Made by a program: the position numbers and the translations under genes. A DNA stretch of 62,802 nucleotides, the filler included, from Octopus bimaculoides (taxonomy: Eukaryota): NCBI RefSeq assembly GCF_001194135.2. It is 5 parts of 5 records of this genome, joined end to end, with 100 filler letters (N's around TTAATTAATTAA, not from the genome) between each part and the next. Parts side by side here need not be neighbours in the genome. Positions count along the whole stretch, not along the records: positions 38,611 to 48,104 come from NC_068998.1; 4 more parts are not named here. One strand, 5' to 3'. The notes below the pieces were generated by a model. That model was not told where the DNA came from, did not search any database, and saw only the letters and a list, made by a program, of their open reading frames with translations. Positions within the stretch are counted from its first letter, which is position 1; each line of letters starts with the position of its first letter. Of this stretch, positions 1 to 62,802 are shown in pieces.

Positions 1-76
<76 letters not shown>

Positions 77-80
77 GTCT
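1..80. repeat. (GT)n microsatellite
   Basis: Direct reading of an uninterrupted GT array. Confidence 0.98.
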
Positions 81-471
81 GTCTGTCTTATATTGAGGTA
101 GAATCAGTATTAGGTTAAAACAACCATCTTATATACCATACAAGCTAGAAGCATTTCAGCCAGGTACCTATTCACATTAGCAGTGGCTGTTTTATTCAGT
201 ACTTGCTGTATATCAGAAGCAACAATTGTTGTCTAGGCATGTTGCTGGCTTCAAGTACATGTCATTGACAAGGCCCCACATGGATCAAAATGCTTCTAAT
301 ATTCTCACTAGCCACTGCTGGCAAGATTCTTGTGCGTCTTGATATATATTGCATTTTTAAGCACAGCAGACGAATAAGAGATGTTATCTCTGGATGAAAA
401 CTGCAGTATATCTGCCTTTCAAAGATGTAAATACATCATTGAACAGTATGATACATAGATACAAGAATATA

Positions 472-689
472 CGAGGTGAGTGCTGTGAAGATTCTGGCTT
501 TGGGTAAAAGAAAATACAGGAGGATCAGTTAATTATGATTTTATTCAACATATTTCCCTCTCAGATTCATACACTTATTGCAGTGGTCCTTCAGTTTTTC
601 TAAGCCCTGTAAAAGAACTCAGAAAGTTGGACCTCTAACCAGGCCTTTCACGATACATTTAAAGTCAGGAACTTTTCAGTAACCCCTCG
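472..689. mobile_element. Non-autonomous mariner-type MITE
   Basis: TA on both sides (470-471, 690-691). The right end reads TACGAGGGGTTACTGAAAAGTTCC on the minus strand; the left end is a degenerate TACGAGG.. TIR. The same TIR type is seen at 37448. Confidence 0.7.
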
Positions 690-901
690 TATGTATGTAT
701 ATGCAGGGACTTCAGGTGATATCTGATAAATTTTATGTCTTCCTTTCTTAGAAACAGTGTGATGTATTAGTGAACAGTCTTGGAATGCATCTATATGTAC
801 ATGTATGTTTGCATATCTATGTGTTATGTATTGTGTGTGCATGTGTGCAGATATATACATATAAATACATACACACACACACTTAGAGAGACAAATAAAT
901 G

Positions 902-942
<41 letters not shown>

Positions 943-1302
943 AAACAGAATTCCAGAAGGCTGTCAATTTATAATTAACCTTCAAAAGAAATATAGAAGC
1001 TTTAACTAAGAAATTTACATATAATGCATCAGTTGTTCGTTTGTTTTACAGATATAATGGAACAGGACTCAATTATGGCTGCTGCTGATGTTGCAGCAGC
1101 AACAACAAAAACAACAACAATAAAAACAACATCAACATCAACAACATTAACAATAACATCAACATCAACATCAACAACAGATCAAACATATAAGAATTTA
1201 ATATGCCAGTTAGTAAACATCAATGTGAATCTATTGAGTTAACATAACAGATTTATGAGAAATATAATCAGATAACCTTAAAGAACAATCTGTCTCTTTT
1301 AA

Positions 1303-1417
<115 letters not shown>

Positions 1418-1789
1418 TAAATAATGTGGTTTAAGGCTTACGGGAAAATTATAAAACATTGTTCAACTAACATGAAGGGCAAAAAACAATCTGAAGATAT
1501 AGGACCTTCACCTTTCATCTAAGTGAAGATGAGAGAGTATGAGAGGGGGAGAGAGAGTATGAGAGAGAGAGGATGAGTGAGAGAGAGGATGAGTGAGAGA
1601 GAGGATGAGTAAGAGAGTGGGTGTGAGTGGTGTTTTTGGTTTTCCTTTTTAATACTTGTTCACAACCAAAGTAATAACGCCAACTTAATTTCCCTTGTTT
1701 GGATCAAAAGATTAATACCTTAAAGTCTCACCAAATCTCACAAAACCTTCACCAAATTCTTGAGATATCAATATAATTACATGACAGAA

Positions 1790-2350
1790 TTGATCAAGTA
1801 AACCCCAGAGGGACGAAAAGTAAATGTAGACCTTGACAGGGTTTCAAATCAAGAAGTAACAAGCCAGAATAAATATCACAAGGAATTTTACTAACACATA
1901 AATAATTTTCTGCTACTTCGCCTCCCATAATGCCTTATTAATAACAATGACATCAACAACAACAACAATAGTTTCTCATTTGGGCATAAGGCATATAATT
2001 TTGATAAAAGTGGGGACTTCAATATCAACAACCCCAGTACTCAACTGGTATTCTATTTAATTGGTCCCTTGTAAAAGGAGGAAAGGGAAAATTGACCTCA
2101 GCAGGATTTGAACTTGGAATGAAAAGAGTCAAAATGAATGCTACAAATCATTTTGATGCTCTAATAATTCTGCCCAGCTCAATCTATTAACAACAACAAC
2201 AATTTCTAATAAAATCTTAAGTCCTCAAATTCTGAAGAAAGGAACAGTCAATTCTACTGATCCCAGTACTTGACAGGTACTTTAATTCACTGACCCTTGA
2301 AAGATGAAAGCTAAATTCCACCTTGGTTTGATTTCAACTCAGAACGTGTA
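1790..2350 (-). mobile_element. Three decayed head-to-tail SINE copies (family C)
   Basis: Repeated blocks accccagtactcaactggtac..gaaaggcaaagttgacctc..atttgaactc..ttctgccagctc, separated by (AAC)n/(AAT)n. Confidence 0.7.
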
Positions 2351-2886
2351 AAACCAAATTTAATGTCATTAACATAATCTCATCATAAGAATAAGCAAAT
2401 CAATACAGTGATAAGCAATCATTTTGTGATCATGACCAAGTTATTTAGTGCCAATGGCCAACACCACTTACCTATCATAAACGGTTGGTGCAGGATGGTA
2501 TAATTCACTGCTGCTTTTTTTCTTTACTATTTTTTATGATTTTGTCCCGAACATGGCTTGAAGCCAGTGTAGCATAAAGAACAACAAAGAAAGGNNNNNN
2601 NNNNNNNNNNNNNNNNNNNNNNNNNNNNNNNNNNNNNNNNNNNNNNNNNNNNNNNNNNNNNNNNNNNNNNNNNNNNNNNNNNNNNNNNNNNNNNNNNNNN
2701 NNNNNNNNNNNNNNNNNNNNNNNNNNNNNNNNNNNNNNNNNNNNNNNNNNNNNNNNNNNNNNNNNNNNNNNNNNNNNNNNNNNNNNNNNNNNNNNNNNNN
2801 NNNNNNNNNNNNNNNNNNNNNNNNNNNNNNNNNNNNNNNNNNNNNNNNNNNNNNNNNNNNNNNNNNNNNNNNNNNNNNNNNNNNNN

Positions 2887-3195
2887 GACTCGTGGTCATA
2901 GGATCGCGGTTTCGATTCCCAGACCGAGGCTCCGGCAGGGGATGGTGGCGAACCCTGCTGTATTCTTTCACCACAACTTTCTCTCACTCTTACTTCCTGT
3001 TTCTGCTGTGCCTGTAATTCAAAGGGTCAGCCTTGTCACACCGTGTCACGCTGAATATCCTCGAGAAGTACATTAAGGGTACACGTGTCTGTGGAGTGCT
3101 CAGCCACTTGCACGTTAATTTCATGAGCCGGCTGTTTAGTTGATTGGATCAACTGGAACCCTCGACGTCGTAAGCGACGGAGTGCCAACAATAAC
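2887..3195 (+). mobile_element. tRNA-derived SINE (family A), 5' part lost in a gap
   Basis: B box GGTTTCGATTCC; body nearly identical to 58233-58566. Confidence 0.85.
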
Positions 3196-3706
3196 AACTA
3201 GACTAGAAAAGTTCATCAGAGCAATAACTATGGAAATACTTATAGAAAGAAACAATGAAGATACATTTTGACAATGGGCCAAAGACACTAACATAGTGAA
3301 AAGAAGAGGACGCACTATTTTAACAACTCAACTCTGAATTCATTCACACAAGTTAAGCCACTAAATTGATGCACTGTCCCAAAGATAACAGCAATATTTA
3401 ATGCAGGGCAAAATGTTGTCCTTATAGAGATAGAAGATATTTGATGAATAACTCTGTAAATCCAAGCTTGATTCCTTCCAATGGAAAAGACTAACAACAG
3501 ACAACAATCAGTCTGTAGAAAAACCGAGAAGAACCAGCTCCAAGGATTCTTTGGTTTCAAAAGAGATAAACTTTCTACTTTGGCTCTTCCAAAATGGCAC
3601 AATAATATAATTTCAATGGAGGTGCTGCAACATTGACCCAGCTAATTAGTTGAAGTTAATAAAGAATAAATTTAAAAAGAATTTCATTAAAGAAATTTCA
3701 AATTAT

Positions 3707-3905
3707 CATCATCATCATTTAACATCCGTTTTTCATGCTGGCATAGGCTGGATGGATCAACAGCAGCTGACAAGTCAGAGGACTGCACCAAGCTCCAATG
3801 ACTGCTTTGGCATGACTCAAAGGCTGGATGCCCTTCCTAATGCTAACCAATTTACAGAGTTTTATTGGGTGCATTTTATGTGGCACCAGCATCAATGAGG
3901 TCACC
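3707..3905 (+). mobile_element. SINE-like repeat (family D, (CAT)n-flanked)
   Basis: catcatcatttaacatccgttttcatgctggcat..gctggatgcccttcctaatgc, similar to 60085-60386. Confidence 0.75.
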
Positions 3906-4713
3906 AATCACCTCACAAGGTAAGACCCTACTGATAGGCTTTATGCCGGGTGATGAGAGATTAAGGTATGATAGAGGGACTCAAACAGGTGTCCTGTAGT
4001 AAAGAAGATACATGATTACTTCAGTTGGAAAAGAGAGAAAATGGCAGTGAAAATGTGTCAGGGCATACCCTTGAAAGATGTATATAAGAGAAATGGTATG
4101 GTTAGGTAAGTTCATGAGAGTGTGAAACAAGGGTGAAAGATGGATAGAGATGGATACAGAGATGCAGTGATTGATGAACATGGATAAAATTTTAAACTTA
4201 TGTTAAATGAAAATATAAGAGTAATTTAAATAAATATTTCAACAAAATAAAAAGAATGGAAAAAAAATTTAATGTGTAAGCAGTTTAATTAGCATGCAAA
4301 ATAAAAGTAAGATTTATCCCCACCAAAAATCCAGGAAACTGGTAAGTATGTAATTATATTTGTGAAGAATCAAGCATTTAAGTCAAGCAAATTCAGTTTA
4401 CAGTAGCTAAATGAGTATGAGTTTTATACTCAATAATTTTACAGGCTTCTGCTATACAAAGGTAGGGCAACTATAGAAATGCATAAGGCCCCTACTTATA
4501 AAGATTTTCTGCAACAACCAACGGATTTTAATGTTTTGTTTTGTTTTTAAATACACACACCAATAAGAAAAGAATATTCATTCTTTGCATAGCATATTTA
4601 TTCCTTATATACCATTACTAGACATACTCTAATATAATCTACCACCCAACAAGCACTCACAACTATATGATTTTCTATTTGCTATTTTAACTACATAGGT
4701 AAAGACTTTAAAG

Positions 4714-5602
4714 CAGGAGTCACCAAAGGGGGTCTGAGGGATTACAGGGGGGTCAATGATGGCCAAGGGGTTGAATGGGGGTCGGCATGCGAAAGACCAC
4801 CTCACCCAGATGAAATGCTTGAAATAGTGCCATGAAACATGGGCAAACATGATAAATTTTTACTGCAGCGCGAAGTCTGCTTTTGCTAACGCTTGAGGCC
4901 TGATGTTGTCATCTGTATTGCAATCGAAAATTGAGAGATGTGATTGAGGGGATGCAGACTGTCAAGTGTTTGCTTATAGAAATTGCATGAACCTGGAGGA
5001 ACGAGGTGATTTGAGACTGAAACTGACCGACATTCAGCCTGATATCAATGCCTTGATTTAGGATCACCATGCTCATCCCTCACATTGATGTAGTCAGTTT
5101 CAATAAAAGATATTCCGGCGATATGATGCGTTTTTCACATTTTCTAACCGTGAAAAAAATTTCATAAAAATTGAAAGTTTAATACTGTATACTCGTATAT
5201 GTAGTTTTAAATGTAAAAAGTGAGTCATCTTCAAGAGAATTTCTTTATTTGTCGTACATATATATTTTAGCTAAGCACCCACTACACTCTTGGAGTGGTT
5301 GGTGTTAGGAAGGGCATCCAGCTGTAGAAACTCTGCCAGATCAGATTGGAGCCTAGTGCAGCCTTCTGGCTTGCCAGTCCTCAGTCAAATCATCCAACCC
5401 ATGCTAGCATGGAAAGCGAACATTAAACGATGATGATGATGATGATTTTAATTGCCAGCATCAGTACCCAGTACGCATGTAAGATATGGTATGGTAGGAT
5501 AAGGTATTAAGGTATTTTAAATGAGGAGGGTGGTTGATGCAGAAGGGGAATTGGCTAAAGGAGGTCAGGGGGTCGATGGTAAAAAAAGTTTGGCAACCCC
5601 TG
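4714..5602 (+). mobile_element. Non-autonomous hAT (Buster/Charlie-type) element with transposase C-terminal relic
   Basis: TIRs CAGGAGTCACCAAA / TTTGGCAACCCCTG; perfect 8-bp TSD CTTTAAAG (4706-4713 and 5603-5610, NNNTANNN). Internal translation RNCMNLEERGDLRLKLTDIQPDINALI*DHHAHPSH* matches the Buster-type hAT C-terminus. Confidence 0.88.
5272..5447 (-). mobile_element. Family D SINE-like repeat nested in the hAT element
   Basis: Reverse complement of 60097-60260 with a (GAT)n end. Confidence 0.85.
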
Positions 5603-5855
5603 CTTTAAAGAATGTCTGAAAGAAGTGCTATTCATGTTATTTTTCACTCTTTGATGTCTAATGAATCTAATCATCCAGTGATAGAGTAAGTGACTCAAGT
5701 TATCAAACTTGTATGATATAAATAAAATATAAGGTTTTCCCCCAGCTTCTTTGTAGATGGAGGGCTGAAAGTATTTTAGTTCACTTGCACTGAAAATAAT
5801 GGCACAGGGAAAAGGTATGAAAGTCACAGCATCAATACGTTTTATTATCAATTAT

Positions 5856-6230
<375 letters not shown>

Positions 6231-6989
6231 ATACATAGGTATGTATATATTTGCATATATATATATGTATATGTGTGTGTGCTTGCTACTGTATACGAAC
6301 TGTGGTGTTGATGCTGGCATCCCATGTTGACATCATGACCAGTTGCATTGTGCTTTCAAAGACCTGTTGGAATACAAAAATCCCTTACCTGATAAAACTA
6401 GGTGAGGGCTGGGGAACAGGAAGAGCATCCGGCTGTAAAAATCCTGCCTCAGAGATCAATTTCCTGTCCAACAGACTTTAAACAAATGATCAAACAAATG
6501 AACAAGTAATCTGCAGTTTCCTACCTAGTTTGAAACCAACTAAGATCGCAAGTGCCAGTGTTACATGGCTTAATAAGCTCTAACATATGACACGTATAAA
6601 TCTACTCTTCTAGACATACAATCAAACACCATACTACAGATAAAGTAAATAAATAAATGTATGTATATATGTATGTATGTACATATGTATATCATCATTG
6701 TCAGTAGTGAAACGAAATAAAATTGAAGTAAGTACAATGAAAGAATAGGTAATAGAGTGCGGCAGAAAGGTTGCCCTGATTTCAAAGGTTAATAAAAAAC
6801 AAACACATGAAGGTGCATGGAAAAACTTTGTATTTCTATGAAGTTCATTAAATGCCATTTTGTTTTACTGTTTCAGGTAGTACTCACCATGGCCTGATGG
6901 TGGAGACCATCATGCATTTGTTGTTGGAGAGTTTCTGTTTTTTTTATTAACTTTTGAAATTGGGGGCAAACTTTTTGATGCACCCTGTA

Positions 6990-7440
6990 CAATAATCCTT
7001 TCAACTATAGACACAAGGCCTGAAATTTTAGGGGAGGGGCATAGTCGATTACATCAACCTCCCAATGCTCAACTGGTACATACTTTATCGACCTCGAAAG
7101 AATGAATGGCAAAGTAAACTTCGGCAGAATTTGAACTTGGAGCGTAAAGACAAATGATATGCTGCCAGCTCCCCAATCAAAGAATATGAATAATAGTAAT
7201 AAGTCTTTCCAATTTTGGCTCGAGGTTAGCAATTTTAAGAGGAAGGCGTAAATTGATTACGTTGACCCCAGTGTCCATCTGCTACTTCTTTTGTCAACCC
7301 TGAAAGGAGGACAGGCAAAGTGGACCGCAGCAAAATTTGAACTAAAACGCAAAGAAAGATGAAATGTTGCTGAGCATTTGGTCCAGTGAGCCAAAGATTC
7401 TGCCAGCTGATCAACTTTGGTGTAATAATAATAATAATAA
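6990..7440 (-). mobile_element. Two family C SINE copies
   Basis: acaaggcctgaaatttta..agtcgattacatc..cagaatttgaact..ctgccagct blocks, followed by (AAT)n. Confidence 0.75.
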
Positions 7441-8286
7441 CAATTAAGAGTAAAATCATTATAACAGTATGATTAGAAAGACAATTGGATGCTGATACAG
7501 ATATCCCTATCAGTGAAATATATAAAAAAAAACAATAAAGTATAAAAAGAAGTAACGTTTTCTCACCCACCACACACACACACACACACACACACATGCA
7601 CACATATATACACACACACACACACACACATATATTTATCAATATTTAGCAGAAGCAACAGAGTGGCATAAGGGCCAAGAATGTTGTGTTTTGGCACTTA
7701 TCTGTTTGATAAGTGCTGCTACTAACATACAAAACTCTCAGCCCGTGAGTCACTCTGTTACTTCTACTAAATATTGATAAAAATATATACTCATATTTTA
7801 AGTTCTATTTTCCCTGCTAGTATCACCAAACTTGTATGTATGTATATAAATGTGTGCATGTATGTGTATATATATATATATATATANNNNNNNNNNNNNN
7901 NNNNNNNNNNNNNNNNNNNNNNNNNNNNNNNNNNNNNNNNNNNNNNNNNNNNNNNNNNNNNNNNNNNNNNNNNNNNNNNNNNNNNNNNNNNNNNNNNNNN
8001 NNNNNNNNNNNNNNNNNNNNNNNNNNNNNNNNNNNNNNNNNNNNNNNNNNNNNNNNNNNNNNNNNNNNNNNNNNNNNNNNNNNNNNNNNNNNNNNNNNNN
8101 NNNNNNNNNNNNNNNNNNNNNNNNNNNNNNNNNNNNNNNNNNNNNNNNNNNNNNNNNNNNNNNNNNNNNNNNNNNNNNNNNNNNNNNNNNNNNNNNNNNN
8201 NNNNNNNNNNNNNNNNNNNNNNNNNNNNNNNNNNNNNNNNNNNNNNNNNNNNNNNNNNNNNNNNNNNNNNNNNNNNNNNNNNNNNN

Positions 8287-8330
<44 letters not shown>

Positions 8331-10248
8331 CATATAAACACATATGAAGATATTCACATATACGTACCTGAAAAAAAAATCATTTATACTGTACCTACTA
8401 GTACCAACTAACACCAAATACTATCTATACAATCGCCAGTGACAGAAAGAATCCATTCTTTTGGTTTTGTTTGTCTTTTTGGCTTTAGTTTTTTTGTCTT
8501 TTCTTTACGGCAGCTAACCAAGGATGCGCAGTAAGTTAAAGAGTGAAAGATGAAATACAACAGCTTGACAACAGTTGGAAGTTAATTCATACTTACCAAT
8601 CAAATCTGAAATATAGAGAAGGAAGTCGTAAGCGAAAACAATTCACAGGCATAACTACTGAATCAGCAGTTGTTTCATAGTTTTGTCTTAAAATTAACAA
8701 TGATAAAGATCAAATCATACAGTTTACATGCAAACTAACTGATGGGATGTTAGTAGAGTGAAAAAAACGCTGGTGAACTTTTTAAGGTTGTTGTTTAGAG
8801 CTATCCCTCTGCACTGCAAAGCACTTTTAGTAAATGGCATGGACATATGGAACTAGCGGAAGGATTGCATTATGTTGCACTGAAGAATTTCTGTGATTTA
8901 TCTCTCTTAATCTAGAGAGTGAGTGAACAGGAGAGAGAGAGAACAGAAGAGAGAGGATAAGAAGGAGAGAGATAGGCAGACAAACAGACAGAGAGTGGCT
9001 ATAGTTCGGGGTGTCTGAGGTTCCAGTATCAGTAATAAATGGTGGAAAGGTAGTCAAGGTTGTGGCATGCTTTGAAACTGTCTTAGGGGTTGCTCCTCAT
9101 CTGTAAGCCCTGAACTCTTTTTGTTTATACTCATTTGTTTCTATAAGTATGAATGAATGTGTTTCTTTCTTTATCAATTCTAGAAAGATATATTATTAAA
9201 GAATCATGGCTTTCAATATATATCTGGATTAGCACACAACTAAATGCACTGGAAATGATGGCTATGAGCAAGTTCACATTGTAAAAAATATAAATTTAAT
9301 GAAAAATAGTTAAACTGAATAAATGGTAAGATAGTTTTATTCTATCATAATTACAGGATGGTCAAATATATTTTTTACTTGTCATCAAATTCATATTATA
9401 AGAAGCCTAATCAACAAGATGAATGTTATAAGTAAAAATGTTTAAATTTTTTACATCAAAAATATGCAGAAAACAGGGAAATGTCATCGAATACAGAAAG
9501 CAACACAGTATTCTCTGAAGTTAGTTGTGCATCCATACAAATCGGCAGAGATACGCTTTCACACAACTGAGTATTTGACAGTCGCACCTACCTATACAAG
9601 TGTATCTGAATGGTGAATACATTCACACAAATGAGTCTGCATGGTATATGTGTGTGTCACACAAGTGAGTCTGCATGGTATCTCACAGTGATAATGAATC
9701 TACAACAAGAGTGTCAACTGAGACAAACTACAAGTTTTTAGGTAACATGCAGTAGACTTAAAAAAAAACTATTCTCCCAACAGTACCAATTTACAAAAAG
9801 CTTATCTATTAATACTTAACTAAAACTAAAATACATGCATATATATATACATGTATATCTGAAAATGATACTCAAATAAGATTATCAAAAAAAAATTTTA
9901 AACTCAATTAAAAAAGGATTGGTAGTACAAACCTAACACAATGATGAAAACCCAGCCATAAAATCTCTTCCTCGCACAATTCATAGGAAAAAAATTCCAA
10001 ACCAGTTCTACTTCCAAACATTTTTTTTCTAAAAGTATACCCTTTTTTTTTCTAGACGTAACTTGCTATATTATACTGCCACAGAAAGAAATCAGGATTT
10101 CACTGGATACTCTTTTTACCATTAACTGCATGTAGATATGAAGCCAAATAATGTTGTCACTTTTTTAAAACCAACTCACCTAAAACTGCTCCTGGTTCTA
10201 TGATACAAACTTCTTGTTTGAAAGTGATCAAAATTAAAGATTTAAAGG

Positions 10249-10566
10249 TTAATGCCAGGTAAAAAACCAACTGTGCCAGTGCCACATAAAAAGCATCAGT
10301 GCAGGTGCCATGTTAAAAGCAAACACACCAGTACCATGTAAAGAGCACCTGTGCTGGTGCCACATAAAAAAAAAGCACCCAGTACACTCAGTAAAGTGGT
10401 TGGTATTAGGAACGGCATCCAGCCATAGAAACCATACCAAAACAGAAAATTGGAACTAGTGCAGCTCTTCAGCTGGCCAGCTCCTGTCAAACCATCCAAT
10501 CCATGCCAGCACGGAAAATGGAAAATGGATGTTAAATGATGATGATGATGATGATGATGATGGTGG

Positions 10567-10600
<34 letters not shown>
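10249..10600 (-). mobile_element. Family D repeat with internal ~22-25 bp tandem units and (GAT)n end
   Basis: About 5 units of gtgccacataaaaagcacc, followed by the family D core. Confidence 0.75.
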
Positions 10601-10603
<3 letters not shown>

Positions 10604-12924
10604 GAAACAAATTTTCACATCAATTTATGTTCCAAACCCCAGTTTAAAAAAATGATAAATCATTCAGTAAATTATACACAGTATTCAAAATTAATTGAAA
10701 TAAAAGACAGTGTAGTCCAACAGAAACATGAAAGGGTTAAATGAAGAGAAAGAAATGATACAGCTTATTATTGATGACTGATATGAATTAGAAATAACAC
10801 TAGTGGTAAGGCATCAAATGACATACGAGATCCAAACTTGGCCCAATATTCCACCACAAAATCACTTATCTTTTCCTATTGATGAATTATCAATATTCGT
10901 TCTTTCTGTGTACAAGACAGATCTTAAATGAATAAAGAAAATGAATAAAAGAAAGTGGATAAGGAACTTGTAACAAACAAGTTTATTGTTATTTTTTCTT
11001 GCTGAACAGAAATTATATTTTCTTAATAGAAATATAAGAGTTACATTCAGTAGATTATTATCAAAGTGTCTGTGAATTTAATCAAACCAGGAAAACAGTC
11101 ATGCATTTGAAGAGTGCTTTATAAAGTACAGCTAGCTGTCTTTCATGAACAAGTATGACCAGATAAAATGTACCATGTTTTTGTTCATTGTTTTAAAGTT
11201 CTGTGTAGTTGTGAGGAGACATAGACATTCTCACAGCACCTTGACACTTGACTCAGAAACACATCCAGGATGTGATAGCTGGAAGGAGAGATGAATACAC
11301 CAGCATCTAGCTAGGAGTCATAAGAGCTAATTACACTGGAGTAACAAGAAATGAAGAGCTTTGTTCAAGGACAAAATATATTGTGCAGACTTCAAATTGA
11401 AACTATAACCTTATGATTCTAAGTTGAACACTCTGACCATCAGGCCATATGCCTTCATATAAATACCATCTAAACCATTATTTTGTCTATGATAATGAGA
11501 TGGATGTTTTTCATGTGATCAAAATGTAGGAAATTTCACTTTGAGGTGTAGAAGCAAGTTATTTAATGCTTGTTTCATACTTAAATACTTAAAAACATGT
11601 TTAGTCATGCTCTAGAATAATACTATTGGGGTTATAACTGCAAATATATCCAGCAAGTTAGCAACATGACAAAAGGTGTTTTAAGCAAACAAATATATCA
11701 TTAAAAGCATTTAAAATGATTTCAGATGAGGAACTGAAATATTTCATAATGACGTTGTACAGGGTTCTGTTAATTACGTGTTAACTAAACAAAAAATAAT
11801 GAAATAAATAATCCACACAGAATAAGTAGAAAGCACTGAGACAGATAGGTTAGAAATAATAAAGGATGTTGTTATTTTTAGACATGCGATTTAAATCTAA
11901 GTTGGAGAGAAACGTTGGCACAATAGATCCAAAACCTAAGTGGAGTATATTTTGAAAAAAAAAAAATAAATAATGACTAAATAAAATACAATGGAACTTA
12001 TAAAGTCTAAAGCTTGTCATATTCTAAGAATTCAAACATGATGTGCCATGTGAAAAAAGCCAATTTCAAAGATTATATACTTGGCTAAACACCCAGTAAG
12101 TGTAGTTATCTGTGAGTACATGTGTGAGTACATGTGTGTAAGAGTCCATAAGTGGTACATACAAAAACAATATATATCTGTATGTACACATGCACAGACA
12201 TACCCCTATTGATTTTTCTTCACTATTTGCGGACAGAGATATTATTATTTCTCTCCCATTCAATTTTCTACTCGACTCAATCTGGCTGCCTTGGGCCATC
12301 TCATAAACATTTGCAATATTAAGAGAATTTTTGCTATTCGTTTTTGCTTCTTTTTATTCTTTCTTTCTTTCTTTCTTTTTGTTTTTTTTCTGTCTGATGT
12401 TCTTTTATCCATTCTTTAACTCTCTCTCCCAATAGAAGCTGAACTGAAAATAAAATATGATCATCCACATCAAAACAGTCTACTTCCAACCAATTAGCGC
12501 TCCACCTACTCAACCCTATTTTTTCATCCTCCTTTCTTCTGCAGTTTTTGATGTGCTAACACAGTGATTCAAACATTTTCTGAAGCTGTTCAGAATTTAC
12601 ATAAATACACACCATCATCATCATCAGTAGCAGCAGCAGCAGCAGTAGCGGCAGCAGCAGAAGCAATAGCAGCGTTTTAATGCTTGCCAGGTTAAGCCAA
12701 AGCTTATTGAGGCAGGTTTTCTATGACTAGATGCCCTTCTTGTTACCAACTCTTATTCCAAGCAAGGTAATATTTTTTCCCCATTCCTCATGGTCAGACA
12801 TGGTTTTGCAGAAAGTTGTAAATGAACGAGACATTCATTTACAACAATCACATAACGTGACAATAAGGACCCCTAAACACTCACATACATACACCTGTAC
12901 ACATGACAGTCTACTTTCAGTTTC

Positions 12925-13800
12925 TCATTCCTTTATTGCCCACTGGGGGCTAAACATAGAGGGGACAAATAAGGACAGACAAACGGATTAAGTCAATTAT
13001 ATCGACCCCAGACTACTTTCAGTTTCTGTCAACCAAATCCACTCACAAGGCTTTACTTGGCCCAGGGCTATCATAAAAAAGTGTCTTGCAGTGGAATTGA
13101 GCCTGAAACTGCCGAGGTCAGCTTTGCCTTTCGGGATCGATAAATTAAGTACCAGTTGTATACTGGGGTCAATCTAATCGACTAGCCTCTTCCCCAAAAA
13201 TTTCAGGCCTTCTGCCTAGAGTAGAAAAAAATACTTGCCCAAGGTGCTGTGCAATAGAACTGAACCAGAAACCAATAATCACTGGGTTTTAAAACAGATT
13301 TCTCAATTACACAGCCTTGCTTGTGTTTATATATTCATAAATTGTTATGAAATATGTCATCAACAATTCTAGAATTCTCTAGAATACCAGTACTTTTGTA
13401 AATATCTAAATCATCACCACCACTTTTACATCTGCTATTTCCATGCCATCATGGGTTAGATTTTTCGAGGCTATAGTAAAAGATACTTGCCCAAGGTGCT
13501 ACGCAGTGGGACTGAACCTGGAACCATGTGGTTGGGAAGCAGGTTTCTTACCACACAGCCATACCTGTATATTGGCTTCAAATTTTGGCACAAGGCCAGC
13601 AATTTAATGGGAGTGGTGAGGGTTAAGTTGATTACATCCACCCCAGTGCTCAAATGGTACTAATTTTATCAATCCTGAAAGAATGAAAGGCAAAGTTGAC
13701 CCCGGCGGAATTTGATCTAAGGATGTAAAGACGGAAAAAATGCTACCAAGCATTTTGCCTGGTGTAGTAACAATTCTGCCAGCTCACTGCTTTACAGTAT
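12925..13800. mobile_element. Cluster of family B and C SINE fragments in both orientations
   Basis: Family C fragments at ~12925-13010 (-), ~13110-13230 (+) and ~13575-13790 (-); family B fragments at ~13015-13110, ~13230-13320 and ~13440-13565 (-). Confidence 0.75.
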
Positions 13801-14706
13801 ATATGTATCAAATAGATTAACATCCATATGGGTATACACATATAAACACACACACATTGACACACACACAATACACCAGTGAAAGTACATTGATATATAA
13901 TTTCTATTCCTTTGTATATTTTTCATTTAATTTAATTTTGTTCATTTAGAGGAAGTGTTGAAACTAATTATTCACAGTTAGCAAATCAACGATGAAGACT
14001 TGAATGATTTAACGAAGATACAAATGATAACAGGAAAAACATAAAGAAAAAAAAGAATACTTAAGAAGCAAATAAAAAAGTAAAAGCTGAGCTGAAAAAT
14101 ACCTAAAATGGTTTTTATTTTTTGAGTATCTTTTTGCAATAATTGATGCGAAATTAATAAAAAAAATAAATATTTTGTTTTCTTTGTCACTATTTCACTG
14201 TTTAAGTGTCGTTGTAGTTATTAGCATGAAACAAACAAATAAAAAAAAATTAAATAAAAAAAGTTAAACAAAAAAATTGAAGAAATTCAAAATATAAAAT
14301 TAAAGAAAATAGAAAAAGAAATAAAGAAAAAAAATAAATACAAATACATGCAACCCATTTAATGAAAAACGATTACGACAAAGAAATATGATATTCCAGA
14401 AATATTAATTAAATCAAAAAGATGAAACAGATTGAAGATGTAACATATTTATCATATTAGTAAATCTGAATACAAGGACATGAAAGAAAGAAATTTATAT
14501 ATATATGTATATTGTGGAAATAATAGTATAATATGATAGAATTTCTAGGATAAACTGAAAAGATGGTTTTGTGAGATTATGCAATTATATCATCAGGTGT
14601 ACAAACGAGTTGTAACAGTCCTGAAAAATTGAGAATTTACACATGGCACTGAGTTGTTGGTTTGTGCACCTAGTAAGGGAATTACACAACTTTGATGTAA
14701 TCTCAC

Positions 14707-14841
14707 AAGTGGTAAGAAGCATGCTTACCAACCACATGGTTCCGGGTTCAGTCCCATGGCACGGCACCTTGGGCAAGTGTCTTCTGCTATAGCCTCAGGC
14801 TGACCAAAGGCTTGTGACTGGATTTGGCAGATGGAAGCCTG

Positions 14842-14845
<4 letters not shown>
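14707..14845 (+). mobile_element. tRNA-derived SINE (family B)
   Basis: gtggtaagaagcatgcttaccaaccacatggttccgggttcagtcc..accttgggcaagtgtcttctgctatagcctc; many copies in the window. Confidence 0.85.
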
Positions 14846-14880
<35 letters not shown>

Positions 14881-16040
14881 NNNNNNNNNNNNNNNNNNNN
14901 NNNNNNNNNNNNNNNNNNNNNNNNNNNNNNNNNNNNNNNNNNNNNNNNNNNNNNNNNNNNNNNNNNNNNNNNNNNNNNNNNNNNNNNNNNNNNNNNNNNN
15001 NNNNNNNNNNNNNNNNNNNNNNNNNNNNNNNNNNNNNNNNNNNNNNNNNNNNNNNNNNNNNNNNNNNNNNNNNNNNNNNNNNNNNNNNNNNNNNNNNNNN
15101 NNNNNNNNNNNNNNNNNNNNNNNNNNNNNNNNNNNNNNNNNNNNNNNNNNNNNNNNNNNNNNNNNNNNNNNNNNNNNNNNNNNNNNNNNNNNNNNNNNNN
15201 NNNNNNNNNNNNNNNNNNNNNNNNNNNNNNNNNNNNNNNNNNNNNNNNNNNNNNNNNNNNNNNNNNNNNNNNNNNNNNNNNNNNNNNNNNNNNNNNNNNN
15301 NNNNNNNNNNNNNNNNNNNNNNNNNNNNNNNNNNNNNNNNNNNNNNNNNNNNNNNNNNNNNNNNNNNNNAGAGAGAGAATGTACGTATATATATATATAT
15401 ATATATATAAACTTTGTTTAATCCTTAACATTAAACCAAAATACCAAAAGATAACTTATGAAAATATTTCAGAATTCCTATAAATAATACCACTTGTTAT
15501 GAAGCATGATTATAAGAAATTTTATGAAAGGTGGAAAATAGAAAATGAAATTGAATGGTTGAATACATAAAAGTAATTAAAACAATTAAATTGAATGAAT
15601 GAATTAATGAATGAATTAATTGGCTGTTTGCCTTTCAGAATACACACCATTTTCCAGACAAATAGTTATTGGTATTCCTGTAGAAAATGTTGGAACAAAC
15701 AAAATATAACTCGATTAACACAAACCGAAATGAATTGAAGTAAAGAATAAGAAATCAAAAGAAAATGACACTAAAAAACATAATTAGATTGAAATGTATT
15801 TGTCCTTATGTACATATAAAAGTGTGAGTTCATATGTATGCATGTGTTTGTGAGTGTGTGTGTGTATGCGTGTATATGTGTCTTTCTGTCTGCCTGTCTG
15901 TGTTTCTAACCTTGTTTTGACATCATGAGATAGCAGTAAATGAGTGTCACAGACATACAAGCAGTGTCGTTTCCAATATTCTGCAAAAAGATTTCTAACC
16001 ATGTGGGAAAATATTACCTTGCTTGAAAATGGTCATGCAT

Positions 16041-16119
<79 letters not shown>

Positions 16120-16122
<3 letters not shown>

Positions 16123-16320
16123 ATGATGGGCTTCTTTCACTTTGCCCATCAAATCCACTCACTGAGCTTTGATCAGTATCAGAGATACACTTGCCAAAGG
16201 TATATCAGTGTAACAGTGTGTCAGAACACACTCGCCAAAGGTGTCACACAGTGGGACTGAACCCAAGACCACATAGTTGGGAAGTAAGCTTTTTACCCAC
16301 AGAGCCATGCCCACTAAACT
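16120..16320 (-). mobile_element. Family B SINE with an internal duplication
   Basis: Reverse complement of family B; acacttgccaaagg occurs twice. Confidence 0.75.
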
Positions 16321-16405
16321 GCCCTTCATGGCATGGCCTGGAGATAAAATGTATATATAAAATATATAAAATGATAGATGATTCATCCTTTTTCAAACTT
16401 TATAC

Positions 16406-16451
<46 letters not shown>

Positions 16452-16488
16452 ATATATATATATATATGCATATAAACTTATATACATA

Positions 16489-17172
16489 CAGGGTGCAATG
16501 AGTAAATTTGCATCATTTTATATATTTAATTTTGTGCAGGTACATTGTTTGTCTTTGATTTTGTTGACTACACAGTATAGTAGGGTCAGTTGGGCATCAT
16601 CTGTGAGAATAACAGTTCATTCTGCCAGAAATTTGGAAACGACATGCTGTGCTGCTTGGCATTCATGCCAGAAGGTCCAATACAAACATTTCAGAATGTT
16701 TGAGTGTCAATCTAAGGACAGTGCAGAGGATTCAGATGGAGTTGTTTGAGTTTAATAGTGATTACGAAGGCACAGCAGCTTAGGAAATTCACTCTGATCA
16801 TCTTGATAAGAAAAGAACTCCTGAATTTGTTGGGGATATCCAGGCAATGATTGACAACAATCCCTCCAAGTCAATCAGGTCTATTGCTAGGAATATGGGA
16901 GTGTCTGAGTTTCTTATCAGGCAGGTAGAGCATGAAGACATTCAGTATTCCTCATACAAGATGAGAAAGAGCCAATTTTTATCATAATCCATCAAGCACA
17001 GGGGAAAAACAGTGCTAGAAAGCTTTTGAACAAACTCAAGCATTCCCTCCAACCAAAAATGCTTTGGTTTTTATCATCCCAGAAAAATTTCTATCAGGAT
17101 CAGATGGTGAACACACAGTGGCTTGCCGTGTCCCCAAAACATGTACCAAGAGTGATAAAAATCAAACATCTA
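16489..17172 (+). mobile_element. Tc1/mariner (DD37D/maT-like) transposase relic with left TIR
   Basis: TA + CAGGGTG TIR start. Translation includes KKRTPEFVGDIQAMIDNNPSKSIRSIARNMGVSEFLIRQVEHEDIQYSSYKMRK and LNKLKHSLQPKMLWFLSSQKNFYQDQMVNTQWLAVSPKHVPRVIKIKH; stops and frameshifts present. Confidence 0.85.
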
Positions 17173-17173
17173 G

Positions 17174-17314
17174 TGTATATATATATACAGACATATATAT
17201 ATACACACATATACACACATAAATATACACACACACATATACACACATATATATATATACACATATATATATACACACATATACACACATAAATATACAC
17301 ACACACAAACACAC

Positions 17315-17347
<33 letters not shown>

Positions 17348-17536
17348 TACATACATACATATACATATATATATATATACATACACATATACATACACAT
17401 ACATACATATACATACATACATACATATCTATATATACATACACATACATATATATACATACATCTACATATACATACATACATACACATACATACACAT
17501 ACATACATACATATACATACACATACATATGCATAC

Positions 17537-17594
<58 letters not shown>

Positions 17595-17700
17595 CTGTAT
17601 GTATATATACAATTACACACCACACACAGACACACGCATGCACACACACACATGCACATACATACACACACACACATATAATTACACGGAAACAATACAC
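17174..17700. repeat. Compound AT/AC/CATA microsatellite
   Basis: Direct reading. Confidence 0.95.
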
Positions 17701-18164
17701 ATATCTATTTAGCTTGTTTGCATGAATGTATGGATGCATGAATGAATAAATGTATGGATGTGTGGACATATTTACAGATGTACAGACATACACAATAAAC
17801 AAGCCGATAAACACATGAGTACATTCATATACATAACGAAATATCTGAGGACTTAAATGAAACTCAGTAAAGATAATAAACCAATGACAGATTACACAAA
17901 ACACAAAAGGAACAAACTCTATATAACAATATTATGACCCCCATGGCCATCCATACTATCCATACATTGTATCTATCCATACATTTATCTGTCTTTTAAT
18001 CTGTGGATTTACTTCTTAGTCTCGAAAAGCTTATGAACTGAAACGGATCTTCATTCGCTTGACAAATCCGCTGACAGGGTTGGCATCATCAATGTATGTC
18101 TAGACAAGCATTAGTCATTGCGTAACCAATGATGTACAAGTAACAAGAGGAGTGCAGTGACGGT

Positions 18165-18450
18165 GGCGGCGGTAGTAGTAGTAGTGGTGGTGGTGGTGGT
18201 GGTGGTAGCAGTAGTAGGGGTAGTAGCAGTGGTGGTGATCGTGGTCGTGGTGGTGCTGATGGTGGTAGTAGTAGTAGTAATGGCAATGGTGGTGGTAGCA
18301 GTGGTAGGGGTAGTAGCAGTGGTGGTGGTGGTGGTGGTGGTGGTAGCAGTGGTAGGGGTAGTAGCAGTGGTGGTGGTGGTGGTGATGATGATGGTGGTAG
18401 TAGTAGTAGTAGCAGTAGTAGTAGTAGTGGGTGGTGGCGGTGGTGGTGGA
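18165..18450. repeat. GTG/GTA/GCA triplet array with higher-order duplication
   Basis: Block gcagt(a/g)gtaggggtagtagcagtggtggtg.. repeated three times. Confidence 0.9.
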
Positions 18451-19014
18451 GATTGTTATGGTTGTTTAGTGCCATTCATAGTAGTACTAGTTGTTTAGCC
18501 CAACGTCAACCCTGTTAAAACAAATTATAATAGTTTTTGTAGTTAATGTGCAGAACCTAGTTCATCCACTTTTTTTCTTTTTGCTTTTCATAATGGTTGG
18601 GTATAATTTGAGTCTCAATCCTGTTGAGCCTTCTTCATTGATTTCTCTTCTTTATCAGTGGTTAACCTAGTATTTGTTTCCCAGCTAGAAAAGTGATAAG
18701 TACTCGGCAGGGCACATGTCGCTTGCTCTTAGAAATCTCAGTTTTGGTTTGGTTTGGTTTGGTTTTTACATCTGAATCCAGGAATTGAAACCCTTCCACA
18801 TAATGAACGCAGAATGCAGAGAGCAGGGCATCAAGCACTACAAAATATTTTATCCAGTCTCTTACAATCTGCTGCCAATCTGTCATCTATGATGAATTGA
18901 ACAGAATTAAATGTAGAGCATAAAGTACACAACAAAATGTTTGCAAAGGGCTTGAACTCAAGACCTCTGATCAACACATCTAATATTTTATCAACTTGGT
19001 AATCTTCCAGTTGT

Positions 19015-19345
19015 TGCCAGGCAGTTAACCTTGGACTATGATGTAATCAGCACTCCGTCAGTTACAACGACAAGGGTTCCAGCTGGTCCAATCAATGGAA
19101 CACCCTGCTTGTAAAATTAAGGAGCAAGTATTTGAATACTCCACAGGCATGCATACTCTTAATGTAGTGCTTGAGGAGGTTCAGCAAGACACAAAATGTG
19201 ACAAGGCTGGCTGCTTTTTGAAATACAGGTATAACTAAATTTTTGCCAGCTGTGTCGACTGGAGCAACATGAAAGAACGTGTTTTGCTTGAGGACACAAT
19301 GTGCCACCAGGAAACGAACTCATGACCTAACAATCGTGAGCCAAA
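19015..19345 (-). mobile_element. Family A SINE, decayed
   Basis: Reverse complement of 25112-25440 and 58233-58566. Confidence 0.8.
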
Positions 19346-20079
19346 TACCCCAGCCACTAACCCATACACTTTCACTCATAATGTAAATGTGCTGAGTCTA
19401 GGACTCATAAGACCGGAGATAAATCTGCTTTCCATGGTGTGTATGCAACAGAAATTACAACACACCAAGTTGAACAGGATGACAGTTAGTCGCAGAGTTA
19501 ACTTCCCAGTGATTGCTGCAACGAACTGGAGCAATGTGGAAATGAGTGTTTGGTTCAAGTATACAATGCACTACCCAGACCAGGAATCAAAACCATGATC
19601 TTCATGATTTTTACAATTCTGAGTGCAACACCCGAACCACTAAGGCACACAGCTTCACAAAGGTCTTGTTCAAATTTTGATAAATAGCCTTCCAGTTTGG
19701 AAAAGAGAAGTGAATAAACCGTGATGTAGGGTTTAACAACAATGAAACCGACTGGATTGCTCTCACATCCTAAGCTGACAAAAAGGTTCTTATGGGTTCA
19801 TATTTTTAAGAGCAAGACTAAATGAATATGTTTACATATGGCTATAATCATGGCATATTTATTTCTGAATATCCCATCAACTTGGCCATTTGTTTCCTGA
19901 AAATCAGATGAAATTGATGGAAAGAGTATCGCCGAAAGATAAAGAAAAAACAATTTGCCACCATTATACATATATATACNNNNNNNNNNNNNNNNNNNNN
20001 NNNNNNNNNNNNNNNNNNNNNNNNNNNNNNNNNNNNNNNNNNNNNNNNNNNNNNNNNNNNNNNNNNNNNNNNNNNNNNN

Positions 20080-20112
<33 letters not shown>

Positions 20113-20671
20113 TACATATATATTATACACACACAGTAGGATCATGCAAATACTGAATGGTACAAAAACAAAATTGATCGATATATTATTCATCAAACAC
20201 CAAGCAATTTCACAAACACAGAACACATATTCAAAATTATGAAATGTCGATTTAGTTGCATCAATAGCTAAAGAGACATTAATTAGCTTCAACAGCATTG
20301 CATTTACATCACCGTTTTCAACAGCTAAAGCTCTTTACTATAAACAGTTAATTTCAAAGCTAACAAAGTGTGATCTTGTTAGCTCTTTCATAAACTAGTT
20401 TATATATAACTTCAAAAATCAATTTCTCTTTGTCTTTTTCTCACACACACACACACACACACACAAAGTCATTCATATTTTACAATGTAAAAGCATTGCG
20501 GTGAAAGTCACTTATAATCACAATTGTAGCTATAAGATATTTTATTTGCTTAATGTTATCACCCCAATCCAGTTGTTAATGAAAAGAAAACACCTTGTCC
20601 TAAAGCAATCACCATAAGCAGCTTCTACCATATTTATTTATTTTCCCCCTCTCAAGAAAATTTAAGACTAC

Positions 20672-20684
20672 CATCTTGCAGTAT
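20672..20684 (-). CDS. Tentative next exon (DTARW; terminal with TAG at 20668-20670, or a 13-nt microexon)
   Basis: Acceptor ttctatcttcag|AT is in the phase required by the 21412 exon, giving D-T-A-R-W-stop with AATAAA about 30 nt downstream. The alternative donor gtagtc is weak. Confidence 0.25.
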
Positions 20685-20746
20685 CTGAAGATAGAATACC
20701 AAATGGTGAAACAACACTAGCCAGTGCGTTAGTAATGAGTACAATG

Positions 20747-21180
20747 ATGCAACTTTGATTTCAAAATATTATGCAAATGCGATTTCAACATATCATGCAA
20801 ATTTGATTTCAATATATTATGCAAATTTGATTTCAATATATTATGCAAATTTAATTTCAATATATTATGCAAATTTAATTTCAATATATTAATGCAAATT
20901 GGATTTTAATATATCATGCAGATTTGTTTTCTATATATTATGCAAATTTAATTTCAATATATTATGCAAATTTGATTTCTATATATTATGCAAATTTGAT
21001 TTCTATATATTATGCAAATTTGATTTCAATATATTATGCAAATTTGTTTTCTATATATCATGCAAATTTTATTTAAATATATTATGCAAATTTGATTTCA
21101 ATATATTATGCAAATTTGATTTCAATATATTATACAAATTTGATTTCAATATATTATACAAATTTGATTTCAATATATTT
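20747..21180. repeat. 24-bp minisatellite (AATATATTATGCAAATTTGATTTC)n, about 18 units
   Basis: Period of 24 read directly; 14 perfect ATGCAAAT plus 4 variants. Confidence 0.95.
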
Positions 21181-21411
21181 TTTAGTATGAATTTCTTTTA
21201 CCACAAAAATGTGCTGTGCAGATAATGAAGTCTTAAAACCCAACAGGCCAAGAAAGATGAAAAGAAAAATACTTTTCAAAAATTCTTTGGTAGGAATTCC
21301 TCCCTCCCCCAAAAAATTCTAACGAAGAATGTAAGATTAGAATTGATGCTTCGAAATGTCATTCAGACCAAAATGAAAATTATACTTTGTTTAGAGATTG
21401 GCTGCTCATAC

Positions 21412-21530
21412 CTTCTTCGGGAGGTTCTTCTTCAATTTCTTTCCGTGGAGGGTCCACAAAATTCGGGTCACATTGAAAGCCTTCTTTAACACGAAGAATA
21501 CCAACACCAAACTGCATATCAAATCCATCA
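21412..21530 (-). CDS. Internal coding exon of an unidentified gene: DGFDMQFGVGILRVKEGFQCDPNFVDPPRKEIEEEPPEE
   Basis: Acceptor ttttttccag|T, donor GAAG|gtatga; 119 nt, phase 2 to phase 1, open frame, coding-like composition, no resemblance to a TE protein I recognise. Confidence 0.75.
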
Positions 21531-21541
21531 CTGGAAAAAAA

Positions 21542-21556
<15 letters not shown>

Positions 21557-21605
<49 letters not shown>
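21557..21605. repeat. (AAT)n microsatellite
   Basis: Direct reading. Confidence 0.95.
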
Positions 21606-21607
<2 letters not shown>

Positions 21608-21959
21608 TAAAACAAACAAATGAGAAATAAAAATGAGGGCAACATCAGTTTGTGATTTAAGCACAAAGCCAACAATTTTGAGGGGAGGGGATTTAATCGA
21701 TATGGTCAACTCCAGTATTTGACTGCAACTTTACTGAACCTGGAAAGATGGAAGGCAAAATTGACAATGGTAGGATTTAAACTCAGAATGTGAGAAGTTG
21801 AAAATAAATACTATAAGGAATTTATTTTTCTGATGGTTTAACGATTCTGCCAGCTCACAGCAGTATGAAATCTCTTTTGGTATATGACAGCATCTTCAAA
21901 AATATCTTCAACTATCCTGCTGGCATGGCAACAAAGACTTAGCAGGCTCCTTTCAATTT

Positions 21960-22190
21960 CTTATTTCTTTATTGCCCACGAGGGGCTAAACATAAAGGGG
22001 ACAAACAAAGACAGACAAAGGGATTAAGTCAATTATATCGACCTCAGTGCATAACTGGTACTTAATTTATCGACCCCAACAGGATGAAAGGCAAAGTCGA
22101 CCTCGGCGGAATTTGAACTCACAACGTAACAGCAGACAAAATACCGCTAAGCATTTCACCCGGCGTGCTAACGTTTCTGCCAGCTCGCCA
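21960..22190 (-). mobile_element. Young family C SINE
   Basis: Full copy with CpGs intact; nearly identical to 31915-32150 and 60810-61005. Confidence 0.9.
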
Positions 22191-22344
22191 CATCTTTCAG
22201 TTTCTGTCCACGAAATTCATTGACAAGACCTTGGTCAGCCTGAGGCTATAATAGAAGACATTTTACCCAATGTGCCGTACAGTGGGATTGAACTCAAAAC
22301 CATATTGGAAGTGAATTTCTTAACCACACAGCCTTGCCTTTGCC

Positions 22345-22760
22345 TGGCACATGGCTCAATGGTTAGAGCATCAATCTCACAGTCAGGAGGTAGTGAGTTT
22401 GATTCCCTGACTGGGCGGTGTACTATGTTTTTGAGCAAGACACTTTATTTCACATTGCTCCAGTTCACTCAGCTGTAGAAATGAGTTGCGATGTCACAGG
22501 TGCCAAGCTGTATCAGCCTTTGCCTTTCCCTTGGATAACATCAGTGGTACGGAGAGGGGAGGCTGGTATGCATGGGTGACTGCTGATCTTCCATAAGCAA
22601 CCCTGCCTGGACTTGTGCCCACGACAGGAACTTTCTAAGTGCAATCCCATGGTCAGTCATGACTGAAGGAGGTCATTACCCTTCATATAATAAACAATAA
22701 GGCAGTGCTCCAGCATGGCCGCAGTCAAATGACTGAAACTAGTAGAAGAATAAAAGAATA
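22345..22760 (+). mobile_element. tRNA-derived SINE (distinct long family)
   Basis: A box TGGCTCAATGG, B box GAGTTTGATTCC, ttgagcaagacactt core; 3' end shared with family B tails (ccagcatggccgcagtcaaatgactgaaac). Confidence 0.75.
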
Positions 22761-22787
22761 GTTTTATTACTTACTGAATGGTATTAA

Positions 22788-22887
22788 NNNNNNNNNNNNN
22801 NNNNNNNNNNNNNNNNNNNNNNNNNNNNNNNTTAATTAATTAANNNNNNNNNNNNNNNNNNNNNNNNNNNNNNNNNNNNNNNNNNNN
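22788..22887. other. Artificial scaffold-join linker
   Basis: 44 N + TTAATTAATTAA (stops in all six frames) + 44 N = 100 bp; identical at four places. Confidence 0.95.
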
Positions 22888-23753
22888 ATATATATATATA
22901 TATATATATACACATACATATGTCCTTGCCTTCGAAACGCAGAGTAGATGGAACAGGGACAACTGAAGAAGGGTAATATTCTTTATGTTGCATGTCTCGT
23001 TTCTCTGTTTGTTTTTTTTTCGTTGATCGAAAAAATGTTCGTTTTCTGTCTTCGTCTTTATGTGTACGTTTCTCATTGTGTTTAACGTTTTTTGTGATGT
23101 CCTGTACCCATATATGCTTGTATGTATACATATAGATGTCGGTATGTACATATATGTATGGATATACGCATATAATTATATATTATTTATGTTATTATAT
23201 ATATATATATCCTAAGCCACATACAAGTGTGTATGTGCATGCACACACCTACATACGATACAAAGTGTATATTTCTCCAACGTCTTCTTGCTTACAAATA
23301 TATCCAAGTCGAATGGACATGCACGTGCGTGCGTAGGTGTATTTGTACGCTTTTGTGTATTTACCTACATTCACGATTTCGTTTGTTATTTCTGTATTCA
23401 CGCATGTGCGTGTTGATGTGTGCTATAGAGGTTGTTGAAAGATTGAAAGAATAAGTGAATAAATAAATGAGGGCATGAGTAGTAAAAGGAAAGGCGGTTT
23501 GTAAGAATTTAGTTGCCAGAAAATAAGCAGAAATAAGTGAGGATGAAATAATATTTCTCGGTTATTTAAGCGAGTAATTTTATGAATTGGACGTGTATGG
23601 AAGCAGCTAAGGGTCACAAATACACACTCATATATAAGCATATATACATGCATGCATGCATACATACATACATACATACATACATATAAAAGACAAGAAG
23701 CTGAAACATTTTTTGGATTATTTAATACATATATATATAGAGACAGATAGGTG

Positions 23754-23797
<44 letters not shown>

Positions 23798-23832
23798 TGG
23801 GTCTATCTATCTATCTAACTACCTATCTATCT

Positions 23833-23917
<85 letters not shown>

Positions 23918-24199
23918 CACACATACATACAAACATGCAGTGGCGGTCTAGGTCTAAAAACATTGGTTGCCAGGAGACTTAGGGGGCCCACCCGTAACTA
24001 CAAGGGAGCACACCTGCAACTACAATGCTATCATTTATTTATTTATTTATTTTCATTTTTGATAAATGTATTCTTTTCAACTGTCTACAAACACAGCCAG
24101 GCTGAAATAAGGAATGCATTCTTCCAGGAGTGAATAAAATATTTGCAAACTTGAGACGATGGCCCCTTAGATACTATCATGGGCCCCCAGCCACTAAAC

Positions 24200-24365
24200 C
24201 TTTTCTATTTTCTCTCCTTGTTTATTTCTGTGTTCCTTTCTGATGAAGAGCGTAGGCTCGAAACGTAAAAGACTTTCTCACTTCCCGAGTGTTAAACTAA
24301 TGCATCTGTTTGCTATTTACACATCCGTTTTCGACTTTGTTGTTTTGTAAATTCTTACAGTCATT
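24200..24365 (+). mobile_element. Penelope-like terminal repeat fragment
   Basis: Same family as 28750-28935 (opposite strand); contains the CTGATGA..CGAAACG motif typical of PLE terminal repeats. Confidence 0.7.
24236..24271 (+). ncRNA. Minimal type I hammerhead ribozyme (PLE type)
   Basis: Stem I CUUU/AAAG; core CUGAUGA(+A); stem II GAGC-GUAG-GCUC; GAAA; palindromic ACGU stem III; cleavage triplet GUA (after 24267). Confidence 0.75.
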
Positions 24366-24392
24366 GGACTGAAATATATAAAAGAATAAGAA

Positions 24393-24445
<53 letters not shown>

Positions 24446-24455
24446 GACAGACAAG

Positions 24456-24495
<40 letters not shown>

Positions 24496-24573
24496 CAGAC
24501 AGAGAGATAGACAGACAGATAGATATATACATGCATATATATTAATAAATATATGCATATGTATACATATACT

Positions 24574-24609
<36 letters not shown>

Positions 24610-25111
24610 TGTACATATACATCTGCATACACTTACTAACACAAGCACTCATATATAAGGTACCCACACTCACACACACACATATATATATATGTTAAAT
24701 ATATGTGTGTAAATATATATGTATGCAGGTATATGTATATGAGTATAGACATGTATATGCATGCATGTACATATATATATGTAAATATATCTACATGCAC
24801 ACATGCATTTGTATGAATATATACTTCAGCATCCACATATAATTGAAAAATCAATATATTTAAGCACAGTATCATATTCGTCGTATTTCTATTTTACCAT
24901 CCTCACACATACATAAACGCAACCACCAACACGCGCGTATACACACACAAACGAAAATACGCACATGCGCGCGCGCGCGTGAGTGTGTGAGTGTGTTTAT
25001 ATATCAGTAAACTTAAGTAAATATTTATATAAATACGTGTGTATATAAATATGTAATAATATATACATAGTCGCAGACATTTTACTGATCACTCTCGCGA
25101 CAACCGTGTAG

Positions 25112-25440
25112 AGTGAGGGCGTGTGGCTTAGTGGTTAAGGCATTTGGCTTTCGATTGTAAGGTCGTGAGTTCAATTCCCAGCGACGCGTTGTGTTCTTGA
25201 GCAAGACACTTTATTTGACGTTTATTTGACGTCCATTCAGCTGGCAAAAATGAGTAGTACCTGTATTTCAAAGGGCCAGCCTTGTCACACTCTGTGTTAC
25301 ACTGAATCTCCCTGAGAACTACGTTAGGGATACACGTGTCCGTGGATTGCTCAGCCATTTGCATGTTAATTTCACGAGGAAGCTGTTCCGTTAAACGTAT
25401 CAACTGGGACCCTCGTCGTCGTAACTGACGGAATGCTCTT
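25112..25440 (+). mobile_element. Family A tRNA-SINE with 14-bp TSD
   Basis: A box TGGCTTAGTGG, B box GAGTTCAATTCC; CGACAACCGTGTAG at 25098-25111 and 25441-25454. Confidence 0.9.
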
Positions 25441-25538
25441 CGACAACCGTGTAGGGATTAGTGTTTTCCATGAGCAGAATACAAAACATGGATACACATG
25501 TGTACATATATACATCTATACATGTATATATACATACG

Positions 25539-25584
<46 letters not shown>

Positions 25585-25899
25585 AACATGCACACACACA
25601 CACATATATATATATATATACACACATTCACAAGCACGTACACACATATGCACACGAAATCTCTGTCGTATTTGTGAAGGTTGGAGTTCGGAACTCTTTT
25701 GTGCTGCATTCCTGTCAATAACGTCTGTAAATTCTCACCGAACATACTTTTAAATATTGTTAGGCATTGTAGAAATATATAAATAAATAGCAGATTTTTC
25801 GTTTACCACAGAATACGCAAAAGCAATTACAACTGCCAAACTTTCAGCTCACATAATATAAAAAAATACGGATGACCTCTCATGCTGACCTCATATATG

Positions 25900-26210
25900 T
25901 ATACGATGAGGTACTCAACTGAAACCAGAATTTTGCAATATTTTTTCGTTTACATAGTTTTACATTTTTACACTTTTATCACCTTCAAAAATTCTCCATT
26001 TGAATCAATCTATCGGTCCAGGCGCGTTTTCCACTCTTGGAAGCGATGCTGGAACTCTTGTGACGCCTTTTAACGCTGCCGTCTTGTGTTTTAAACCTTG
26101 TCAGGCAGCAGCTGGTCTTAAAAGTCATCTAAGAGCTCATCAACGGAGTGATTCTGCTGTGTGATGGGGTATGATGTGTGTGATGCTGGGACAGCAATCA
26201 TCTCTCAAAG
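25900..26210 (-). mobile_element. mariner transposase 3' end relic
   Basis: Minus-strand QEFQHRFQEWKTRLDR*IDSNG(E/Y)FEGDK-like C-terminus followed by a degenerate TIR. Confidence 0.75.
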
Positions 26211-26238
26211 ATGAAGCAATCATCATGTATGTATGTAT

Positions 26239-26762
26239 TTCATTACTCAGTTTTATTTCATGATTTCTTGCCAATAGAGAGAGAGCCGGTTTCTAACTTA
26301 GATTCAAAGCTCCTTCATTGGAATTTCAACATCAACAATAGGGTATGTATGTGTGCATATATGTATGTTTGTATACGCACGGATTTGTATGTTTTGTTAT
26401 ATGTATGTCTCCTCATGCATATAATTGCATATCTAGACATGCTCATATACACCTAAATAAATAAAAAAAAACTTCTGGAAAGTTTTACAGATTTTTGCAG
26501 TTCCAGTGAAGGATTGATCTGTAGTCTTCGAATCAGCTTTCTCCTTTTTGGTTTTGAGAAACTTAATTTCTCAAGACTTGTATTTAGGTACTGTGTAACA
26601 TATCTCAGTGCCACAATAATTACAGGTATAAACCTGAACATGTAATCTGTACAGAGTAACTGCAGATTTCTCAATAGCTTTGCATAGGCATTCTTTTTTT
26701 CACTGCTCTTCAGCTTTATGTTAACATGCGCTAGGCAGCTAAGTTCCACAACCGTAAACAGT
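26239..26762 (-). mobile_element. 5'-truncated R4/Dong-clade non-LTR retrotransposon (RLE domain + 3' UTR) in (CATA)n
   Basis: VVELSCLAHVNIKLKSSEKKNAYAKLLRNLQLLCTDYMFRFIPVIIVAL..KLIRRLQ; homologous to 47093-47540; (TATG)n on both flanks. Confidence 0.88.
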
Positions 26763-27114
26763 GTATGTATGTATGTATGTATGACACGAATTAACACGAG
26801 TTGCAGGTCCCTCTTATGATATTCTCGTCATCGTTCAATGCGCTATTCAGCGGCTCATCGTAAATAAAATACAGCGTGACAGCGTTAAGCAGTGATGTGT
26901 GCAAATGCAAACTTGTTACCAGTTCACATATGCTTGTGACATATTACAGATATAAGATATTGAAAGACCGTAGAGCAAAAAATATTTTACCTGCAAACAT
27001 CGCTGTTTATCTACAAACATCGCTGTTGAAACTAAATATGGGCAACGTCAGTTACATCAGGGGAAAGGGCTGCATAGATAATGAGGAATTCCCGTTCTCC
27101 TCTCCATAACTTAC

Positions 27115-27245
27115 AAATATAAAAATTTGCTGCGTTATTAAGAACACATGTCTCTTTTAGAGATTGTGGTTTAGTAATCAGTGCTTTTAATTCAGTATGA
27201 AATTCACTACCATTAGTGTTCATTGTATCAACATAATACATCATG
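27115..27245 (-). CDS. Tentative exon MMYYVDTMNTNGSEFHTELKALITKPQSLKETCVLNNAANFYI
   Basis: tttgttag|C ... TTT|gtaagt; 131 nt open; phase-compatible with 28024-28068. No recognisable homology. Confidence 0.25.
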
Positions 27246-27636
27246 CTAACAAATATTTCTTTTTTCAATGTCAGCATGGGTAGCTATGACTGATATGAGT
27301 TATGCGAATTATGGGCTTTTACGTTGTAGATACGCTTAAAAGTGTATTAAACTCGAAAGTTATTAGCGTATAGAGCGATGGCCACACATTTTTCTTACGT
27401 GAATGCCCTCCAGCTGAACAGAACATTAAAGAACCAGTCAAAGAATTTGTTGTATATGTCATTGTTACAATTATCGATAGGATATCTTTTTAATTTAATT
27501 GTCAATTATCTTAATTGATCTTCCATTTGAGTGGCATAGCAATTAACAGAAATTTAACATATTAACAGTAATTTAACATTTCAGCTCAATTTTAATCAAA
27601 ATTTAATTAAAAGCATTAACAAGAGAATGTGATATC

Positions 27637-27759
27637 TCTTCTGACAAGAAATACTGAAATATTTAATTAAAATATTTAATTAGATATTTAAAATATTTAA
27701 TAAATTAAATATTTAATTAAGTATTTTAATTAAATATTTCAATATTTCTTGTTAGAAGA
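27637..27759. repeat. 123-bp AT-rich near-perfect palindrome
   Basis: Arms of about 56 nt (27637-27692 and 27704-27759) with 4 mismatches by manual alignment. Confidence 0.85.
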
Positions 27760-27839
27760 CATTTGATAAATATCTAACATTTAATTTAATTAAAAAATAT
27801 ATGTAATTTAATCGAGAATCGTGATAAAGAGCTGTGAAA

Positions 27840-27950
27840 CCGATTTAAATGAGGAAATGGAATACATATCAGTAAAAAATTCGGAGAACAAAGAATTTCG
27901 AAAAAGAAGCATCATTTGGTTCAACCCATCCCTCTGTATGAATGAAGCCG
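27840..27950 (+). mobile_element. Penelope-like element ORF fragment
   Basis: KNSENKEFRKRSIIWFNPSLCMN resembles the PLE RKRxIIWFNPP motif. Confidence 0.65.
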
Positions 27951-28023
27951 AATTTCCTCACCATTTACGTTTAAACTGAAATCCTTGCCCGGCAGAGAAG
28001 TACTAGATTCTTATATGTCTTAC

Positions 28024-28068
28024 TTCTCTACCAAGCATAGATTTCTTTCTTTTCCTTTCGAGGCACAC
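28024..28068 (-). CDS. Tentative 45-nt exon
   Basis: Strong acceptor ttttcatttctttttcag|G and donor AGAA|gtaaga; two open frames (VCLERKRKKSMLGRE or CASKGKERNLCLVE). Confidence 0.35.
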
Positions 28069-28636
28069 CTGAAAAAGAAATGAAAACTGGAGAATAGTGA
28101 TTAGAAGTGGTTTCTGACGTATCAATCAGCAAATAGCAACTTATTTCTAGATACAGGTAAGTAGGCACTTTTTGTCTCTATTGATAATTCAAATCACATA
28201 ACAGCTGATTTGTTAAACAATTACCTGGTGTAGAATGGAATACTGAGAATAGCGGTGGACAGAAGCTTTAGCCTTGAATACATGAACTACTATTAATTAT
28301 TAGACTTATTTTTTCTGCTCAGTCAATAAATATGTATGTATGTATGTATGTATGTGTGTATGTGTGTATGTATGTGCATGTATGTATGTATGTATGTATG
28401 TGTGTGCATGTACGTATGTATGTATGTATGTATGTATGTATGTATGTATGTATGTATGTAGGCATCTGTCTGTCTGCTTGTATGTATATGATGCATATGT
28501 ATATGATACATACATATGTAGATGTGTGTGTATGCATGTGTATAATTTATTGAAATCAAATTTGTGTTTCAGTAAACCATATATTTTACAATATGTATTG
28601 AGCATACCTTTCTCTTTCGTTCAGCACAATTTAACA

Positions 28637-28669
<33 letters not shown>

Positions 28670-28696
28670 CATATTTGTACAAGTGTTGTATGCCTG

Positions 28697-28746
<50 letters not shown>

Positions 28747-28749
28747 TAT

Positions 28750-28935
28750 GTATATATAGGGGAGAATTCACAAAAAAACAGAACAAAAGACGAAGACAAG
28801 TGCTGTAGACAACAAACAGATGTATTAGTATAACGCTCGGGAAGTGAAAAAGTCTTTAACGTTTCGAACCTACGCTCTTCAACAGAAAGGAACACAGAAA
28901 GAAACAAGGAGAGAAACAAAGAATGTGTAGTGGCA
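28750..28935 (-). mobile_element. Penelope-like terminal repeat with a mutated hammerhead (28854-28889)
   Basis: Sister copy of 24200-24365; core reads CUGUUGA. Confidence 0.7.
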
Positions 28936-29714
28936 GATATATATATATATAGAGAGAGAAATTGATAAATAGACATGTGCATGCATTTGTGTGTATGTGC
29001 GTTTATGCGTGCGTGCGTGTATGTATGTATGTGTGTGTGTGTGTGTGTATGTGTGTGTGTTTACAAATAGTCTATACTCGGTGTTTTCCTGGTTCATAAA
29101 TAACTTAAAACAATTATTATCAAGCCATTAATTTCGTCTCCTTCCATCTTGAAGCTGATTTTCTGAAAGGCATATTTTGAGACGATACAGTATTTGGGAG
29201 GAAAAATAAAATAAAATAAAATAAACATGACTGAATGAGATTTAAAATAAAGCAGAAAGAACAATAACAATTTTAGACAAACACTTTAATGTTGCTTTCA
29301 TTATTCATAAATAAGATATAAAAATGAAAATATAGACGCGAAACATTACCGTAAAAGTATTTTAAATTATCAAATATATCTGTATAAAATTTTGTTCACG
29401 AATTGAAAGTAAGAAAGCTGATATCTGATTTTAAAATATACGTAATGTATAATAATATAAATAAATTGTAGAAATGTAATATGGAATAATTTCGATTTAT
29501 TATTCACTGGATGCCAAGATTCTTTTAAGAATGTTGACAAGTTTATCTTATGTGAAATCTTAATTTCGCCAACCAGAGACATCATTATTACTCTTACATT
29601 AGCACAATTTCATGTTTGAGAAATTTAAAGATAGAAAGGGAAAAACCAGCAAAAAACAATGAATATTTGTATTTTCACATTACACTGGGAAAAATAGTGT
29701 AATTGTGGCGAGGA

Positions 29715-29750
29715 AGAAGGGAAGTGTGCCGCGGGCGACGCTTTTATAGG
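29715..29750 (-). promoter_or_regulatory. Candidate TATA-box core promoter
   Basis: CCTATAAAAG, then a GC-rich spacer (cgtcgcccgcggc), then a pyrimidine-rich start region about 25-30 nt downstream; donor AAT|gtaaga at 29598/29597. Confidence 0.35.
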
Positions 29751-30038
29751 AACTTCATAACAACTATGTTTAAAAAGTGGGCTGCATGAAACATGACACA
29801 CTATCAAGCGGGCTTCACTACTAAAAAATGTCAATAAACGTTATTTTCATCGTGTATTTTGTATAGCACTTGGGATTCGAGAAATGATCTCTGTAAAGGA
29901 GACAAACATAGAAACATACATACGCGCACACGTACACGCGCGCAAACACACAAAGATATAAGCATACTCATACAAAGCTATTCATAAAGTGTGTATGTAT
30001 TCATCCTTTTGTTTGTTTATTTGTGTGTGTGAATGCGC

Positions 30039-30086
<48 letters not shown>

Positions 30087-31914
30087 CATCTCTGTGACAA
30101 AAGAAAGGAAGACACGTCTATATGGACGCTATTATATATTCAACTAAACCTTCCTACACTAGAACCCCGTAAATAAGGGTTAGTCATATCAGAATTTTTA
30201 ATCCCTGTGGAGGACACTCTCGCAATATAATGTATGGTGTAATATATAAACAAGAAAACTACCGTAAACTAAGAAATCAGAAACCCCTTAACGATTTCAA
30301 CCGTACAAGAATGAAGGACAGCTTAGAACAACGAGAACATAGGATATAAAGCATTCACAGACAACAGGTACATGAAACGTACTCCCCATCATTAGCTGCC
30401 AAACACTTTTCATGGTGGTTTTGATACTTGGGCAGTGTAAGATGTGTGTGTGCGTGTGTGCGGGCATGTGCGTGTGCGCGTGTGCGTGTGTGCGTGTAAT
30501 TACTTGTAGTGTGTACAGTAGTGTGTTGCATTTGTGAAATAGTGAGTAGAAGAAATTCAATAAACAGATTATCCAAGTAATTAGTAGATAAAACTCCCTC
30601 TAGATGTGTTAAATATCTAAAAAAAAATTAAAAAACAACAAAAAGAAACAAGCTAAGAAGATAATTTCAGCATAATCCTCCTTTCGTAAATTTTGGATAA
30701 TAAACTCAGTGCAGATTGGAATGCATCTTGTCTGGTAACGAGTGAGTGGTAACAAGGGAGATAACCTAAAATAGGAAACAACCAAAATTGCTCACAGCAA
30801 AAGGACTGTGTGGAAGACACCGAATGGGTTTGGTGGTGTGTTCACACTGGGTGATGGATTAAATCCTCTAATCATAATTAAATTTACGAGCCAATATTAA
30901 ATCGGCTACATAATCCCCCTGGTATACAATTTTGATAACTTTTACCAATGTGAAAATGAATGATGGTGAACTTTTTACTTTCCATTTCGTTTTTCATTAA
31001 ATGCTTTCGTCTGGAGAAATGGATTGTGATTAAGAGCTTCTCAGGGCCACTCAAATCTCTGATCAGCGGTCTTCTCGAACAGCTGTAAACTGACGACTGA
31101 AAAAAAAAAAAAACAGGCGTAGATGTGTGGTAAGAAGATTGCTTCCCAATTGGTTCCAAGTTCAGTCGCACTACATGGCGCTTTGGACAAGTGGCTTCTA
31201 CAATAGCCTCAGGCCGACCAATGCTTTATGATTGCATTTGGTAAGGAATGACCATGCTTCTTTTCTCTTTTAATAATACTTGTTGATCTTTCAACCATGG
31301 CTGCCTCTGCGTAGTTATTTGTATTGTTGTTTACTTTGTAAAACAGTAAGGGGAGAGGGTTGCTAGTACATCACCCTCTACCCACATTTCTCCCACCCAC
31401 ATCTTTACCACATGGGGCCCTAACAAAATCCGACAATAGTTATAGATGCATATCTATCTAATTACTTGTCTCCTTCTAAAATCAGGCATAACTTGGCAAT
31501 CGGACGACTTACAACAGCGTTTTTCATCTTGAGTTTATTTGGTAGAGTGTGCTTGTTAATTTGACAAGGTCAAGGTGAGCTCTGATTGGTTGTATGCAAA
31601 TGAGTTCATTACTGTGGTCCGGAACTCTCGTGGGGAAAAAAATTCACGTCCGAGCGATCGATATCACGATCTTACAATCGTGAGTGCGACTCATAACCAC
31701 TAGGCCACAGCTTTTACCAATGATAAAGGAACAGTTTTTTTTATTGTGGAGCAGCTAATGTCCTAGGGCAAAACATACACATCACACTCGCTATTGGTTG
31801 TTAACATGAGATGTAGTGTTGGTGGCAAGTGTGAGCTGATAGAAGTAGCTTCTTAGTGTGTGTGTGTGGCTTACGATCTTAGAATCTTGAAATACAAGGA
31901 AGAAGAGACAACAG

Positions 31915-32150
31915 AATATTTATTTCTTTATTGCCCACAAGGGGATAAACATAGAGGGGACATACAAGGACAGACAAAGGGATTAAGTCGATTACATCGA
32001 CCCCAGTGCTTAACTGGTACTTATTTAATCAACCCTGAAAAGATGAAAGGCAAAGTCGACCTCGGCAGAATTTGAACTCAGACTATAACAGCAGACGAAA
32101 TACCGCTAAACATTTCGCTCGGCGTGTTAATGTTTCTGCCAGCTCGCCGG
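31915..32150 (-). mobile_element. Family C SINE
   Basis: Near-identical to 21960-22190. Confidence 0.9.
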
Positions 32151-34154
32151 CCTTGAGATAACAGAATATTAAGAACGTTGTATTGTTATTGCGGTTGATT
32201 ACTAAAGGTTAGCCTTGATCGAGCAGACTTATAGCCAACGCCAATGCAGCTGTGACCATCTCATCCATCACAGGGATGTCAAGGAACATTGTCTAAGGTT
32301 TCATTTCATCGTTTAAGACATTGAGGTCTGATTCGATGGTTATATTATGTTACTTCCATCCGGCCATATCAGATGCTGTATTTTGAAGATTTCCGCACCC
32401 TAATAGAAGGCGAAGGCCCCTTAAACTACACGACAGAAACATTCAATGAAAAGAATTTAGAGCCAACCAAAGGTAATGAGGAATAGAGGATTTCGGCATG
32501 CAGTGGTGGTAGAAGATCTCTCGATTCATGGACTGGACGAGTTCCACTCATGCTGCAATACATTAATGTTATTACGCACCCTGATATGCGCAGATCTATG
32601 ATCAAAGACGCTTCGTATATGACCATCCTCCTCACTTTTACAAGTTTAGTGTGTCTATGACTACATTATCTGTTTAATTTATCATTTTAAGATAGATTGT
32701 ATGATCATAGGGAATTATTGCTATTGTCAAGAGGCCATGTAAAGGCTCCTTTGTTGAAAGTTTTTACGTGGTCTTCCGATTAGTCTAAGGTTAGTGTGCA
32801 AATAATACACGATATAATGTTAGCAGTGGAGTAGCTAGAGAGTGTGCTGCCTAGAGCAATCTTTGAGTTTGCCGTTCCCACTCTGGCACCTAACCCTATA
32901 CAAAAATCCCCAAAAGTGCCGCCCCATAAAGACGTCTTCAAATACAGACTACCCTCGCCGCATTAGGGGCAACTGAATGCTAGCACAGTCTGGGTTTGTC
33001 AAGAAATTGCATGAAATATGTTTCTAATCGATACCTCCTGTTGATCCCTTCAATTGATCCCTGTAATACCGAAGTACGTCTCAACTCTAAATTTAACCCT
33101 CTTTTAATAATAAACTAATGCTATTGAGATGACCCTGCATAAAAACTACTTATTACGTTTATCTTTCAGATAAAATCTCTGGTTTTGGCAGAATGTAATC
33201 GATGCTAGTTAAACAAACGCTCCTCAGGAAGATGTGATACAGCTTACTGTCCTAATCTAGGATCAAGCAACACGTGACTAACTGAGCATTATCTGTCCTT
33301 CCCAAGTTTATTTGGATAACAGATCGATACCAAAATCAATCAATTAGTGTCTGGCTTTGATACAAAGTAAATATTGTAGAAGTGACAACAATCCCATCTG
33401 GTTGCTTGAGGCTGGATTGGTAGAAACATTGAAGCATTTTCGATAACCAACTCTAATACTAACACAGAATAACACACACACACACATACATGCACACGAT
33501 AGATATGTATGCGCGGACTTAGACACTCGTATATTTACATACATTAATATACTAAACATCATGTAATTTTATCTAATTAGCATACTAAAATAGTAACTTG
33601 GTTATACATTAAACAATCATTCATTCATACATACATACATATACATTCAGTGATAAGGAAAAGTAGGTATACAGTCACCTAATATGAGTGGTATGTTTTT
33701 TCCATTTTTCTATTTCTTTTTTAGGATAAGAATTCTATGATTGAAATATTATTATTTCTAAATCTTTCAAAGAGACATTCAGTAAGTTATTTAAAGTAAA
33801 GGCTATTTGCCAACATAATGTGGCTGTCCTGAAAGGGATGATGTTACTGTTGTTTTAGTCCCCACAAAACATCGTTTCTAGCTGGCTATATGACACACTA
33901 TCTGTGTCCTTATATTTTCGAACAGGGAGTTCAGCATCCCCATCAAGTACAAAACAACATCTGTGGACTAGTTTCTGGGTTATTGCTCCTTATCAACACA
34001 GAGTCGCTGCTTTGGCCTCATGGCGCTGCTGAATTCACCGTTCGAACATATAGTTTTCAAAGTGACACACAGTCATTATGATTCTAAGATCTTTTTAACT
34101 AATTCTTTTTGTAATAAAGTAATTATTCGTGATTTCAGATATTGGTTACATGGC

Positions 34155-34480
34155 TGGAAATTTTACCGACGATAGTCAAAAGTGACTCATCAAACAGTAT
34201 TAGAAAACAGAGAATGCAGAAATGGTTAGACGGAAATGGACTGAAGAATTTCAAAGACCATCTCCGTCAAGATTAACAGTTTACAGACTGGGTCCATCTG
34301 CAATGCAAAGAAAAGTGGTCGACCGGCCAGCGTTACCACTGAATAAAATTAAATGCCTGTGGTTGAAGCATTCACCCAAAGTCCCCAGAAACCCCCAAAG
34401 GGTTTTCAATGAACTAGGAATCTCTCGCAGATCCCTTTGTCGACTTGTGAATCGCTTAGGCTTAAAAAAAGAAATAAGGA
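34155..34480 (+). mobile_element. Tc1/mariner transposase N-terminal relic (DUF4817-like HTH)
   Basis: KTENAEMVRRKWTEEFQRPSPSRLTVYRL..GSICNAKKSGRPASVTTE..VVEAFTQSPQK..ELGISRRSLCRLVNRLGLK across frameshifts. Confidence 0.8.
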
Positions 34481-34553
34481 AATGGAAATAGCATTCCACT
34501 CATTAAGCGAGTTTTGCCCACGCCTGTATATACGTAAATTAAAGTATATAACA

Positions 34554-34708
34554 CAGTGGTTCGCATCTTTTTCACAGTGGTTTCCAACAGTGGTCCCGAC
34601 CCTTTTCTTTAAAAGAATTTTCTCTAAATTTTGAATTTAGTCCACGGAACCCCAGTACTACTTTTGTGGACCAACAGAGGTCAGCGAACCCCAGGTTGGG
34701 AACCACTG
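34554..34708. mobile_element. hAT MITE
   Basis: CAGTGGTT.. / ..GGTTGGGAACCACTG TIRs; possible decayed 8-bp TSD ATATAACA / ATGTAGCG. Confidence 0.6.
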
Positions 34709-37447
34709 ATGTAGCGTGTGTGTGTTTGTATGTATGTATGTATGTATGCATGTATGCATGCATGTATGTATGTATGTATGTATGTATGTATGTATGTATG
34801 TATGCATGGTCGTATGATTTAGAAACTCGCTTGGCACCTTGGGCAAGTGTCTTCTACTACAGTCCCGGAATGATCAATGTCTTGTGAGTGAATTTAGTTG
34901 ACTGGGAACTGTCTGCAAGAATAATACTGACAGTAACTTCAAAGTTTCGGCCAGCCAAGTATGTATGTGTATATATATATATATNNNNNNNNNNNNNNNN
35001 NNNNNNNNNNNNNNNNNNNNNNNNNNNNNNNNNNNNNNNNNNNNNNNNNNNNNNNNNNNNNNNNNNNNNNNNNNNNNNNNNNNNNNNNNNNNNNNNNNNN
35101 NNNNNNNNNNNNNNNNNNNNNNNNNNNNNNNNNNNNNNNNNNNNNNNNNNNNNNNNNNNNNNNNNNNNNNNNNNNNNNNNNNNNNNNNNNNNNNNNNNNN
35201 NNNNNNNNNNNNNNNNNNNNNNNNNNNNNNNNNNNNNNNNNNNNNNNNNNNNNNNNNNNNNNNNNNNNNNNNNNNNNNNNNNNNNNNNNNNNNNNNNNNN
35301 NNNNNNNNNNNNNNNNNNNNNNNNNNNNNNNNNNNNNNNNNNNNNNNNNNNNNNNNNNNNNNNNNNNNNNNNNNNNNNNNNNNNNNNNNNNNNNNNNNNN
35401 NNNNNNNNNNNNNNNNNNNNNNNNNNNNNNNNNNNNNNNNNNNNNNNNNNNNNNNNNNNNNNNNNNNNNNNNNNNNNNNNNNNNNNNNNNNNNNNNNNNN
35501 NNNNNNNNNNNNNNNNNNNNNNNNNNNNNNNNNNNNNNNNNNNNNNNNNNNNNNNNNNNNNNNNNNNNNNNNNNNNNNNNNNNNNNNNNNTATATATATA
35601 TATATATATATATATATTATGTATGTATATACGACGGGAGAGAGAGAGAGAGAGACATACAGACAGACAGAGATACAGGCAAGCAGGCAGACAGACAGAC
35701 ATATGGATAGATAGATAGATAGATAGATAGATAGAAGCATGTATCCATGTTTGTATGTGTAAATATATGTGTGTGAGAAAAAGGGCCGAGTGAGGGCTAA
35801 AGAGGGTGAAAGAAGGAGAGAGATAAGCGAGGGAGGGAGAAAGAGAGTGAAACAGAGAGAGAAAAAGAGAGGCGAGGGGAGGGAAAAGCAGGAGAAAGAG
35901 AGAGAGAGAGAGAGAGAGAGAAAATATGTAATGGAAATTTCTGGAGTCGATTTCAAGTTACAAGTCACAGTTAGCAGGTGGCAAACAAGCTTGTTTTTTC
36001 TCTTCTGTAATATGTAGTAGCAATAGAATAGCTGAGCAAATCGAAAATCGATATTTGTCAATCTGTCACCTACCACCTACTGCATGTAGTTACAACATGT
36101 ACGTTACGACACATGCATGTTGCTAGTTCAATCCTGGATACTGTCAGGGCGCCACATGAAAGTATCTGAATTTATAGATTTCATTGATTTTGAAACTTGT
36201 TTCAACATTGCATTTATTCATTTCTTAACATCCTGGAGTCTGTTTTCCTAAATATCTGCGGCACAAGCGTAAAGCTGAAAAAAAAAATAAAGCATAAATG
36301 ATAAAATGAAAATAAAATCAGGTGTGGCTCTAAGTTAGCTTTCCAGCCCCATGGTTCCGGGTTCAGTTCCAATGCATGGCACCTTATGCAAGTGTCTTCC
36401 ACTATAGCCTCGGACTGCCCAAAACCTTGCGAGTGGATTTGGTAAACGGAAACTGAAGGAAACTCATTGTATATATATNNNNNNNNNNNNNNNNNNNNNN
36501 NNNNNNNNNNNNNNNNNNNNNNNNNNNNNNNNNNNNNNNNNNNNNNNNNNNNNNNNNNNNNNNNNNNNNNNNNNNNNNNNNNNNNNNNNNNNNNNNNNNN
36601 NNNNNNNNNNNNNNNNNNNNNNNNNNNNNNNNNNNNNNNNNNNNNNNNNNNNNNNNNNNNNNNNNNNNNNNNNNNNNTATATATGTAACTGAGAATGTGC
36701 GTGCGTGTGTCTGTCTGTTTGTTTGTATGTATGTATGTATGTATGTGTGCATCATTAAAACTCGACAACTACCCGATCGATTTCATTGAAATTTTACACA
36801 CACACTATCAATGAAAAAAGTAAAATAAAAAGAAAAGGAAAATAAAGAATATATAAAATAAAGAAACTCAGAAATTGTGATTTTCGATTTTTTGCTCATC
36901 TTCAAGTTCTTCAGTTTCTCCTTGAAACTGAACGTACATATAAGTATATGACATCTGTTTCCTAACAGCAACATTAATAGAGTTCAGCACATCTCTCGGT
37001 ACAGTTTTGCTCTTAATTGCACACATACTATCTGAAGCACATAAGGGATATAAGAACTCACCAAAATCCCATGCTTGCTTAGCTAAACATGCAAATATCT
37101 TATAATCAAGGATGAGCTGCTGTTTATAATAAACATAAGAATATATTGATCATAGTGGCTGACTACCGACAGATCTTGGCAACAGACTGATTGCTGGTAC
37201 AACTACATGCAACAAGAAGGTCAAAGACTTGGGTGACAAAGGCAAATCTGGAGCGGTGCTGCTGCCACGCACACTGACTTCTTGGACTGCATCTAAGAAC
37301 GATTCTCTCAACACTAAAACACCAATCTAAAGTCACTAAAATACCATTCTAGGATCAACAAACGCACTTTCTACTATTCTTTTACATCTGTTAATGGTTG
37401 GAGTCGGTGGGCTGCTGCCAGGCTGGAGCGCAGCCTTAAAACATATA

Positions 37448-38330
37448 CGAGGAGCGGCTGAAAAGCTCATAGGCTGACCAAGATATTCTCGTGGAATGGA
37501 ACCAAATGAGGTTTATTTTTCAACATAGTTCCCCTTGCAGTCTACATGCTTCTTCGAAGTTGCTGGTGAAGAAGCTTGTATTCCGTTGGTTATAAAAGTC
37601 ATCAACAACAGTCATCATCACTGCCATACTGGTTCCCAGTCAAATGTTTCTTTATATTGGAGAATAGATGATAGTCAGATGGGGCCAAATCAGAATACGG
37701 AAGGTGATCAACAGGTTCAAAACCACTGTCACGCACAACAGCCATTGAGACCAAGGACTTGTATGTTGGAGCATTGTCCTAATGAAGCAAGACACTTTTC
37801 GTCAGTTTTCGTGGACGTTTGGTCTTGATAACCTTTCATATCTGTCTCAAGTGACCATAGTATTTTCCAATGATGGTAGGGCTCTTTTTAAGACAGTGAT
37901 TAAGCACAATGCCTTTCGTATCCCCCCAAACAGGTCACACCTTCCCTGCAGATTAAACGACCTTGGCCTTCTTGGAGCAAGTGAGGATGGGTGTTTTCAC
38001 TGCATGGATTATTTACTTGTCTCTGGTGTGGTCGACCCATCACTGATCCTGGGTTAGGAACTGTTCAAAGAAACCAGTGAGATCTGTCTCAAATAATGTC
38101 AGATTTTCCCGTGATGTGATTAGCTTGGAGCGCTTTTGATCAGGTGTCAGAAGACGTGGCATCCACTGAACAGAAACCATCGATACGCCAAATTCATTGT
38201 GCAGATTATTCTCAACTCTCCCACAGTACATGCTAATGGAAAAGGCTATTTGATTTATAGTTAATCACCAGTCATCTATCGCCTTGTGGTGAACGCAATC
38301 AATGTTTTCTTCTGTGGTGGTAGTTGTAAA
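37448..38330 (-). mobile_element. mariner (DD34D) transposase pseudogene with TIR
   Basis: WMPRLLTPDQK, FLTQDQ*WV, LLH*DNAP and HLPYSDLAPSDYHLFSNIKKHL motifs; TA + CGAGGAGCGGCTGAAAAGCTC TIR at 37446. Confidence 0.92.
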
Positions 38331-38510
38331 ATGTCCATACCTTGGGTCATTTGCAACACTCCCCCCTTCCCCTCCTAAATTTCAGCTGCTCCTTTTTGCA
38401 CTGTTGATAAAGCTGGAGCGTCGTCCCCTAACGTCGCAAACATGTCAACATGAATGTCGTTGGGGGCTAAACCCTTTTTATGCAGGTACTTGATAACACG
38501 ACGATGCTAA

Positions 38511-38610
38511 NNNNNNNNNNNNNNNNNNNNNNNNNNNNNNNNNNNNNNNNNNNNTTAATTAATTAANNNNNNNNNNNNNNNNNNNNNNNNNNNNNNNNNN
38601 NNNNNNNNNN
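38511..38610. other. Artificial scaffold-join linker
   Basis: 44 N + TTAATTAATTAA + 44 N. Confidence 0.95.
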
Positions 38611-39024
38611 GGGGGGGGGGGGAAGAAGACACCCTAAAAATTGCAAGAGGTAAGGTATTGAGGTAGAGCTGGAAATGCAGGGATCCAACTGAAGAGAAGT
38701 GGAAAAGAAGACCCAGAGTCGAGAACCGTACAGAAAAGTCGTCGGTGGTCTCTACTCTATATAGAGAGAAGGGCTTAAGTGTGGCTGGAGATGGCATGCA
38801 ATTAGTCAGTACAAGGGAGACAAAACAATTGCAGTTGTGACCGAATAGGTAGAGAGAGAGGCGACAGGGTGTTTGTGAGCCAGAAGCTGGAGTGTTGCTG
38901 GTTGTATTTTCTGTCTAACATTTTACAGTGCTCACAGGGGGGAAAAAATAGGCAACGATATTGTGGCAAGCAATTACAAAACGCTTTATCCAAACAAAAA
39001 TACTTGTGGTCGAGGTCATGGTCT

Positions 39025-39037
39025 TGATGATGATAAT

Positions 39038-39072
<35 letters not shown>

Positions 39073-39167
39073 TGATTATATGATTGACGACTACAACGAC
39101 TACAACGACGACGACTACAACGACGACGACGAAGACGACGACGACGAAGACGACGAAGACGACGACG
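39025..39167. repeat. (GAT)n/(GAC)n triplet array running into a gap
   Basis: Direct reading. Confidence 0.95.
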
Positions 39168-40216
39168 NNNNNNNNNNNNNNNNNNNNNNNNNNNNNNNNN
39201 NNNNNNNNNNNNNNNNNNNNNNNNNNNNNNNNNNNNNNNNNNNNNNNNNNNNNNNNNNNNNNNNNNNNNNNNNNNNNNNNNNNNNNNNNNNNNNNNNNNN
39301 NNNNNNNNNNNNNNNNNNNNNNNNNNNNNNNNNNNNNNNNNNNNNNNNNNNNNNNNNNNNNNNNNNNNNNNNNNNNNNNNNNNNNNNNNNNNNNNNNNNN
39401 NNNNNNNNNNNNNNNNNNNNNNNNNNNNNNNNNNNNNNNNNNNNNNNNNNNNNNNNNNNNNNNNNNNNNNNNNNNNNNNNNNNNNNNNNNNNNNNNNNNN
39501 NNNNNNNNNNNNNNNNNNNNNNNNNNNNNNNNNNNNNNNNNNNNNNNNNNNNNNNNNNNNNNNNNNNNNNNNNNNNNNNNNNNNNNNNNNNNNNNNNNNN
39601 NNNNNNNNNNNNNNNNNNNNNNNNNNNNNNNNNNNNNNNNNNNNNNNNNNNNNNNNNNNNNNNNNNNNNNNNNNNNNNNNNNNNNNNNNNNNNNNNNNNN
39701 NNNNNNNNNNNNNNNNNNNNNNNNNNNNNNNNNNNNNNNNNNNNNNNNNNNNNNNNNNNNNNNNNNNNNNNNNNNNNNNNNNNNNNNNNNNNNNNNNNNN
39801 NNNNNNNNNNNNNNNNNNNNNNNNNNNNNNNNNNNNNNNNNNNNNNNNNNNNNNNNNNNNNNNNNNNNNNNNNNNNNNNNNNNNNNNNNNNNNNNNNNNN
39901 NNNNNNNNNNNNNNNNNNNNNNNNNNNNNNNNNNNNNNNNNNNNNNNNNNNNNNNNNNNNNNNNNNNNNNNNNNNNNNNNNNNNNNNNNNNNNNNNNNNN
40001 NNNNNNNNNNNNNNNNNNNNNNNNNNNNNNNNNNNNNNNNNNNNNNNNNNNNNNNNNNNNNNNNNNNNNNNNNNNNNNNNNNNNNNNNNNNNNNNNNNNN
40101 NNNNNATATATATGTATATATATATATGAATGTATGTCTATATATAGATGCAATCATATATATATGCATGTGTGTTTGTATTCATATATGTATACACAGA
40201 CATACACATACATACA

Positions 40217-40252
<36 letters not shown>

Positions 40253-42391
40253 TACACGCGCACACGCACATACACACACATACACGCACACACATACGTA
40301 GAATCGGTAGAGAGTCGGACGAAAGTGTCTTGCGGTATTTCTTCCGGCGCTTCATGTTCCGATTTCAAAATACCGCCGAGATTGAACATGTCTTTAATTT
40401 TCCTGAGATCGATAACATAAACGAAACACCAATCAATTATTGGCATCTCGTGTTGTCGATGATGAACAGTAACGAATGATCCTAATATCCTTTTCTCTAA
40501 AATTTCTGGCCTTGTGTTTAAAACAAGAAGGTATTACATTCGCCGTGTGTTGGTTGTATCGTAAGATCATCGGAAGAAACTAATTGCTTTGCGGCATTCG
40601 TTCCGACTTTTTACGATGCGAGTTCGTATCTTACGGAAGCCATGTTTTGCCTTTCATCTTTCCGGGATTTGATTTTAGAAATTAAAGTATTGGGCCATCC
40701 CATAAATAATGCAGGTTTTTTTTTTAATTGCATGAATTAGAGTCGAATGGGGACGGGATAAACTAACTGCATCAACTTGCTATAGAAGCAGGTAGTAAAT
40801 TTCCTTGTCCTTATTCTTAGTGCAAGTTTTGAAGAGTGTAGTTCAATTTTAACAGTTATTTTTTTCAAAGTGAGAGCGTTGGAAGAAATGCTTTGTGTTA
40901 TTCCGGCTTTTTTATATGCCGAGTTCAAATTCTTACAACGTCAACATCTTATTCCATCCCACCTGGGTCGACGCAATAAAGTACCAGTAAAATATTGAGG
41001 GCAATTGTTATCCACTAAATCCCCTTCGTTTAAAGATTCTTACACTTCTACAGTTGGAAAACAAAACAAAGAAAAAAGAAGAATTTTGTGGTATTTCTTC
41101 CGACATTTTACATTCTCAGTTCAGATCCTGGTTTACTTCCTGAATTAGAAACCACAACTAACAGAAGAAGAAAGGAAAACGGTTCTNNNNNNNNNNNNNN
41201 NNNNNNNNNNNNNNNNNNNNNNNNNNNNNNNNNNNNNNNNNNNNNNNNNNNNNNNNNNNNNNNNNNNNNNNNNNNNNNNNNNNNNNNNNNNNNNNNNNNN
41301 NNNNNNNNNNNNNNNNNNNNNNNNNNNNNNNNNNNNNNNNNNNNNNNNNNNNNNNNNNNNNNNNNNNNNNNNNNNNNNNNNNNNNNNNNNNNNNNNNNNN
41401 NNNNNNNNNNNNNNNNNNNNNNNNNNNNNNNNNNNNNNNNNNNNNNNNNNNNNNNNNNNNNNNNNNNNNNNNNNNNNNNNNNNNNNNNNNNNNNNNNNNN
41501 NNNNNNNNNNNNNNNNNNNNNNNNNNNNNNNNNNNNNNNNNNNNNNNNNNNNNNNNNNNNNNNNNNNNNNNNNNNNNNNNNNNNNNNNNNNNNNNNNNNN
41601 NNNNNNNNNNNNNNNNNNNNNNNNNNNNNNNNNNNNNNNNNNNNNNNNNNNNNNNNNNNNNNNNNNNNNNNNNNNNNNNNNNNNNNNNNNNNNNNNNNNN
41701 NNNNNNNNNNNNNNNNNNNNNNNNNNNNNNNNNNNNNNNNNNNNNNNNNNNNNNNNNNNNNNNNNNNNNNNNNNNNNNNNNNNNNNNNNNNNNNNNNNNN
41801 NNNNNNNNNNNNNNNNNNNNNNNNNNNNNNNNNNNNNNNNNNNNNNNNNNNNNNNNNNNNNNNNNNNNNNNNNNNNNNNNNNNNNNNNNNNNNNNNNNNN
41901 NNNNNNNNNNNNNNNNNNNNNNNNNNNNNNNNNNNNNNNNNNNNNNNNNNNNNNNNNNNNNNNNNNTATATATACATACATATCTATATGAGTATATATG
42001 TACACATACATACATATATACATGTGCGTGTGTGTGTGTGGGGGTGTATAAAATCTGTTTTGTTTGTTTTAATTTTAATATATTATTTTATCTTCATTCT
42101 CCTTTCAGTTAAATATTATTTGATTATCTGATATCTTTGTTTTATTGTGTCTGAAGAGTTTGAAGATTTCGTTGTTGCAAACGAACGTAAGTTCATATAC
42201 TACACACACAAACGCACACACACAGGCGCGCACACACACACACACACCTTAAAGCCACTCCATAACTAGTCTAAGCGAGGCGTGTGCGCAGTCGAGAGTG
42301 TGTCTATGTGTATATATACATACATATTTAAATATACATATATATATATATACGCACACATATATACATACATATATATACATATACATAC

Positions 42392-42447
<56 letters not shown>

Positions 42448-43879
42448 CAATTAGAAAATGGAGGATAATATGCTGAACCCCACTACTTGCAGACGGTGTA
42501 TCCTATTGAATTCATTAATTTAATTCATAGCAGAAGTGACAAAAAAAGGAAGAAAAGAAAGAGAAAGAAAGAACCAAAGCACAGGTGTCCATGGCAGACT
42601 ATGTTATTTTGCCAACGTGGTTTACATATAGAAGTACAAAGTACATAAGGAATTAGAGGATGAATAGAAGTTCAATCTTACAGCTGTTTCGGCCTAGTTT
42701 TGGCAGGCCCCATTCTATCCGAATATTCCTTTCCGGAGTGATTATCGGATGACATTTTGAAATGTCTGCAAGTAGTTGGGTTCAGCATATTATCCTCCAT
42801 TTTCTAATTGTTACACAAATTTTGGGTAAAACCTCCACTTTTNNNNNNNNNNNNNNNNNNNNNNNNNNNNNNNNNNNNNNNNNNNNNNNNNNNNNNNNNN
42901 NNNNNNNNNNNNNNNNNNNNNNNNNNNNNNNNNNNNNNNNNNNNNNNNNNNNNNNNNNNNNNNNNNNNNNNNNNNNNNNNNNNNNNNNNNNNNNNNNNNN
43001 NNNNNNNNNNNNNNNNNNNNNNNNNNNNNNNNNNNNNNNNNNNNNNNNNNNNNNNNNNNNNNNNNNNNNNNNNNNNNNNNNNNNNNNNNNNNNNNNNNNN
43101 NNNNNNNNNNNNNNNNNNNNNNNNNNNNNNNNNNNNNNNNNNNNNNNNNNNNNNNNNNNNNNNNNNNNNNNNNNNNNNNNNNNNNNNNNNNNNNNNNNNN
43201 NNNNNNNNNNNNNNNNNNNNNNNNNNNNNNNNNNNNNNNNNNNNNNNNNNNNNNNNNNNNNNNNNNNNNNNNNNNNNNNNNNNNNNNNNNNNNNNNNNNN
43301 NNNNNNNNNNNNNNNNNNNNNNNNNNNNNNNNNNNNNNNNNNNNNNNNNNNNNNNNNNNNNNNNNNNNNNNNNNNNNNNNNNNNNNNNNNNNNNNNNNNN
43401 NNNNNNNNNNNNNNNNNNNNNNNNNNNNNNNNNNNNNNNNNNNNNNNNNNNNNNNNNNNNNNNNNNNNNNNNNNNNNNNNNNNNNNNNNNNNNNNNNNNN
43501 NNNNNNNNNNNNNNNNNNNNNNNNNNNNNNNNNNNNNNNNNNNNNNNNNNNNNNNNNNNNNNNNNNNNNNNNNNNNNNNNNNNNNNNNNNNNNNNNNNNN
43601 NNNNNNNNNNNNNNNNNNNNNNNNNNNNNNNNNNNNNNNNNNNNNNNNNNNGTCACAAGGACGTAAACAAACTGACACCGATTGTCAAGCGGTGATGTGG
43701 GTGACACGTACAGACACGAAGACACACACACACAAACACACATGCGCATGACGAGCTTCCACACAGTTTCCATCTACCAAATTCAATCTCGAGACATCGG
43801 TCGTCCATGGGTTATAGTATAAGACACCTACTTAAGCCACCACGCGGTGGGACCGAACTCGAAATCACTTGGTTGTGAT

Positions 43880-44150
43880 TATGATGAAGATGATGACGAC
43901 GACGACGATGATGAAGGTTAATGGGGACGAGAAGTAGGTATGAGGGTGGAGGAGGAGGAGGACGAGGAGGACGAGGACGAGGACGAGGACGAGGAGAAGG
44001 ACGAGGAGGAGGAAGAAGACGAGGAGGAGGACGAGGAGAAGGACGAGGAGGAGGAAGAAGACGAGGAGGAGGACGAGGAAGAGGAGGACGAGGAGGAGGA
44101 CGAGGACGAGGACGAGGAGGAGGACGAAGAGGAGGACGAAGAGGAGGAGC
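43880..44150. repeat. GAG/GAC/GAA purine-rich triplet array with a higher-order duplicated block
   Basis: gaggacgaggagaaggacgaggaggaggaagaagacgaggag occurs twice. Confidence 0.9.
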
Positions 44151-45447
44151 GTGTGAGGAAGCGAAAGAAATGGAGAGACAAAGAGACAAAAGCCCCAGTT
44201 TTTGTGAAAACAGAGCTTATTGTTGAATCCGAAGTAAAAGTACGCGTGCAATATTCTCCGAGTAGATTAGTTTAATAAATTATGCAAGTTTTTACTTATC
44301 GCAAAACCGATTTTGATTGAGGATTTTTGCGGATTGTTTTCGTGTTGAAGAAAATTAATTAGGCAAGATGCAGTTACGAATAAATAATCTTATTTATATT
44401 GATGTTGAAATAGGAAGGAAAAGAATTGTTCCTCGTTCCATTTTCATTTCCGAACGACACCAAATAAGAATTCCTTTCGATGCCATCTTCCATTCAAGAT
44501 ATTAACCCTTTCTATTCGAACCCGTCTGAAACGGCTCCTGAGTCTATCACATAAAACATTTTCATTCAAAAAGAAATAATATTTTCTTCTAATTTTGGGC
44601 ACTAAGCCAGCAATTTTCAGAGGAGGGGAAAATTGATTACATAGATATTTATTTCATGGACCCTGAGAAAATGAAATGTAAAGTTGACCTCAGCGGCATT
44701 TCAACTCAGTAAAATAAAACCGGAGGAAATGCTGCTAAGCATTTTATCCGGCACGGTAAAGATTCTGCCAAGCTCGCCGTCTTATATATACGTCTATATA
44801 TACTGTTTGCGAAAATTTCTTAATGTTAACAATAAATCAAATGTGTTTCTTAGTTGCTAGGACTAAATGACATATAAATTTCTTCGAGAGAGAACTTAAC
44901 CAGTATGAGGCCGATATGTCTGGAAATGTTTTGCAAGAACTTAATAAGATTAACGGTAAATAGAAGGCATTTCTCAGTTGCGAAAAAGGAAACTGCGATG
45001 CCTTTGGGGAATAATAATGAACAAAACTAGTCTAATTGATGCAAAATATTTATGATGTACTCAAACACTAATTATGTTCTAATGTTGAGATAATACTAAC
45101 ATGCCAAAAGGTTTTCCGGTGATTTTTCTTAATGCGGACATTAGATTTATGTTTCATGTTTGTTGTGTATAAACAAAGTGAATATATTAATATTTATCAT
45201 AAGCACAAGGATACAGTTTTTGAACAGTATTAAGGGTAATTGATTAAATTGACTTTAATTCGATGTATAAACCAAAATAAATTCAATTATTAAGATTGAG
45301 ATTTCATTCATTTATTTTTAGTGATTCCCGAAAGGATGAAATATTTGACTGGCTCCGGCGAGATTTGAACATGGAACCTCATAACATCCTGTTGTTCGAT
45401 ATGCATAATTACATACATGCATACATATAAATATAAAAGTATAATGC

Positions 45448-45628
<181 letters not shown>

Positions 45629-46876
45629 GGATTCAGATAGAATCGGGTACTTGAAAGGATATGCACCAGATTGGGTTGGATAAACCCGTGGTCACCGCCT
45701 GTGGTTGATAAATATCAACTAGGATATTCCAGTTGGGTACACAGAGAAAACCAACTCTATGAGTATTTAGCGTCAAGGGAGTGGTCCAAAGCATACGTTA
45801 CGTTGATTGTATTGTTGTCGGTATACTCCAGGGTGTCCGACGTGTCTTAAAATTCTATGCTGCATTATAATCAATATATATATATATATATATATATANN
45901 NNNNNNNNNNNNNNNNNNNNNNNNNNNNNNNNNNNNNNNNNNNNNNNNNNNNNNNNNNNNNNNNNNNNNNNNNNNNNNNNNNNNNNNNNNNNNNNNNNNN
46001 NNNNNNNNNNNNNNNNNNNNNNNNNNNNNNNNNNNNNNNNNNNNNNNNNNNNNNNNNNNNNNNNNNNNNNNNNNNNNNNNNNNNNNNNNNNNNNNNNNNN
46101 NNNNNNNNNNNNNNNNNNNNNNNNNNNNNNNNNNNNNNNNNNNNNNNNNNNNNNNNNNNNNNNNNNNNNNNNNNNNNNNNNNNNNNNNNNNNNNNNNNNN
46201 NNNAATACGTGACCAAGTTGTTAGGGTACCCGATTGCAAGATCATGGCTTCGATTACCGGACCGGATGATGATTAATTTTCTTGAGCAAAACACTTCTTT
46301 TCACGTTCTGCTCTGAGTGATTCTGTCTAGCCAATGAGTGGTGTACTACAAGTTGATATGCCTTGGTTCTTTATAAATCCTGTATAATTAAAAATATGCA
46401 TACATATATGTGCATAAATACATATATGCTTATATATCTATATATAAATAATAAATACATAAATAAATAAATAAATAAATACTTATGTGCATAGTATTTT
46501 AATGAGAATAATTCTATTCATATTTACTAAATACACATACTAAAAATTAAAAATTCAAATTCTTGAATCCATGTACTTAAAATTAAAACGCAAAATAGAA
46601 AAATTATTACGATATTATTTATTTTTTAAATTCATTCTATTTTATTTGATTTCATGTCCACAATTAAGTCAGACATTAAGATATTGTGTTTTCTGACAGA
46701 TTAAAGAAAATTATAAATTATATACCTTAATTGCAAATATGTTCTCATCGAATTATATACATTCGCTTAATTGGAAATATTATCTCGATATTTTTTAGGT
46801 ATTTATTCATACGAAAATATTTAAATCAAACACATATACATACATAAACACATGTCTGCATTCATACATACATACA

Positions 46877-46910
<34 letters not shown>

Positions 46911-47092
46911 CATACATACATACATACATACATAAATACGTACGAATGTACGTACATACATACATACATACACACGTACGTACATACATATATACATACG
47001 TACATACATACATACATACACACATGCATACATCCATCCATCCATACATACATACATACATACATACATACATACATACATACATACATACA

Positions 47093-47540
47093 ACAGGCTT
47101 GATATAATGGTTTGAGATAGACAGAAGAAACAGTGCACAGTTGTGAAAATTAGTTGCCCAGCGGATGTTAACATCAAGCTGAAGATCAGTAAAAAAATAG
47201 AACACATATGCTGAACTTTTGGTAAATCTGCAGTTACTCTATCCAGATTACAAGTTCAGGTTTATACCTGTAATTATTAGGGCCCTGGGATATGTAACAC
47301 ATTGTCTTAATACCAATCTTGAGAAATTAGGCATCTCAAAACCAGAAAAGAGAAAACTAATCCGAAGACTACAGATTCAATCCTTCACTGGAACTGTAAA
47401 AATCTGTGAAACTTTCCAGAAGTTTATCATTAAATATATATGTTGTTGATGTTGAAATTCCAATGAAGGAGCCTTGGATCTAGGCTAGAAACCGGTTTTT
47501 TTCTCTATTGACAAAATATCTTGAAATAAACTGAATAATG
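47093..47540 (+). mobile_element. 5'-truncated R4/Dong-clade retrotransposon (RLE domain + 3' UTR) in (CATA)n
   Basis: NRLDIMV*DRQKKQCTVVKISCPADVNIKLKIS..(frameshift)..LVNLQLLYPDYKFRFIPVIIRALG..KLIRRLQIQSFTGTVKICETFQKF; (CATA)n at 46862-47092 and 47542-47586. Confidence 0.9.
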
Positions 47541-47551
47541 ACATACATACA

Positions 47552-47583
<32 letters not shown>

Positions 47584-47685
47584 CATTTAATATATAACAA
47601 AGTTATAGACCGATTGACTGAAATGACGAACTATATGCATTTTAAAGTATGATAAAGTAAATTCTTTACCGCCAAATATTAACGC

Positions 47686-47716
<31 letters not shown>

Positions 47717-48104
47717 TGCGCGTGCGCGTGTTTGTAGAATACGCAAATACAGGCAAATCATCATGTACGAAAATAAGACAATGCTGGATAAGAACCAGCG
47801 ACCGCGTGATTACGAAGCGAATTTCTTAAACATCGCGACATGCCTGCATCTTATTTATGAATTGGTGTGTATATGCATTGTATGTATATACGTATAATGC
47901 ACATATGTACATTCGCACGTATGTATGCATATAACACACACACACACTTATATGTATATATACCCACAAATACATACATACATACATAATATACACATGT
48001 AGACGTCCACACGTAGGCATATATATGAATATATAAATTTATGTGTGCGCATGTCTATGTCTGTGCATACTTATATTTGTACATATATACATATACATAC
48101 ATAT

Positions 48105-48204
48105 NNNNNNNNNNNNNNNNNNNNNNNNNNNNNNNNNNNNNNNNNNNNTTAATTAATTAANNNNNNNNNNNNNNNNNNNNNNNNNNNNNNNNNNNNNNNN
48201 NNNN
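48105..48204. other. Artificial scaffold-join linker
   Basis: 44 N + TTAATTAATTAA + 44 N. Confidence 0.95.
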
Positions 48205-49085
<881 letters not shown>

Positions 49086-49546
49086 CTCCTCATTAATATG
49101 ACTGTCCCAATCGATATAAACGTATCTGTCAAGACCTACCAAAAACTGAGCAAATATAAAGATCTTGAAATAGAAATTAGCAAAATGTGGAATCTGAAGA
49201 CGAAAACAATACCTATTGTCATAGGTGCCCTGGGAATGACAGCGAAACGGGCTGATTACTACCTAGATCAGATTCCAGGAAACCCCAAAATGGCTGAAGT
49301 TCAAAAGATAGTGCTCATGGGAACTGCCCATATCCTACGTAAAATACTGTCTATGTGATCTCAAATTTTAAAGCAAACACATAATTTTCTTATGGTTTCT
49401 TAAACATTCACTTGAACAAAACTGTACAAATCCAAATATATGGTACCCTAGGCATAACACCTACATGAACTTCTAACTTGTTGTCTCTTGAGGTCTTTGG
49501 GTGAGACTTGGATCCAACTTGTACAAATGCAAAACAAAAGTCAAAC
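49086..49546 (+). mobile_element. Dong/R4 retrotransposon 3' end, subfamily a
   Basis: LLINMTVPIDINVSVKTYQKLSKYKDLEIEISKMWNLKTKTIPIVIGALG..EVQKIVLMGTAHILRKILSM*; (AAT)n on both sides. Confidence 0.92.
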
Positions 49547-49609
49547 ATAATAATAAGAAGAAGAAGAAGAAGAAGAAGAAGAATGATAATAATGATTAAT
49601 TATTTTATT

Positions 49610-50190
49610 GACCACCAGGGCTTACATAAAAACAACATGACCTATACACACAGGAAGCTATGCTTACACTATGGAATAACAACAGAAAAAATATAGTATA
49701 GCACACCCCAGAAATGGCTATAGAAAATGAGAAAGCAATCATACTCTGGGATATGCCAATACACATAGATAGAGAAATCAAAATTAATAGGCTGGATAGA
49801 GCTGTCAGACCAAGAAAAAAAAATGCCTTCTAATCGATGTATCAATACCAACAGATGACAATGTTTCTCTAAAAGAAACGGAGAAACTTTCAAAATACAA
49901 AGATCTGGAAATAGAGGTAACTCGAATGTGGAATCTAAAAACAGAAACAATTCCTATAATAGTAGGTGCATTAGGTATGATAAAAAAATATTCAGACAAA
50001 TACATAACAAAAAAAAAACAGGACTATATAACATACAGAAAATAGCACCATTAGGCACAGCGCATATCCTATGTAAAACACTTTCAATATTGTGAAAATA
50101 AGAGCACCACAACAAACCACAGCACATACTGAAGGCACACAGAGCTGTGCTCGGTAATGCAGTGAAAGCATATGATAAAAATAAGACTAC
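49610..50190 (+). mobile_element. Dong/R4 retrotransposon 3' end, subfamily b
   Basis: HRKLCLHYGITTEK..ENEKAIILWDMPIHIDREIKINR..LIDVSIPTDDNVSLKETEKLSKYKDLEIEVTRMWNLKTETIPIIVGALG..IQKIAPLGTAHIL. Confidence 0.92.
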
Positions 50191-50210
50191 TGAATAATAA
50201 GAATAATAAT

Positions 50211-50519
<309 letters not shown>

Positions 50520-50543
50520 TGATGAAAATAATAATAATAATAA

Positions 50544-50727
50544 AAGGTACTGAAACCTATTTGAAAATGATACCAGGCTTACCATCCCTACAGGAAGTGC
50601 AAAAAATTGTGTTAACTGGAATGACTCATGTACTGAGAAGAGCATTATCGCTGTGAAAACAATATCCAGCACAAAGTTGCAACAAATGATGCAATAGAAA
50701 GTAGCTTGAAACTTTCAGATGTCGAAA
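50544..50727 (+). mobile_element. Dong/R4 retrotransposon 3' end, subfamily d
   Basis: KGTETYLKMIPGLPSLQEVQKIVLTGMTHVLRRALSL*, directly after (AAT)n. Confidence 0.85.
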
Positions 50728-50749
50728 AATAATAGTGGTGACGACGATG

Positions 50750-51490
50750 GTGATGAACGTCACCTTGCCTCAGTTTTTGAGAGACAGGAGTTTCCAAAGA
50801 AATTCTGATTGTAACAACAAAAATGAAGCTGGACCTTTGAGGGAAGACCTTGCACTCAGCAGTGGTTCAGTAAAGATGCAGAATGACCACAGTTGTTATC
50901 CTAATACAGCATCAGCAGATAATAGAGCAAGGAGGAGGAAGTGGATCAGTGAAGAAAAGGCTATAAGGCTAAAAGAAAGGGCTATAGAAAACGGATGTTA
51001 ACACTTTGGATAGAGAAGGGTATGTTTAAAGTAACTGAGCAGAATTTAGTTGATCAAGCTAATGCTATTAGGAGAAGAAAGTGGATCACAGAATTGGAGG
51101 TAGAAGGGATCACAAGAGAACTGGAAAAGGAAGATCAGGCAGTAGGAAAGACAAACAACAACATAAGAGATACATCCCAAACCAAAGAAGAACCTAAAGA
51201 AGAAAAAAAATAATAGCGCTACCACTAAGGAAGGGACAACTGGCACCAGTGATTTAAGTGGTTTAAAGGAGGAAGATCAGAAGATTTTTGATGAGTTGCA
51301 GGAAGTAATGAGTAAAGAAGGAAGAAAAAGATTGCCAGCATTTAAAGAGTACCAACAGAAGGAAGCTGTCAAAGATGACTAGGAAAGTAGATTCTGTTAT
51401 CAGTAGGATAGATACTAAAAATATAGGAGACACTAACTTATCGATCTATGCAGGAGGGGTAGTAGTCACCAGAAGATTAAATATCTCACT
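50750..51490 (+). mobile_element. Dong/R4 retrotransposon N-terminal region relic
   Basis: RRRKWISEEK..ERGYRKRMLTLWIEKGMFKVTEQNLVDQANAIRRRKWITELEVE..IDTKNIGDTNLSIYAGGVVVTRRL resembles the Dong N-terminal domain. Confidence 0.82.
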
Positions 51491-51610
51491 AGAAGATTAA
51501 ATGTCAACCCCAAAAGAATAAAGAGCAAAGTGGACCTCAGTGGAACTTGAACTCAGTACAGAGCAACAGGCGAAATACTGCTAAGCATTTTGTCCAATAA
51601 TAATAATAAC

Positions 51611-51976
51611 AACAAGAGCACTCAGAGAGCGCAAACCTCTGCCAAGGCAACACCAACGTCCTCTCAACGGTTAGCCAGAGATGATTTTAAAAATGAAAAT
51701 ATCTGAAATATACTCAACTGCTCTCACAAACGAGAATACTAAAAGTGAACCTGACCACTCTCAAAAATTAAGTAAAAAAGAAAACAGAAAAATAATCCAG
51801 AATCCTTGTCTGGTACTGGATCGATCTCAAAATCTAACCAGTTCATGCCAGTCACAAGGCCAAACATCTTTGAAAGTTTCATCTGAATCCATCCAGTGGT
51901 TCTTGAGATATCTTGTCCACAGACAAACAAATATGACTGAAAACAATACTTCCACCTTCACTAAGGTGGAGGTAAT
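51611..51976 (+). mobile_element. Non-autonomous Helentron-like (HINE) element
   Basis: Sub-terminal inverted repeat ACCTCTGCC (51635) / GGTGGAGGT (51965), and a 3' hairpin TCCACCTT-CACT-AAGGTGGA. Confidence 0.55.
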
Positions 51977-52245
51977 AAATGCCCCGATCCAATACCAAGC
52001 AGTGAGTCCCATTGCTTTTGATCTTAACTGATTGGAAGTGTTATCATGTACATGTTTTGTTTTGGTATAAAAGATGGGCTAACAGCAAATATTCTACTCA
52101 ATACTGCAAATTTGTTCGTCGGTTGCTTGACCTTCACCAGTTGAGCATGTTTTCAGTAGCTGATGATATGTGCATCTCTGATCATGAGCAGAAGTAGTGG
52201 GGGAGCATCATAGCCATGTGTTGAGAGGATGGTTCGTCAACAACA

Positions 52246-52276
<31 letters not shown>

Positions 52277-52839
52277 CAACAACAACAACAACAACAGCAA
52301 CAGCAACAGCAACAGCAGCAGCAGTAGCAGCAGCAGCAACAACAAGAAAAGCAACAGCAATAGAATAAGAAAAATAGTGAGGGTTATGATGAGAAGATTA
52401 AAAAGAATAGATTATTCTAATGAAAACTGTCATACTCATATGTCTCTGGTATTGAAAAACTATATTTACCATAAACATAAAACAGTACAGAAAGTCTGAA
52501 ATTTAAAAAAAAAATCATAAGCTGGCTATTACTGGATTACAAGAAAAGAATAATGACAAATAAATTACTATTGTTCAAAAGAATGAAGAAAGATGTTTAC
52601 TCCAATGATTCCTTTAACTGCTGGATGATTCTAACATGGGTAAAGAATGTGTTTTGTGTCTTGGCTTTGTGGTTCAGGGTTAAAAGGTAAAACAGAGAAC
52701 ATATTGCACACAGTATTAAACCAGAAATTAAATATGGGACTACAGCAAAAAACATATTTGACAGATGGATGTTATACTGAATATTTACTGTACATGACAT
52801 AAGATAGTGGATGTATTGAACTATAGAAAAAATACATTC

Positions 52840-53452
52840 TGAAGATGGATGTTGGTCTAGTGAAGAATGTTCCAGTCAGCAAAGTCTATTGATTAGTGAC
52901 TTTCTGATAAGAGCTAAATAGACTCTGAGGCACTAGGTAATCTGGGAACGAAAGGTCTGGACACTGAAAGGTCTCTTGGGTAGATGTGGTTTCAGAGAAG
53001 TACTGAATAGCAGAGTATTTTGAGAAGGAGGACTAAGACAAAAATAATGGGAGTTTCTACCAGACATCCTTGCTGTAAACAACAGGCCAGATTTGTGGAT
53101 AGAAGGGGTTACAGCTGAATGGAAGGTGTTGAAATGGTGGGGTAGATATCATTGTAGGAGCTAAGAGACCAGCTTTGAAAGACCGAAAGAAAGTGTGAAG
53201 CACAAGAAAAAAAAATCAATTTGCTAGAAATGAATGTAGACACGAGGATTTTTTTTATTTGTGAAGAGAGAAGCAGAAATTAAGAGATTTGTGACAAAAG
53301 AATTAGAAGTGTGAGGTGTTCTGTATTCAAAGCAGTAGTGTGAATCAAGATGTAGTTTGTAAAGAAAAGACAGCTGCACACTTGCTGAGACTGATACTGA
53401 CATAGACATGCTACTATGAGTAGTTGGATTGTTGTATGAAGAGAAACCATGG

Positions 53453-53489
<37 letters not shown>

Positions 53490-53770
53490 GTTACAGGAGG
53501 GACCACAGGAAGTCAGCCCAACGATGTGATTTGTTATTGAAGTTGACAGCTATATGCCTGGAAGTGTTATTAAGAATATGAAGGCAAGGAAGGAAGCTGG
53601 ACCATCAAGGAGAGTCACTGAGATGGTGAAAATATCAGGTGAAGTAGAAAATGTGTGAGTTAATCACTTGCATGTTTAAGCAGTTAGTATAGTGAGGTGT
53701 CATTTCGAATGACTAAAGCAGTAGTGTCATCTTTGACTGTTACAAAGACAAAGGTGATACATTTAAGAGA
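52840..53770 (+). mobile_element. Heavily decayed RTE-clade LINE fragment
   Basis: LISDFLIRAK..IWERKVWTLK and KNMKARKEAGPSRRVTEMVKISG, homologous to 58567-60078. Confidence 0.65.
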
Positions 53771-53889
53771 ATTAAGTGCAAAGGTTCCAGTTTTTTGGAA
53801 AATAAGAGTTTTTGCACGATTGAATAGGAAGGGAATTAAGAGCCAGCCTAATATCACAGCATGATTAATACAACAGTTACACCTACCTC

Positions 53890-55350
53890 AGCAATATCAA
53901 CTAATTGTTTTTTGAAGTTCTCAGCCCCACAAATACACTTCAAGATATCAAGCAGACCTTTTTGAAGAATCAAAGACAGAGTCTCTGAGCCACTCAATAT
54001 GATTTCAAAAACCACAAACAAATCCAAATTGAAAATCTTTTAGGATTGCAATGAATTCCCTTGCCTGTACTAATTTTAAAGCACTCCAGTCCTAATGTGG
54101 TCGGAAATACCCCAGAAAACAATAATTTTATTGAATAAAATGGATACTTGGTGAGATGAATAGTTTCAATGTGTCTTAGATAACTTCAGAGATTACCTTC
54201 CAATGATTTCATCCAGTAGGGCTATTCAAGCACGTGGACTTTGAGAAAAAACCTTTTAAGGTTTGCAAGAAAATTCTACATTCACAAATACTTGAAGCTG
54301 ATTGAGAGAGTACCAAATTAAATGGATGTGCATAACTACAAATATGACGTTCACATAAAAAATCTCCTTTATTTTTGCTTGTGCTCTGTTCAAATGCCCA
54401 ACCATCATGCTCTCAGTCCATTATAAGTTTGTGCTGTGAATTTTTGGTGACAGTTGAATTCATGAACAAATTTTCAAACTTCAGTTTATGATGCAACTTT
54501 TTGTCTTTACAGACATCAATGTATCTCCAAAACCATTCTTGAGCCTTTTCCTTATCATCATATCACAAAACGTGTGACAGTTAAGATTTCATTCGAAGGT
54601 TTGTAGCCTCTCCAAACATAACAGCAACAAATACTGTTTTTTAATCATTGCCTTAATTTCACCTTCACTTGTAGCAGCTATACAATTAATTTATCTTGTT
54701 TTAAATATTATTTGAAAGTCCAGAAAATGTGCAGTTGGCATTTTTCTTCACAAAATCTAAATGCAGTCTACTGTTTTGCACCTAGCCAGAAAATTACCCT
54801 TATTGTTTGATTCTTCTGTTTCATAGTGTACTTCAAATTGTAATTCTTGACGGACCAAAATTTCAATACAATGAATTAACCTTTCCAATATATCATAATT
54901 TTTCTTGACTGATATATTATGGAACTGAATCAAAGCTGCTTTCCAGTAATCAATTGCTGTATCAATTTGTTGACTGTCAAAGGTTTCCATAGTAATTCCA
55001 GAAATCAGCTGGTTCTGAGATTTTTGTGTTTTGTCAAAGATGTAATCAAACTGTGCAAATCGCAGTAGCCAATAATTGTCCATGTGTTCTTATGATGACA
55101 AAATAACAGACAAGGGAAACAGAAAATTTTGTTCAGCATGAGACATCCTATCATTCACTTATACTGTCTATAATACTTGGAATAAAAAAATGATAGCATT
55201 CTGTGCTGCCAAATTTGGTTTTGATTTTGATTTCAAGCTTTGGTTTCTTTTTTCTGAGACTGCTAATATTCTTCTTACCTGTGAAACTTCTTGTTGCAAA
55301 GGTTAGGAAAGTAGAGAGGAAACTGAGCTAATTGACTCTTTTTGCCATCC
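53890..55350 (-). mobile_element. hAT (ZMYM1-like, TTF zinc finger) transposase pseudogene
   Basis: MLNKIFCFPCLLF; KKNYDILERLIHCIEILVRQELQFEVHYETEESNNKGNFL; AQTYNG..GHLNRAQAKIKE; SYAHPFNLVLSQSASSICECRIF. Many frameshifts; no TIR found. Confidence 0.85.
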
Positions 55351-55689
55351 TGGGGGAGAATGAAGGCATAAAAACTGTTACTGGGTTGTAATCTTTTTGA
55401 ATGAATCAAGGCATTAATTCTAACAAAAAATTTAGGTTCTAGTTTACTTTTTTACTTAACCTTTTTTTTATTATAAATAATCTTAAATATTTAAGATTAG
55501 ATTTTAAAGCATTGGCATGGATTAATGGATGAAAACTACTTTTTAATGCAAGAAATAAAAACTTGCTGGTTGCTTTTGTTTTGCCCCAGGTGTGAATTAG
55601 TCAACAAGAAAACTCTGGGGTCATATGACTGAATGTGGGTCTTAAGAATGGATCAAGAATACTCTTCAAGGATTAAATCTTTTAAAAAA

Positions 55690-56060
55690 GCAGGTGTGGC
55701 TGTGTAGTAAGAAGTTTACTTCCTATCCACATGGTTCCAGGTTCAGTCCCACTGTGTGACACCTTCACCAGGTGTCTTCTACTATAGCCTTAGGCCAACC
55801 AAAACTTTAAGAGCAGATTTGGTAGATGGAAACTGAAAGAAACTTTTCATATATATACCTGTCTGTGGATGTCTTTGCATCAGTTTTTGTCCCCACCATC
55901 ACATGACAACTGGTGTTGGTGTGTTTATGTTCCTGTAACTTTTCAGTTCAACAAACAGACTGATACAATAAGTACCAGGGTAGATTCATCCAACTAAAAA
56001 TTTTTCAAGACACTATCCCAATATGGCTGCAGTCTAATGACTGAAAGAAGTAAAAAATAA
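55690..56060 (+). mobile_element. Family B SINE with long 3' tail
   Basis: gcaggtgtggctgtgtagtaagaag head through gcagtctaatgactgaaag..taaaagataaaa tail. Confidence 0.8.
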
Positions 56061-56263
56061 AAGATAAAATATATACTCTTCAGTAAATGAACCAGAATCA
56101 ACAATAAAACAAACTTGCAAATTATTGACTAAATACCCATTCCTCATCTAAATCTGCCTGACTATGGGGAAAGTTCTAAGTCCTTTGAATAGAGAAGTCT
56201 TTGATCTCTGCTGCACAGAGTAGTAAAAACATCAGCACTTCAGGAGAAAATATGTTGACACAG

Positions 56264-57030
56264 CTGGAAGGCAAGCAGTAAAAAATATGCTTTTCTTTGC
56301 CTTTCTCTCTCTTGACCTCTCACTTGTTTGTTTTGTTTCTCTTTTTGACACTCCCTTTTCAAAGAGAATAACAGAATACAAAGAAACTAACACCATTGCT
56401 TTTTCTTATTATATCTGAAAGTAAGTAGAAAATCATTTGCTTTTTCTGTCTTTCTCTCTCTCACTCATTTGCTTTGTCTCTCTTGTTTTTGAACTGTCTG
56501 CTCAATCACCTGTGATGTGTTGGTGGCTGCTGACATTTGAAAAATCAAGACAAGCCCTGATGTCATAACCTCTCAACACTGGACAATCCTGTGGAATTTC
56601 ATCTTTTTCATACTTATATCAGTAGTTGTAAATTTCATACATAATTACATAGTTACTGAAACATGAAATTAATGAATGTTGAATACAATTATGTACATTA
56701 TAACTAATGAAATATTTCAAATGTAATATAAGAGAAATTAGTTAAAAATTGTTTGGTATGTGTCACGGTGCCTTTTTATGTACTTGTTCCCTCTGACTTT
56801 AGGACCTGGCTATACCTCTGCTATGACTGAAATCAAGCAGAAAATATTTGTTTTTCCCTGCCTTTCTCTCTCTTGATCTCTCACTCATTTGTTTTGTCTC
56901 TCTTTTTGATGTCCCCTTCTCCAAGAGAATAATAGAATATATGGAAACTAACACCTCTGCTTTTTCTTCCTATGACTGAAAGCAAGCAGAAAATAATTTG
57001 CTTTTCTTTACCTTTCTCTCTCTTGACTCC
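56264..57030. repeat. About 150-bp repeat, two ~1.5-unit blocks
   Basis: ctgaaagcaagcagaaaa..tttctctctcttga..aagagaataa..aaactaacacc unit starts at ~56264, 56415, 56825 and 56974. Confidence 0.75.
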
Positions 57031-57433
57031 TGTTCCACTCTTTTGTTTCTTCATTCACATTCCATCCTCAAACAGAACAGGGATGCAATTAATCCACTGC
57101 TTTTCTTTCTTTTCTTGCTCAGCAAACAGGAGTTTCCTCTACTTACACTTATTAAATAATATCAATTGTTTACAATTTATACTAAGAAACATGGAATAGG
57201 AAATACAAAAATATATCATGAGTACAACGAGGATAGTGAAAATTGTCAATAAATTAATTTTATATTATACAAAAATTGTTCATAGTTGCAAAATAATAAG
57301 GCATGTATTACATGCATTGCATACAAGAATGTAAAAAATAGAAGGTTAAAGAAAATATGAATTGTAAAATAAAAACTCTCATTTACCACATCACATGCCC
57401 ACAATGGAATGAGAAGTATATTGGTCAAATACA

Positions 57434-57465
<32 letters not shown>

Positions 57466-57580
57466 CACATACATACATACATACATACACACATACATAC
57501 ACACATACATACATATGAACATGCATACATACATACATACATATATACATACATACATACATACATACATACATACATGT

Positions 57581-57990
57581 ACGCATTTGCTCTACATGGA
57601 TGATCCAAAGCTTTTTAGCAAGAAAGAGATAGATTCCTTAATACAGGCTGTAAGACTCTTCAACAAAGAAATAGGCATCGAATTTGGCATAGACAAGTGT
57701 GCAACATTTGTCAGGAAAAAGGGACAGATAGTCAATAGTGAAGGCGTCCAATTACTAGATGGCTTGGCATTAAAATCACTGAAGTAATACATACATTTGG
57801 ACTTCAGAACTCTCTGCATTCAACAAAACAGTGGCCCACAGTGTGTTTGAAGTGCCAGTACTCATACCAACAATTGGGCTGCTTGAGTGGATGCTTGATG
57901 AGATCTGAACCATGGATGTGAAAATCCGGAAAACACTAACAAGCACTTAATTTCCACATAAACTGTGATGTAGACTGCATTTACCTAAGA
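57581..57990 (+). mobile_element. R4/Dong-clade reverse transcriptase fragment abutting (CATA)n
   Basis: THLLYMDDPKLFSKKEIDSLIQAVRLFNKEIGIEFGIDKCA..AFNKTVAHSVFEVPVLIPTIGLLEW..NFHINCDVDCIYL. Confidence 0.88.
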
Positions 57991-58176
57991 CCCCTTCAAA
58001 ATACTTGAAAAAGGGGTCTAAGGTCAACAGATTTTAGGGTCTGACCATAAAGTTAAACCCTTTATGGACAGGAAACCCAGGGTAATTCCATAAACCGGCC
58101 TTCCCCACTTTTAATATATACTGCTCTACATCTTAGAGTGTGCTTCATCTCCGGATCTATGTTTTCTACAAACGAC

Positions 58177-58210
<34 letters not shown>

Positions 58211-58232
58211 ATATACATACATATATATATAT

Positions 58233-58566
58233 GTGGAGGCGCAATGGCCCAGTGGTTAGGGCAGCGGACTCGCGGTCATAGGATCATGGTTTCGATTCCC
58301 AGACCGGGCGTTGTGAGTGTTTATTGAGCAAAAACACCTAAAGCTCCACGAGGCTCCGGCAGGGGATGGTGGCGAACGCAGCTGTACTCTTTCACCACAA
58401 CTTTCTCTTACTCTTACTTCCTGTTTCTATTGTACCTGTATTTAAAAGGGCCAGCCTTGTCACACTGTGTCACGCTGAATATCTCCGAGAACTACGTTAA
58501 GGGTACACGTGTCTGTGGAAGGCTCAGCCACTTGCACGTTAATTTCACGAGCAAGCTGTTCCATTG
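58233..58566 (+). mobile_element. Family A tRNA-derived SINE
   Basis: A box TGGCCCAGTGG, B box GGTTTCGATTCC. Confidence 0.9.
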
Positions 58567-60078
58567 AACTTTGCCCAGGCTATTCTTATTCTAGCAGATA
58601 CACTTTCAGTGCACCCTCCCCCACTACTGACTTGGTCACCCAGATAACAGAATCTATCAACTATGTCCAGTTTTTCTCCCTGGAATGTGACAGAAGTTGT
58701 TTTCTGCACATTTTCAGTGTTTATTGCACCTGAACATCTGCCACATACAAAAACTAAGTTCCTAGTTAACCTGCCTTTGATATTGCTGCACCTCTTATGT
58801 GTCCATAACTTGCACTGGGTACATCTTATAGAGTTTCTACCTACACCTTTTCTATAGATCGAGCAGGGCCATGTACCTGAAGAGGATTGTGTTTTGTCTA
58901 CCTTCCTACTTATTAGGACTTTGGTTTTAGTTAGGTTGACTCTAAGGCCCTTCTATTCTAGTCCTTGCTTCCACACCTGAAACTTCTCCTCTAGTTCTGA
59001 TAGTGACTCCGCAATTAGCGCAAGGTCATCAGCATAGAGGAGCTCCCAGGGGCATCCTGTCTTGAATTTCTCTGTTATAGCCTGGAGGACTATGATAAAT
59101 AGGAGGGGGCTGAGGACAGAACCTTGGTGGATTCCTACCTCTACCTGGAATTCTATACTGTACTCATTTCCAACCCTCACCTTACTGACAGCGTCTCTGT
59201 ACATGGCTCGCACAACTCTCACTAACCATTCCTCTATCCCTAGTTTCCTCATTGACCACCAGATAAGGGATCAGAGGACCCTGTCAAAGGCTTTCTCCAT
59301 GTCAACGAAAGCCAGGTACAGAGGTTTATCCTTGGCTAGGTATTTCTCCTGCAGCTGTCTTACCAGAAATATAGCATCAGTGATGCTTTTCCCTGTCTGA
59401 ACCCAAACTGCATCTCATCTAAACTGACTCTGTCCCTAATTTGTTGGGCTATGACCCTCTCCGTGACTTTCATAACCTGATCTAACAACTGGATACCACT
59501 GTAATTATTTGTATCTAAAGCGTCTCCTTTACCTTTGTAATAGTTGACTATGGTGCTGCTACACCAGTCATTGGGTATGACTCCTTCGTGTATCACCTGG
59601 TTAAAAATACGGGTGACTAGGCTATAGCCGACACTACCAGATATTTTGAGCATCTCTGCGGTGATTCCTGATGGGCTGGGGGCTTTCCCGGTCTTCATAC
59701 TCTTAATTGTTTTATCTACCATGGTACTGTCAACTCAAATCGCTGGTCCCTCTGTTGGCTTGACATTTGGCAGACCCTCTTTCTCCCATTCATTCTCTTT
59801 ATTGAGCAATCTTTCGTAGTGGCGTCTCCAAACCACTTTAGTGCAAGCGTACTGTCATCCATGCGAACACATTTCTCTCCCACGACATCATGATTCTCTC
59901 TCACACACTGTCTTGCAACACAAAATACCTCAAGTCTTTGGTCCTCACGGCGCAGAACATTGTCAAACTTTTTCTTATCTGCTTCCCCTCTGACTAAATA
60001 AACCTGTCTCCTAGCTTCCCTTCTAGCAGTCTGATAAAATTCCCTGCTACCTCTGTTCTTCCAGTCCTTCCAAGCCTA
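58567..60078 (-). mobile_element. RTE-clade LINE fragment (linker + RT), pseudogenised
   Basis: KSMKTGKAPSPSGITAEMLK, QFGFR, AFVDMEKAFDRVP, GIHQGSVLSPLLF, LLYADDLALIA, DRFCYLGD. Confidence 0.93.
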
Positions 60079-60084
60079 TATCAT

Positions 60085-60386
60085 CATTATCATCATCATC
60101 ATCGTTTAACGTCCGCTTTCCATACTAGCATGGGTTGGACGATTTGACTGAGGACTGGTGAAACCGGATGGCAACACCAGGCTCCAATCTAATTTGGCAG
60201 AGTTTCTACAGCTGGATGCCCTTCCTAACGCCAACCACTCTGAGAGTGTAGTGGGTGCTTTTACGTGTCACCCGCACGAAGGCCAGTCAGGCGGTACTGG
60301 CAACGGCCACGCTTGAAAATGGTGTCTTTTATGTGTCACCCGCACAAGAGCCAGTCCAGGGGCACTGGCAACGATCTCGCTCGAAA
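60085..60386 (+). mobile_element. Family D SINE-like repeat
   Basis: (CAT)n + cgtttaacgtccgctttcc core + internal tandem units. Confidence 0.85.
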
Positions 60387-60486
60387 NNNNNNNNNNNNNN
60401 NNNNNNNNNNNNNNNNNNNNNNNNNNNNNNTTAATTAATTAANNNNNNNNNNNNNNNNNNNNNNNNNNNNNNNNNNNNNNNNNNNN
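60387..60486. other. Artificial scaffold-join linker
   Basis: 44 N + TTAATTAATTAA + 44 N. Confidence 0.95.
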
Positions 60487-60809
60487 ATTTGGGGAGAGGC
60501 CACAGTACTTTACAGACACTTTCCTTTCCATTTTCGTTTTCCATTTCAAGTGAAACTTGAAAAAGCTGATGAGGGCTTAGCCAAAGACGAAAGTGTTTGA
60601 CTTAAAGTTCTTTGAATCTAGTCCACCATACAACCGCTTTCGCTAAGGCCAATAAACACATAGACACTGCTTGTCCTTCCCAGTCAAAAGAAGGCGACGT
60701 GACGATCTTCTTCACTCTGGACTCAACCGATAGCCGGATCCGTCCCGCACATGACAGTAGGTGTTCGAGATAAACCCACGAGCCAGTAAACCTTTCTACT
60801 AAAGGCGCA

Positions 60810-61005
60810 AGGCCTGAAATTTTGCGGGAGGAGGGGGACTAGTCGATTATACTGACTCCAGTGTTTCACTGATACTTAATGTATCGACCCCGAAAGGATG
60901 AAAGACAAAGTCGACCTCGGCGGAATTTGAACTCAGAACGTAAAGGCGGGCGAAATACCGCTAAGCATTTTGCCTGGCGTGCTAACGACTCTGCCAGCTC
61001 GCCGC
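60810..61005 (-). mobile_element. Family C SINE, CpG-intact
   Basis: Matches 21960-22190. Confidence 0.9.
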
Positions 61006-62242
61006 TTTACCCACAACTCAGTAACGCTCAAGCATTGGACGGGTGTGTGCAGAACAGTTTCGTCGCTCTGCGTGCATCTCGAGCAGGCCCGGCTGACGGC
61101 GCTTCCATGCCTATAGAGTTAATCTCTTTAATCTTTCTTTCTTCCTTCTTTCCTTCCTTCCTTTCTATCTNNNNNNNNNNNNNNNNNNNNNNNNNNNNNN
61201 NNNNNNNNNNNNNNNNNNNNNNNNNNNNNNNNNNNNNNNNNNNNNNNNNNNNNNNNNNNNNNNNNNNNNNNNNNNNNNNNNNNNNNNNNNNNNNNNNNNN
61301 NNNNNNNNNNNNNNNNNNNNNNNNNNNNNNNNNNNNNNNNNNNNNNNNNNNNNNNNNNNNNNNNNNNNNNNNNNNNNNNNNNNNNNNNNNNNNNNNNNNN
61401 NNNNNNNNNNNNNNNNNNNNNNNNNNNNNNNNNNNNNNNNNNNNNNNNNNNNNNNNNNNNNNNNNNNNNNNNNNNNNNNNNNNNNNNNNNNNNNNNNNNN
61501 NNNNNNNNNNNNNNNNNNNNNNNNNNNNNNNNNNNNNNNNNNNNNNNNNNNNNNNNNNNNNNNNNNNNNNNNNNNNNNNNNNNNNNNNNNNNNNNNNNNN
61601 NNNNNNNNNNNNNNNNNNNNNNNNNNNNNNNNNNNNNNNNNNNNNNNNNNNNNNNNNNNNNNNNNNNNNNNNNNNNNNNNNNNNNNNNNNNNNNNNNNNN
61701 NNNNNNNNNNNNNNNNNNNNNNNNNNNNNNNNNNNNNNNNNNNNNNNNNNNNNNNNNNNNNNNNNNNNNNNNNNNNNNNNNNNNNNNNNNNNNNNNNNNN
61801 NNNNNNNNNNNNNNNNNNNNNNNNNNNNNNNNNNNNNNNNNNNNNNNNNNNNNNNNNNNNNNNNNNNNNNNNNNNNNNNNNNNNNNNNNNNNNNNNNNNN
61901 NNNNNNNNNNNNNNNNNNNNNNNNNNNNNNNNNNNNNNNNNNNNNNNNNNNNNNNNNNNNNNNNNNNNNNNNNNNNNNNNNNNNNNNNNNNNNNNNNNNN
62001 NNNNNNNNNNNNNNNNNNNNNNNNNNNNNNNNNNNNNNNNNNNNNNNNNNNNNNNNNNNNNNNNNNNNNNNNNNNNNNNNNNNNNNNNNNNNNNNNNNNN
62101 NNNNNNNNNNNNNNNNNNNNNNNNNNNNNNNNNNNNNNNNNNNNNNNNNNNTCAACACGTGAGATCCAGAGATGCCCAATGTAGAAAACACGCAGTAGTG
62201 CTCAAATGATTTGAACTTACGCTCTGAAGTCTTTATCGAGGA

Positions 62243-62333
<91 letters not shown>

Positions 62334-62559
62334 GTGTGTTTCTATCCTGTGTCTTTCAATCTGTCTATCTTCATCCGTCACTTTTTTTTAATATTATTCG
62401 TTGATTATTTTATTTCTATCGTTTCGCCCTTTTCTTGAATTCTTTTGTTTGTTTGTTTGTTTGTTTCTTTATTTAAATTATGACCTAACTATTTGATTAG
62501 TCAATTAATTCCTTCATCCAATACTCATTCTGTTATCATTGCAAAACAACATCGAGACA

Positions 62560-62802
62560 TATTTTAATTACATTATTTACATTATTTACATTCGACGGAT
62601 ATTTGTCCTCATCTTGTTTGTTGTTAACACAACGTTTCAGCTGATATACCCTCCAGCCTTCTTCAGGTGTCTTGGGGAAATTTCGAACCTGGGTTCTCAT
62701 TCCTAAGGTATTTTTCAATGTTATTATTATTATTATTGTTCAGCTCACTGCTTGGAATCGAACTCGGAATCTTAGGGTTAATAGCCCGCGCTCTTAACCA
62801 CT
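62560..62802 (-). mobile_element. tRNA-headed SINE-like element with a Penelope-type tail
   Basis: tRNA-like head (..AGTGGTTAAGAGCGCGGGCTATTAACC..GAGTTCGATTCC), internal (AAT)n, hammerhead, (TGTAAATAA)n end. Confidence 0.75.
62626..62671 (-). ncRNA. Minimal type I hammerhead ribozyme
   Basis: Stem I GACAC/GUGUU; CUGAAGA(+A); stem II GGCUG/CAGCU; GAAA; ACGU palindrome; GUU cleavage triplet. Confidence 0.7.

What the first reader, a model, noticed from the sequence alone, without database searches (positions are those of the whole stretch)
46862..47586. (CATA)n-targeting R4/Dong-clade retrotransposon family, copy 2
The RLE domain plus 3' UTR is embedded between a long upstream (CATA)n and a downstream (CATA)n. 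Its C-terminus (LIRRLQIQSFTGTVKICETF) differs from the (AAT)n-associated Dong copies 2 kb away. Dong targeting of TAA repeats is established, whereas I do not know of a (CATA)n-specific RLE lineage. It could be an undescribed tetranucleotide-specific endonuclease and might help seed the abundant (CATA)n arrays.
Basis: partly seen in the sequence, partly recalled or inferred. Interest (0 to 1): 0.75.

Follow-up and report, generated by a model that had tools for sequence, protein, structure and literature searches.

The report
Dead LINE tail inside (CATA)n repeat
This is a broken, 450-base tail end of an octopus retrotransposon that carries a restriction-like endonuclease, sitting inside a CATA microsatellite. 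Relatives elsewhere also sit in short tandem repeats, so it looks like one more member of the known class of microsatellite-targeting elements rather than a new kind of system.

Summary
Window 47093-47540 is a 448-bp insert between an imperfect (CATA)n array (46836-47092) and a perfect (ACAT)10 array (47541-47581).

The insert is the 3' end of a non-LTR retrotransposon with a restriction-like endonuclease (RLE). It holds only the last ~113 codons of the nuclease plus a ~90-bp 3'UTR. It is dead: one in-frame stop, a 1-bp frameshift and a Glu-to-Lys change at an invariant position.

Full-length relatives are single ORFs of 1069-1225 aa with a central RT and a C-terminal CCHC+RLE. Their closest solved structures are R2 proteins.

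(CATA)n association recurs at four loci:
- the window, on both sides;
- an independent O. vulgaris paralogue, on the 5' side;
- two metagenomic relatives, one on the 5' side and one on the 3' side.

Other relatives sit in (CTTA)n or (TAG)n.

Microsatellite targeting by RLE elements is already established: Dong (TAA)n, Togen (TG)n and some HERO families. Dong-R4 LINEs are known to be abundant in octopus.

R4/Dong clade membership could not be tested because no reference sequences were available. Novelty against Repbase/Dfam could not be checked.

Verdict: partly supported, probably a new member of a known kind, modest interest.

The parts
46836..47092 (+). Upstream imperfect (CATA)n array of 257 bp with CGTA, CACA and CATC variants. 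Presumed pre-existing target microsatellite.
   Evidence: TRF period 4, 64.2 copies, 86% matches; sequence.
47090..47092 (+). 5' junction microhomology 'ACA', shared by the array pattern and the element consensus (C)ACAACAG.
   Evidence: Comparison of the window with relative L006 'cacaacagacctgat'.
47092..47214 (+). Degenerate coding remnant, first frame: NRLDIMV*DRQKKQCTVVKISCPADVNIKLKISKKIEHIC*. This is the PD strand, the E strand and the start of the K..Y helix of the RLE.
   Evidence: Translation; tblastn to P0002-P0007; alignments A1 and A2.
47113..47115 (+). In-frame TGA replacing the near-invariant Trp of the '(I/V)W(D/N)' motif.
47146..47148 (+). Lys codon at the position of the invariant Glu (E247 of P0012) of the nuclease core.
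   Evidence: Alignments A1 and A2.
47188..47200 (+). A-run holding a 1-bp insertion relative to the O. vulgaris paralogue; this is the frameshift.
   Evidence: Window 'agtaaaaaaatagaacacatatgct' (25 nt) against L001 'agtgaaaacgaaaacacctatgct' (24 nt).
47210..47449 (+). Coding remnant, second frame: AELLVNLQLLYPDYKFRFIPVIIRALGYV...TVKICETFQKFIIKYICC, with the stop codon at 47447-47449.
   Evidence: ORF list and translation; 86% aa identity to the O. vulgaris copy.
47450..47540 (+). 3'UTR, ending ...gaaataaactgaataatg(ac).
   Evidence: 88% nt identity to L001 5478-5577.
47541..47581 (+). Downstream perfect (ACAT)10 array: either the remaining target, the element-borne repeat tail, or both.
   Evidence: TRF 100% matches.

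Best explanation
Window 47093-47540 is a dead, 5'-truncated copy of a roughly 4-kb non-LTR retrotransposon. About 450 bp survive. The element belongs to the restriction-like-endonuclease group (single ORF: N-terminal region, RT, CCHC, PD-(D/E)XK nuclease). It most likely belongs to the Dong-R4-type LINEs already annotated in octopus genomes.

It entered a (CATA)n microsatellite by target-primed reverse transcription. The bottom strand of the repeat was nicked, and its (TATG)n 3' end primed on the element RNA, whose 3'UTR ends in or next to CAUA units. Reverse transcription stopped inside the nuclease coding region. The cDNA end was joined to the upstream repeat through a 3-nt microhomology.

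The family and its nearer relatives appear to prefer CATA-type repeats. Sister lineages use (CTTA)n or (TAG)n. The copy then decayed.

Shown here: the homology, the truncation, the lesions, the flanks, the recurrence of such flanks in other copies, and the architecture and fold of relatives.

Inferred: the TPRT steps, a family-wide preference, and R4/Dong membership.
For: Homology:
- Protein hits have E 1e-15 to 1e-37, led by Octopus proteins.
- A profile of the domain finds 6902 relatives.

Architecture of relatives:
- Full-length relatives are 1069-1225 aa with RVT_1 only and no AP-endonuclease domain.
- phmmer to PDB hits R2 proteins at E 1e-24.
- An AlphaFold model of the C-terminal 341 aa of relative P0012 (pLDDT 85-95 over the nuclease core) matches the R2 proteins of zebra finch, turtle and silkmoth, with probability 1.0, E 4e-9 to 2e-4, and rmsd about 3 A over ~228 columns for the best superpositions. 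The next hits are other PD-(D/E)XK nucleases.

Target evidence:
- Window: arrays on both sides.
- L001, an O. vulgaris paralogue with different flanks and a different truncation point: directly preceded by (CATC)n(CATA)3.
- L002, a relative with 46% identity: its 5'-truncated copy starts right after CATGCATCCATACATCCATACATACA.
- L073, 56% identity: the 3'UTR runs into catacctacatacatgcatacat, where the contig ends.
- Base rate of same-strand CATA arrays is about 1-3.5%.

Clade context:
- L069 holds an intact 1149-aa relative and a truncated copy. They are bounded by (CTTC)n(CTTA)n upstream and (CTTA)n downstream.
- L064 has (CTTA)3..(ACTC)n(ACTG)56 upstream and (CTTA)3CTG downstream.
- L075 is flanked by (TAG)27 and (AGT)6.7.

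Literature:
- RLE LINEs are mostly target-specific, and their targets include microsatellites (PMC4640811).
- R4/Dong elements insert into rDNA or microsatellites (PMC7998251).
- O. vulgaris has 5 recently active Dong-R4 families with 1129 insertions (PMC13282606).
Against: - Only two octopus copies could be examined; no octopus genome was searchable.
- The O. vulgaris copy has at most one or two CATA units downstream (aataatgac|tgacatatatat).
- The old Argonauta copy (L007) and relative L003 show no repeat within the sequence available after the stop codon.
- (CATA)n is common in this genome.
- The copies L001, L074 and L006 carry a CATA/CA-rich tract inside the 3'UTR just after the stop codon. 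Some '3' flank' repeats may therefore be internal to the element.
- In a short NJ tree, the CATA-associated and CTTA-associated relatives do not separate cleanly.
- No reference R4, Dong, HERO or NeSL sequence was available for a phylogeny.
Confidence: 0.72

Rival explanations
1. Chance landing of a non-specific LINE. The element merely carries its own (CATA)n 3' tail, as many LINEs carry microsatellite tails, and inserts anywhere. The upstream array is a coincidence in a genome rich in (CATA)n.
For: - The piece holds several other CATA arrays (40207-40246, 42005-42016, 47973-47988, and the reverse-strand array at 47687-47718).
- L001 has almost no array downstream.
- Some relatives show no flanking repeat.
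Against: - Three independent 5'-truncated copies (window, L001, L002) have different truncation points and different outer flanks, yet each begins immediately after a same-strand CATN tract.
- At a 1-3.5% base rate this is about 1e-6 to 4e-5.
- Sister lineages show the same both-sides pattern with other motifs.
Confidence: 0.1
2. The flanking arrays are made or grown by the element rather than being its pre-existing target. Two routes are possible. The reverse transcriptase could jump to, or slip on, the CAUA tail of an RNA at the 5' junction. Alternatively, a short seed at the junction could expand after insertion.
For: - In all five events with both flanks visible, the 5' array is much longer than the 3' array: window 257 vs 41 bp, L001 about 75 vs 8 or fewer, L064 about 395 vs 15, L069 truncated copy 148 vs 40, L075 81 vs 20.
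- In L064 the same 15 bp, CTTACTTACTTACTG, lies at the outer edge of the upstream array and at the 3' junction. This looks like a target duplication with about 380 bp of (ACTC)n(ACTG)n added in between.
- End-to-end template jumping is a known property of R2 reverse transcriptase (my own knowledge; not checked against a paper here).
Against: - The upstream arrays are compound and degenerate, while the downstream arrays are pure: 86% vs 100% in the window, mostly CATC in L001, CTTC then CTTA in L069. That fits older, pre-existing microsatellites better than arrays copied from the element's tail at insertion.
- Five events give only P about 0.03 one-sided.
Confidence: 0.12
3. Classification rival. 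The family is an RLE LINE but belongs to HERO, or to a NeSL/Togen-like or an unnamed clade, rather than R4/Dong.
For: - No reference sequences could be compared.
- Some HERO families and the Togen families are also microsatellite-specific (PMC4640811).
- O. vulgaris also has Hero families (PMC13282606).
- Rfam found no HDV-like ribozyme at two relatives' 5' ends.
- The N-terminal Myb-like motif was not detected by Pfam or by a PDB profile search.
Against: - Dong-R4 is by far the dominant RLE LINE class in octopus annotations: 1129 versus 13 recent insertions (PMC13282606).
- Full-length relatives lack N-terminal zinc fingers and share a W-x2-EE...GY...W...P...Q motif. This matches the architecture reported for R4/Dong (PMC7998251).
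Confidence: 0.3

Closest known systems
Dong (R4 clade; Bombyx mori, Anopheles, Biomphalaria, Darwinula)
   Same: Single-ORF LINE with RT plus a C-terminal restriction-like endonuclease. It inserts into a microsatellite and is flanked by the repeat on both sides. It has no N-terminal zinc fingers. The class is annotated as abundant in octopus.
   Different: [quoted passage not shown] Here the flanks are the tetranucleotide (CATA)n. Phylogenetic membership was not tested.
R4 (Ascaris and other nematodes)
   Same: Same RLE architecture and the same clade as Dong in the literature.
   Different: R4 targets a specific site in 28S rDNA, not a microsatellite.
Togen and microsatellite-specific HERO families (RLE LINEs)
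   Same: RLE LINEs specific for simple repeats; Togen targets (TG)n (PMC4640811).
   Different: Different repeat motif. The relationship to this family is unknown.
Waldo (R1 clade)
   Same: Targets (ACAY)n microsatellites, which include ACAT = CATA (PMC3812793).
   Different: Waldo uses an AP-type endonuclease at the N-terminus. Relatives of this element have no such domain and carry a C-terminal RLE.
R2 (solved structures 8GH6, 9DOU, 9NL2, 9NL3)
   Same: Best sequence and structural match for the RT and for the linker/CCHC/RLE module. Presumably the same TPRT mechanism.
   Different: R2 targets 28S rDNA and has N-terminal zinc fingers plus Myb. Structure-based sequence identity to the modelled C-terminal region (linker, CCHC, RLE) is only 14-16%, and phmmer aligns the RT (for two chains also the linker) but not the nuclease.

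Membership tests
RLE-bearing non-LTR retrotransposons (R2 group) | C-terminal CCHC motif followed by a PD-(D/E)XK restriction-like nuclease | tested here: met
   Relatives:
- C..C...H....C, RHD, (K/R)PD, E.SCP.D.N...K...Y and GALG are conserved in A2.
- The AlphaFold model matches the R2 C-terminal module.

Window copy: only the part from the PD strand onward is present, and it is mutated.
RLE-bearing non-LTR retrotransposons (R2 group) | Reverse transcriptase in the same ORF and no AP endonuclease | tested here: met
   - P0129, P0203, P0230 and P0212 show RVT_1 only.
- The L069 ORF of 1149 aa is intact.
- This region is absent from the window copy because of 5' truncation.
R4/Dong clade | RT phylogeny groups with Ascaris R4 and Bombyx Dong | not testable with these tools
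   No reference R4, Dong, Rex6, HERO or NeSL sequence could be fetched. The protein databases carry no clade names.
R4/Dong clade | Diverged N-terminal Myb/SANT-like domain without zinc fingers (PMC7998251) | tested here: inconclusive
   - Seven full-length relatives share W-x2-EE..Y..GY..W..P..Q near the N-terminus, and their N-terminal sequences show no obvious Cys/His zinc-finger pattern (inspection only).
- Pfam and a PDB profile search gave no significant Myb/SANT hit.
R4/Dong clade | Insertion into rDNA or a microsatellite, with (TAA)n typical for Dong | tested here: inconclusive
   Microsatellite flanks are present, but the motifs are (CATA)n, (CTTA)n and (TAG)n, not (TAA)n.
R4/Dong clade | HDV-like self-cleaving ribozyme at the 5' end (PMC3774820) | tested here: inconclusive
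   - Rfam scans of the 5' regions of the L069 and L075 relatives found nothing at E<=1.
- Rfam models may not cover these ribozymes.
- The window copy has no 5' end.
R2 clade | 28S rDNA target and N-terminal zinc finger plus Myb | tested here: not met
   The flanks are microsatellites, and no zinc-finger pattern is evident in the relatives' N-termini, judged by inspection.
Waldo / R1 clade, (ACAY)n-specific | N-terminal AP-type endonuclease | tested here: not met
   No Exo_endo_phos domain in full-length relatives; they have a C-terminal RLE instead.

The most novel reading that the evidence does not exclude
The window fragment belongs to an undescribed radiation of R4/Dong-like RLE retrotransposons. 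Its lineages have repeatedly switched among tri- and tetranucleotide microsatellite targets: (CATA)n in cephalopods and some other marine animals, (CTTA)n and (TAG)n elsewhere. They insert near the 3' edge of arrays, and the array on the 5' side grows afterwards. The elements would then both exploit and enlarge simple repeats.
Probability: 0.3. Interest if true: 0.55.

Novelty: new member of a known kind. Interest (0 to 1): 0.3.

Why it matters
Target-specific RLE retrotransposons such as R2 are being developed as tools for site-directed DNA insertion. A set of close relatives that differ mainly in which short repeat they enter would be a natural experiment on how target choice is encoded.

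For cephalopod genomics, the finding would explain part of the association between Dong-R4-type LINEs and the very abundant (CATA)n arrays. It would also explain assembly gaps next to them.

The window copy itself is an inert relic with no function.

Tried and rejected
1. A scan of JGI metagenome contigs with the 18-mer at the 3'UTR end gave 51 chance hits, none homologous.
2. Single-sequence protein searches with the window peptide and with an octopus composite returned only 7 and 6 proteins. The database holds almost no octopus copies, so no genome-wide flank survey was possible.
3. The multi-contig proteins P0097 and P0121 turned out to be the same locus in several assemblies, not independent insertions.
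4. The GTDB genome scan gave one distant relative in a mis-binned archaeal MAG. The IMG/VR scan gave none.
5. Pfam on the window peptide gave only a sub-threshold SAM_TNK hit, which I rejected.
6. Pfam and a PDB profile search for an N-terminal Myb/SANT domain gave nothing significant.
7. Rfam found no HDV-like ribozymes.
8. Self-BLAST and tblastn of the piece found no second copy and no coding remnant beside the (ATA)60 array.
9. In-phase reconstruction of the empty site is possible (element 47090-47540). It is uninformative because the junctions are ambiguous by 3-4 nt.
10. Literature searches found no paper describing a (CATA)n-specific RLE LINE. Absence from this library does not show absence from Repbase or Dfam.

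Full report
**What is there.**
The piece (38611-48104) is draft eukaryotic sequence with four N gaps and many simple repeats.

TRF reports an imperfect (ATAC)64 array at 46836-47092 (86% matches). It also reports a perfect (ACAT)10 at 47541-47581. The 448 bp between them are not repetitive.

Translation of this stretch gives two reading segments:
- In one frame: NRLDIMV*DRQKKQCTVVKISCPADVNIKLKISKKIEHIC*.
- After a shift of one base: AELLVNLQLLYPDYKFRFIPVIIRALGYVTHCLNTNLEKLGISKPEKRKLIRRLQIQSFTGTVKICETFQKFIIKYICC*, with the stop codon at 47447-47449.

About 90 bp of 3'UTR follow, ending ...gaaataaactgaataatga.

**What it is homologous to.**
The joined peptide finds seven proteins at E 1e-15 to 1e-37. 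They include a hypothetical protein of Octopus vulgaris (85% identity) and XP_014788340 of O. bimaculoides. So the piece is octopus or a close relative.

A profile of these sequences finds 304 proteins in the word-indexed database and 6902 in the exhaustive representative library.

Longer relatives show conserved motifs in this order: C..C....H....C, RHD, (K/R)PD, E.SCP.D.N...K..EK..Y, and P.I.GALG. This matches the CCHC / RH / PD / D-E / K..KY layout described for the R2 endonuclease (PMC4838377).

Full-length relatives are single ORFs of 1069-1225 aa. They have a central RVT_1 domain and no AP-endonuclease domain.

Their best matches among solved structures are R2 retrotransposon proteins, E 1e-24, aligned over the RT (and the linker for two chains) but not the nuclease. 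An AlphaFold model of the C-terminal 341 aa of relative P0012 has pLDDT 85-95 across the nuclease core. It superposes on the linker/CCHC/RLE part of zebra-finch, turtle and silkmoth R2, with probability 1.0 and E down to 4e-9. Other PD-(D/E)XK nucleases follow.

The family is therefore an RLE-type non-LTR retrotransposon.

**State of the window copy.**
It starts at the PD strand of the nuclease. It lacks the CCHC, the RH helix, the RT and the N-terminus, so about 450 bp of a roughly 4-kb element survive.

It carries three lesions:
- TGA in place of a near-invariant Trp (47113-47115).
- Lys in place of the invariant Glu of the 'IE.SCP.D' strand (47146-47148).
- A 1-bp insertion in an A-run (about 47188-47200) relative to the O. 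vulgaris paralogue.

It is about 88-90% identical in nucleotides to that paralogue. It is an old, dead, 5'-truncated copy. No other copy or coding remnant of this superfamily exists in the piece.

**Is the (CATA)n context more than chance?**
Outside the two focal arrays, same-strand CATA tracts cover 1.1% (strict) to 3.5% (loose) of the piece. They cover 0.8% of a 10-kb O. vulgaris locus.

The O. vulgaris paralogue (L001, OX597824.1 near 40.53 Mb) has unrelated outer flanks and a different truncation point, starting at ..SENENTYAELL. It is directly preceded by catccaaccaaccatccatccgtccatcc...catccatacatacatac. Downstream it has only ...aataatgac|tgacatatatat.

Two relatives from other samples add junctions:
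- L002 (46% identity): a 5'-truncated copy begins right after CATGCATCCATACATCCATACATACA.
- L073 (56% identity): a ~125-bp 3'UTR runs into catacctacatacatgcatacat, where the contig breaks.

That makes three independent 5' junctions and two 3' junctions with CATN units.

Against this:
- The old Argonauta copy and L003 show no repeat in the sequence available.
- Several copies carry a CATA/CA-rich tract inside the 3'UTR just after the stop codon. Not every downstream repeat is therefore a flank.

**The wider clade.**
L069 contains an intact 1149-aa element with a ~650-bp 3'UTR ending at (CTTA)5.
- It is nested, with a 70-bp duplication, at a TTACTTAC site inside an older truncated relative.
- That older copy lies between (CTTC)n(CTTA)n (148 bp) and (CTTA)10.

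L064, from the same unknown organism, has (CTTA)3CTG..(ACTC)n(ACTG)56 upstream and (CTTA)3CTG at its 3' end.

L075 is a distant relative in a contig binned as a Nitrosopumilaceae MAG. It is a ~2-kb copy between (TAG)27 and (AGT)6.7.

Residence in a short tandem repeat is thus a clade-wide trait, and the motif varies. A short NJ tree does not sort lineages cleanly by motif.

**Mechanism.**
The best reading is ordinary target-primed reverse transcription into a microsatellite:
1. The repeat is nicked.
2. The (TATG)n bottom strand primes on an RNA whose 3' end carries or abuts CAUA units.
3. The cDNA terminates early.
4. The 5' end is joined through microhomology. ACA at 47090-47092 is shared by the array and the element consensus.

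These steps are inferred from what is known for R2 and for Dong-type elements. None was observed here.

In R2, site choice lies mainly in N-terminal DNA-binding modules. A diverged Myb-like module has been proposed to do the same in Dong-like elements (PMC7998251). Full-length relatives here share a W-x2-EE..GY..W..P..Q motif near the N-terminus, and their N-terminal sequences show no obvious zinc-finger (Cys/His) pattern on inspection. Neither Pfam nor a PDB profile search could confirm a Myb fold.

**Unexplained asymmetry.**
In all five events where both flanks are visible, the 5' array is several-fold longer than the 3' array:

| Event | 5' array (bp) | 3' array (bp) |
|---|---|---|
| Window | 257 | 41 |
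| L001 | ~75 | 8 or fewer |
| L064 | ~395 | 15 |
| L069 truncated copy | 148 | 40 |
| L075 | 81 | 20 |

In L064 an identical 15-mer brackets both the long array and the element.

This could mean insertion near the 3' edge of arrays. It could instead mean growth of the repeat at the 5' junction. The upstream arrays are compound and degenerate while the downstream ones are pure, which favours pre-existing targets. Five events are too few to decide.

**Comparison with what is known.**
- RLE LINEs are mostly target-specific, and their targets include microsatellites: Dong (TAA)n, Togen (TG)n and some HERO families (PMC4640811, PMC3812793, PMC7998251).
- (ACAY)n is a known LINE target, but for the AP-endonuclease element Waldo.
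- Dong-R4 LINEs are an abundant, partly active component of octopus genomes (PMC13282606, PMC8967140).
- I found no paper describing a (CATA)n-specific RLE lineage. Repbase and Dfam could not be consulted.
- R4/Dong membership could not be tested for lack of reference sequences. It is inferred from the octopus annotations and from the zinc-finger-free N-terminus.

**Verdict.**
The element is an RLE LINE relic in a (CATA)n array, and a CATA preference for its lineage is reasonably supported. This is another target variant within a well-known kind of element, not a new system. Interest is modest.

Noticed in passing
window 45448-45898: An (ATA)60 array with an internal (ATG)11 block is followed by about 270 bp with no RT or RLE coding similarity to any of 285 family proteins. 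On the minus strand the unique sequence ends directly at (TTA)n, so a non-coding Dong-type 3'UTR is possible but untested.
   Followed up: partly
L075 (CBDBMG010000002.1, 'Nitrosopumilaceae archaeon' MAG) 4005-9017: A contig binned as archaeal carries a eukaryotic-type RLE LINE copy between (TAG)n arrays, plus a 1.4-kb 19-bp satellite. It is very likely eukaryotic DNA mis-binned into the MAG.
   Followed up: partly
L069 4318-9582: An intact 1149-aa relative is nested inside an older truncated relative at a TTACTTAC site, with a 70-bp duplication (4465-4534 = 8800-8869). A 52-bp stretch made of the end of a (CTTA)n array plus about 30 bp of unique sequence ('aattattcNcaagtttttgctgcagata') occurs twice. 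This suggests either 3' transduction or a true 3' terminus lying beyond the array.
   Followed up: partly
L064 3597-3993 and 7720-7734: The identical 15-mer CTTACTTACTTACTG lies at the outer edge of a ~395-bp (ACTC)n(ACTG)n array and at the element's 3' junction. It looks like a target duplication with the long array added between it and the 5' end.
   Followed up: no
L001 5405-5478; L074 after 490; L006 after 490: A variable CATA/CA-rich tract sits inside the 3'UTR immediately after the stop codon in several copies. The window copy has only 'atatatat' there.
   Followed up: partly
window 47566-47590 vs L001 5577-5594: The 18 nt beyond the 3'UTR end are 15/18 identical between the two octopus copies (CATACATATACATTTAAT vs CTGACATATATATTTAAT). 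This may be chance in AT-rich DNA, or a hint that the true 3' terminus lies after the repeat.
   Followed up: no
window 39025-39167 and 43876-44149: Long (GAT/GAC)n and (GAGGAC)n tracts read as poly-Asp/Glu in one frame. Both abut N gaps or other repeats. There is no evidence that they are coding.
   Followed up: no
window piece and L001: CATA-type tracts are strongly strand-biased relative to the element: 528 vs 70 covered bases in the piece, and 143 vs 0 in L001.
   Followed up: no
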